Assembly (NCBI GenBank): GCA_900088475.1 | Contig: FLMG01000355.1 | Location: 62,001 to 126,000, forward strand | From: Hyphochytrium catenoides | Taxonomy: Eukaryota > Protista > Hyphochytriomycota | Reading direction: 5' to 3' | Length of the DNA stretch: 64,000 nt | Part shown: piece after piece, positions 1 through 64,000 of the stretch | Layout of the letters: every line of letters starts with the position of its first letter | Position numbering within the stretch: position 1 is the first letter of the stretch | Notes under the pieces: model-generated | What the model was told of the DNA's origin: nothing | What the model saw: only the letters and a program-made list of their open reading frames with translations | Database searches by the model: none | Position numbers and translations under genes: made by a program

Positions 1-1982
1 CAAGGCCAGATCAGGCGAGTAATACTACTCTGCCTTCTCTCTTTGCTATAGGACTGTAGTGAAGGATTTCGCGGAGCTCGCCACCAAGAATCAGCTCTTG
101 TATGTCGAAATATTTATGCCCCAACACAATCCTCGGCGTGCTTGTGAGCGGCTATTACAAGTGTATGAGGATGACTTCCAGGTCTTGAGTCACATGTGTG
201 TTAGGCTCTGCTATCAATCTAACTCTCGAGATGTAGATGTCCAAGGAGCAAGTAGAGGAAGCACAGATCACCCGTAAACCATCGGAGACATTATTGGAGA
301 AAGGACCAGAGGAGATTTCCAGTGATGCCGAGAAGAGTGGTAAAGGGTCAAGCGACGAGGAGGAGCACGAATACAATGGGGCCATGGACCCTGTAGCTGA
401 CAAACCCAAATCGAAGGGAAAAGTGCGCGGTGGAAAAAAAGAGAAACTAGGCAGGAAACGCTGGACCGCTGAAGTAAGATTAACCTTGTCAGCAGCCTTA
501 GGTTTATGCCTCATGTCCGCCATATGTCAACCCGCAGGAGGATGACTTCATTCGACGGGAATACGAAGGCTTGAAAGATCTTCCCTCAGTCTTCGAAATC
601 TTGGCACTGGAAGATATCTTTCAGGTATGCGGACTAGCGTTGATGATCCAAATACACGTTAGAGACCTGCCCTAAGACGGAAGCATGTAGGAGCGTAGCA
701 GAAGCCCAGAGCAAATTGCCAGGCGGGTCACAGTTCTAGGACTAAATAGAGCTAGGAATTCGTACGAGCTGGACGACCAGTCCACCAGCAAGCTTAAGAA
801 GTACCTTGAAAGTATCGGAACCTCGCCTAAAGGTAGGCAAGCCTCTGTGGGTTCGCTACTTTCAGAGCTGACCAGCCATGTTACAGAAAAGTACAAGAAG
901 GCTATCACCCTAGTGGTGGAGTTGCTCAATGAATGCTTGGTGGAGAGAGGTAGGAGGGAGGCAGTGTGTACTGTTTAGCTCTTAGCAAGCTGACTGAAAG
1001 TTCAAATAAGGGACTGGAGGTACTGGGGACCGTCCTCTTGCTGCAAACGCAGAGGTGCAGAAAGTCCTTGAGACTCCCAAACTAGTCAAGATATTATCAT
1101 CCCTTCAGCTGAAGAAGCCTACAGCAAAGCGAAAAGAGTGGATGGTTCCCAAGGATATGAGAGAGGACGATTTAAAACAGCGACTCCAGGTCTTGCAAGT
1201 TTGAGACGAGCATTCGCCCTATTTATGGTTCTAATACTTTCCGCAGCTACTTGACCCTAGTTGGGTCTACGCAGAACCTCAAACGCAACCAATAGAGTCT
1301 AGCAGAGCTCCGTCGCCACCTCAGGGACAGGGCCAAGGAGATGATTCGTCGGATGAAGGGTCACAACCTGGAGGATCGCTAAAGCTAGGGAGCCACGGGG
1401 CCATGAACAGGTAGAAAAAGTATCGGTTCACCGCGAATTAAACAGCTTCTTTACAAATACCACCTTCTCGACGCGACAGCTCTAGCGAATCGGAAAGTCA
1501 TGTTGAGGCAACGGACAAAGGCTATAAGCAACGGTTCCCTGCCATCGATGCTCTGGGTGCGAAGGAGCACTCCCAATCATCAGCTTCACAAGAAGGTGGC
1601 ACTGCTGAAGGTAAGGGCGAAGAATACACTGGAACTTCATTTGTACGCGCTCACATACTACTCGAAGACAAACATGAGGAGAGGCGCAAGCGATTGCGGC
1701 GAGTTGCTCGACTAGTAGAGTCCGATGATGATTCGGACAGCGATGTGATGGCAGGACCCGAACTTAATTCTTCGAGAATCCTAAAAGGGGTAGACGAGGG
1801 CCCACCCAGTCCTCCTAAAAGACCGCTAGAGGTAAAGGTGTCTCAACAAGATCTCCACATTCTACCCTGTCTAACTTCTGTCTTGTTGCTAGGAGTCAAA
1901 GGACGGCAGTGCTACACCTGAGGATACACAGCTAAAGCGACCCAGGAAAGCCTTCATTATTGGTGAAAGTGACGAGGAATAA
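1..1982 (+). CDS. TIMELESS: TIMELESS/Tof1/Swi1 family replication-fork protection protein, 3' part (multi-exon, 5'-truncated by the window)
   Basis: The exon VVKDFAELATKNQLLYVEIF resembles the TIMELESS segment KFFALAAVNQKAFVELLF. It is followed by an acidic/basic linker, a Myb-like segment RWTAE-EDDFIRREYEGLKDLPSVFEIL, and an acidic tail ending KRPRKAFIIGESDEE* (TAA 1980-1982). Confidence 0.72.
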
Positions 1983-3426
1983 ACGAATTGAACCGCTGAG
2001 AGTATGCTTCTACAAAAATTCAGAGTGAGCATCCATGTGCTAGGTTTATAGCAGGAACTCGCTTATTTTCCGCAAGGGCGCCGTCCGCCGTTGTCCCCTT
2101 GAGCAATGGGAAGCAAGAACAACATAAACGTGCTGACCTTCTGGACCCATGCAAAGGGTTACGTACTTGAGATAGCGTCCAAGATACAAACCCCACAAGG
2201 TCTTCAATCATTTTATCCTTGGAGGGTCGCAGCTAACAGCATGGGCTTATGTCTTGCACTATAATCAGCGCAGTGCTGTGGTTGTCGTGTGCTTAATGGG
2301 CCACCCAGTGGGCAAAGTCAACCTCAGTCTTGTAAGCGAGGTCTAATATAGCTTTCGATAGTCCGCTGAAGGTTATGTGAAGGCTGAACTAACTTCATGT
2401 GCGCTACTCTGTGAACTACACAGCAGAGGCCCTTCTTCTTGTCTGGACCTCTATCATTTCTGCATTTGATACGGCGTCGTCTTCCTACTGTACGTCTTGA
2501 GTCTTGACAATCCTCTTGCTGCACTCCAAACTCCATAAAGCTCCACCCGCTGCTATTTTGTATACTGTAGTAGCTGCGCAACCTAAGCGTCTCTTTACTC
2601 AGGGCGATTCGGAATATAGGTTAGTTAGGTGCTGAAGGTCTGGAATCTAACACGGCTGGATCCTTGACTCCATGGGTGAGTTTGAATTTCAAAGCGTCAG
2701 AAGGAAGAGGGAAGGCCGGCTGGAATATAGCTCTACTTTCCTGTGATCCTTTGTTACACCTTGTACTGTACAAGTAGAAGAGCTGCAGTGGTAAGAACTA
2801 CCAGTTCTCGCTGTACTTTGAAAGGACTTCAGAACAACCGTCTGCAATCTGCAAATGCTTTGGCCGATGATTCCTAGTATAGATTTCTAGTGATTACTAC
2901 TGTTGGGCAGCCCACGAGAGACGACAGGCCGAAGGAAGACGGAGGCCGTCTGCCGTCTGCCTCTTGCTACTTTTTTCCAATCACGCGATCGACGAGGAAT
3001 AATTCGTTCTCTGGGCCTATTGCCGGGATGAATAGAGTGTGAAAGCAGGTTGCTCTTCGAGCGTTCATCTATTCTCTGATACGGTCTAGGGAAACTCCGC
3101 TAATGGCGCTTGGCAGAGTCACGACTTGACGGTTTATCAAGCATCTATCTGCTGACAGGTGGTGTCCGTGAAATGGTCGGTACGCCTTCTACGTGTCCTT
3201 GGCTGGCGCCACCACCTATGGGAACGAGACTTGTTTTACCATCAAGACAAGCCAAGAGGCATAATCAAACTCCGGCCAATAATAACCAAACCATTGTGGT
3301 AAAGTGGTGATTATACTAACCAACATACGTCTATCTGACTAGATATTTTAACCACGATAACAGGGACCGTCACCGTTCAAGCTCAGCAAAGAGGTTGAGC
3401 CTGCTTGGGGGCCTCTTCCAGACAAC

Positions 3427-6400
3427 ATGGTCGTTTCTGCCACCCTTGGAGACTCACCCAAGAAAAGCAGCGCCCAGTTACTGGAAGAGAGCATCCATTT
3501 GCTTGACTCTAGCATTTCAAGTTTACGGTTTGGGCTATCGCCGAACGAAAAAGTGGGACCCACTGCGGGCTCGTCAAAGTTCCTTTACTGGCTGGGAAGT
3601 GTTCCGGAAAAGGATGTTTCTACCATCTCAGCATGGAGTGACCTGCAAAGTGGGGATGGGGAGCTCCAGCGCACTCCTGACAAGACCTATCCAGCTGCTG
3701 TAGCTGGGATCTCCCCGGCTGGGCACGAAGCCAAGACTCAGGCCAGACTGAGTTCCAACCAAGAGGAAGAGGAGCTCCATCGCCTCAAGGGTTTGAATGA
3801 GTCCCTTACAGAGCTGACGTCCAAGGTCAGACGCATAAGAAGCAGCGTTATACAGCCGCGAGTGCTGTACACTGCCAAAGAAGTAGAGAGATCAGAGCAC
3901 TTACTACGTATTCTTGCCAAAGGCGATGCCTCTCAAAGCATAGATGGTGTCAGCCCTGGGAAAGCCCGCTCATTACTTGGACTTCCTCATTCCCCGAAGG
4001 AGAGGGGGGCTAATGAAGATATCAGATGCCAGTCTCCAGCCACTCCTACCGAGTACAGTTTGCCTCCTTTGCCGCCAATGTCCGAGGACAAGAAGGTGGT
4101 AGACGAAAGAGCGGCATTTCAGACCAATCAGACACCTGTTCAGAATAGCCCGTTTGATCACAACGTGGGATTTGGTAACTGGACGCCCAAGGTGGATAAG
4201 GAACTTGATCGTACCCTCGAGGCAGCGAATATTTCGGACATTGAATTTTGGAACGAGGAATCACTCCTTACCATCCCCGATGTACATTTTGAAATGCCTA
4301 GTTCCGTCCGAAGTGATAAACGTCACCGACATAAGCCAGCGCCTGTGGTTGACACTCCACATCATAAGCCAGCAGCTGTGGTTGAGACTCCACATCAGAA
4401 TGAGGCAGGCTATCAGACTGCGCTCTCAAGGCAGACTTCCGAAATGGTCAGGGCCCCTAAGCCAGGAGAGGTACCAAAGATCTTTAAGAAGAGCTCTCAA
4501 CAACACAGCGCTGAATGGAACAGTCTGCTGATTGCTGCTAGCACCGAGATAGAGCAGATGATCCAAAACTTCCACGCAGACCTTCAGGACCGGATCAAAT
4601 GTGTGCTCAGTGAGGTGAGGACAGCAGAAGGTTCTGTGACATCAGGTTCAACCGCCGTAGATGTGGAAGATCAGAAGGATGGTGACCTCCAAGAACAAGT
4701 GAGATTTCTGACAGCAGTATTACTAGAAAGCCGTGATGCTTTAGAGAAAAAGGAGAGGCGAATTCGAGAACTAGAAAAGCCCCAGCACAGATCCATTGTA
4801 CCACACAAGAACTCGCAAGATTCAGAAGTTTCTTCGACTTCTGAGACAGAAAGACAAGCTCAAAAGCTAACGGCGCTAAGGGAGTCTTGCGCCACCTTGA
4901 AGAGTGACATAGCTGGTATCAGAGTATCATTGCAGGTAGGTCTCCAATCCTGCAATCCTTAGCTTTCAGTACAATGCGATGATGTTCGCTTTTTGCTCTC
5001 ATTAGGCCAATGTAGATCTCATGGCTGAAGAGTTCCAGGCCGTCGCCCGCAAAGTGAAAACGGCGTCAAGGCACCAACCCGCCGAGTTCAAAGCGATTGT
5101 CGAGAAGTATCGAAAAGAAACGTCAGAAAGACGCAGACTCTACAGAGAGCTCCAGGTAAAAGGGCCTTTCTCCTAGGTCCGGTGTAACCATGATTCAAAC
5201 AGTCAGCATGACAGGACATGAAGGGTAATATTCGAGTCTGCTGCCGACTCCGACCCCATGAAGGTCAACATTCATTGACAGCGGCTAATCAGTACCAAGT
5301 TAAGGTCAACCATTCCGTCGCATTTTCAAAATCAAAGGAGGTAAGAAAGGAGCTCATCTGTGCCCTTAGGTCAGCTAGGAGATGCAAAAATGCTCAACTC
5401 TTCTTGTGGCCGTCAGCTTATCTACGAGTTCGACCGAGTATTTGGCCCCATGGATGGACAGGCTGCAGTTTTTGAAGAGGTGCTGCCGTTAGTGCTCTCC
5501 GTCATTGATGGGTACAACGCTTGCATTATGGCGTACGGGCAGGTATTGCATCATTCTTTAGTTTTGCCACAGACGAAACAATCGTTCAGCGTCTGATGTT
5601 TAACAGACAGGCTCCGGCAAGACCTGGACAATGGAGGGGCCAGAGGCTGACCGTGGAATAACCTTCCGCGCGCTGAGCAAATTATTTGAGAAGTGCGGGG
5701 AGAACCATGGTGTGGACTACCGCTTCAAGGTCTCGATGGTCGAGATCCACAACGAAAAGATCAGAGACTTGTTATATTCGGGACACTCTCCAAGAGACGC
5801 AGTCAAGACACCGTAAGTCATTAAATATTGAACTGTACGCAGGTGCATGGAACTAACAATTCCCCTCCAGAATTCGAGGACCATCCTTGGATGCTCGTGC
5901 TAGTAAGGATGGGGCAGTGTATCTGGACGGAGTCGTAGAGGTTGATGTCCGAACAGTCGAAGACGTGGCAGCTCTTCTGCAGCGGGGAAACACTTTAAGG
6001 ACCGTGGGTGTCACAAGCCTCAACGACCATAGCAGTCGCTCACACTCAGTTCTCTCGCTTACTGTCATTGGTACGTTTAAAGTCTACTCCGTTTATCTGA
6101 GGTTCCCTCACTTCCCGATTGCGACTAAGGTCACTTGTGGCTCTTTCTTAGCCTATGATAAGGACCTTAAAAAAACCCTTATGGGTAAGCTGTCCTTGGT
6201 GGATCTTGCCGGTAGTGAGAGGCTGTCAAAAACGTCAACTTCTGGCCCTCAGCTCCGAGAGACTCAGCATATTAACAAGTCTCTGGCTGGTCTTGGACAT
6301 GTGATCAATGCCCTATCAAACAAGCAAAAGCACATTCCTTACAGGTTACGGCCACTACCCCATATCTTTATGGTGAACGCATCCTTACAAAGCGTGCTCT

Positions 6401-6660
6401 ACAGGAACTCCAAGTTGACGTTCCTCCTCCGCGATAGCTTGGGACCAGGGACCAAGACCTTATTTATCCTCTGTGTGCGAACCAGTCCTGAACATGTCAA
6501 TGAGTCTGTGTGTACACTAAATTTTGGTTCAAGAGCTCGAGCCGTCGAGCTAGGTGCCGCCATCAGACATACACCAGCCATCAACTCCACCCCGGTGTTT
6601 AGAGGAGGTCATTCTCCATCCTCACCCTCAACTCCTCTACTCCGTGCAGCCATCAATTAA
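3427..6660 (+). CDS. Kinesin-14 (C-terminal motor, KIFC3-like) with long low-complexity/coiled-coil N-terminus; multi-exon; start codon uncertain
   Basis: Kinesin-14 neck KGNIRVCCRLRP, then YEFDRVFGP, P-loop GQ|TGSGKT split by an intron, SSRSHS, LVDLAGSER, HIPYR|NSKLTFLLRDSLG. The motor domain is at the C-terminus. Confidence 0.93.
4330..4395 (+). repeat. 33-bp in-frame tandem duplication within the kinesin N-terminus
   Basis: cataagccagcgcctgtggttgacactccacat / cataagccagcagctgtggttgagactccacat, encoding HKPAPVVDTPH / HKPAAVVETPH. Confidence 0.9.
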
Positions 6661-7192
6661 TGAGCAATTCAATGACAGCTCTTCCCTTATTATCTGGTTA
6701 ACACCTTTGTGAGCTTCAGTAGCTGCGTGGGATTAGTCTTCCTCATTGTGCTTTCCTGTGGCACTTCTGACCTCTTTGTAAAGATAAACCCTTGGATGAC
6801 CTTCAGGCAACACCTCCTCCTATGATCTAAGGCCTTAGGGAGATATTTACAACAACAAGTTTACCTGTGTTTTTGTAGTAGTAGGGTGTGGTTTGTGCGC
6901 GTGCAACCACTCCACTCTTCTTCTTATCGTTTTATGATTGACTTTTCCTGATGCTGCGGAGAAACAGCTAGTAAAGAGAGCTCAGAGGCGACCAAGACTG
7001 CCCTGTGGACAGGGGCAGACACGCCACCAGTGATCCTTTTTTTAAAGATGCCTCAGATGGCTACCAGGACAGCTGCTTGGGAGAGATCGATGGGGTTGAG
7101 AACTAAGCTAAACCGGCAGCGTAGAGTACTTGTTCCGTCGCTGAATGATGGCTAGGGCACGGAAGGCCCAAGAAAGCCACACATAGTCCATC

Positions 7193-10100
7193 ATGGGGCA
7201 CCCTAAAGGCATCCTTGTGGTCACACTTTCCCTGGTGCAAAGCCTTTTGGCTCTGAAGAACACCTGCGAGCTTGCCGAAAAGGTAGGATTGAAGATTTGC
7301 AGCGCCATTTTGACTTTGACACTGGCTGAGGAAGAGTCTCGGCAGGGGCCTAGCTTATCGGATGGGCTTCATGGGGACTGTCTCTTCTACCAACCCAAGG
7401 ATTCACTTTGGACGTACGAGTGGTAAGCCTTGATTTCACAAGAAGCTGCACATTGCTTATAATTACATCCGGTGCTTCTATTCATAGGTGTCCCCAGCAG
7501 CAAATACGACAGATACGTAAAGAGAACGGGAAAGTTATAGAAGCTATTCTTATTGGAAGCTATTGCCCCGACGCCCAGGATTGCCATAAGTTTATCGATT
7601 GGGACCCGACGGACAAGACGAGCTTGCCGTCCTGCTTCCACGCTGAGCCCACAACCGCCTCTGCTTCTATTGAAAGGTAAAGCCCATCGCGATGCCTCTC
7701 TATATCATGGCTGAGGCGAGACTGTTGACTACAGATTTGTTGGGGGCGAGCCTTGTAAGCACCGGGATAGGGCAGCTGAGGTTCGGATACGCTGCTGCCA
7801 CGCTGGTTCTGATGGTACGTTTAGGCATTTGTGTTACTTGCTCCCTCACACTAACCGTTGCAAAAGACCAACAGGAGCGACCGTCAATTGCTGGGATGAC
7901 TGAGCCAATAGAGTGCTTCTATGTCTTTGATGTCTGCTATAGTGGTGCTTGTCAATCGAGGGGTCTCCAAGGGTTGAAGGGATCAGAGACTGATTCGCAA
8001 GCTGGAAAGGAGAAGCCTCACACCGTCGGGAGTATATCTTCTATGTCCAAGGGAGAGAAGCTACGCTACAAAGAAATGGCTAGAAGTATGTTTTTCCACG
8101 CTTACAGGTCTTATATGGAGGTGAGAGAGACACCCCCAGAACCAAGAAGTATGACAGATCCTAGTTGACGCCTCTCTCGCAGTTCGCATATCCCCATGAT
8201 CAACTAAGACCACTTTCTTGTAGCGGAGAGCCTTACGAGAAAGGTAATCTAAGCACCACATCACCTGTAAGGCTCTTGTCCGCGGTTAACTAAGTGTGTG
8301 AGGTCCCAAGGTTTTCTGAAGCGGCTGACCCTTATCGATACGCTGGACACTTTGGCGATAATGGGCGAATATGATGAGTTCCAAAAGGCAGCTCAGCTTG
8401 TTATCAGTGAAGCAGACTTCGATGTCGATAGTGCTGTGTCGGTCTTCGAGGTACGCTTCGCGTTAGTCTACTAGCATCAGCAGCTAATTGCTCTGGCTTA
8501 GGTAACTATCCGCGTCCTTGGAGGATTGCTATCAGCACATGAGCTAGCCACGGACAAGGCTTTAGGAATCTATCCCCAATATGATGGCGGCTTTCTTACA
8601 CTTGCAGCTGATTTGGGTGAACGTCTCCTACCGGCGTTCGATACACCTACCGGTATTCCCTATGGGACTGTCAATCTCCGATACGGCGTGCCTCCTGGCG
8701 AGACTCCTATTGCTTCAACAGCCGGCGCTGGGTCTCTCACTCTTGAGTTTGGGATGCTCACTTACTATACTAATGATACGGTAAGAAGCCTTTGTGTCTC
8801 AGGCCAAGCGGACCTTTACATTTATTATGTGGATCGTGTTGTCGTAGAGATTCTATGATGCTTCCAAGAGGGCTGTACAAGCACTCTACAATGGAAGATC
8901 TAAACTTGGGTTGGTCGGGAAGCATATCAATACCAAAAGCGGTGCTTGGACAGAGAGCACTAGCGGTATCGGCTCAAATGGCGACAGCTTCTTCGAATAC
9001 TTGCTTAAGGCGTACATCTTGTTCGGAGATAACGAGTACTTTAGGGTATTAGCCGTCTTTCTACCATTTTTCGCTTACATCCTGGAGCCTCAGGTTGCCT
9101 GTTTTAGATGTTCCAAGAGTTGTATGCGTCCGTCCGATCATTCCTGAAAGTGGGGGACTGGTATGGCGATGCGGATATGTACGGTAAGAATCACCACCTT
9201 ACGATTTTGTACAGGAGCTTTCTCACAGTTATCCACATTTAGGTAGGGGCCAGAGGGGTAGTACTTTTGAGAACTTGATGGCCTTTTGGCCTGGAATTCA
9301 GACACTAGTGGGTGACTTGCATGAGGCTTCGAATAGCCTCAACGCATTTTATACCGTTTGGAGGTAAGATGTCTCATAAAAGAAGAGGAGTGTGTAGGCT
9401 TCGTAACAGCAGTCTGATTGCAGGCAGCATGGATTCATACCAGAGCAGTACGATTTCGTTCAAAAACTGGTTGGAAAGACAGGCAATGATAGGAGATACC
9501 CGCTCCGCCCTGAGCTGATAGAAAGCACTCTTTTCGTGCATAAAGCAACACAGGATCCTTCTTGGCTCTGGGCAGGTGAGCCTTGAACTCGCACCTATCA
9601 ATTTGTCTCTGAGCTTGTTTGCCTGTAGGAACAGATTTCTTGCACTCCTTGGAGAAATGGACGAAGACGTCTTGTGGTTATGCCTCCATACTCAATGTAG
9701 AGACGCTAGAGAAGGCACGTATGATTCTTACGTGTCCTCAGACCTTTTCAGCAAGTGTTTCATAAGCTTGTTCATCACTGTAGGAAGACTACATGCCATC
9801 ATTCTTTCTTTCGGAGACCTGCAAGTACTTATACCTCTTATACGATGAAGACAATTTTATACATAAAGGGAATTATGTATTTACAACCGAAGCCCATCCC
9901 TTCAAAGTGTCCTCGCGCAAGTAAGAACTCTCAGAAGAAGCCACCGTTGTATCACTTATCTGATTAAGAACGTGCAGGACCCGATTCTACCAAAAATGGG
10001 CGCAACCTGCTCCTGAGGAACCTTCCAGGTAACCACACGACCATTCACTTCCCTCCTTTAGCTCCGTCTTCACATGCAGCTGCCTAATTCTACAGTGAGA

Positions 10101-11325
10101 ACTCAACAACTTGTGTGGGACCATCGTTTCTGGATGTTCACTCCTATGATCGGCAGTATGCCTCAAGAGACAGCAACGTCGCCTCCTATGGTGTTTGTCT
10201 TCCGCACGGTTTGTATTGGCACTTGATTTTGATTTTCAGCTGTAGATCTGTCTCATGGTCATCTTGATTTACAGTTTCTAGTATGCAACAGCTGCAAGAA
10301 GGCGGGAGTGGTTACCGCGGAAATCTTCTAGCATCTGCACTTGGCACTTTTTTCACCTGGGTGACCGAGGTATTATTAGCTTATAAGACGGGTAGTTTCC
10401 TGCTCTGACCATTGCTCCTTATCAGAACCATTTCACGGTTTCCAGGTTTGGGACCGAGCAGGCCCTCGTCCTCTCTAACTACGCCGGGCGAGTGCTCATG
10501 CTTCAAGACAAGGGAACGGCAGATTCGATGTACCGCTTTTACTATCGGGATACGGCGAAAACACGTTCCTGCATTGTAGAGGTTCCCGCGGCAGAAAACG
10601 CAGTTACAAGGTCTAATGTGCAGCGTGTTTCTTTTCCCTCATTCTAGACATTCTTACATGTCTCGAAAATTCTTTCTAGATTAGACTGCTCTTTAGGTGA
10701 ATTTGGCATGGTGCAGGGCCTAATCAACCTGGAAGCTGAAATGCACTATCAAGACGGCGATGACGGTTGCCAGGAGTACAGTACGGATCTATCTGGTATT
10801 GCTATGACATAGAGCATGCATTAGATCTCGTCCGCATTAACCTGCTCCTCCAATAGGCCTGATCTTGATGGTAAACCGTGGTTCTTGCCTCTTCGTAGAT
10901 AAAGCTAGTCACGCTCAGCAGGCGGGGGCCAAGGGCCTTATTGTCGTAAATAATGACGACAAAGAAAAGTTGGCTGTGATGGGTGGCAGGCAGTTGAGCA
11001 ACTTGTACATACCTGCCATCATGATATCAGGTCAGTTTTGCTTTCTTGAATAACCATTACTCCAATCGTCCTAAGTCCGCTCACAGCTGCCAGTGGACTG
11101 ACGCTAGTCAATAATGTGTTGGCTGGGCGGAGAACTGTGCTCATGCGGATAGAGGATACACCGCCATTTACGCTACCGGCACTGTCATCATCGGATCGTA
11201 CACTCGAGTTGTATTCGCGTTTTGGATGGGGAGTTCAATTGGAGTCGAGCATTGAGGGTGCCCAGACAACAGCTTCAATCATTCCAGTCCCAGAAGCATA
11301 CATGAAATCGAAGGAGAAGGGTTGA
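7193..11325 (+). CDS. EDEM3: ER degradation-enhancing alpha-1,2-mannosidase (GH47, EDEM3-like) with signal peptide, N-terminal MRH (OS-9/PRKCSH-like) domain and C-terminal PA domain; multi-exon
   Basis: Signal-like [22 protein letters not shown]47 motifs: [25 protein letters not shown]|[80 protein letters not shown] domain: [29 protein letters not shown]...IPAIMIS. Confidence 0.92.
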
Positions 11326-13192
11326 ATGTTATTGTGTGAGGTACTCCACCATCCTCGTACAATAGCTCCAGGTGGAACATAGCTTTATAGACGTCGTCTC
11401 CCAACAGCTACAGTTCCGTGCTAAGAGACTTTCAACAGGGCAGTTACTACGGGACCACTGTATCTTCCGCTCACAATCTCGCTCTGCCCCCTGCAAGGAC
11501 TTGCTATGGCACGTTTCGCAATTTTTGAAATGATTGTTGCACCTCGGCGCACTTACGAACATAGATTAGGCCCACCTGAGGACGGCACTTTGGAAAGGTG
11601 GAGATCTTTACGAACATCTGCGAAGAACCGCATAACTGATCACCTTGCCGAGATCAATATTTACGATGCGAACGTCTGACTTGTTCAGGACTCGAAAGGA
11701 GCAGCTGGTATGCGTATACTTACTTACTCTCCTAAAACAAGAATCAAGTACATAGTCATCCTATTTGCAGGCCTCTATAATTACTCCGGATGAGACGACT
11801 AAGAGCATGGTGATGGAGGATTGGTACTAGTAACAGATAAGTTATGCTTGTGACTTGGCGTGTAGGACTGGCAGAGCGATGGAAGACTTTTAAAGATCTA
11901 TATACTTTCCATAAGTACATCAGTTCTTGAACTACCAAGCAAAGATAAGGAAGTCTGGCCATGACAGCCTCCACAATAACTTTCTATCAAGAACCCGCTC
12001 TAGCCTGCTCCTACAGCTACTCTTGAAGTGCTTTAGGAAAAAGGATGCAAAAATGGACCATCAATATCAGCGCCTTTTACAGATCAATTATGTGCTCCTT
12101 TTCAAGCGAAAGGAAGGCTATGCATCCCTCTCGATCACACATGTCACGTATCATTCTGCTCTGTGGTGGCAAAGTTCCCAAGGAAACAAAGCCATAACCT
12201 GCTCTCTTTGCTCCCGGAATAATGCGCAAGCTTGCTCTGGCATGATGATAATGATTTGTTCGACGTAAGGAGCTTGGAGCGCTGCATGAGTATCTAGCTG
12301 CATGGCTCCTCAGAATGGCCATATCGAAATTTATGTCGATCTGCCGGGGTTCATAAGTGAGGTCGTGACCTCAGGACGTATTCGTATCGTCAGGCAATAA
12401 TCAGTCAGCAGGAGGCCGCTAATACACACTGATGGGAATTTCTGCTTGTTGCCCTTTATTGGAGGAGTAGGCCGATGTAAGCCTGACTATCGTTTTGTTA
12501 ATAAACTTGTTCGAGTGTTGATCTAGCTAGGAGCAACCCTTTTCGGGAGTCCTGTAATCCTTGGATTCTCCTTCATTTATTTCTTCTAGTTGTATGTAGT
12601 AGTTCTACTGCGTGATAATAATAAGCAGTCGCACATGTAGTAGTAGGTAGTAGGACCTTCGTAGTCAAGAGACTCCTACGTGATATCAGTGTTACAAACT
12701 GTACAGAGTTGTACTGTTTCATCCTCTGCTAAACTGGTATGTACATGTATAAACATATGTTCTGTAACGGATCGAGGGAGAACTCCTTACAGGTGGCTCT
12801 CATTTATAGAAAGGCATTCGTGATACACCTGTCTACGCGGTGTGTTGTAGACGCTGTAACGTCACGTAGAGTACTGTAGTTCCTTGGCTAGCCACACTAT
12901 TCACTATACACTATTACATCTGAAGTAGGAAGCAAAGGCACAACTTCGTTGTCACTAGGATCTCTTGTGTGGCTTGTCACCTCTGGCGACGGTTCATCCA
13001 CGCGGGACGAATGGCGTCCTGCGAGCGCGGTACTATGATGCTTCAGAAGCGTATGATCTGTATGAAGATTGCGGAGGTGAGCAGTTGTTGGACAGGAAGC
13101 GATGTGGAGTTTGCGCATAGCGAGGAGGAATATATGTTGCCTTTGACTGAAGGCCTAGTTATGGAACTTGCCTTAGGCCTTACTTCATCAAC

Positions 13193-16100
13193 ATGCTCCA
13201 ATTGAGCATTCTCGATATGTGGCTGCGAAAGTTGCGGATCTGTTTGTTCTGGCTATACCTGACTATCCTTGAGCAGCCATGGGTGGTCGAAGGACTAAGA
13301 GCCGGAGAATCCAAGCTGCCAACCTACTTCCTGGCTAACAATTCCCCGACATGTATTATAGAGCAGCGAGATGCTGGCGTCTCCGTGGCAATCTTCCAAA
13401 TGGCAGATGAGGAAAAGAGTTTGCATCTGGCGAACACAATCTCGCTGCATTGCGCACCTTTCGGCCCTTGTGACTTTCCATCTGATACAAGTGCTGCTCT
13501 GGCGTCGTCAATAGTTGAGCATACAACATTTTTCTCAGTGGTATCACTCACGAACTGGACGTGGGAGGCCGAAGCAGTTGCTTTTGAGCTAGAAAACGTT
13601 CTGCTGAATGCTTCCGTATGTGAAGGACAGGTACTGTCAGGATTGTCAGTTGGGTCCTTACAGAACAACACTTTGGAGGAGCTGTGGTCGAACATCTCTA
13701 CATATGAGCTGAGTCGCCCGGGATGCAAGAGCCTCACACCAGTCTTTGTACTAATTCGTGGCCACGGCTCCTCCTGCCCGTCGCAGATACATTTATGGGA
13801 CGGCCCAGAGTTGCATACCTATCTTGTGGCAAATAGAGCCTGGAATTGCTTAAATTCAGTGGAGCAGCAAGTCAGTTTATTTACCTTTCAACTGCAGGAC
13901 CCCGAAGAGAAATTTCCAACAAATCTGAGCCTCTTCTGCCCTATTGGTGATTGTTCCGGATCCAACTTGAGCCCTTATTACTTCACCGAAAACATTACCC
14001 AGTTGCTAGAAGGCATATCGAACCGGGTTACATTTGTTGGCCACCTGCCAGGTGACTCACATTGGCGGCAATATGTGGAGAATTCTACATTGTCTCGTTC
14101 GACAATAATGGCACTTCATCATACGGCATACTGCAGAGAGTCCAGTGGGTCGCCACCCAACCTCACGGCAAACTTTCTCCATTTGAATGGGAGCTTGGAG
14201 GCGTTGTGGACAGCAATCAGTGCAGCTGATTTACAGTTACAGCACGATAGCCTGTACAGCGGCTGTTCAAGTTTGACACGCCCATTCTATATGGTCGTTC
14301 ACGCGGACTCCTCTGCTAGTTGTTCCGAGGAGAGTCAGTTCCCGTCTATTCCCAGTTCGTGGACTGCTGGAACCCTTACGAATAATGTGTCCTATGTTCC
14401 AGCAACCTACGTGCTCACAATAGGGGACTCTACGTGCATGAAAGCTCAACCCAACACCAGCGCAACCATTTCTGTAGTCCAACTAGCTGGCGACGACATC
14501 TTATATCCCCTCCTGGCAGCTTACTGCTCATCAGAGGGGCGATGTAACAGCACAGATGAGACACCTTTCCTAAATACTGTTATTTCTGTCATGCAGGAAA
14601 CAACTTTCATTGACAAGTTGCCACAAGATCAAGATAAGGATTGGTGGGCTTACGTTGAGGACAAAGGAAGTCTAGAGTCTGGCATCCTTGCATTGCTCCA
14701 ACGGTCAAGCTGTACTCCAAATGGATTTTTTTCTACGATACCACCCAACTATAATGCTTCTAGCTTTTACGACTTATGGAATGCTGTTGGTACAGCTCCT
14801 CCAAGAGGTTGTCCCTCCTCCAGTGGTCTATTTTATGTCATCGTTCGCTTCGGCACTGACTCTACAGTATTTTGCGGTCGCGACCTTCATCATCGCGTGC
14901 CGGTGCTTAAGGGCAGCCCGTCAATGCACCTTGCAGCACCTGTTTTGCTAGCGTCGACATTGGTGCTCGCTGCGGAAGGTGAATGGATTGACGTCGAGTT
15001 CAGTCAGGCCATTTGGGCCATAAATAACATCACGCTCTCATGTGATACTCTCTTTGAAGATGACACCCTCCTTAAAATGGGGCTCGGGTCCATCTGCTTT
15101 GCAATTAGTGACCGCTTTCTACGAGTCCGGCTGGAGTCAACAAGCAGGCTTCTATTAGCCGATACTGCTGTTGGTTATTTGAAACCCAATATTTTGACGT
15201 TTCGGGCAGGTGTCGTCAGATCCCATCAAACTGGACAAAGTGCCATTGGATCGGTCTTTTTGAACGTATATTCCAAATGGAGCTCTCGCATCAAAGTTAA
15301 GGCACCGACCCCCGAAGGCCAAGGAATACTTATAACAGTTTCAGCTACTGATCCCCCTATGGTCCCATACCCGTTGGCAGACTTTGGCGCTCTGGATGGC
15401 GCTAAAGTACTAGAAGGGTCAGAACTTCGGGCTACCGCATTTCTAGATGGACCTCGAATTATGTCTGCAACGAACTCAATTGGCTCTAATGATTCAGTTA
15501 ATGTATACCTATCTCTTGGAGAGCCACTACCCGGATCTCGCCTCTCAGCAGGCTTCTGTTCGAGCGACTCAAGCTGTGGTGACCTCGATTCGGTGCAGCG
15601 GTATCCCTACTATTCTTATGGAACAGCGTCTCCTGATATTGCGTCAGTGCGACTGAGTCTTCGAGCCGCGCGTGACAACATCATTAACAATCCAAGCGTT
15701 TCGTTAGTGGCCTTTCCCCTTATCGTCAGGGTAGTGCTTATCAAAGGTAGTGACACCCAGATTGTCAAACAGAGCCGAAGCTTGGTCAGAGTCCGCCTGG
15801 AAGACACGGACGCTCGGAGACTGGAGATCACACTGCGGCATCAGACCGTAAGGTTGGTCCATGTGTAAAGATCTGTGTTTTTACATCCTTCGGCAGTGGC
15901 TAAACCCCTCCTTCTACAGCAAGTCCTATTTTGAAGTCAAGATAACAGGAGAGAGTGTGTTCGAGGGGCCTTGGTCTCTGAGCTTGTGGAACAGTAGCAC
16001 CAGGACGCCATTGTCAAACATATCTGGACTAACGGACAGTAACCAGGTCATTCTATCTAAGGATTCTTCAGCCCTGGTGCAACTACAGAATGTCAACGAT

Positions 16101-19100
16101 GATAGAATTTGGCCTAGGTTAACCATGGGCCTGGGACAGGAAGCTATCGAAGTACCTCTCTGTTCTTTGGCTGTAGATAGCGATTACGATGACTCTGTTT
16201 TGCTCAGCAATCCACAGCACTCAGCTGACGGGTCTTCAATATTTGACTGTGAGGATGACGTGGCAGCCCTTTGCTCCATTGGCTGGTGCCGGTAAGTCTG
16301 TTCCTAAGCCTTACATATATGAAAAGACGTCTTCTCTTAACATCCGCCGTTCCCAACTCCAGCCATGACGCGGCGTCAAACTATCTTGACCTAGAAAACA
16401 TCTCTATGCATTGCAAAGGATATATCCAAGATTATTGCCGCACAACCAGCTGGGGCAACGATGGGGGTCACCCCAATCTCTGTAACTCTCCTTCGCTTTG
16501 GCAATCGTTCTTAGGGATGAACGACAGTGATACAGGTTGCATGCCAGATGTCATGTCTGATGCCAGAAGCAAAACCCAGACGGATCGGCCGGTATCCATT
16601 TTGAGTACATCACTAAATGAGGGTGGGATTCAAGCTGCGGAAAGTATCCACCTGGTTTATCTTATCGTCTCTCAGGCTCCACTGAATAGGACAGAGTTCC
16701 ATTTCCGCACCAGAAATGGGCTGGCCGTAGCACAACCGCCGAGTATTATTTTTACACCCGCGAATTGGACACAAACTGGAGTACTTCTGGTGACCCTACA
16801 TGGGGGCGCTTCTTCACCGGTGGCATGGGACGCAATATACCTTGAAGGGCCCAACGGGGCGCAGGCATCGAATGACATTAGCGTGCGTGTCCAGTCGTGG
16901 CTGCCTAATGGTTCAGCAGCACTGTTGGATTCCGTAAGGAGAGTGAGAGAAACTTGGAGCCAGATGGTACGGTCTATCCGGGTCATCTCCAGTAACGAGG
17001 TCCTTTTGCATAAGGTACAACTGATCATAAACCATGCCCCTCACATGGCTGATGACGCCCTGCAAGTGCTACAAACGGTAGGGAATAGTACAGCGGAGGC
17101 GCCAATAGCGAACGTGACCGTAGCTTTACATAGACTAGCCCTTCCCTGGCACCCGACAACAACTTCCTTGGAGATCTCAACTATCTACTGCCCAGAATGG
17201 CTGATTTGTTCTCCAGCAGTCGACGACAGCTTGATTGAGAGGGACCGCTTATTGAGTTGGTGGATGGGTAGCAACCAAGAGACGGCGGCGGCCCTTCATG
17301 ATAACTTACTTGATGGTATTTGGAACACAACGATAGGACGCATGGAGGTGCTTGGGTCGACGGGTGTCTTGCTGGTCCCCGCCACAAACAACTGCTCGGA
17401 TTGTTCTACCCCACTAGTCTTCAACCATTTGATGTATCAACATGGTGGAGAAGTACGAGGATATTGGAGGAAGATATCGCTTCTTGATGGCTTTCCCCTG
17501 CCTTTAAATATAAGCCTGCTCGAGAAAACTCTGACCATTTCGGGGGAGCTAGTGGGGTTAATGACCCCACAAGGGAACAACACCTACTTTACAGGCACTC
17601 GCTTGTGCTCAACCCAAGATGCGGCGAACAAGGTTCAAAAAATTACCGGGTTCTCCTGTCAATGGACAGCTCTCAATCACTTCAGTACACCTGCCTTCCC
17701 CTCAAAAGATGTCAGCCAGCTTAACTCACTCCTTCCTGTTCCTGGAGGACGCTGGCTGGAAGGAGTTTGGCTCTTCCAGAACTTTGGAAGGCTTGAAGTC
17801 CTGGGCTCAAGGGCTACCTTGTCCCCTATATGGAACTTGACTGTGGATAGCTTGATCTATACTTCGACGTCACAAGCCGTTCTGTACGTAAACGAAAACA
17901 TCCTCACTCCTTCTGGCCAGCTCCTTCACACCTGGTTACTCATTGTCTCTTTCAAGAGAGAAGGAGTCATCTACGCTCAGCTCACAAAAAGCACGGAACA
18001 GCTGCAGGAAAGTAGATTTGCGGCTTATGACGGCACTACCAGCTGGGGTTATCTATGTCCATCATGTACCTATACAAGTCTATGGACTGAGCTCCAGAAA
18101 ACCAGCGAATATTTTGCTGGGCAGTGCAGATTCGAACGGCATCAGGATGACATCTGTCAGAGCCCTTACCGAGGATTTGGCCACCAAGTGGACCCCAATG
18201 CGTTTCGTGGTAGGCAGAGGGAGAGCGTGATCGAGGAGCGCAATCCAAACTTTATACCCCTCTTTTGGCCGGACGTAGTTGAAGACTTAAGACGTCCAGA
18301 TACATTCCTGTTGCGTATGGTCAATATGCTGTTGCAACTAAGCCACCCTTTGCTGAAGCTGCTCATCGCCGTCCAGACAGTAGGGGATCATCTTGGTGGT
18401 TGTCCATTTGGACAATATCATCCACTAACTCCTTGCAGATATATTGCCTGTGGGACAGCAGATGGCCATGGCGACTGTTTACTAGAAATCCTGCACTACT
18501 GCATGTGGCTAGAACCGGAGGACCTTGGCTGTGTAAACGTAATGGCTGAGGTGACTGGCAACGTGGGGTCCACTGCTCAGAAGCTCTTTCTACCGCTTCT
18601 GGACTCTGTGAATCTGCCACCGAGTAGCTGCTCAATAGTGCAATCTTTTGGCATCCAGGGTTGTCATCAGAATCAGTCACTAGTAAATGGAAGTGATAGC
18701 TGCTGGATCGACTATTCAAAGAATACTACTAACGATAGTTGCTACGACGACCAGTGCCTTGACGGCGCGTGCCACATGAGTGGACCCCAAGGCAACGGTA
18801 ACACAAGCGGTGGAGGGAGTCAGCCCACTGATCCGCTATCCATGCTTATCACTAGTCTCGCGGGCCTTAAGCTTCCTTCTGGCCAAGGGTACGTCGAGAT
18901 TCCAGCGGTTGGATTGAGTCTGGATGCGATAAGATCGAATAGTACGCAACCCATTGTCCTCTCCATTCATTCCAATGACACTGAAAACCTTCCTGCTGCC
19001 TTTCTGGTGTGTAACGGAACGTCTATAGAGGCACTCAGCCTATCGGTAGAATCCACTTGCATTCATAGTCAGTCAGTCTTGCTGGACTCAGAGGGGGTTA

Positions 19101-22100
19101 ACACCGTAGTTCGGTTCATGGTGAACACTGGGATATCCTACTCATCCGAAGACTCAGCTACAATATTCACTGGCTTCTGGATCACCGCAAAGGTATACAT
19201 TTCTAACCAACCAAAGGTGACTTGGTTCAATGTCCAGCTTCGGCTTTTCCCAATGCCTAACACAATGGGCACGTTCACCGTTCATTACTTAACGCCTTGG
19301 TAAGCATGTCTCCAACTTCATTTAGCTTGAGGACCTACCCTCACTGCCGTCCCTGTTAAACCTATTAACCCCCTAGGCAAACTGTCATGAGATTATATGC
19401 GGTTGGTACCGAGGACCTTCAAGTGTCTTTAGTCTCAACAAGACCACTAAAGATCAGATCAGTATTTGATGAGACACCTAGGACTAACACGCTTAACCTG
19501 AAGGCAAAACCTTTCGTGGACCGAATCCCTCTTGCTCTTCATGTGCAAGCTCTTCCAATGAACTTCACCTTGCTTCCATCTGCGATAAGGCTAGCATCAG
19601 GCGACTCTTCGGCAACAAACCTTACCAGCAAAATTTGGCAGTGTAGCCTTGCAGACGTTGCCCAGGCCCAGCAATCTGCCTTAAACTTGTCTGAACTTTT
19701 CAATCATGAGGAAGCGTACTATGCCATGAGCCAAGGGCTGGATTGTCCGTTTACAAATGAGACTGACAGTATGAATCCTTGTACCTCCCCAGTTTGCAGG
19801 TGAGCGCAAATTTAATCGTTCTTCAGTATTGTTATACCTTACTCCGATTCTAGGATTGAACCCCAATCCCCTACCAGACAACTGGATATGTGTGCAGAAT
19901 ATGTCCGCGACTACTGCTCGTACTACAAGCCAATGGATGATAACCTTGTCAGTGCCTCTGCCGGCTGTAACGTCCAATGGATCGTGGATTGGACTATGTG
20001 GCGGTCGGTCGCACGCGTACATAGATTCCCTTGCAACCCAGTCATATCTCTGGGGGAAGGAGTTCAACAAATGAATGTCGCTAACTTAGCTTCAGGACTC
20101 TTTCTTTGGCCACTGAACTTCTGGGATGGGGGCAGAGTGCCTATTGTGGAAGAAGCCAGACTTCTCGTAGGATGTAGTTCTTGCAGTCGGATAGGCTCCT
20201 TCCACTTGTCTTACCAAAGCAACAGCAATCTCGCATTCAACCTCACCCCGACCTCCACTAACACCACATCTGCAGACTGGACCTTACCTTTAAGGCTTTC
20301 TTTCAAGCCGACGATTTGGCAACAAAAAGGTTCTATCCTGATTGACCACATAAACCTAGGCTTGACTCAAGGCAAGGATGGGACATCTTGGACCAACGGA
20401 CTCACAACCAGGTTTATACGAACATCTGGCATACGGCTCGAAACGTTGTCGGACGGTCAGCTCTTTCAAACGGGCATAGATGCGTCTATTTCAAACATTA
20501 CATTTTTGGAGACTACATCTATCACACTTCGAATTAGTCTTCTTGGGACACCTCTGAGCAACGTCATCATCAGCATGACAACACTTGGGGGTCCGATTGG
20601 TCCGTTTCTATCACTCGATCGCCCTCAGGTGACTTTTCTCCCTAATATCGCAAATCAAAGCCAGCATGTGGTAATGACAGCAGGTCGGGACTACATCCCT
20701 ACAGATAGAAACGCCACCATATCCCTGCTATCTTCAAGTGATGACCCTCTCTTTAGAATCAGGCCCTGTATGACAGGACAAGCTTCTAGTAACCTTACAC
20801 GCGTATTAGAGGACCCTTGGATGATGGGAAGCTGGGAGCCAGCTGATAACATGACAGAAGGTACAATGATCGCGAACATTAGCGGGGAACGAGGATACAT
20901 GCAAGTATTTACTGGTAGCGTGAGCCTACCTACCGAGATTTGGTTGGGATCCATCTGGTACTTGAGCAACAGCCTAGCGACCGGCCAGTGGTACAATTTA
21001 ACAAGCGGTTTGCAGAGGGGAAACTTTGAAGCACGTTCTATCGGGACAGACAAAATAACCCTGACCTTGAGCTTAGGGGACATCTCTAACTATAGCAGCT
21101 GGACGGTGCTTCGATGTAATACCAACTGCAGAAGGGTGCTCGTTCCTCCCACAGGCACTTCGCAGACCTGGTGGGAAGGAAAATGGACCAATGACACTTC
21201 AGGCTCCCTTCTCGAAATTGCAAACGGGTACGGTCTTCTGGAGCCTGGCACTATCCTTAACCAATTCAAAGCACTTGCGCCAGATGCAGTGGATGGGCGC
21301 TGGTTTGATGTGAACTCCGATAACCATGGATTCTTCTCACTCCAGAGGAAGATGCTTGCGAGAGAAGACTCCAACCTCACTATGTATCTCCACGGCATCT
21401 TTCACAATGTCCTCAGCAATGAAAAGCGATTTACAACGTTCACGCAATGGTGTTCTGCCAACGTCTCCTCGTGCATGGAAGTGCAATCACCACCTAGATC
21501 TTCATCATCCCTGTTTAACTGGCTTGGTATCAGACCAAACGAATCAGGTGACCGTAGAGGTGCATGGTATGATGCAGTTTTAAAGGTATCGAACTTTGAA
21601 GGGCAATGTCCCTTTGAGTGGACGAGTCCAATCAGTCCTTGCAACGTCCGAGCATGTCAGGGGTCGGAGTCTACAGAGGCTTGTCTGGACTACATTTGGG
21701 ACTACTGCACTTGGGATCCTGCTAATGCCGTGTGCCTAAATATCGTCACCGCCCTCCACCACCAGAAGGGTTTCGAGTTCATGGAAAGACTCAAAGAGAA
21801 GCCTTGCTCCCCGACCACTCAGGTGATCATCAAGAATGTTGATGTCCCTTCCCTGCTCCTCTCTCGGCGAAGCATTATACTCTCGGATAACAGCTCTAGT
21901 GGCCAGCCTGATGCTTCCATAGCTGTCTCGCTTAGCACATTACCAACTAGGTTAGTCAGGATCAAACTTAGCTCTGGAGCGATAGATGTCATTGCCAATG
22001 TGAGCATCCTGAACTTTACAGAAGCAAATTGGTACCTTCCACAGGTCTTTCGGCTGTCTTTAGACCTGTCGGACACCATGACTGGAAGCGGATTGTCAAG

Positions 22101-25100
22101 CACTACGCTGCAAGTTTTAACGGATGATAGTTCCTATGCCCGCCTCCCAAATACAACTATCGAAGGTAGGTTACGTGATTCTAGTCGCACAAAGATTTGA
22201 GCTTGACTGATTCTTGACAGTTCTGACAAGACGAATAGTGAAAGATGCTCCCCAAATGCTTTCTGCTGTCCAGATGGACAATGCCGACGTCATTTTGATA
22301 AGCTTCGATCAGCCAGTGACCACAGATCGACTTGAGTGCACACCACAAGGTGTTTTTGACTCCCAGACATTGCTAAAGCTGGGGAGTAATCCAACTTGTT
22401 CATGGGTAAACTCAACGCTCTTAAATGTCACTCTCAGCGCAGGAGTAGAAGAGCAATCAACCACGCTGAATGGTGGGGAAGTGATAGCGGTAATTCCCGG
22501 GACCATAAAATCAATTCGTACTGGCCTTGCAGTGTCGGGTGCGGTAATTTTAACTGGCCGAACTGCGCCACCGACACTTGTCGGCGCCACTTTTGCTGAT
22601 TCAGGAGCATCTTTGAGCGTTCTATTCAGTGGAGTCACGGACGGAAGAATCGCCGGCAGGACCGGTGTGGTAGATTGTGCGCTGGCTTTCAGTGATCAAA
22701 CGCTTTCTTACCTTGGTACGGGGTGCACATGCTTCTGGGAGAGTTCATCCAGTTTGGGTGTTCGACTGGGCCGCAGTGCTACTATCCTGCCCGGAACGAT
22801 GGACTTGCTTTCTTCCAGCGGTGATCCCAGCTGCCGTTCGGGGAGTTCACTTAGTCTCCGCGCTGCAGCCATCAAACCGGTGCCGTCTAGTGTCGTCTCA
22901 GCTTCTGGATGTCTTCCCATCGGCCCACCGAAAAATCCTCCAGTCGTTCAGGTAGTGCTAACTGGGCCGACAACATTGGGTTTATGCGAGGACTTGCGCT
23001 TAGATGCCTCCCTTTCGAGAGGTGGCGGCGGTAGGACCATGCTTTTTACATGGAGCGCCTCCTCCCCTGACGAGGTAAGGCAAAGCCTTGGCAGTCTTCA
23101 CCTCCGCTCCCAAGGTGCTAATTGCTCTTACTGCAGGCCATCAGTAGTACTCTAGAAGAGCTATTAGCCAACTCCTCCTCTTCCAAATTGTTGGTTCCTG
23201 CCGCATTTCTCAACGGGGGGTCGAGGTACGACATCGTAGTGCAAGCCACTAACTTCCTTGGGTCCCAGACAACGGGTACCCTATCAATCAGAAAGTCCGA
23301 CATGAGCATTCCGAGCGTGAAGATTGCCGGCGACGCTGCAAGGTGAAACATAAGCCACTTCTTTCAATCCAAACGCTAGAAAGATTATGAACATGGTGCC
23401 TCACATCATACAGATCGCTTAAAAGAGATGAAGAGTCAATTATTAGGGTTGAGGCCACCATTTCCAGCTGTTCAAATGCTTCGTCTACATCCGAAGGCAC
23501 TGCAGCTTTGAACTTCAGATGGTTTCAAAACCCGGCCGATGAAGATCAAGTGTCGCTCAGCAAGTTTCTCATGAGGGATCCCCGAGCTATAAGAGTGCCA
23601 CCGAACACCCTGACAACCGGGAAAAGCTACACTTTCAGATGTCTGGTGCTCAACACAGGAAATAGCTCAATCAACAATACAGCGTCGGCCTCCGTTGCGA
23701 TAATCCCGAGCGACCTTGTGACCAGGTGGGGAGATCGAATGAGAGCTCGATGCTGACTTCTAACGTTTTCCTGGTCATAGGATAAACGGAGGTGACAGAA
23801 CCGCGGGCACTGACGATGTTATTACCATTGATGGCAAGCCGTCTTATGACCCTGATGGAGCTCCGGGATTGGCCTCATTTAATTGGAGCTGCTTATCTCG
23901 ACTGCCTTCGGATCCAGAGTTGAGACCATGCGTATCATATAGGGACAACGCAGTGATTGACCTCAACAGCCTTGTCGGCACTCCTTCCAGGGACACCGTC
24001 GTCATTCCTGCTGCGACATTCTTACCCAAGACTGTGGTCATGGTGATGCTCAATTATAGTAAAGTTTCTACTAACGAACTGATAGGTAGCCGATGGAAGG
24101 GAGCCTTCACTACGTTAACAATGTTGGCGGGTGCACCCCCGGCTGTTTCTGTTTGGAGTGTTATGACTTCTCGAAAAGCTGATCCTGGAAGAAGGCTTGT
24201 CCTAAATAGCTCTGTGATTTCTAGGACTAACGACATCGCCCTCCTTTGGTCGATTGTAAGTACTTCCTACCTCTAATCTTTCCCCATCAGATCTCACTTA
24301 GAAAGTCCTACAGGATGAAATCGCGGCTATTGGCGGCAACGTATCCTCTCTTTGTTCGACAGGATTGACTGGGGGGGTTCTAGTGGTGAGATCTGGCGCA
24401 CTTGTCCCAGGGTCAACCTACACTTTTTCGCTTCAGGCCAGCAGCAGAAACGGTATTGGAAGCGGCCAGATTTCCATAATTGTCAACGCTCCGCCTACAA
24501 GCGGGTTCATCACAGTCGTACCTGTGGAGGGCTTCGTCCTCCAGACGACATTTTCAATCACAGTTTCTAGCACCTGGGCGGATGACCCTCTAGATTTTCC
24601 CCTGAGTTACTGGTACAAGTATATTCCAGGGAATGCCTCAGGTCTATCAGAGGAGATTGCCATAGCACAGGAGGCGGCTCTAATTTCATCTTATCGAGAC
24701 GTACCTACTTTCTCCACCATGTTGCCCCAGGGACGCGGTACAGCGTTTGTCAATACGGTAGTGGTGTACATTTCCGACGTGCTTGGTGCATCTACCAGAT
24801 GTACAACCTTTGAGGACAGCACCGCTTCTCTTATTAGAGTCAGACCCTTCACCATAGAAGGGCCGGCCACTAACAACACCTCTGGTCCGAAGACGGCCTT
24901 CCTTTCCAATAGCACAACCAGTCTGCTTCAGCAATCGCAATCCACCGGGGCAGACTCCGTCCTTACCGTAGTAAGTATTCTTGGAGGCCTGTTGGCTGAT
25001 CCTTGTAAAGGGGTTGATTGCGGGAGACAAGGATCATGTTCAGAAGGCTCCTGTGTCTGCCTCAACAGCTTCACTGGCCCAACCTGCAAAATTCCTCCAC

Positions 25101-28100
25101 CGGTGAACGGAGGTTGGTCATCTTGGTCTGAATGGTCTGCTTGCACTGTTAGCTGTGGGGGTGGCAGTGAAATTCGCAGCAGAACTTGTACAAACCCGCC
25201 ACCTAGTGGCGGAGGTAATCCTTGCGACGGAAATTCTTCAGAGAGTAGGGTCTGCAACACACAACCATGCGTTGTCAATATCGGTAGGGCATGGAACCAA
25301 ATGATCGTAATCTGCTTTTGCGACTGATGACTTTACGTTTACAGATGGCGGCTACTCGGCGTGGAGTCCTTGGACTTCCTGCTCTTCTTCGTGTCCAAAC
25401 GATAGGGGTGGTATGTTTCCCGGAAATCGAACCCGGACTAGAACATGCACCAATCCCACGCCGTCCGCTGGAAGCAAGGATTGCCGTGCTCTAGGCCCGG
25501 CAATAGAAGTAACAGGCTGTAACCTTAGCCCTTGTCCCTTCCCATTGCCGCTATGCCCTCCCTATCCCAGAGGTAGCGACAGACTACATGCTCGCATCAT
25601 TCGTACATGAGCTAATCCGTGGATTGCAGGGACTCCGATGGCGTACCAACTCGCAGAGAAACCTGAGTGCTCTGGCCATGGAATCTGCACCCGGGAGCGT
25701 GGATGCACTATCAGCAATGGATGCGAATATTCCTGTATTTGCGGCGAGGGCTGGAACGGTGATGACTGCTCAATCAGTGATGCGGAAATGGAAGAGAGAC
25801 GCGCCATTAGGGAAAAGCTGCTGGAAGCCATGGTCTCCGCTTCTACCGCCATTGTAAGCTCTTTGACCCTGAGGCCACCCTCACTGAAACTCCTCCCTAA
25901 TGACTGGATATACCACAGGACCCTTCACCGCAAGCTTTGTCCCAGGGTGCCGATTCGCTACTAACTATCACTTCGTCGCCGAGGGAACTCAAGCCCGAGA
26001 CCACTTCCAAAGCACTAGATTTCGTGTCGAACCTAATCACGACGTCCGCTGCCATTAGTAATGTGCCAGAGCGAAGTACCGGAAACAATATCCTTAGTGC
26101 TGTGGGGAACATCTTCATGGCAACGATGCAAAACCGGCAATTACAAACCCAAAGCAGCATCAAGGGCCGACGGCGGTTGGAGGAAGGAGAATCTGGCCGC
26201 CTAAAGAGAGCCAGTGATGCTGTGCGAGGCGCCATCACTGGACTCGGTACATTATACCTTTCCAATGCTATACCCGGTGAAGAGCCAGTAGCCGTTCTCA
26301 GCGAGACACTAAGTCTCGTAGCGGCTAGATCCAACCTTGAAGGAGCAGGTAGGTATCGGCTGTTCCATACTGTGAGGCCTAACGCTAAGTGGCAAATTCC
26401 GACTACCTCTAGACCTCTCACTCACCGATGGTGGGAGCATCAAGATCCCGCAAACTGATTCCTCTCCAGGCTCAATGGACATCCAGGTGAGCTTCCTTTC
26501 GAGTGTTTATCTCGTACACTGTCTCAGAAGCTACTTCTGAATGACCTCCAGGCCGTTCAATGGGCTTCTAATCCAGTCTTTTGGAGCGCAAACAACGAAA
26601 CCCTGTCCTCGCCTGTCCTCACTATAACTATGGCGCCAACCGGGGTAAACGCAGACGAACAAGCAATGAAAGGCCTAAACACACCTATCCGGGTCCGTAT
26701 GGCTCTTAAGTATCTCCCACCAGGTACCGTCCTTCAGCTTGTGAAGCAGACAGACACATGCCTAATAGTATCCCCCTAAAGATGGGCCTCCTGACTGTCG
26801 GTATTGGGATAATGCCACGCAACAATGGATAAGCGAGGGTCTCATCCAGCGAGGGGTCACCATCGAGAGTGATGGGTCTTTCTACCTTGACTGTGAAACG
26901 ACCCACCTGACAGACTTCAGCTCGGCAGGTGCACCATTCCTTCCAGCCGTCAATCAGGTACGCGGAATGGCTTATACCTTTTCGCTCTCAGCATGGACAA
27001 ATTCCGAGAATAATTGCTGTGCTTAGGTTAACCCCATTGCAGATGCGGCTCTGTTGGCCAAGTACTCAGAGAACCCAAAACCTCTCATCATTCTATGTTC
27101 GGTACTGGGTGGCTTCATCTTATTCGGGTTGCTAGGCTATTGGGCGGATAGGAGAGACGCTAAGATCATTGAGGCGTTCATGGAGGAGACATACATGAAG
27201 CATGGATGCATCCGTGAGGACAATGACGCTGCAATCAAGGATCTTGGTGCTATTCGGGTCGACCTGAGAGTGCCACGGAGCGGACGCAATGGCCGAGATA
27301 AGAAAGAGCCGCCCAGCGCTAGCGTTTTGCCAAAACTGTGGGCTAACTGGATGGCCAGCATTAAGGCGATTCTGGTTACCTATCGGAAGAAGAGCAAATG
27401 GGTTAGCATTTTGGCTCCTCTACCGTCATCGCACGTAATGCTCACCAGACCTCAACGCATCCTTGTCCTATGCGGAACTGTCATGGTATCCTTTACGGTT
27501 AGTGCAGTCTTCCACGGCAAGAGGCAGAGTAAGATTGCGGCTATCGTGGCTGTCCCCATCTTTTCCATTCTTGCTATGGCACCAATAGAAAAAGGAATTG
27601 CGCTTGCCTATCGCAAGCTGCAGAGTCCAACGACGTCGATGACCCTTGCAAAGCGCAAGTCATCGAAGGTTAGCAAGAGCAAGAGGTTACCCGTCAAGAA
27701 AATCTCAACGATGAACCAAAAGAAGGTTGTTGCCATCACCACTGAGAGCGAATCCCCTCAACAACTAGAGCTTTCCGTGCAACCGGAGTTAGATAGAAAT
27801 CGACCGCCGCCGCACAATGACAGTCTAAAGGAGCTAGCTATTGATGCTCGGTTTCCCAAGGAGTGGAATACACAGACAAGTCTTACGAAGAAGAAGTACA
27901 CAGCAGTCGGCGGTCCTCCGATAGCTCAAGAAGTGCCAGCCACCACTACTTCGCGGGTGAACCTGGCGTCGATCAAAGTATCTAGGACTTCACGTTTAGT
28001 CCTTGAAGCAGGGGAAGAGGTGAAAGACTATGGCGATGTACTAGAGAAGCTACGGATAGAAGACCTTGGCTTTCCCAAGCGATTGTTGGCAGCGGTAAAG

Positions 28101-29138
28101 GTCGTTAACATATTCTTCATCGTTCTGGACTTCTGTGCATTCGGAATAGCTCTATACATGGCAATTGATCCGGAGGCCGCTGAGGGATACGCCGGCTATT
28201 TTGCATTTATTCCAGGTCTTCTAGGTCTCTGTGCCATCTCCACACACATTTACGGAGTGATTGTACTCAGACGCCATCATTCTCTTAACATCGGGATCTA
28301 CTCATTATCACAACTTATCTTAGCCGGAGCTATGGGTTGTATGGCTCTGGTGTCATACTTGATCACCAGCGTCACTTATTTTAGAGAGCTAAGTCTTACG
28401 CAGATTGGCCAGGCTTGGAGAGGTGCGCTAAATAATCAATCCGCTGCTCTCGCGAGTGGGAACACCAAGGATGATGGCACTCCTCTCTGGATAGAAGGGC
28501 TGCAAAAGCTTCTTAACTGCTGTGGTTTTGATGGCGACGACTTCATCAATGAGGAATATGCGGGCAGAAGTATGTGTCCATCCGACCCAGATGGGCACTG
28601 TGGACCTTTGTTGATGAACCTCTTTCAGGATCTCATTTTCCCTTTGCAGACTGGCCTGTGGGTGTCAGGGTGTGCTTTCGTTGCGTACACCTTACTCCTG
28701 CAGCTTCTTGCAGTGCGGTTATATAAAGCACAAAAGGTTCGACGGCAGCTTGAGAAGGAAGTCCAACAAGGGCTTACTGAGAGAGATCTGCTGCCAGATG
28801 GCAGAGCTATCACGCCAGGCATTCAAGCTTCTGCCATCAAGATTCAAACACAGTACCGAACCTATCAGGCTCAGAAAAAAGTCAACCGACTTCGAGAAAT
28901 CAGAGGGTGGAAGCAGCATATGAAGCGCCAGAGGAGCCTACTCTTCCTGATATATGCCACAGCCATCGCAATAATTGCGATGTGCTTCTATATCAACCTG
29001 ATATTTGGAGTAAAGTTCACGCCTGAGCAAGCCGACCAATGGCTACTGAGCTCACTTATCTCAATGGCCGTGGACATGTTCCTTAAGGAACCCGTTGTGA
29101 CCTTCTTTGTGGCAGTTAAAAATCTCTATATAAGGTGA
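13193..29138 (+). CDS. Giant polycystin-1/REJ-GAIN family membrane protein (~4,900-5,000 aa, ~16 short introns): signal peptide, unassigned repeats, REJ, EGF, 2x TSP1, EGF, GAIN/GPS, PKD-type TM1-3, embedded tetraspanin, IQ, PKD-type TM4-5
   Basis: Consecutive long + strand ORFs are separated by ~60-nt GT-AG introns. REJ-type VLTGPTTLGLCEDLRLDAS...FTWS and VNAPPTSG; TSP1 GGWSSWSEWSACTVSCGGG; GPS CRYWD...WISEGL...CETTHLTDF; PKD1-type WVSIL...LTRPQR and FGVKF...WLLS...DMFLKEP. Confidence 0.88.
22936..24795 (+). other. REJ (PKD/REJ-like) domain region of the giant receptor
   Basis: Typical REJ beta-sandwich segments: LRLDASLSRGGGGRTMLFTWS, IDGKPSYDPD...FNWSC, LVPGSTYTFSL, VNAPPTSGFITVVPVEG...TTFSI...W.DD..DFPLSY, YISDVLGAST. 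Confidence 0.8.
25000..25770 (+). other. EGF - TSP1 - TSP1 - EGF-like cassette between REJ and GAIN
   Basis: CKGVDCGRQGSCSEGSCVCLNSFTGPTC; VNGGWSSWSEWSACTVSCGGGSEIRSRTCTNP; DGGYSAWSPWTSCSSSC...RTRTRTCTNP; CSGHGIC...CICGEGWNGDDC. Confidence 0.88.
26769..26957 (+). other. Exon encoding the GPS motif of the GAIN domain (HL|T autoproteolysis site at 26904-26912); not in the ORF track
   Basis: Manual translation YPPKDGPPDCRYWDNATQQWISEGLIQRGVTIESDGSFYLDCETTHLTDFSSAG, flanked by ...aatag and gtacgc splice sites. Confidence 0.9.
28077..28724 (+). other. Tetraspanin-like 4-TM module embedded in the polycystin ORF
   Basis: KRLL..VNIFF (TM1), TM2, IYSLSQLIL (TM3), large loop WIEGLQKLLNCCG...C...GHC, and TM4 with a polar Q (LLLQLLAV). 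Confidence 0.8.
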
Positions 29139-29261
29139 TGCGCTAGGCCGGCAAAGACCCCTTTCGGCTGGATTGCACTTGCGATGGAGATACTAACAAT
29201 GTCAACAGTTCAATGTTAAGAGTAGCAAAGGTTCCACTCAGTAAAAACTTGAGACCCCTGC

Positions 29262-31159
29262 CTATCGAGCGCTTGAGCCGAGGGTTCTCTTGTCATAAGA
29301 ATATAAGCTATGCACACTTCCCTCCCTTTGTGCCGCAGGCGTCCTCAATTCAAAGCATAGGTCGCCAGAAATAAGGCGCCCATGAAGGTCCTTCACGCTC
29401 CTTGAACCTGCGTCTTGGATGCCATGCTTGATACCCTGTACCAAGTAAGGAATATATTTCTTTAAAGAACCCTTGTCCACCACAGAGCCACTGACTCCTT
29501 GTGCCACCTTAACCTGGCTATTCTGGGCAAAATAGCGAGTGGACGAGCCCTTCGTCATCGCCTCAATCGAGCCCATGCCTCTGTATTTCTTGACGCGCAC
29601 ACCATCCTGGAAAAAGTACTGACCCGGTGCCTCTTCAGTGCCAGCGAAAAGAGATCCACACATAGCCACAGATGCTCCCTGAAAACAGCTATTAGAGATG
29701 GGTTCAAACTCTCATGACGAGCAACCTACCAGTGCTAGAGCTTTCACAACGTGACCAGAACTGCTAATACCGCCGTCTGCAATAATGGGAATGCCATACT
29801 TGCGTCCGAGTCGAGACGTGTTGAAAACGGCGGACGCTTGAGCTCTTCCCACAGCACAGACCTCTTGCGTAGTGCAGATGGAGCCAATACCCATTCCGAC
29901 TCGTAGACCATCTACTCCAGCCTTGATGAGGTGAAGCGCCTGAGAGGAGGTAACTACGTTGCCTCCAATAACGTCAAGCTTTGGGTACTTTGCCTTCACC
30001 CATTTTATCAAGTCTAGCTGAAATCTGTCCAGGAGCTGACTTTAAAAGCTACGCTTCTATAAAACTCAATAAAGGACGTACACTGAGTCACCCTGAGAGG
30101 AGTCAATGACTAGCACATCGACACCAGCTTCCACCAGAGCATCCACGCGAACCCTGTCATGTTCTCTCGTCCCAACTGATGCGCCAACAAGCAGCTGCAA
30201 GTTAACAAGACAAAGTGGAAGGCTGAGTTCGAACAGGATAACAAACGGAAGTGTAGTTCGTACTTGCTTGTTACGGTCCTTGGAAGCTAGAGGAAAATCT
30301 CGAGCTTTGGTTATGTCACTCCTTGATATCAGCGCGACGAGTTCTCCCTTATCATTGACAATTGGGAGCTTTCCTTTCTTGCTCTTCTTCAGTATCTGTA
30401 TAAATCTGTTGGCACTTCGAAAGAAATATTTTAGGTAGCACGCACGTGATTACCTCGTTTGCCTGTGGAAGGGTGCACTGCTCCTGGGCAGTAACAAGGT
30501 CTGAGATCATGACCTCTGACAGCTTAATGGTACGATCCTCGTGGAAGTCGATATCCCTGCTGGTCACAATGCCCACCAACTTGCTGCCAATCTTGCCATC
30601 TACTGTTATAGGAATGCCGGCGAAGCCATGTGTAGCTTTTATGTTGTCTACGTCTGCCAGGGTGTGATCGGGCCTGCAAGTGTGATAGATTATGACCGAG
30701 AAACAAACGCTCAAGCTTTGATAAGACCATCTTACGAGAGGCACATAGGGTCCGTGATAAATCCATTCTTGAACTTCTTCACCTTCCGGACCTGCGCGTG
30801 CAAAGATTAACCTGCGAAGCTTTATTTTATATTTTCCAACCCAAGCCTACCTCTCGACTTTGTTCTTCCACAGTCATGTTATAGTGAATGATGCCAATGC
30901 CACCATGAAGGGCCATTTGGATAGCCATCGCATGTTCAGTTACTGTGTCCATGGGTGAGCTCACCAGAGGCAGCTGAAGGGAGATATTCTTGGTCAAGCG
31001 GGTTTCGAGAGATACATCCTCCACTGGGAACTCCACATGTCCAGGCATCAGTATAATATCGTCATAGGTGTAGCTAATGTGGTGCGGGTTCTTCACGAAG
31101 ATGGCCTCTGCACTGTACCCATCTGGTCCAGCAATCGGTTGATCGTCGTAACTGGCCAT
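29262..31159 (-). CDS. IMPDH: Inosine-5'-monophosphate dehydrogenase with CBS subdomain; multi-exon
   Basis: [35 protein letters not shown] region [12 protein letters not shown], catalytic [34 protein letters not shown]. Confidence 0.97.
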
Positions 31160-31538
31160 GATGAGCTGTTCAGTGGGATGTCTCTTAAGGCTATCTCGTG
31201 CCAAATGAGGGCCAGGGATGATGCAACTTCCTGCTAGTTATGCCTCAGGTTGGACGAGATTGCCCTTGGATGGCCCCTGCATTAGCAATGCGCGCTTTCT
31301 CTGAAAAGAGTTGAAGAAGATTATTGCTGCAGGCAGAGTGTCAAGCAAGTTGCAGAGAAAGACAGCTCCATCATTGTTCTTACAGCGTCATCAAAGGGGC
31401 AAAAAGGAATGGAGAAGAGAACGCGCCACACAGAGTGTGCAACCAAATCGGCTAATCACTGATAACAGAGGCGTTAATCCAGGATAGAGAGCTCCTCGGT
31501 ACTTATACCCACAGAGGATATCCTGCCTCAAGCAAGAA

Positions 31539-31586
<48 letters not shown>

Positions 31587-31611
31587 ACGTGTTCGATCCA
31601 CGTTCGTGGCA
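31539..31611 (+). tRNA. trnF-GAA: tRNA-Phe (GAA), intronless
   Basis: GCCGCGA/TCGTGGC acceptor stem, D-arm TAGCTCAGTTGGGAGAGC, anticodon loop CTGAAGA, T-arm GTTCGATC, and a downstream T-run Pol III terminator. Confidence 0.97.
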
Positions 31612-32091
31612 AACATTTTTGCTCCATAATAATGGTGGGGTTCTGTCTATCCAAAGGTAAATGGGAGTTACACACTTCCTTTTGTCTGCTTCACACAACC
31701 AATTTTCGGGAACAGTTTCTGTACTCTGTAAAAAAAGATCTCATCAGAATCTAGGAAGGGAAGGCTTTCCTTGCGAACGCTGTCCAAGAGTTCTACCGTG
31801 AATTTAGTGTAAAGTTTTAGATGTTCCTTCTTCCAAGATCCAGAGGATCCTTGATGAAGATCCAGATTCCTCGGGGGATCTTTCGCATACCTAGCGGTCT
31901 TGCTGAGGGGGAGCTAAGGTGTTCTAAGTGAGTCCAGGTCAGGACGGGGGTCGCTTGTACTTCTTCTGTTGTCGCCATTCCTCCTTTAATTGCTCACAGT
32001 TGCAAATTCAGACGGGAACAACGAAGTTGCAGCGCCGTAACATATCAGCGACGGACTTATTGGATCTGCTAGAGTCTTCTTAGAAAGGCCA

Positions 32092-33764
32092 ATGAACCGT
32101 GCCAACAGTTTGGTCCACGCTTTTTCGGCGCAAAGACTGGCATTCCAAAGGTCAAATTTGAGCCCATCCTATTTGCCTGTCTTGGGCTTGTTGCGCGTGC
32201 ACGGACTTCGTCCTGTAGATCGCAGGCAATCGTCAAGAAAGGCTACATCAACCAGCTCCAGAATGTCAGAAAGCTTTCGGGAGGAACACGATACCTTCGG
32301 ACCGATCAAGGTCCCTGCCTCCAAATATTGGGGGGCACAGACCCAACGCTCCCTTCAGAATTTTAACATTGGTGGGCAGCTTGAGAGAATGCCGGAGCCA
32401 CTTATTCATGCATTTGCAGTGCTCAAGAAGGCTTCTGCATCCGTGAACCTGCGCCATAAACTGCTGGATGAGAGCATGGCGAATGCAATTATCAAGGCTG
32501 CGGATGAGGTCATCGCCGGGCGGTGGGCGGACCAATTTCCGCTGGTCGTCTGGCAAACAGGTTCCGGCACGCAAACGAATATGAACGTCAATGAAGTCAT
32601 TGCTAATCGGGCGATGGAGCTTCTGGGGACTCCTCTCGGAGAGAAGAAATCTGGGAACGCAGTGATACATCCAAATGACCATGTTAACAAAGGACAGTCT
32701 TCCAATGATTCCTTCCCGACAGCGATGCACGTTGCTGCGGTCTCAGAAATTCATAAGTCCTTGCTGCCTGCTCTTGTACTTCTACACAAGGAGTTACAAC
32801 GCCTGTCCGAACAGTTCAGTCATATAATAAAAATTGGACGGACTCATTTACAGGATGCGACACCTCTAACACTAGGTATGGTCATGAAGCTATCCTCTTT
32901 TCTATGTGCAGTACATCACGAATCCGTTTCTTGTTGTTCACAACAGGCCAAGAGTTCTCAGGCTACGCTCAGCAGGTAGCAAATGGGATAGAAAGAGTAA
33001 AAGGCGTCTTGCCCCGCCTATCTCTTCTGGCACAGGGAGGCACTGCGGTCGGGACAGGCCTGAACAGTTTTAAGGGCTTCGATGAGGAGGTTGCGGCGGA
33101 AATCTCAAACATAACAAAGCTATCCTTCAAGACTGCGCCCAACAAGTTTGAGGCTCTTGCGGCGCATGATGCCTTGGTGGAGACAAGTGGTGCTCTTAAC
33201 ACGCTGGCAACATCCTTGATGAAGATAGCAAATGACATCCGCTTCCTAGCGTCTGGACCGCGGTGTGGCCTTGGAGAGCTCTCCCTTCCTGAAAATGAAC
33301 CTGGCTCATCAATCATGCCAGGCAAAGTTAACCCGACGCAATGTGAGGCGATGACAATGGTGTGTGCCCAGGTATTTGGTAACCACATGGCAGTTACGGT
33401 GGGCGGAAGTAATGGCCATTTTGAGCTGAACGTCTTTAAACCCCTGATCATACGCAACGTTCTCCACTCCATCCGTCTTCTTGCGGATGCTTCAGTCTCA
33501 TTCACCAAAAATTGTGTCAGCGGCATCCATGCGAACGAGGAGCATATTCGAGGCACGATGTACAAGTCTCTGATGCTTGTCACTGCCCTTAATCCTCACA
33601 TCGGGTATGAAAACGCTGCTAAGGTCGCCAAAAAGGCGCACAAAGATGGAACAACCCTGAAAGAGGCGGCCGTTGCTCTCAGCCTCCTTACCTCAGATCA
33701 ATTTGACGAATGGGTCAAGCCAGAGAAGATGCTTGGACCAGAACAACGTTCTTCTAAAGAGTGA
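32092..33764 (+). CDS. FH: Class II fumarate hydratase with N-terminal mitochondrial presequence; one intron (~32876-32946)
   Basis: [54 protein letters not shown], signature [11 protein letters not shown]. The N-terminal extension is Arg/Ser-rich. Confidence 0.97.
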
Positions 33765-35734
33765 GCTTCAGATGGTATCAGCCCCGCTACTAGCCGCCAC
33801 GTAAATAGCGTGTTGGTTGGTCAGAACCCACAAGTAGTGTTTGCATTAAGTTGAGAATAGTCCTCTATTCAATACCCTCTTTTAGTTGAAAGCTCACAGC
33901 CTTCCGCCAGCGTAACTATTTCTTACAGCATGGTCCCGTGGCGCCATCACTGCTAATAATAAGGTACAAGACACCTACCTTCGATTGTTATTTCTTCATT
34001 GCCAGCGCCAACGTACCGTACCAGTTCCAGTGCCCTTTGATAGCACCTGGATGCTACTACTCAATCTTCCATGATGCTACCTTACCTAAGTCACGTACAA
34101 AGTACTAGCATACAAGGTAAACCTAACCCGAGCTGACGCTGCCAGGATGTAGAGTGACCTTTTGACTCAGCGTGCAATACGCATCTTCTGATACTGTCTT
34201 TGCGGCACGAGACAGGATTTGACCATGTGGAATGGCGAGGAAAGAAACCTGTCACACAAACAGCGCTTCTACCCTTCATACGCTATCCAGTAGAGGTCTT
34301 TAATAGCTAAGCAGGTTCCCTGCTTTATTCAGGACAGCAAGAGCTTCGGAAACATGGCTTTTCTCTGCTGTGCCACTCATATGTCGTTTCAGGCCCTCAG
34401 GTATTTTAGTCCTGTCTCTTTCGGCACCAGACACGAATTCACCATGCATGCACAGGCGAAAAGACCCTCTCATAAGGTGCTTTCTCCACCTTGTGCGCGA
34501 TCAGGTAGGTCCTTAATGGCTAAGCAGGGGAGAAGCTTCTAAACGCTGGCTCTCCTATTTACGTGCCCACTACTATTGGTCATTTCAGGTTCTCTGACGA
34601 GGAGGCTACTTGGAGCTTTCATCGTCGGTCGAATCGTTGAAGCCGAGCACTGTTAGAGGTACATAAGGGGGTCGGCAGCAGGTATATTGTAGTCTCCAAG
34701 CTTCGGGCCGCCAGACGAGACTTCACCTAGATAGAATCTAGAGTGTTGCTCAAAAGGCTGGAATCGAGTGTCAGAGGTACATAACGAGGCCTGGCGCGAA
34801 AAAAGCTGTGGGAGACCTAAAGATCATAAGGCCGGAACAAACTTACTAACAACAAGCAAAGCCTTCTTGGGGGCTAGCCGGGATACATGCAGGAATGAAA
34901 AAAGCGCTCTCATCACAACTCGGCAACAATGGACATATTTCTTAGGGTTAGGGTCAGAGTTAGCTCTTCGTCCTTGGCTCTTTTTTTTTTTATGTAGCAG
35001 CTGCTTCCTGGCAGATAGACAGCTTCCGCAGCTCCGCTCCCTCCTGTCAGCTTCCCGGACCAAGCTCAACCTGTGAAAAAGGAAAGATCAGTCCTCGCCC
35101 ACCGTTAAGTACAAATGAACAATGTGACACACTCTCGAACACTGTGAAGAACCAGAGTCCATGCAAGAACAGCAGGTGCCCTAACTAATAATGCTGGAAT
35201 TCTATATATAGCAATACACCATGGGGTTAGACCTTACTGTTTCTCCTCCTAGAGGAAGATCATTGTGGAACTGAGGTTGAAGGTCCGTTTTCTCACATTG
35301 GCTAGGATCTCGGAGGTTCTCCCTTCTACAGTAGTAGTTCTATGCAATCCTTGGCTCGCCTCCTCACAGCAGTAAGAACCACTGTTGTTATTACAGGAAC
35401 CTGGCTTTGAAGAGGACGATGGGTAGTTCCTAGGAGGGGATGATGGGACACATCAGAACACATGGAGATAGAGTGGATGGGCAAAGATGATGGGGACCAC
35501 AGGAGTGTTAAGGCGGATGATCCTACCCGCCTCGTTATTCACAAGAAAATGAGAAAATGGAAGAAGAAACCTTTGATGGTGAGATGTTGTCAATGATGAC
35601 GTTTCTTCAGTCCACGCGATTGCTTCAAGAAAGGTGCCGCCAGAACTTCTTTACCCAGCTAGCACAGAATCTTCAAACTCTGAGCTTCACGAATCACATG
35701 TCAGCACAAAGCACTGTCATTAAGCTACCGAAGG

Positions 35735-35822
35735 AGGTAGATAATAACCAACAGCCAGCAGCAGCCTTCAACCACACAAGAGGTAGATAACCAACAGCCA
35801 GCAGCAGCCTTCAGTCACACAT
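35735..35822. repeat. Imperfect ~45-bp tandem duplication in intergenic DNA
   Basis: aggtagataataaccaacagccagcagcagccttcaaccacacaag followed by aggtagataaccaacagccagcagcagccttcagtcacaca. Confidence 0.9.
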
Positions 35823-36344
35823 CATCCCGGCAGAAAAGCGTGAGGCTTTAGCAGCTTTTGTTCCCAAAGAGAGAGATGCTTACCGCTACGGTGGCACGGG
35901 GTGCTGTCCCTGCGATGGCAATGACTGCTGCAAGCGTGTGCCTTGTAGGGACCGTTTCAAAAGAAGTTCAACTCCGAAAGATAACAAAGAAGAAGGGTTT
36001 GAATAAGGAACTCAGTGCGGGAAAGTCACCTCGAGGAGACCTTGCTTCTGGTTGGAGAGGCTGCAGATAAAAGCTAAAACCAGGCCACACGCTGTCTCTC
36101 TTATCCTACACTGCCAATCGGTCTGTATCAGAGGCCTAAGGTAGTACAAACGCGGGCGCAGATCTGTCAATGCAATGTGGCATCCACTCAGCTGAGGTGC
36201 CAGGTGGTACTGCTCGGTGAAGCTTTATTTATTATGGACATATTGTAGCATAGTTAGGCTTAAGGTGATGGAGGGGATGGGTTTTCCTCCAAGCTTGTTA
36301 TGAAGCATGGCCCTAGTCGGCTTTTTTATAAAGTTAATTACAGC

Positions 36345-37418
36345 TTAACCCTTCTTGGTCTTCCTTCTAGTCTCTAACTCTCTCTGTATACGCTCGAAGT
36401 CTTCGTCACTCGGCTCCATCTTGGGCTTCCTTTTCCGCTTACTTCCTTGCTTAGCGTACTTCTGCTCCAACGCTTCTACCATGCCGTTAAATTGCCGTTC
36501 CCTAATAGTCAAATGTATGTGAGAGGTTAGGGTAAAGCGATCTCATAGCTGGGAGGCCTATGTCCGTACCTGTGGGTAGAAAGGGATGAGTGGCCCCTGT
36601 CTCCACGGGATCCCATGTTTCCACGAATCTGTTCCAGCAAGGCAGAAGCCTCTGCTGCTTCGTCCTCCAGCTTTTTCTTTCTTTGCTGACTTTTTTTCTT
36701 GGAGACAGTACTTCCTGGAACATTGTATGCCGCAAACTTCGGTACCTAAGATTATTTGCTCACTTCAGTTGGTTCAGACCGCCACTTCTGGTAGAGCAGT
36801 TACCTCTCCGGACGCTATTGCATCATCTATAATTTGCCTTAGTCGCTTGTCGTCCTCTTCCGTCTCTTCCACTAGCATTATGCTGTCCATAATTTTCTTC
36901 ATTGAGCCCTTATGACTCTTGTATGCTGGGATGGTGGCGAGAAGGCCTTAGCTAGCTCAAACTAAGGCTCTCGAAAGGGTCTATTTTACCTTTCAGGACG
37001 TCATCTCTTTCCTCGTTAGAGCCCTTATATTGCTTCTCAAAGCGCTGTATATCCTCAACAGTCACCTTTGGGAACAAGCTTCTCCAGTAGTCGAACCAAT
37101 CCGCGCTAATGTCATCGTCCACGTCCCCCGTTCGATCATAAATTGCTCGCTTCTGACCATCACTTAAAATGGAATGAGCAAAGCTAAGGCGCTGAAAGAT
37201 CTTAGTGGACTCAGGATCGTTCTTGTTCTTGTCGGGATGCTGCGGCATGTGGTAGGTAGGCGTAAGCTGAGGTACCAGAAAAGAGAAGCAAGCGATTGCG
37301 ACCCATGGCTTACGTGCTTTAGCGCCAGCCTCCTGTAGGCTTTCTTTAGCTCCTCTGGAGTAGCGTCTCTTGACACCTCTAGGAGGGCATAGAGATCAAC
37401 ACCATGCATATCCTGCAT
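36345..37418 (-). CDS. DNAJC9: DnaJ homolog subfamily C member 9-like (histone co-chaperone); multi-exon
   Basis: J domain LYALLEV...LKKAYRRLALKH|HPDKN; DNAJC9-type FEKQYKGSNEERDDVLK|AYKSHKGSMKKIMDSIML; C-terminal LEQKY...EPSDEDFERIQ. Confidence 0.9.
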
Positions 37419-38874
37419 AGCTCCTAGTCTAGTACTTGCAGCAGAAATGTGAGTTCTCTCTCCACAGACTAGCAGGATTCCACGATGATTGGTCTCATCC
37501 ACAGAGAAACCTCAAGATTGAGACTCGCATCGTGCAGAGAGAAAGTAGTTCTTGGAAGTGTTGACTTCTAACGAGCGTTTTGGCGGGAACTCTCTTAAGC
37601 CTTATCTACCCGAAGTCACAGTTTAGTACCAAAGTTTGTCGATGCTTAGATTTGGAAGGTCCAGTACTACTACGGAGTAACTGCTGCAATACCGAAACAT
37701 ACTGAGGGCCCCGAAAATAAAGATTGGGTTCTGACAATAAGAACTGCTCGAGGGACAACTACCAGCACTCCAGATTCACCTTGGCTCTTGCGCTCAAGCT
37801 CTCAAATACAATCTGCAGTTTCCCGTACTGGCTAAGAGGTAGCTGTCGCCCATAGACATTGACCTTGATATCATTCTTCAGGTCCTTGCTAGCCGGTGCT
37901 TTACCAGGCGAAGTGAATCAGCCAAGCAGTTGTCACCGTATCGTATTCATATACTCCGTACATCTATAAATCTCCATGGCAGTGGCTGACATTATGGTCA
38001 GCTAGGCCAGATGAAGCGACAATGAGTGGGACCGCCGCGTCTCCTATCATAATGCGCTTCCATATAACATTGTATTTCAAGTGGGCCGCCAGTTGCGACC
38101 AGTTTGTTGGTGCCGATGTTGATCCTTCCCTGGTGATTCTGGTAGTTAACGAGCCATCGCTCCGCCACCGGCGATGACGTTAAGTGACTGTCTTGACAAC
38201 TAGAGCGTCTTGACGAGCCCTTCGAATATCTCCGGCGCAAGCAGATTTCTTGCAGGGTAAGAATCAAAAGTAGGAAGACGGTTCGAAGCACCGTCACTGG
38301 CCTGCTCAAGACGGAAAAACGCATCATACTGGAGCGACAAGGTTTGGGTGCCTATAACGACCACTGGTGACGGCATACATCTATCACCTGCCATTAGTGC
38401 TCGGCCAGATGATACTGTTCTGGTGATAAAGCTGTCTACCTCAGTACGTCCTTAGTCTAGTGCTCGCTTCGTGGTTTACAGCCACCTTCTGAACAGCAGT
38501 CGCTACGTCTTTGCAAAACCAATACTAACTGTGCAACGTTGTTATTGAGGCAAGAGGACGCAACAGCAGACTTACAAAAAGTTGCCTTCAGTTCTGTAAG
38601 ATACACGACCGCAAGAGCAAACTTTACCAGCCTAATGCTCCGAGAGACAACCTTGTCAATGGTCAGGTCCAAGAAGGGAACAAATTATCCAAGGACTCGT
38701 GAACAAGCGTAGAACTAGTATTGGTCCTGGTGATTCTGTCTCCCGTCTCTTTTACGTGGGGCAAATAATATAATTATATATGTCACCTTTAGTCACTGCC
38801 TCCTAGGTACACTCTAACCGCACGAGCTCCCGATGGCACAATTGAATGACATGTGCCGAATTACTCTCACTGAT

Positions 38875-39354
38875 TTATGGCTTCTTCTTTAATCTTCCTG
38901 CCTCTAGTCGCTGCATCCGTCTAACCTCACGTTGGTTGTTCCTGGAGATCGCTTCTCCGCCCAACAGCACTCCGACCGTAAGAACGAAGATACAGAAGAC
39001 GAAGAAGTACATGTACGGCACCGTCAAGGACGGGGCTGTTGTCCACGCGGCACAAAGCATGTAGTAGAAGAAGAGGAAGTGCAGGCCTGTCATGAGACCC
39101 CAAAGAGATGTGATGGCGAACCAGTCCTCAATTGAGTTGTCGAAGAAGAATACTTTATAGCCACGCTTCTCGTACATTTCCTTCTTCGTCCGAGGTCTCC
39201 TTTCCAAGGGCTTGGTAGTCTTGGGAAAGGCCAACTTCTTCTCAATGATTCTCACATCTCTAGGAGCTGTTGTCTCCTCTGCCTTCGGTAGTGTGCCAGC
39301 CTCCACATCTAATGGGGCCGTCGTGGGTGCCTCGGTTGTATTGTTGTCTGACAT
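38875..39354 (-). CDS. Hypothetical 159-aa membrane protein with two predicted TM helices; intronless
   Basis: Clean ATG-to-stop ORF with natural composition, two hydrophobic segments (WFAITSLWGLMTGLHFLFFYYML; YMYFFVFCIFVLTVGVLLGG) and a basic C-terminal tail. Confidence 0.75.
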   Translation of the reverse strand: MSDNNTTEAPTTAPLDVEAGTLPKAEETTAPRDVRIIEKKLAFPKTTKPLERRPRTKKEMYEKRGYKVFFFDNSIEDWFAITSLWGLMTGLHFLFFYYMLCAAWTTAPSLTVPYMYFFVFCIFVLTVGVLLGGEAISRNNQREVRRMQRLEAGRLKKKP

Positions 39355-41764
39355 AATGTTTATACGCGTTGCTCGAAGCTTCCTTTCTATAGCCTTGGGG
39401 ACTGGTTAACCGATGAAGCTTCAGGGGGTGGAGAATTGTGAATTGAGTTTCGGGGGAGCGCGGAGCACTGAGTGTAGAAAGCTGCAATGAAGGTGATCTG
39501 TGCCGCGTGGTAATCCTCCTTCTCTAGGTCTTCATAACACCTCAAGGCTACGCCCAGCGATCTGGCTAAGTCATTGCAGAGAGGAAGAGGAGACAGTTCT
39601 TCCGGCCAATCGGTCTGTCAAAATCATTCATCGTGCCCAAGCTAGCGATATCTAGTTGACATCGTGGCTAGGTTTTCCTTCTGATATCCCTATCTTCCGT
39701 GGTATTCTGGAGTATGTTGGATGACTCACTGTCTGTGAAGCTTCAACAAGAGAATGAGAGAGAGAGTTAGTGAGGGAAGGATGTAGATTTGCCCTTGTTG
39801 TTGATGCTAACTCATCCATAACCGATGCCTACTCCTCTTCTTCTTTCCTCCATCCCTCCACCCACCAGCCTATTTTAGTTCGTAACCGCCCTCCTACTCC
39901 TCCTCCTCAGCTTTTATATCAGTGAGATGGGGAACGTGTAGTTCTATAATAATTACAGGGTAGTTCCTACCGCGTGTACAAGTGTTACAACAACATCAGA
40001 ACAACTGTCTGGTTGATTTTATGCGAAAGGACTGACCTTACTTCCTTCTTAGAAGCAAGGCCACAAAGCTCTTTGTTATCCATGCGGACGACAGTGCTTG
40101 AAGGAAAAAGAGGAAGGCTATTATTGCGGCGGTTGCCCTACATTATATACTACTAACATGTCTGGGGCTTTCTTGGTATTAGATTCTTCTTCGTCAGTAG
40201 TAGGCAGCTTTGCTGACGGCCCACCATGATGTGTCTCATGATGCTTGTTGTGCTATGGGGGCAAAAATATTATGAAAGAGCGGCGGCGCTGGACGCTTAA
40301 AGTTTACTGTCCGAATTTGTGGCTGCTAGGAAGAATTGGTTCCAGAAAGGAACCTCCCTTCTTCTTCCCCACGCCGCCATTCATCATAGACTTCTCGCAG
40401 AGTTAGTTACCACCTACCTACTACGGAAGTATAGCCTTTTTTTGAAGACGGACAGAAGCTGAAGCTGATAATATAGCTCAAATGTTATCTGTTAACATGG
40501 CATCTATCCCTTGATCTACGTTGGCACTATTGCCCAGCGCGTTACATTGTTGGTTGTCAATCTTTGAAGTTCTTACTTGTCTACCCGCCGTACTACTATT
40601 CTTCATCAATGTGACTATGTTTAGTATAATAATAGGAGGAGTACTCTATTATCTGTTCTCTATAACGTTCATCCTACAGTATATGAGTTATTATCTATCG
40701 ACCTCTCTCCAGCGTGCAGCTAAAGCATGCAGTTCTAATCAAGTTTACTAGGAAGGGCAAGAGGAAGGGATACTCGAGGAAGAAGAAGAATATGAGCGTC
40801 CTTGACTTGTGAACTTGTGAAAGCCAAGGAGAAGACTGCTATTCTTCATAATTATATATTTATAGTGCTTTGTTCTGCCGCCGCCTCAGTCTTCTTGCCT
40901 CCTGATAGATTCAGCCTTCATCAGCCTAGCTAGCCCTCTCCTGACCAAACTCAGTCACGACTGTGACTCAATCTTTCAGCATTTCCCTGAAGCTTTCCTG
41001 GTTGCCCCTACAAATGTAGGTTCCCACATGCCGGAAATCTATGGGTTTATAAAACGAAAACTAGCAACCGCACTGTTCCTAGAGTTGATGCCCACAAAAG
41101 ACCCGCAAACGGCTTGCTAATCTGAGTTTACGATGAACAGCGACGACGAAACTTGCTCAACCCATACATTTCCTTAAGGATGGCGTTGTAGTACATCTTC
41201 GGTCAAGGTTGTACAGGAAGGTCACTGTTGAGTGCGGAGTGTTGAGACAGAAGAGGGAGGAGAGAATCTGAGCTGGTAATCAATCATCTTGAGCTGTGGG
41301 GCTGGTGCCTTTTGTCTGTCTGTTTTGTGAGCACTTCTTGTTTGATCCTGACATCGGCTCTTCTCTGAGATTTTGTTATCGCCAGTTCCGCCGTGGTCAA
41401 CGCTATGTGTGCTTCATCCTCCACCTAGGGAAGCTGGACTGATGATCAGGCAGTAGTAGGGAGTTCTAATGAAGACCAATCGATGCTGCAGCTTGGGACC
41501 TCTATTGGTGCTACCTCGGTAGATTTTCGACTGTCACGCTCTCAAGGTACATTGGTGCTTTATCGGCGTTTCTGTTTCGTACAACGTGGCAAAGCCCACA
41601 GATAGGCGACCCCACGTATGTCTTTCTAGAGACACAGTGAGAAGACTTCTTATGAAGTGAACATTGGGGCCTTCGCTTGAATTCACTTCTTTAGCAAGTG
41701 GTGGGGATTGACGGAGGACAGGGTCTACTCGACAGCTGTTCCAAGCGCTACTCTGATCTCCAGA

Positions 41765-44378
<2,614 letters not shown>

Positions 44379-45490
44379 AAGTACTATGGTCCTCGCAAGC
44401 AAATTGTCGAAGCAGCTACTCTGGCCGACAGGAGTGCCCGACTTCGAGTCTTTCAAGCGGAGGCTGTGACGGCCCGTATCGGCAATAAAGTTGGACGTAG
44501 CTCTTAAGAGCAAGGGCCATAATGAGTAGCCTTTGGGCTTTCTCCAAGGGATTCCTCTCCTTACGCAGATGTCCCCATGCGAAGTTGGTCCTGCCTAACT
44601 CATCAGCTCGTCTTATTAGAGAATGATTAGAGGAGAGGAATGGAGGAAAACCTTCGACATGCTGCTGCCGGAAGATTGGATAGTATTTGGTTGCTGGCAG
44701 AGACCTGAAAAGTTGGTGGTAGTGAGCTCTTATAGCATAAGGTGTCGTTAGGGGATCCTTGCAGACCTAGACTTCAACTACTTTGTAAGAGGAGACAGCC
44801 CAGACAAAAAGCTGGCAGAGCAAAAGGAGTGGGACTTCTCCCGCTGTATCAAAAAATCCTTTCAAAGATAAATTGACAGAGTTCCAGACTGTTGAAGGTG
44901 ACCTCGATACACCGTAGAAGTGAGCCGTGACAGAGAGTTGCTCCGAAGCCTATCAGCAGGTGCTCGAAAGCAGTATCTCCATTGGTTCCTACTATGCTGA
45001 GCCTCAGTTGCATAAAACAATGAGCTCCATGGTCAAGGATATAAATCAGCTTCGTAGAATCTTCCGGTCGGTTGCTAGGAGAAGTTCGTCGATGAAAGAC
45101 AGTGAAGTGTAAGGCAGTGCCCTGTGCAGAACCGCGATGTCTGCCACTGAGGACCCATCCTTACGGCTGGCAGTCACCGAGGACTATAGTTCGGGACCAC
45201 GTTGGAGCGACATGCCAAACGTCCCAACAAACTAAATCTCCATAAGCAGTGCCTGCGTGCCTGCACACTCCTAGTCCCCAAACACATTGTACTGTTCTCA
45301 TTCATCAACGTCCTAGCTTGTAAACAGCTCGCAGTCTGCAGACGTGGCGATGTCAAAGATGTCGGCTTCTTGCAGCAAGGCGGGACAGGCGCGTTCGCGA
45401 CTCTTCTGAGAAGCGAACGATGTTCCCTGTTAGTCGACGTAGGGCTCTTATGTCTAAGCTGTACTGAGGGTACTGTACAGCCGTGCAGAG

Positions 45491-47649
45491 ATGAACTACA
45501 ATAAGAGGCGCTCCACACTTCCTAAGGTCGTTATGGTGACGTTGAAGGCAGTAATAATAAGCGGCCTCCTCCAGTTGAAGTGCCGTTATCTTCCCGCGCG
45601 ACCTACGAGAACTGTTCGCATGTTCGCTCCCTGGTTCTGTCTGTCGAGCTCCAACAAGCTCCGCCTCTTCTCCTGCTGCCATTGGCAGGTCTTCAGTCAG
45701 AGCCTTGGAGCACTGCGGAGGCATTTCTTGATCGAGTTCGATCATTGCCAAAACCGTACCGCCCTTGCGCTCGCTCTGGAAGAGGACTTACACGTTTCCT
45801 ATCAAAGAAGTGTACTCGATGGCTCTCTTAGGATCGATGGTGGTGACAAGAGAGATTGCCTAACAAAGACCCTGTCACGTTGCTTATTACATTGGACTGA
45901 GGCAACAGATCACGCCAACCCATTTCCGACTCATGACATCGTCGAGCTCTTGGTAAAGGAACCGGTAAAGTCGTGGCTCTCGATATGGGATTGCTCCCGG
46001 CCCCGGACGGAGCTTTGGCCCAGAATGGCGCACCCTAAAGAAGCGTTCAGAGTCCCTTACGATTCCACAAAATATGTGAGATGCGGTTTCCCTACTCTGC
46101 TCTCTAGTAGTCATCACTAAAGTCTATTCCCACTTGCCCACTCATCGTAGGGACCGCCAAAGCCGCCAGAAGATGCAGAGGCCTTCGTGAACTTCATTGA
46201 CTGGGAGATGTACTCCGTGTTTCTGATCGTAATAGACTCCATTGGGACAGTTCTCTGGGTAAGTCTGCTATCTTCTTTTGGAAGCGGGTACCCAGGCCGA
46301 GGGAAATTAGCTTCTTCGTCCCCGTCCGAACTGCCATTGGACTGCCCATATTAACCGTTCTTCCACAGTTTGCTATTGCCATGTCGCTGCTAAAGCATAC
46401 ACGGGTCAAGTGGCTGTCTCCCTCCATCCGGATGAGCCTTGGCGTTGCATACTGCATGGTCAAATTCCTCGTTGTGCGAAACCTATGGAGTGGCACCGCC
46501 TATTACGTTATCTGCACTGTGTCGATGATCCTCTACCACCTCTATGCCTCCCAAGCCGTCATGTTCTCCTCTGGACCCCTGCAGACGCTATTCCGTAACC
46601 AGAAGAGTCTCTATCCGGTGCAGACTCCAATGCAAGTAAAGAAGCTGCAGAACGCAGTCACAGCTTTCGCAACTGCGGTGTATACCTGGGTGGAAGGGAA
46701 GCTATGGGCCTTGCTACGAGTTCTCTTCTCTTTGAAGGTGGGCTGGATGCGTTATGAAGTAGTGGACGACCATGAAGTACCCTTTGTAGCCCAACCAACT
46801 TCTTCTTCAGCGGAGAGCAATAGCACAGCTAGGCCAGAGTATAATGAGGTGTCTCTTCCGGTTCAAAGGGGGAATGCAAGCCCCCGACAACATCCTGTAG
46901 CTCTGACTCAAGGCAGTCCTAGGAGACAGTACCAGCTACTCTCTATGAAGGAAGGAAAACTCCATGTCTCGATAGATGCTCTACGGTGGAACAGGGCCTT
47001 TGTGTCTGAGTGGCGAAGCACTTTGGAAGACTATGCGCTCTGCTTTGTAGAGGAGAGGCTGTCATCACTACGAAACAAGGAAGCCAGGATCATGGTCAGA
47101 ATATCTCAAGATGGGTTGTTGCAAGCTTTTCTGACACAAGTAAGTGCTGAATAGAGAAGATTATAACGTGACTAGGCACTTGTGCTAAAGGCTGGCTCTT
47201 TGATTGTCCATTCACAGGTGCCTACGGTTGAAATGCTGGATCCAGCTTCCGATAGCAAAGACCATTCAACTCTTTTTGAACTCATTATGCGCTTTATGGA
47301 AGTCGGATTGCCAAAAGGAAGATCTTTGTCAAAGTCCAAGATATACTACTTCTACTCGGATTACAAGCGCTTTGGCTGGCAGCTATCACTTGTCCAAAAG
47401 CAAGCCATACATCGGCTGCTTGTGCAGCTCAATCATTGTGGAGTCGGCCCTGTCGAGGATGAAGAGGTCGACTTTAGCTCCACTCCTCTAGATTCAATGG
47501 CATTGCCTCTAGCGATGCCACCACTAAGGGCTTTTTGGTGCCGAAATTTCGCTTCCTTGCCTGTAGAGCAATGGCTTGAAGCAACTCCTCCGAGAGGAGC
47601 CAAGAACAAAGATACCGCGATAGGAAAAGTGTTGGACTCGATCTTCTAG
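45491..47649 (+). CDS. Hypothetical membrane protein (about 3 TM segments); 5' end uncertain; multi-exon
   Basis: ORFs 45491-46120, 46381-47154 and 47182-47649 can be linked through GT-AG introns via the exon GPPKPPEDAEAFVNFIDWEMYSVFLIVIDSIGTVLW. No family motif recognised. Confidence 0.55.
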
Positions 47650-47693
47650 ATAAGTACTTCGAGTGGGGAGTCTAGGAGAGAGGCTCACAGGGA

Positions 47694-48422
47694 TTATTGT
47701 GCTGGCTTATGCTTAGCAAACGTTTCCGGGGAAGCCCTGCCTAGTGGGGATGACTGGACAAAGGCTTGGATTTGTCGGAGAATTGGTGTCTGCAGCTCCT
47801 ATTGAAACTATTAGCAGTGTTTGTGTACATAGAGTTGACGGTCAAAGGCATGTTACCTCAGGAGGACTATCCTTCTTAGTGATATAGTTGTAAATATCGA
47901 TTGTCTCCTGGTTTAGAAGAGCTTCGTACTGATCCAGCTCATCCTCTTGGAGACTGTCTACGTGCTGCTCAGACCACTTTGCCAGTAGAAGGTCCACTTC
48001 GAGTCTGACAGAGAAGAAATGAGTGTACGAGAAGGTTAGGGCGAAGCGCTATTGGTAAGAACAAGGCGGCGTTCACTTACAGCCCTCGCTGTTTGCTGCG
48101 GTAGATAAGGCGCTTTCTTCGAGCAATATCTTTGTCAATCTTTTGGGATCCCTGGCTGTTTGAAAGCTCACAGTAAGGCATCTTTGAAGCATGAGGTGCT
48201 TGCGAATCTATCTTCTCACCTGGAAGCAGGATATTGCTCTCGCACCTCAAAGTGTCGCATCTTCATGTCAGCATATCTTTGTTTAGCACGAGACTCTTGC
48301 TCAGCTGATAGTTTCCCGAACTCTTGGCTTGACGAGCTGAAGCAGCGCACTCCAGTCGAGGTCGCGTTTAACTGCCTCCTTACTGGAGCTACTAGCCAAC
48401 GAAGCGAAAGCCCTCCTTTCAT
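47694..48422 (-). CDS. SDHAF2: Succinate dehydrogenase assembly factor 2 (Sdh5/SdhE), mitochondrial; 4 exons
   Basis: Mitochondrial presequence, then RRKRLIYRSKQRG|LLEVDLLLAKW...ELDQYEALLNQETIDIYNYIT, ending ...FAKHKPAQ*. Confidence 0.92.
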
Positions 48423-49153
48423 CTTGCCTGATAACTGTGAGTCGAGTAGATATTGCCGCCGCCTCGGACAAAGCCTATGACTGTTCGGGTTTAGCTCTCT
48501 CCCTCGCTAACGTAGGACGTTCCAACTCACCGAGTACTGATCAGCTGGTACGTCTCCAACTCCTATAGCTGCTATTGCGAAGAGGAAGAAGCTGGATATA
48601 GGTAGGTGTGGACCGGTGAAGACTGGTACGAGAAGACCAAGGGTCTGATGATGAGGGCTGATGGAGAGGAGGAAGAGTGATGAATAATGAGGACATCATC
48701 ACCTGTCATTCTGACGCACGAAGTTTCTGCGCCTCTGTCTACCTCTTCTCTAGCATGTGAAACTCTGCCATCTTGACCTCTTGACGAGATCAAATACTGA
48801 ACAGGTCTAGGAATGTCTAGTATAAGTACCCTCCACCTGCATATTATTCTAGATATTGTATGTCTAGATGTCTAGACTCTAGATCTCTTTGGAGATTAGG
48901 CTCTGCAGATGCATTCCGTAGATATTGGCGGCCAGTAACTTATAGTGAGGCTCAGCGGCTCAGCGCATGAAGGAGACGGCGCTCATTCTGTGCGTGCGAA
49001 ACGCCGCTGATGAAGAAGCATATTATACTTGGCGGTGAAGGACAGAACCATCTGTAACACATAGGGTTAGTCAAAAGGTCCACGTGCTGCGAGAAGTAGC
49101 GGGAAGGCCTCGCCCAAGTTGAGAGCTTTCTACCTCCTACTGACTGCTGAAGT

Positions 49154-49454
49154 ATGAAGTCCTTGGGCTCCCTATTCAGCACGATGATGACGCTATGTCC
49201 AGATAAGGTAAACTATAGCCAATCGAGGTCTCTTCCACATCTGATGGCCAAATCTACAGATTGCAGCCTATGGTACTTGTGTCGTCAATGCAGAAAGCAC
49301 GGGTTTGACCCATAATTGCTGCCAGAAGGAGTTCGCAGCACTCCGCCAATGCCTCCAAACCTGTGTAAGTTTGACTGATGCGGCGGCCTTCCACTCATTT
49401 ACTAGTCTTGACTTCTGGCGCTTGCAGGTCCGACAGCAGAAGTTAAAGAAGTAG
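49154..49454 (+). CDS. NDUFAF8: Small twin-CX9C protein, NDUFAF8-like complex I assembly factor; 3 exons; not in the ORF track
   Basis: Spliced translation MKSLGSLFSTMMTLCPDK|IAAYGTCVVNAESTGLTHNCCQKEFAALRQCLQTC|VRQQKLKK* matches the C..xAAYGxCV...CxxEFxALxxC pattern. Confidence 0.8.
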
Positions 49455-51001
49455 AAGTCTCAGAAGGCATAGCTCTTCTAGATCAGCCAACTGGCGCATG
49501 GCCACTATTGACAAGTGCGACGGATTATTCCGGCAATAGCTATGACTCTTTACTAGTAGAAGAACCCACGAGGAGGAGCTCCACTGTTACTGCTTGGGAT
49601 ACAGTTGCGCAGAGCCATAACAGGGCACCACTCCCTGCGCAAGAGCGACAGAACGGCGGTCTATCTTTCTCGGATGGAGTTGCCCTTCCCAATTTGGCAG
49701 ATGCCACGCTGCACTGTTAGGCAAAGCAGAGGAAAAGAAACAGCGAAAATTTGGCTTTCGATGCAGCCTAGAGATGCCCAAAGGTTTATATCAACGATGG
49801 CTACTTTTTGAGGAGAGTACCTAGTGGAACAGTGCTAAAAGTCACCTGAGCGCTAGGGCTCAAGCACATAGACCGTTAAAAGGCATGCAGCCTACCGACT
49901 TAAGCGGCTTCGATTAGCCTCAATCTCAGATTGGATAACTTACTGGCATATGGCGAGGATTGCTTGATAGCTTCTAAGAAGTCGAATGCTTGTTATCCCC
50001 TGCGAGAGAGTTATGTGGTCCCTCGAAGCTCAGGAAGTATTGCTAAGAGCTGTCCATGTTTGGGTTGGCAATCATCCCGGACTTACATATGATCAGCCCC
50101 AATAACCTCCATGTCGTATGGGCAACGGCACTTGATTGGATGTAGATGGAGTCCTCCGATAGTGTATACCGATCTGGATATGCCGTCCAAGTCTCACATG
50201 GCCTCTACTGCACCTTAGCATGTCCACCACGCACTAATTCTAGGATCTAAACTGATAGTTCCCCCTCTCGCCATGTCAAGCTGTTCCTGTTGACACATGT
50301 CCTGCGCCTCAAATGATGTACCGAAACATAATAGAACCGATCAACATCACGTAGCTCTCATCAGCATGACGGGTGTGGCGCCCACACACGGTGGCGCAGG
50401 AGGTTGCCTTGGTATACAGCTATCGGATGATGTGTCATTCGCTATCTTCGAAGAGGCACCTCTGCATTAAAGATGACATAGAGCTATTCCTCAATCAGAG
50501 TCTAGCAGAAGCATGGCCTTACTTCTTATGCCTCGAGGAAAGAAATCTAATAGATCATGCCGAGCTAAGTGCTTGGTCTTTGCCGAGGCGACACAATCAT
50601 GGGCCAACATGTGTACGCAGGAAGAAAGAGGAACTGGGGATCTAGCCATGTTGTACATCTTACCGTAGTCCTGTAAAGCTGTATTCTGCCGATAAAAAGC
50701 CATAGAACTGTGTTGGTTGTAATTTTGCTACAACTACGATGACCTTCCTCTTCACAGTTTCTTGGGTGTGCATCAACAGCAAAAGTTTTAAAATTGCTAC
50801 TATAAAGAGGCACGATGATAGATAATGCTCTCGCCTGGCTGTTCCATGGGTGGTAAGTGCTACGCCCGCTCTGCTACCAAGATGCGCTGTCGAGCCAAAC
50901 CCTAGGAGGATGGAAGGTGACAGCTCGTGATCACAAACCTCTCGCTCGTAGCAGAGAGAGAAAGAAGACGTGATAGGTGGTCAACCTCTCCTTTACAGAG
51001 C

Positions 51002-52011
51002 ATGATGATGCTCTGGGGCACAGTTGTGATACTGGGCCTTGCCCTTCTCCGCCTTTACCAAGTCCTGCCCGCACGCGTAAGAAGAATGATAATGCCTCTT
51101 AACACTTCATCTGCAAAGGAGAAAGGGAGTACAACCTTAAGACCACAGATAGGCACGCAACTGACTCGCCACTACCGCACCCTGGTAGTGTTGGGATCAG
51201 GTCCGACTTAAAAAGAAATGAGAGTTCTTGTCGTGGTCCAAAGCTGACAGTTGTCGAATCTTTGGTAAGCAGGCGGACATACTACGGAGATGCTGACGCT
51301 GATCGAGAAGATGGATAGTGCTAAATATGCGCCCTTAGCCTTTGTGATAGCCAGCTCTGACAAGACAAGTCGCCGTCGACTAAACGGCCAATATGACAAG
51401 GTTCAGTCATCTAACTCCTTGCCAGACACTGACATCACTGTTGCTAAGCTCGCCCTGCAGTGCGAAGTTTTCATTATTCCAAGAAGCCGAGAGGTAACTA
51501 TTGCTTGCAATTGCATGTCATAGCGTCGATTAGAGCCTCTAAGGTGGCATAAGGTTGGTCAAGGGTGGATCTCCAGTGCGTGGAGCACTCTATACGCTCT
51601 ATCCAAGACGTTTGGAATGGTATGGCGCTTTAGACCACATCTTGTCCTCTGTAATGGGCCAGGTGCGTTCTCATAGACTTCAAAACGAAGTCTCTTCTGA
51701 CCTTCGACGAGAGCTAACCTCCTGTCCGCTGTCCATGGCAATGTAGGCACCTGTGTTCCTGTCTGTATATCAACATACATCCTTAGGTACCTTGGTTTCG
51801 CGAAGGGGAAAATCATCTTCTGTGAGAGCTTTGCAAGGGTAAAGTCCTTGTCTCTCACTGGGAAGATTCTGTACTACTTTTCGGATAGATTCATTGTTCA
51901 TTGGCCGGCATTACAGCAGCGGTAAGCCAGCAGATTGGTTGATCGCCAAAGGCTGTACTAATGGTTACCTGCAGATATAGACACTCGCAATACTTAGGGA
52001 GAATATGCTAG
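51002..52011 (+). CDS. ALG14: UDP-N-acetylglucosamine transferase subunit ALG14; multi-exon
   Basis: N-terminal TM, TLVVLGS|GGHTTEM, IPRSRE|VGQ, LVLCNGP|GTCVPVC, FCESFARVKSLSLTGKILY, FIVHWP. Confidence 0.94.
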
Positions 52012-52114
52012 CAGCCGTTCTGGTGGTGACATGCCAGGAATGAAGCTATCCCATCGAGAGCCGATCCCTTATGCTTCTGAGTCTGCACCATAGTCTCCTC
52101 GGATCAGGCTCCGA

Positions 52115-52895
52115 TTATACTCTTGAATGCTTATAGACGGCAACCCAGCTATCTTTTGTATAATACTTGGGCTCACCTAGTTGTCTGACGGCCCTGATAT
52201 TTATCATAAAGTAACATGCAGCCGCTGCCAAGGAAATGTGTTACAGCGATGCAAGCTTTTGACTATGCGCGAAGGAGTGCAACTCACCTAGTTTGTGGCA
52301 TATTGAGAAGAAGGTGTAGCTTGGATTTGACCATAGGAGATGTGAGGTGGATGATTCCTCTCCCTCGAGAACCAGCTAAACAAAGGCAGAAGGTTAGGCG
52401 TGAGACAGTCCTTCAACTCTTCCAGGCCGTCATAACGTACCGTTCTAGCGCATCCTAGCGCAAAGGTGTAGACCAGGTACATGGGATTGACTATAAATAT
52501 ATGTTTGAAGTTTGAGAAAAGTATGCTGAGTAGGCCATTAGAGAACAAATAGGTAGCGCCCATCATAGTAAACAGAGTAAGCATCTCAGCAAATTGCAGC
52601 GCAAGCTGTGACCTGCATGGACCGGGGTCAGTTGGGCTAGCTGGTAGCACAATGATTGGGGAATGGAAACCTACATTATCACGGAAGTCGTTGACATGCT
52701 GAACCCTAAGGCACCGTATAAAGTTGAAAAGTCATTGAATTCGGCCATGGAGTTGATGATGCAGTCTATGATCAGAAGAAGATAGACACAGGAGGCTTTG
52801 ATGATAAACCAAAGGCGGAGCCCATCATGAGTTTCTTGAGCGCCATATGCTTGTTCACCATAGACGGCTCCAGTTTCGTTAGGCCGGCGCGGCAT
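52115..52895 (-). CDS. TMEM138: TMEM138-like ciliary membrane protein; multi-exon
   Basis: LLLIIDCIINS, TYLFSNGLLSILFSNF (compare TFVFQAGLVNLLFHKF), and C-terminal AVRQLGEPKYYTKDSW (compare AVRLGDPHFYQDSLW). Confidence 0.8.
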
Positions 52896-53483
52896 CCTTA
52901 GAGGTTGTTCCGTTTAGTCCATGTCTCTATATTCACTCTTGCTTGATTTATAACTGACAATGAAGGCGAAGAGCTGAGGCAGGGGGCATCTGAAGCTTGC
53001 TCTGCTGCGCCATCCGCTATAACTCTGCTGTTGGAGCTGCAGTTGAACGAGTTGAAGCTTGTTGATGCTTTTTGTAACGCCACCAAGAGTCGCTAACCGC
53101 TCCCTACTCATCTTATTCTATATCCGGATGAGTGAAATGACGGTCATTCACAATAAACTACGCTCTATTCTATACAGCAAAATAGCGGCACAGGCATAAT
53201 CATCTCGCATCATCATTCTGACGGGAGCTCTGCAATCACGAGGAGCTAAACCCCACGGACTAATATCAAGGGCAGCATCACCAGTCACCAGACATGCTCA
53301 AGCGGTAACTATCAATAAGGCAGGCAGAGCACATGCAGAAAAATGACAACCAACGAGGCAGCAATCCACGTGACCTAATAGGTTACGCCGCCGGGGACTG
53401 AGTGGCTGCTGGAACATTATGTTTGCCATGGTGGGCAGAAAGAGCTGCTTCCTTGCGCCTATCTACGGTTAGGGGTCGACGTG

Positions 53484-55236
53484 ATGAATGAGAAGGCTAA
53501 GGGGGTCCCAAGGACCCCTTCTTCTGCAATCTCAGCATTTGCTAGCCACCAGGACGCTCCAGGAGAAAATCAGAGCCCCGGGGGAAATGCTGCCAACTTG
53601 TCACCTAGTAAGGCGGTTCAAGTCTTCAACTCACACGCGGGCGAAGTCATTCCAGATATGGTACAAGGAATGCGGGCTCTTCTCGAGATGCACAACAGCC
53701 ATGAACTGATGGGATTATGCAATGCTTTGTGCTTGCAAGCCACCGATGCTCTGCAGACAAAGGCTTCGAGGATCCAGCAGATCTTCCAGAATCACCTCAT
53801 AGATGAGAAGGTACGCGGCCTTCTTCTATCCATATATTTAATTGACATTCTCTGACACCTTCGCGGTACATTCACTGTCGTCGCAGGGGTACATTAAGGT
53901 GCTCTCCTTTATTTGGGAGGGAACAATTGTCGAGTACCTGCGATCTGAAGGAATTCAACTGAAGCTGAGTGTCGACCCGCGACTAGCTGTACTTAACCAT
54001 TGGCGCAAAGGACGGCAAAGAGGAAGCAGCCACTTCATTCCAATCTATGTCCCCAGGACTTTCCTTCCCGCCCCTACGCCAACACCAAGAGACGAGCGTA
54101 TTATAAGGTAAGTTAAAAGCGTAAAGAATGGAGAAGTATTGACAATCCTGATAGAAGTCTGGGCCAGCTTTCTCAAGGAGATCGAGGACCAAGAGAGGAA
54201 TCTGAAGTCAATAGAGACGGCCATTCGAAAAGAAAGAGACTTCAGGAATGTGCTTGCCTTCATGGCCACCATCTACGAGCTTCGTAAGGCAGAGAAAGAG
54301 GGCCGAGATTACCTCTTAGAGCAGCTTCGAACTGCACAGTCCGAGTAAGATCTGTATGCCCTACGTTTCGCCTTCATTCCTCTAATAGTAGCTTTCTACA
54401 GGCTTATGCACATGGAGAATACTCTAACAATGACGAGCTGCCAGCTGCTCGAGTTAGATGCAAGACATGAAGCCCTTTTGAAGGCGACATTAGAGAAAGA
54501 GTCTGCCTTAGAAACTGTGGATAGCTTTTACCTAGAAATGGCAGCAAATGAGGCAGCCATGCGAAGTCATTTTGAAGATCTCTACTGGGATACACGGTTT
54601 GGGTCATCCAACAGGATTAATGACCTGACCACTCGCCTAGCGGCAACCAAGAAGGAGCTGATACTAACGAGAGCAGAACTAGAGAGGGCCGAACATACCG
54701 CCAATATGGCAGAGAAGAAGACAAAGGCTGCGAGGGACGACATGTTAAGCTTGGCGCGGGTTAACGACTATCTCCTTGCCCAGCTGGCGAAGGCAGAGGT
54801 CCAAGGGGAGACGCACATGGCTCTCGCCCTGGCAGTGGGTGACAGGTATGATGAAAGTGATTGCAGATTACCTTCTAGAGCATAGAACAGATCTGATCAA
54901 TCCTGTGTTGCCAGCAACACGATTAACAACGAGGAAGCTGTGGAGATCTTCGAGTGGCTAAAGCAACTTCCTCAAGTGACCAGAGAACACCACAGAAAAA
55001 TTGATAGGCTCATGTACCTCACACGGTTATTACCGTCACACGCGTATTGCGCCATTCTCGAGAACGGCATGATGGCCAAGAATGACGTGAATGTAGCTCT
55101 TCCCACTAATGGCACGAGATCCCCCAAACGTGGGAAGGCGGGAGCTGCTCAGAGTCCCCAACGTGGAGGGAAAGCCGCTGTGACGGCTTCCTTAGTGAAA
55201 GGGTCGTCCACAAAAGGCAACAAGGCCACAAAATAG
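53484..55236 (+). CDS. Hypothetical coiled-coil protein; multi-exon
   Basis: Five protein-like ORFs can be joined by GT-AG introns. Heptad-rich segments (EIEDQERNLKSIETAIRKE; LTTRLAATKKELILTRAELERAE) and a basic low-complexity tail. Confidence 0.72.
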
Positions 55237-55744
55237 CTAACCTTACTTACTCTCAAGTCTGCTAACCCTGTGCATTATTTATGGCTATGGCTTTCTCTGC
55301 CTGCCTATGAAACCCTCAAGCTTACACGCTAAGGTGGTTCTTTCGGACAATCTAAAGACAAGATTTTTAGCCGTTGTTTTCGAGTGATACGGTGAGCAAA
55401 TGCCCGGTGCCACCCCTCATGGTGTGAATTCGAGATGGTGCGCGACTGAGTCCGCGCCATTGCAAAGTGCTTATCTCCCTTACTTCAGGCGGATGTATTA
55501 TAAGGGACGTAAACAGTATGGATGTAGCGAGATATCTCAGTTACGGATCATAGTGAGCACTCTCATAGTCAAGGAGACCACTTAGGTTACACTTTTGGGG
55601 TTGAGTGTCCGGTTGGCCTTGTAGCCCTAGAGAAGTTGGAATCAATAGCAATTATGGCAATAGATAAGGTCGCAGAAAGGTTGATGGTGGCCATCATCTG
55701 GGACTAGCTTCTGAAAGTCTAATGAGACTTGTGGGTCTGGGTCG

Positions 55745-56410
55745 TTACTCATCGTAAGAAGGGACCTGAGTGTAACTGAACCCCTTCCAGCCCTTCCAGG
55801 CCCCATAGAGGATATAGGTCGCATAGAAGCCTGGCAAAAATGCTGCAGTCAAGAAGGAAAAGTCAGTCTCTAGTTGGCAAGGCACTCGCTGAGCTTCTAC
55901 AATTGCTTTCACCTATGCTTCCCAAGATTATAAGCGACAGTCCTCGGTCAAAATCCTTGCGAAATACTTGCAGACCCACCAGCAGGAGAATCTGTTAAGG
56001 GAAGTTTCGGATGAGAGGAAGAGCAAGCCTTTCTCTCTATTCGTTGACTTACTGTGCCACATCCAAAGAGGAGAACAGCGGCAATAGCGGTCCTAATCGG
56101 GAATACAGGTTCCCGATAACCTCTTATTGGGTGCTTCGCCTATGTCGAAGGATAAGAGTTACTTCCTGGCAGTCGTCAAACGAACCAAACGATCGCTCAC
56201 TACCTTGACTTCACCGCGAATATCGGTAAAATCTTCTTCGGCGGCCTGACAGTCCAAAGTTGAAAGCAAGCGTTAGCTTTGGAGCGCGAGGCTATACCTA
56301 CAGAAGCATCAAGAGACCTTCCGTCTGTACATAGTCTCCGAGACTTGCTTGTAGCAATGAACCGAAGGTCAGCCCACCGGTCCTTATCCGAAAGAGTCTG
56401 ATGTGCTGTA
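55745..56410 (-). CDS. TMEM230: TMEM230/TMEM134 (DUF872) family 2-TM protein; multi-exon; start uncertain; not in the ORF track
   Basis: Spliced translation ...PIRTAIAAVLLFGCGT|ILLLVGLQVFRKDFDRGLSLIILGSI|AFLPGFYATYILYGAWKGWKGFSYTQVPSYDE* matches the family tail FLPGFY....Y.A.KG..G.SY..IP. Confidence 0.82.
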
Positions 56411-57011
56411 GACACAGCTACACGGTCAGTCCAAGCGACGAGATTGGCAACGAGCAGCAGAGCTGTACCAGCAACGAGCAGCAGATGACGTCCTCACTGA
56501 CAAGATCCGCGCGGCACTGATGATGATCCCCCCGAGCTTCAGAGCGTCTGCGAATCTTCATCCGCTGTGTCTGTTCATCACCTCTCAGAATAGAGACTAC
56601 AGAGAACTGTTACTTTACAAGTTAAAATCGTGATATTACGGTCTGGGCGTTGTTGTGGTGATGTGAGGAGGAAGCTGCGATCTCTGCAGTGCAGAGTTTC
56701 CGGACAAAGAAAGAGGCAAGAAATCGCGCCGCCAATCTCTGTGAGGAAGCGACTGAATCTTAGCCAGAACTGACAACAAGTCTGTGAAGGTCACTCTGAG
56801 AGTAAGGCGCTGTCGAGAGCGTGGTGCATCAAGATCCAGAAGTGCTTACTAGCCGCAGTCCCAGTCACCGTCTTTGCTCATTGCGAACGCCGGACTATCC
56901 TCTCGAGGAGTCAACCGCACAAATTGGTGCTTGTCGTCTCCGCGGCTGCTGGCTTAAGGCGCTATTTTATCTCATTCCATCTCTAGAGGTCGTAGCTACT
57001 TAGATTGAACT

Positions 57012-58146
57012 ATGATTCGACTAAAGGCTAAACAGCAGCAGAAAGCCCAAGAAGAAGCGGCTGCTCAGGCAGCTGAAGCAGCCAGATCCGAGAGCACATC
57101 TACAGACTCCACAGCAGTTAGTGGAGGTAACGCTGGAGGAGCGGATGGGAATAGTGAAGAGAAGTCAGACGATGGGAAGGTGAAGATCTTCGGCTTGGGT
57201 CGAGGGAAAAGGGTAAGACAGAAACAAAGCAGAGCCGATGACCAAGTACCGCTCACGTTTCAGTAACCCCTCTATTGCATTCGTTGCTGATGTCACACAC
57301 CTGGTAGGCACCTGCCAAGAAGAACGGCAAGAAGAGGACGCCAGGCGAAATTAGGATCCAGAAAGGTAAGCATGGGCCCAATTTTGCAGGCACTTGTCGT
57401 CTAGTTGCACTGACGATGGCCCTTGCTTCGCGTCTGCAGACGTAGCAGAATTAGATGGGGGCAACGTGGCAAAGATTTCATTTCCAAACCCAAATGATCT
57501 GACTAACTTTGTGGTTCGGGTAAGCTCATCAGCATAAACTACCCTACAAAGAAAACACAACGATATTAAAGAAGTGCATCCGTAGATCAAGGCTGACACA
57601 GGCTACTGGAAAGGAGCAGAGTATGTCTTTAGGTTCACAATTCCACCGGTATGCTCGGCAAAATGCTTCGTTCTTCCTTCAATAGCTAGTGTTGACTCTT
57701 CTTGCACACCGCTGGGTCACAGCTATATCCACACGAACCCCCCAAAGTCAAGTGTGAGACCAAGGTACGTTTAGGGATGGTGGATTACGCTAATGTTGGG
57801 TTGTGTCGTGCGCTCCTACTGACATCGCATCTGCAGATTTACCATCCAAACATTGACTTTGATGGCAACGTGTGCTTGAATATCCTGCGTGAGGACTGGA
57901 AGCCAGTGCTTGACATTAATGCGGTCATTTATGGACTAATATACCTGTTCTACGAGCCCAATCCGGATGACCCGTTAAATAAAGGTTGGTCGGCTCTACC
58001 TGGGGGTTGTCATTGAGCGGCTAATTCTTTGTCCTGCAGAGGCCGCCGATCTGTACAGATCTGATCAGAAACAGTTTGAGAGAGTGGTTGCGCGTAGCCT
58101 TCGGGGCGGCATCATCAACGGCATCGTCTTTGAACATCTTTTATAG
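57012..58146 (+). CDS. UBC12: NEDD8-conjugating enzyme Ubc12 (UBE2M); multi-exon
   Basis: N-terminal MIRL, EIRIQK|[50 protein letters not shown]. Confidence 0.95.
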
Positions 58147-58205
58147 GTCTGGGATGCTGTCACTCGGCGGCAAGCACAGAAGTGGCTCAAGCCAAAGGGG
58201 CAATT

Positions 58206-59616
58206 CTAACGCTCGATCTCGTAATACGGAAAGTACATGCCCCATGTATCATCGTAGGTGCAAGGAGGGCTGACCACGCGAAACTTCTTCTTCTTCTGGA
58301 TTATATACTCTGATCGGGTGCGTTGGACCCACCATAGCTGAAACACTGTGGCGTTAACCTATGCATGACAGTAGAGAAGTCACACGGATATCGGCCTACC
58401 TCATAAGCTCCTTTACAAAGTACCCGACTGCTGTTGCCCTTCACTGTTGAGCTGATTATTGTGGTCCGATAGCCAGAAGTTTGGTTTACGAGCTTGGTGT
58501 CTGTGAGCACTTCCCAACGACCTATATACCTGGTGTCCGCTGCAGGGAAAAGAGCAAAAAGGATTTAAGGTTAAGGTTCTGGTTGCGGACTGAAAGCCGA
58601 TACCAACCCTGATTACCTGGTAGATGGACCTCAAGAAAGGTCCCGCAATGCGGATCATTGGCAAAATGTTTGCCGCAAGTGACAATATAGGCATTCGATG
58701 TGTAGCCGACACCAAAGCATAATGGCTTGACCACCCCATAAGGGTCCGTGCAGTTTTCATCTGCCACTACCGTCGCATTATTATCCCAACAAGCAGGAAA
58801 CTGACCTGCAACACCTTACTTTAAGGGACGGAAGGACATTGTCGAGTTGGCAGCGTCGTCGCTGACACGCACCTGGTTGCTCTTTGAAGCGGTTCGCTAC
58901 GCAATCTGGACGTGGATACTGGCTTCCATGACAAGTGATGTCAATGGCCATCTCATCGTTAGGTCGTCGACTAAGGCGGCCACGAGTCAGTTACTTTCAA
59001 GGTCTGGCCCTCTTAGAAGAGTATGGGTAGGCACCTGTTAGCTATTGAGACGGCCGACAGATCCTCCCGAACCAGCTTGCCATAGCGGAGAATCGTGTCG
59101 TCATCGGCAGAAGCCATTCCCAGCGATCCATCTGGTTCTGTGGTCTGTGGGCGATGGCACTGAGCTAAGATATCACAAGTTCCATGAATACTTCGAAGTT
59201 CGCTCTTACCACTTTCATCAGGTACTCGGAATAGCCAAAGCTGTCCATGCAGCAGTTGTATGCATTACCACGACAAGGGTCCAGGATAAGGTTAACGACG
59301 TACCCCTCCGGGGCTTCTTCCCTGGACAAGCGAGTCGAGGACAAGGCTAATCGGTCAACCTGATTGTAAAGGAAGTGCTGGAAGTGGCGCTGTGCAAGAG
59401 TTACCTATACAAGTCGGTTCGCACGTAGTCTGTTTTAACTCGTTGTAGTTCCAAGAGCTTGTCCTTCAGCATATCGGTTGCGGCTCCAGAGGCATTTCCT
59501 AGCTGTTCCCTAAATTGTGAAGTCCCTAGCATGTACTGGCCTCGACATATTTGGACAGCCACTATATGCAGCGTAAGGCAAGTCCCCGCAACGTTGAGCG
59601 CTTTCCTTGACCTCAT
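58206..59616 (-). CDS. Secreted cysteine-rich protein of unknown function (~330 aa, 7 exons)
   Basis: Signal-like N-terminus. Spliced exons give ILDPCRGNAYNCCMDSFGYSEY...PACWDNN...HCGTFLEVHLP...LCKGAYE|LWWVQRTR...VVSPPCTYDD...*, with canonical GT-AG junctions. Confidence 0.78.
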
Positions 59617-62600
59617 GATCGGAGGAGCTCTACAAGCTGCTCCAGATATTGTTCCTGAGTGCCGAGACGGCGGTTAAGGGGTAGGTAAGCCTTTGACAGC
59701 ACGTCCGGCGGAGCCTGGACTGATCGCCGCCTACTTTGAGGAGACGTATTATAAGGAGCGATGGTTGAAGAGATACAGACCGCCAGTGCTTGGGTTCCCC
59801 ATAGAAGTGCAAAGAAAAGTATGCCTACGCGGCCCCCTTCTTAGATGAGCATCGTCTGATCCTGCCGTAGCAGCGCGGACGATTGGATTGAGAGCAGTTC
59901 GAAGAGGATGGCACCAGGTACCCGGCGGCGACGAGAAAAAGAAAAGTCCCAAGCGCTCCTCCGCTAGCTTGGCGGCTAGCGACGTTTGCTTCTTCAACTC
60001 AAAGGCGCTAACGGGCTTCCGCTAACCGTTAGCACCCCTAATAAGATAGTGAATCCCAGTCTTGCCTACCAGGTGAAGGATCATGTAGATGATGGTACGA
60101 GTACTAGGATATAGACTAGATGACAGGACAGAAGCTGAAGCTGATGATGATGCATTCTCCTGCCGTGAGACTGACGAGTCTTTTATGCCGCGCCTCCTAC
60201 TCAGATTGAATAGTTGATAACTAGGGAAAACCCTGGGGAGGTGATGACCAGATGACCAGAGGCTGACAGCCCCTCAATCCACGTGACCCGGAGAATTCTG
60301 CTATTGCACTGGGCGCACTTAAAGAGTCCTTGCCCTCTTTACGCCACGGAAATGTGGGAGCAGAGTGGAATCCCCAAGCGAGGCTGGAGCTCAACGGAAC
60401 CATTTGGCTTGACAGCCTCAAGGACTGATCGCCAAGGACTTTGTATTCATTGTGAGTTAGTGCATCAGAGCGAGATAATCCCTTCCTCCCCTGCCTGATG
60501 GGCTTATGCATCACGCGTAGACGCTATTAAGAGTGCCACCTTCAAGAGTTTATGGCGAGATACTAGTACAATACGGCGCACCTTCAGCCATCGGTGACAA
60601 TGAGACGAGCCTGCAGCGGTAAAAGGCCGGCAGCTACTTTCACTCATTGACGTGCGGAAAGCCTCCTTAAACACACATCAAGCCTTATGTGCCTGTTAGA
60701 ATGGAGTCACACTTCCCAAGAGCTAAAAGTACAATGCTGTCTCTGTATCACTTTGTCTGTCGATGGTCTGATCAGGCTGTCTCTCTCTCTTGGAGGTCTC
60801 TGTGGCTCTCGATCGAGCAGTCATCTCACCGTTCTTATATCTCTCTCCTCCGTGTCGCGTAAACCTTTGTATGGACAAGTCTACTGCTCCGTCATTGTAT
60901 GCTTGTGAGAAAGAGGCTCAATGGAGGAGCTCAGTGAGCACTGGAAGATGACGAGTTATCATAGACAATATATATCTCCGGGGAATTGAAAAGAGATTGA
61001 AAGGGGTTATTATCATCGTCGATGGCTTCTACACCAACCATCCAGCTGGTCATACAGCTTCCTCTTAATGTGGATGACTATCATGCGGTGGAGGTCAATC
61101 TAAGTAATGGTTCAGGGATAATATGATCACCATAATGAGAGCGAGAAGAAGGTCCGAGGTCTAGAGTATCTATGTGCTTTGGCGCGAATGGATGACAGTG
61201 CCCCACAGTCGCTACGATCCACTCGCACTGGCAGCATTTCGAAGCTCGATCTATTCTTTATGAGAAGATTGCAACGGTGGTAGCGCCACGACACGGTATC
61301 GAACTAAGAAAGGCCTTTGTGCCTAAGTCGTAAGGAAAGAGTTTTCTTGGTACGTCGACTTTATTGCAATCAAAGAATCCAAGTAGTTGGCAGTGACAGG
61401 CGTCATAATCAGCTCCTGCTGAGAATCTACCCCTTTCCGACAGAAAAGCATCACAAATACTAGAGCCAGCGTGACTGACCACGACGCCTCTCTGCCACAG
61501 CGGACGTGGTTTCGCCGGAGATTGTTGGTCCAAGGACGCGATGGTTCTCTAGAGCACAAAGAAATTCACTTAGACGAAAAGAGCTAATATCGCTTTGTTA
61601 CCCCTTAGCTGGAGATGCTCTAGAGTTGCCCAGGGTCATAAGTGACAGGTTTTGATTCTAGGCGCAAGTGGTCTGGCAGACGCCAAGTCGGGCTTTGTGG
61701 CTAATACAATGAGCCTTACAAAAGCATGGACAAGTTGGCTGGTATTAGGAGTTTAGTCATTATGATGCCTCGATTGCAGCCTGAAGGAGTCCTTCTTACA
61801 ACGGACATGTCCCTCCACTAAAGGAGTAGAATAGGAGGGCTGGTCAAGGTTAAACAATGGACAACACTGCGCTGTACAGGCCGAGTCCATCATGCAGGTG
61901 AGATATTAGTGCTATTAACTCTACCTCAGCTATCTCCCACCATCAACAAGCCCTGGTAGCCCTAAGTTTGCTGAAGTAACCCTCCAGCAACAAGAAATCG
62001 TCTGCTCTCGAAAGGTGATATGATGCAAAGGCTGCCTGCAGAATCAAGCAAGTAGCCGTCCGATTGAAGCCCAAACGCTTGAAGACGCTGCAAAAGAGTC
62101 CCAGGTACAGATCAAAGGGTAGCCTGGTGTTCCTCCGTCACCTGGCAAGAGCGAGCTGTCCGACCTAGCGGCGATAGCTGTCAGGGTTGAAGCAAAGCAA
62201 CGGAAGCAAAGAAGCAAATGACTGGAAGTTTAAGAAATCCCGAGAGATCCGTTTCCCTCTGCCCTTTCCCGTTTCTCTTAATGCTATAACTGGCATTAGA
62301 GCAAAGACAGGGCGATGCATACCAAGCTCCAGAGGCCAAGAAATGTATTGAGCTTTGACCGAGCGGCGACCGATGAGCCGATGAGTAACCTGACGATGCG
62401 GAGGAGGCCGCCGCGACAGTAATACTCAGTGGGATAGAGATCAGGCAAGGAGCGGAAGGTGATGAGAGGTAAGAAAGTAAGAAAGCGTGCAACCGCCAGC
62501 CACGCGGTGGGACCTGTGACCTGTGGCGTCTTGAGCCCCTAGTTATACTTCTGCAGCTACCAAGAAATCCCTTTTGTGTCCTATCCTCATTCACACGGAC

Positions 62601-63388
62601 GCAAAGCCAAGGCGCGGTGACTGTGTAACGATTGTGCATCGGACTGGCAAGTGTTGGTCACGGAACCTTCTTGCGGCTAAGAATAGTGATGAGAAAGAAG
62701 CGAGAGGATAAGGACAACTTCCTCCTTCCGTCCAGAGTCCAGATGGTGTGAGCATCAATCACCCTGTCTGTTTATTAGCGGTAGAACAACTCGTACAATA
62801 ATATATACAGCTGGGCGCTCAGCACGCAGCAGGTGGATTGAGCCAGTGCAGAGGCGCGAGGCGCCCACAAATTCACGTAATTCAAAGCTCATCCTCTGTC
62901 TTGGACTATCAAAAAGGCTTATGGTCGGGTCACATGACTATGATTCTGCCTTGTAAGCAAGTATCAGTGTATAGCATCCGCGGGGCCAAGATGGATGGTC
63001 CTGTGATATTCGTATATTAAGGCTTTGAGGTGGAGAAAGTGTGAACCTCTTCCCTTCCCAGCTGGCGATGGTCTAGGACGGTGTGTGAAGCTGCTGAGTA
63101 AGGCTCCTTTAGGTCGAGGCCTCCATCATCAACAGTGGCACAATGCCTACTGCTGCTTGTCCTATTTACTCTGCCGTCTGGGTCTAGGCGAGGTAGATGA
63201 TAGCTGCAGGGAAACATCAAACACTTTGGACAGATCCCCAGCTGAAGGCCCTTCCCTATTACTATCAAGAGGGCGGTGTATTGCTGTAATACCCCAGATA
63301 TTACTATGTCAGCTGTAACGCCCTGTCTTGAGTTGGAAGGATCAACAACAGCCGAAGCCGGCGAAGTGGTCACTGTTCGTCCTCCTTC

Positions 63389-63392
<4 letters not shown>

Positions 63393-63427
<35 letters not shown>

Positions 63428-63472
63428 CTCTCGCTCTCTCGCTCTCTCTCTCTCTCGCTCTCTCGCTCTCTC
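63393..63472. repeat. (CT)n microsatellite with CG interruptions
   Basis: tctctctctc... followed by (ctctcg)-type units. Confidence 0.97.
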
Positions 63473-64000
63473 TTACTCCCTCTGTCTCCTCTTTCCTCCT
63501 TGCCACCCACCTAAATTCAAAGAGCAATGTGAAGCTAGGAAGATGAAGAGTGTTGGGCATGCGAGGGGCAGCATAGCACTGAGCACATCAAAGGAAAGCT
63601 CCATGTACTCTCTCACTCATTATTGGAGTTTCCACCTCTAGGATATACTGACTAAAGAACTATCGAACCCTCGACCAGAAGCCCACCGCTCTCAAGCACC
63701 TTCAAGATGATGTTCCGGGTTGCACTCCGACCTGTGTCAGCCAACCTTGGCAGCTTCAAGGCAGGAGCAAGAAGCTTCGCTACCATCCATGGACGGCAGG
63801 CTTCTCTTCTAAACCATAAGGCTCCATGGATCATTCAGGGGTCGTCTGAGATGTTCCAGGCTACTCTGTTGGGAAAGAGTCCTTTGAGGAGCGCCTCTGG
63901 AACTGTTCCTTTCCGATGCATCAGCACCGGCAGCAAGAAGTCAAGCACTGTCTCTGTCTCTGCAGACGCAGCAGCGAGCCACGACCATGAGCAAGATATG

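What the first reader, a model, noticed from the sequence alone, without database searches (positions are those of the whole stretch)
27054..29138. Polycystin-1-like receptor with a complete tetraspanin inserted in its TM3-TM4 cytoplasmic loop
Seen in one uninterrupted ORF, so not a gene-model artefact. It begins with PKD1-type TM1 (followed by DRRD), the PKD1 TM2 lead-in WVSIL...LTRPQR, TM3 and a basic loop. Then come four TM helices with tetraspanin hallmarks: K-x-LL...N-x-FF in TM1, Y-x-x-x-x-L in TM3, a large loop W-x-x-x-LQ-x-x-L-x-CCG (28518-28526) with two further Cys (a 4-Cys EC2 as in CD9/CD81), and a polar Q in TM4. PKD1-type TM4/TM5 (FGVKF...WLLS...DMFLKEP) close the protein. Topology is self-consistent, because a tetraspanin enters and leaves on the cytosolic side (9 TM in total). 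Established: tetraspanins are normally free ~250-aa membrane organisers, and some (CD9/CD81) partner GAIN-domain adhesion receptors in trans. Inference: here the organiser is hard-wired to a GAIN receptor, which could be an undescribed self-scaffolding adhesion or mechanosensing system. I know of no described protein with this architecture.
Basis: partly seen in the sequence, partly recalled or inferred. Interest (0 to 1): 0.92.

Follow-up and report, generated by a model that had tools for sequence, protein, structure and literature searches.

The report
Polycystin-like receptor with built-in tetraspanin
A protist gene encodes a self-cleaving surface receptor related to human polycystin-1 whose membrane part contains a whole tetraspanin (normally a separate small membrane organiser) plus a calmodulin-type IQ motif, a natural fusion suggesting the two protein families work together.

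Summary
The ORF 27054-29138 is real. It is the last exon (27027-29138) of one large gene: REJ, EGF, TSP1, GPS, then nine membrane helices. The four middle helices and their cysteine loop (CCG at 28518-28526) are a true tetraspanin domain. This copy is below Pfam's cut-off (22.9 vs 32.1 bits). Three paralogs in the same genome (46.2, 42.3, 32.7 bits) and relatives in other species (up to 54.1) pass it. A profile of the module matches solved TSPAN7, TSPAN15, CD9 and CD53 over all four helices (E 2e-8 to 3e-6).

Profiles of the two flanks each pick human polycystin-1 as best membrane match, at TM2-3 and TM4-5, in order. So the tetraspanin and an IQ motif lie where polycystin-1 has a cytosolic loop. 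There is no PLAT domain and no channel part.

The architecture recurs in transcripts of deep-branching stramenopiles (Cantina, a bicosoecid, Platysulcus). Public databases call these proteins only 'PKD/REJ-like', and I found no paper describing the fusion.

This scan had already noted the same architecture on other DNA of this genome (the paralogs).

Function (built-in clustering or curvature sorting, calmodulin feedback) is inferred, not tested. Whether the module was gained or lost along the family tree is unresolved. No RNA run was listed for this organism.

The parts
22247..24808 (+). REJ-domain exons of the ectodomain (several frames, short introns)
   Evidence: Pfam REJ 71.8 bits on 24380-24808. 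Full-length relatives align colinearly from 22247 onward.
25004..25775 (+). EGF, TSP1, second TSP1 and EGF-like modules
   Evidence: TSP_1 51.2 bits at 25118-25270 and EGF at 25004-25093. Second TSP1 at about 25341-25523 and an EGF-like module at 25662-25775.
25934..26713 (+). Region between the EGF modules and GPS, presumed GAIN subdomains
   Evidence: Aligns to the matching stretch of relatives P0130 and P0127. No Pfam family matches. 'GAIN' is inferred from position only.
26790..26921 (+). GPS motif; H-L-T codons at 26904-26912
   Evidence: Pfam GPS 27.3 bits against a cut-off of 22.5. Sequence read.
26958..27026 (+). 69-nt phase-0 intron (GT..AG) joining the GPS exon to the membrane exon
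   Evidence: The junction position and flanking residues are conserved in paralog L003.
27027..29138 (+). Terminal exon: 703 codons plus stop, encoding all nine TM helices
   Evidence: (open frame 703 aa).
27078..27143 (+). TM1, directly after the GPS stalk
   Evidence: Hydropathy 2.36.
27342..27689 (+). Conserved N-flank module: H/K-W-x-S...T-R-P-Q-R, then TM2 (27453-27518) and TM3 (27531-27596); equivalent to polycystin-1 TM2-TM3
   Evidence: Alignment A1. Its profile hits polycystin-1 6a70_B 241-333 at E 5.6e-4.
27597..28085 (+). Basic, Ser/Thr/Pro-rich cytosolic linker, poorly conserved
   Evidence: It stays open in all paralogs.
28086..28718 (+). Tetraspanin domain: four TM helices (28086-28166, 28197-28268, 28302-28382, 28644-28718) and the large outer loop 28383-28643
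   Evidence: Pfam PF00335 at 22.9 bits here and 32.7-54.1 bits in paralogs and orthologs. Profile A4 hits TSPAN7, TSPAN15, CD9 and CD53.
28518..28526 (+). CCG motif of the large outer loop, with two further Cys downstream
   Evidence: CCG and the last Cys are invariant in 14 to 16 family members.
28827..28880 (+). IQ-type motif in the cytosolic stretch after the tetraspanin
   Evidence: Pfam IQ 15.3-18.2 bits, below the 20.3 cut-off. It is conserved in the family. The profile hits IQ segments of RSP23, Sp17, myosin-Ic and Nav channels.
28935..29114 (+). Last two TM helices with F-G-V-K-F...W-L-x-S...D...P; equivalent to polycystin-1 TM4-TM5
   Evidence: Alignment A2. Its profile hits polycystin-1 6a70_B 531-600 at E 1.4e-3.

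Best explanation
Shown. This is the membrane exon of one large gene for a surface receptor of the REJ/GPS kind.
- It has a huge ectodomain (unknown Cys-rich repeats, REJ, EGF, TSP1) and a GPS self-cleavage motif next to TM1.
- Its membrane core is homologous to the first five helices of polycystin-1. It has no PLAT domain and no channel-like half.
- In the place where polycystin-1 has a long cytosolic loop between TM3 and TM4, this protein carries a complete tetraspanin domain followed by an IQ motif.
- The family is old and spread among deep-branching heterotrophic stramenopiles. This genome has four copies.

Inferred.
- The ectodomain binds an external ligand or surface.
- GPS cleavage leaves the two halves held together, as in polycystin-1 and adhesion GPCRs.
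- The built-in tetraspanin does in cis what free tetraspanins do for their partners: it sets the receptor's lateral clustering or its sorting to curved membrane (flagellum, feeding surface or shed vesicles). Its outer loop may also sit against the membrane-proximal GPS region.
- The IQ motif recruits calmodulin, so calcium feeds back on the receptor.
- Calcium could enter through separately encoded polycystin-2-type channels. This genome has at least four such loci.
For: - One gene: relatives are colinear over 21.9-29.1 kb. GPS passes Pfam. The intron is conserved with the paralog.
- Tetraspanin identity: Pfam above cut-off in three paralogs and in P0001, P0008, P0010, P0096 and P0066. The module profile hits TSPAN7 at 2.1e-8, TSPAN15 at 1.5e-7, CD9 at 3.7e-7 and CD53 at 3.2e-6, over profile positions 4-196 of 217. 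CCG and the fourth Cys are invariant. The top seven Foldseek hits are all tetraspanins.
- Polycystin-1 core: two independent flank profiles hit polycystin-1 TM2-3 and TM4-5 in order.
- Real fusion: there are four single-frame copies, and relatives are single transcriptome ORFs of Cantina, Bicosoecida sp. and Platysulcus.
- Topology fits.
- Partner channels exist in the genome: PKD_channel at four or more loci.
- Published links: polycystin-1 colocalises with TSPAN4 (PMC10487028). CD9-type tetraspanins mark cilia and ciliary vesicles and sort to curved membrane (PMC12258979). GPR56 associates with CD9/CD81 (PMC5382171).
Against: - No functional datum exists for any member.
- No RNA run was listed for this organism, so expression and splicing of this copy are unproven.
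- This copy itself is below Pfam's tetraspanin and IQ cut-offs.
- The structural match is weak: Foldseek E 0.03-0.14 and TM about 0.3. An exhaustive aligner gave only generic helix bundles.
- Co-folding of the module with the flanks gave no verdict.
- Some relatives have four helices without a CCG loop, or no helices at all, at this site. The tetraspanin is therefore not indispensable to the family.
Confidence: 0.6

Rival explanations
1. The module is a true tetraspanin, but its job is not lateral organisation. Its large outer loop acts as an intramolecular cap or ligand site on the GAIN/GPS region and controls exposure of the tethered stalk. This would resemble the way TSPAN15 holds ADAM10, or CD81 holds CD19.
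For: The outer loop and the GPS stalk lie on the same face of the membrane, a few helices apart. Solved tetraspanin-partner complexes appear among the matches: 8esv ADAM10-Tspan15 and 7jic CD19-CD81. The loop's Cys framework is the most conserved part of the module.
Against: No contact was predicted or tested. The only co-folding job did not include the GPS exon and gave no verdict. Relatives without the loop keep GPS (P0002, P0072).
Confidence: 0.25
2. The four-helix block only resembles a tetraspanin by convergence (any 4-TM unit with a Cys-rich loop) and is not a tetraspanin by descent.
For: This copy is below Pfam's cut-off. Global structural scores are weak and an exhaustive search is non-specific. 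The CCG-less four-helix blocks of relatives show no tetraspanin signal (hhalign probability 13%).
Against: Eight family members pass Pfam's curated cut-off over nearly the whole profile. The family profile hits four different solved full-length tetraspanins at E 2e-8 to 3e-6, and the isolated outer loops of Sm-TSP-2 (2.8e-5), CD9 and CD63 (E about 0.02-0.03), with CD81 and CD82 weaker (E 0.4-0.8). The CCG...C...C register is kept.
Confidence: 0.04
3. It is a gene-model or assembly artefact: two neighbouring genes (a receptor and a free tetraspanin) read as one, or the module removed by splicing.
For: No transcript data were available for this organism.
Against: One open frame of 703 codons has receptor-type helices on both sides of the module. 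The same arrangement occurs in three further single frames on other contigs and in single assembled transcripts of three other species. P0001 aligns end to end at E 1e-75.
Confidence: 0.03

Closest known systems
Human polycystin-1 (PKD1), N-terminal membrane domain (PDB 6a70, 8z6b)
   Same: REJ domain, GPS motif next to TM1, the H-x-W-x-S...T-R-x-Q-R lead-in with TM2-TM3, and the W-L-L-S...E-P-type TM4-TM5, in the same order.
   Different: No PLAT domain after TM1, no channel-like TM6-TM11 and no C-terminal tail. The TM3-TM4 loop holds four extra helices (a tetraspanin) and an IQ motif.
Sea urchin REJ and PKDREJ-type receptors (PKD1 family; PMC1934368, seen)
   Same: A large modular ectodomain with REJ and GPS; some members have a reduced number of helices (own knowledge).
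   Different: None is reported with a tetraspanin domain. Searches of papers for the combination found nothing.
Free tetraspanins CD9, CD53, TSPAN7, TSPAN15
   Same: Four helices, short first loop, large second loop with CCG and two more Cys; profile match over the whole domain.
   Different: Those are free proteins of 200-350 aa with both ends in the cytosol. Here both ends continue into a receptor chain. The conserved polar helix residues are not kept across the family.
GPR56 with CD9/CD81 (adhesion GPCR and tetraspanin complex; PMC5382171)
   Same: A GPS-cleaved adhesion-type receptor working with a tetraspanin.
   Different: There the partners are separate proteins and the receptor is a 7-TM GPCR. 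Here they form one chain, and the core is polycystin-like, with no 7tm family match.
Relatives in the same stramenopile family (UniRef A0A7S1C6T6 and A0A5A8D1M8, both named 'PKD/REJ-like domain-containing protein')
   Same: The same flanks and the same site. Many have the same tetraspanin and IQ.
   Different: Some carry four helices without CCG, none at all, or a RhoGAP domain in this loop.

Membership tests
Tetraspanin (Pfam PF00335) | Four TM helices with a short first outer loop, a short inner loop and a large second outer loop | tested here: met
   Helices at aa 348-374, 385-408, 420-446 and 534-558 of the exon product. Loops are 10, 11 and 87 aa.
Tetraspanin (Pfam PF00335) | CCG motif plus at least two further Cys in the large loop | tested here: met
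   CCG at 28518-28526 and two Cys downstream. CCG and the last Cys are invariant in the family.
Tetraspanin (Pfam PF00335) | This copy reaches Pfam's gathering score (32.1 bits) | tested here: not met
   22.9-23.9 bits by hmmscan and 26.2 bits in the genome scan. Only profile positions 7-152 are matched.
Tetraspanin (Pfam PF00335) | Close homologs reach the gathering score, and the family profile finds solved tetraspanins | tested here: met
   Paralogs score 46.2, 42.3 and 32.7 bits. P0001 scores 54.1, P0066 40.8, P0008 37.2, and P0010 and P0096 33.0 each. Profile A4 hits TSPAN7 at 2.1e-8, TSPAN15, CD9 and CD53.
Tetraspanin (Pfam PF00335) | Tetraspanin three-dimensional fold | tested here: inconclusive
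   The model has pLDDT 79. The top seven Foldseek hits are all tetraspanins, but E is 0.03-0.14 and TM about 0.3; the CD81 loop alone gives TM 0.57. The exhaustive aligner is non-specific, with Z up to 10.8.
Polycystin-1 (PKD1) family | REJ domain and a GPS motif next to the first TM helix | tested here: met
   REJ 71.8 bits. GPS 27.3 bits against a 22.5 cut-off, with H-L-T present.
Polycystin-1 (PKD1) family | PLAT/LH2 domain in the first cytosolic loop | tested here: not met
   No PLAT match at E up to 10. The loop is 103 aa. The one PLAT locus in the genome lies elsewhere.
Polycystin-1 (PKD1) family | Conserved TM2-TM3 and TM4-TM5 segments | tested here: met
   Flank profiles hit polycystin-1 6a70_B 241-333 (E 5.6e-4) and 531-600 (E 1.4e-3) in colinear order. 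The scores are modest, at 22.8 and 21.7 bits.
Polycystin-1 (PKD1) family | Channel-like six-helix C-terminal half (11 TM in all) | tested here: not met
   No PKD_channel or Polycystin_dom match. The frame stops 7 aa after TM9, and an IMPDH gene follows on the other strand.
Polycystin-1 (PKD1) family | Autoproteolysis at the GPS | not testable with these tools
   Only the H-L-T triad can be read from the sequence.
Adhesion GPCR (class B2) | Seven-TM secretin-like domain after the GPS | tested here: not met
   No 7tm family among the Pfam matches. There are nine helices with a different arrangement.
IQ calmodulin-binding motif (PF00612) | Profile match, and binding of calmodulin | tested here: inconclusive
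   15.3-18.2 bits against a 20.3 cut-off in this copy. The motif is conserved in the family, and the profile hits IQ segments of solved proteins. Binding was not tested.

The most novel reading that the evidence does not exclude
The fusion is a 'Rosetta stone'. It would record an ancient and general partnership between polycystin-1-type receptors and tetraspanins that still operates between separate proteins in animals, for example human polycystin-1 with TSPAN4 or CD9/CD81. In that partnership the tetraspanin would control receptor sorting to cilia or shed vesicles, or the exposure of the GPS stalk. That would give kidney-disease research a new, testable class of polycystin-1 partners.
Probability: 0.15. 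Interest if true: 0.85.

Novelty: new variant of a known kind. Interest (0 to 1): 0.62.

Why it matters
Tetraspanins are known as free organisers that act through weak, hard-to-map contacts with partner receptors. Which partners matter for polycystin-1 is an open question.

A natural chain that welds a tetraspanin into the polycystin-1 membrane core argues that the two families cooperate physically. The welded form has been kept in four diverged copies in this genome and in several deep stramenopile lineages. It also fixes the geometry: same membrane, the outer loop on the side of the GPS stalk, and a calmodulin site right behind.

The fusion gives a model for studying a tetraspanin-partner pair at fixed 1:1 stoichiometry. 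It suggests concrete experiments on human polycystin-1, which already colocalises with TSPAN4 (PMC10487028). It also shows that the TM3-TM4 loop of polycystin-type receptors is a site where whole membrane domains, and a RhoGAP domain in one relative, can be accommodated.

Tried and rejected
- Whole-exon word-based protein search: no hit in the allowed length range. The same search with module alignment A4: no hit. Both blanks are uninformative, because the tool has length and word limits.
- ESM Atlas by features: no usable hit.
- phmmer of the single module against solved structures: only noise. The family profile was needed.
- Single-sequence AlphaFold model of the whole exon: pLDDT 40.5, unusable.
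- Exhaustive structural search: generic helix bundles only.
- Co-folding of the module with the two flanks: no verdict, score 0.00. This is evidence neither for nor against packing.
- RNA evidence: no run was listed.
- hhalign of the tetraspanin module against the CCG-less four-helix blocks of relatives: no homology shown.
- My first splice proposal (26929-27042) was wrong. It was replaced by 26958-27026 after comparison with the paralog.
- Reading the four helices as a voltage-sensor-like or channel half: rejected. The last two helices match polycystin-1 TM4-TM5, not its channel helices, and no channel family matches.
- Tree of the flanks to date the gain: the backbone is unresolved, loop labels were crude (the CCG in P0019 is probably spurious), and a single clade of CCG-bearing members is rejected (p-AU 4e-7). 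No direction is claimed.
- Four literature searches found no description of the fusion.
Full report
**1. What is in the sequence**

The ORF 27054..29138 on the + strand exists exactly as described (694 aa). The TTG is only the first possible start after a stop. The frame is open from 27027.

The stretch just upstream, in the same frame, reads as a classic GPS motif (Cys-x-Cys-x-T-H-L-T-D-F). Pfam GPS scores 27.3 bits against a cut-off of 22.5.

My first guess for the intron was wrong. Comparison with the closest paralog shows the same junction in both genes...T-H-L-T-D-F-S-S...N-Q | GT...AG | V-[N/D]-P-I-x-D-A... The intron is therefore 26958-27026 (69 nt, phase 0) and the last exon is 27027-29138.

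Further upstream on the same strand lie:
- REJ (71.8 bits), EGF and TSP1 (51.2 bits);
- a second TSP1 and an EGF-like module in other frames.

Four full-length relatives align colinearly from about 21.9 kb to 29.1 kb. This is one gene of at least 13 kb, and the finding covers its membrane exon. The gene ends there: an IMPDH/CBS gene follows on the opposite strand.

**2. Membrane anatomy**

Hydropathy gives nine helices in a 1 + 2 + 4 + 2 pattern. With the GPS outside, the layout is:
- the loops after TM1 and TM3 are cytosolic;
- the four middle helices enter and leave on the cytosolic side;
- the 87-aa Cys loop is outside;
- the IQ stretch is inside.

Lys/Arg within 15 aa of the membrane is 25 of 108 residues on the proposed inner side against 6 of 69 outside. 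All four loop cysteines fall outside.

The low-conservation linker (aa 195-340) is still coding. The chance of 146 stop-free codons is about 7e-4, and it is open in every paralog.

**3. Is the middle block a tetraspanin?**

In this copy Pfam Tetraspanin matches at E 7.9e-5 with 22.9 bits, below the 32.1-bit cut-off, and covers only profile positions 7-152. The answer comes from the family.

An exhaustive phmmer search of 1.84 billion representatives gave 121 relatives. P0001 aligns end to end (E 1e-75). Several long proteins align across the module and the C-terminus.

Scores against the Pfam tetraspanin cut-off of 32.1 bits:

| Protein | Bits |
|---|---|
| P0001 | 54.1 |
| P0066 | 40.8 |
| P0008 | 37.2 |
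| P0010 | 33.0 |
| P0096 | 33.0 |
| Paralog L003 | 46.2 |
| Paralog L005 | 42.3 |
| Paralog L004 | 32.7 |

The three paralogs match over profile positions 4-223 of 225.

A 14-sequence profile of the module hits solved full-length tetraspanins over all four helices and the loop:
- TSPAN7, E 2.1e-8
- TSPAN15, E 1.5e-7
- CD9, E 3.7e-7
- CD53, E 3.2e-6
- then the isolated loop of Sm-TSP-2 (2.8e-5), those of CD9 and CD63 (E about 0.02-0.03) and full-length UPK1B (0.04), with CD81 and CD82 loops weaker (E 0.4-0.8).

The signature W...Q-x-x-x-N-C-C-G-[F/W]...C...G-C is conserved, with CCG and the last Cys invariant.

Structure adds little. With the alignment the model reaches pLDDT 79. The top seven Foldseek hits are all tetraspanins, but with E 0.03-0.14 and TM about 0.3. 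The loop alone superposes on the CD81 loop at TM 0.57. An exhaustive aligner returns only generic helix bundles.

I rest the identification on sequence profiles.

**4. Are the flanks polycystin-1-like?**

Pfam has no model for these helices and found nothing. However, the two flanks are conserved modules that co-occur in at least 35 long relatives.
- A profile of the N flank (H-x-W-x-S...T-R-P-Q-R, TM2, TM3) has human polycystin-1 as its best hit in the Protein Data Bank, at the H-I-W-L-S-I-W...F-T-R-I-Q-R segment (E 5.6e-4).
- A profile of the C flank hits polycystin-1 further along the same chain, at ...A-W-L-L-S-S...E-P-L-K-V-L (E 1.4e-3).
- The IQ part of the C-flank profile hits IQ segments of RSP23, Sp17, myosin-Ic and sodium channels.

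Each score is modest. But two independent profiles land on the same protein in the right order, next to REJ and GPS, and that makes homology the simplest reading.

The tetraspanin and IQ motif therefore occupy the position of the cytosolic TM3-TM4 loop of polycystin-1.

Two defining features of polycystin-1 are absent: PLAT, and the channel-like half. I therefore call the protein polycystin-1-like in ectodomain and N-terminal membrane core, not a member of the 11-TM family. The genome does encode PKD_channel domains at four or more other loci and one PLAT domain elsewhere.

**5. Distribution and history**

Named relatives come from Cantina marsupialis, Bicosoecida sp. CB-2014, Platysulcus tardus and Cafeteria roenbergensis. 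The rest are metagenomic. Several are single transcriptome ORFs that carry REJ, TSP1, GPS, tetraspanin and IQ together. This shows the fusion on cDNA in relatives.

In this 61-Mb assembly, four of the six loci that match Pfam Tetraspanin are these receptors.

On a tree of the flanks alone, the window, its three paralogs and P0001 form one supported, all-tetraspanin clade (100/97).

At the same site, other relatives have four helices without a CCG loop (no detectable tetraspanin signal) or no helices at all, as in polycystin-1 (P0005, P0037, P0057, P0086, P0087, P0091, P0098). One has a RhoGAP domain there.

The backbone of the tree is unresolved, and loop content has changed more than once. 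So 'inserted' is a statement of position. The polycystin-1 state suggests gain, but I could not root the tree.

**6. How it probably works (inference)**
- A large adhesive ectodomain is cleaved at the GPS and held together, as in polycystin-1 and adhesion GPCRs.
- The built-in tetraspanin gives each receptor its own organiser. The likely roles are lateral clustering, sorting to curved membrane such as flagella or shed vesicles, or docking of its outer loop on the membrane-proximal GPS region.
- The IQ motif directly behind the tetraspanin would bind calmodulin and couple the receptor to calcium.
- Separately encoded polycystin-2-type channels could supply that calcium.

Published parallels:
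- GPR56 associates with CD9 and CD81 (PMC5382171).
- Polycystin-1 colocalises with TSPAN4 on retraction fibres and migrasomes (PMC10487028).
- CD9-type tetraspanins are enriched in cilia, mark ciliary vesicles and sort to curved membrane (PMC12258979).

None of this was tested here. A co-folding job gave no verdict.

**7. Novelty**

Four full-text searches found no paper describing a REJ/GPS receptor with a tetraspanin domain. Public records call relatives only 'PKD/REJ-like domain-containing protein'. I could not query InterPro, so automatic annotation of the combination may exist.

This scan had already flagged the same architecture on other DNA of this genome, that is the paralogs, including the one about 34 kb before this window.

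I rate it a new variant of known kinds: both parts are known families, and their union in one chain at this site is undescribed.

Noticed in passing
window 29262-30744, minus strand: The 3' exons of an IMP dehydrogenase gene (IMPDH 117.2 bits, CBS 29.7 bits) converge on the receptor's stop codon about 125 bp away. This bounds the receptor gene.
   Followed up: partly
window 16271-19303 and 19888-22200, plus strand: Two giant upstream exons (1010 and 770 aa) have no Pfam family. They share a Cys-rich module of about 60 aa (C-P-F...P-C...A-C...C...Y-C-x-W), BLASTP E 7e-9. This suggests large tandem units of an unknown ectodomain repeat.
   Followed up: partly
relative P0092 (2530 aa), residues 2021-2135: A RhoGAP domain (41 bits) sits in the same TM3-to-next-helix cytosolic loop, ahead of four CCG-less helices. 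This loop seems to be a hot spot for acquiring signalling parts.
   Followed up: no
G000 contigs C4384:60105-60455, C1935:17028-17438, C48:3690-4097, C244:7705-8550; C2510:39825-40079: The genome has at least four loci with a polycystin-type channel domain (PKD_channel, up to 86.5 bits) and one PLAT locus. All are away from the four tetraspanin-bearing receptors.
   Followed up: no
G000 C1533:8145-8618 (-) and C1376:25546-25713 (+): These are the only two other Pfam Tetraspanin matches in the assembly, so most detectable tetraspanin domains of this genome are embedded in receptors. Earlier notes of the scan also mention double-tetraspanin fusions elsewhere in this genome.
   Followed up: no
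relatives P0005, P0037, P0057, P0086, P0087, P0091, P0098: These family members have the same two flanks but no helix between them (loops of 12-581 aa). This is the 'empty site' state also seen in human polycystin-1.
   Followed up: partly
relative P0035 (654 aa): Ten tandem weak matches to the linker residues 237-272 of the query. This looks like a low-complexity repeat match, not a relative.
   Followed up: no
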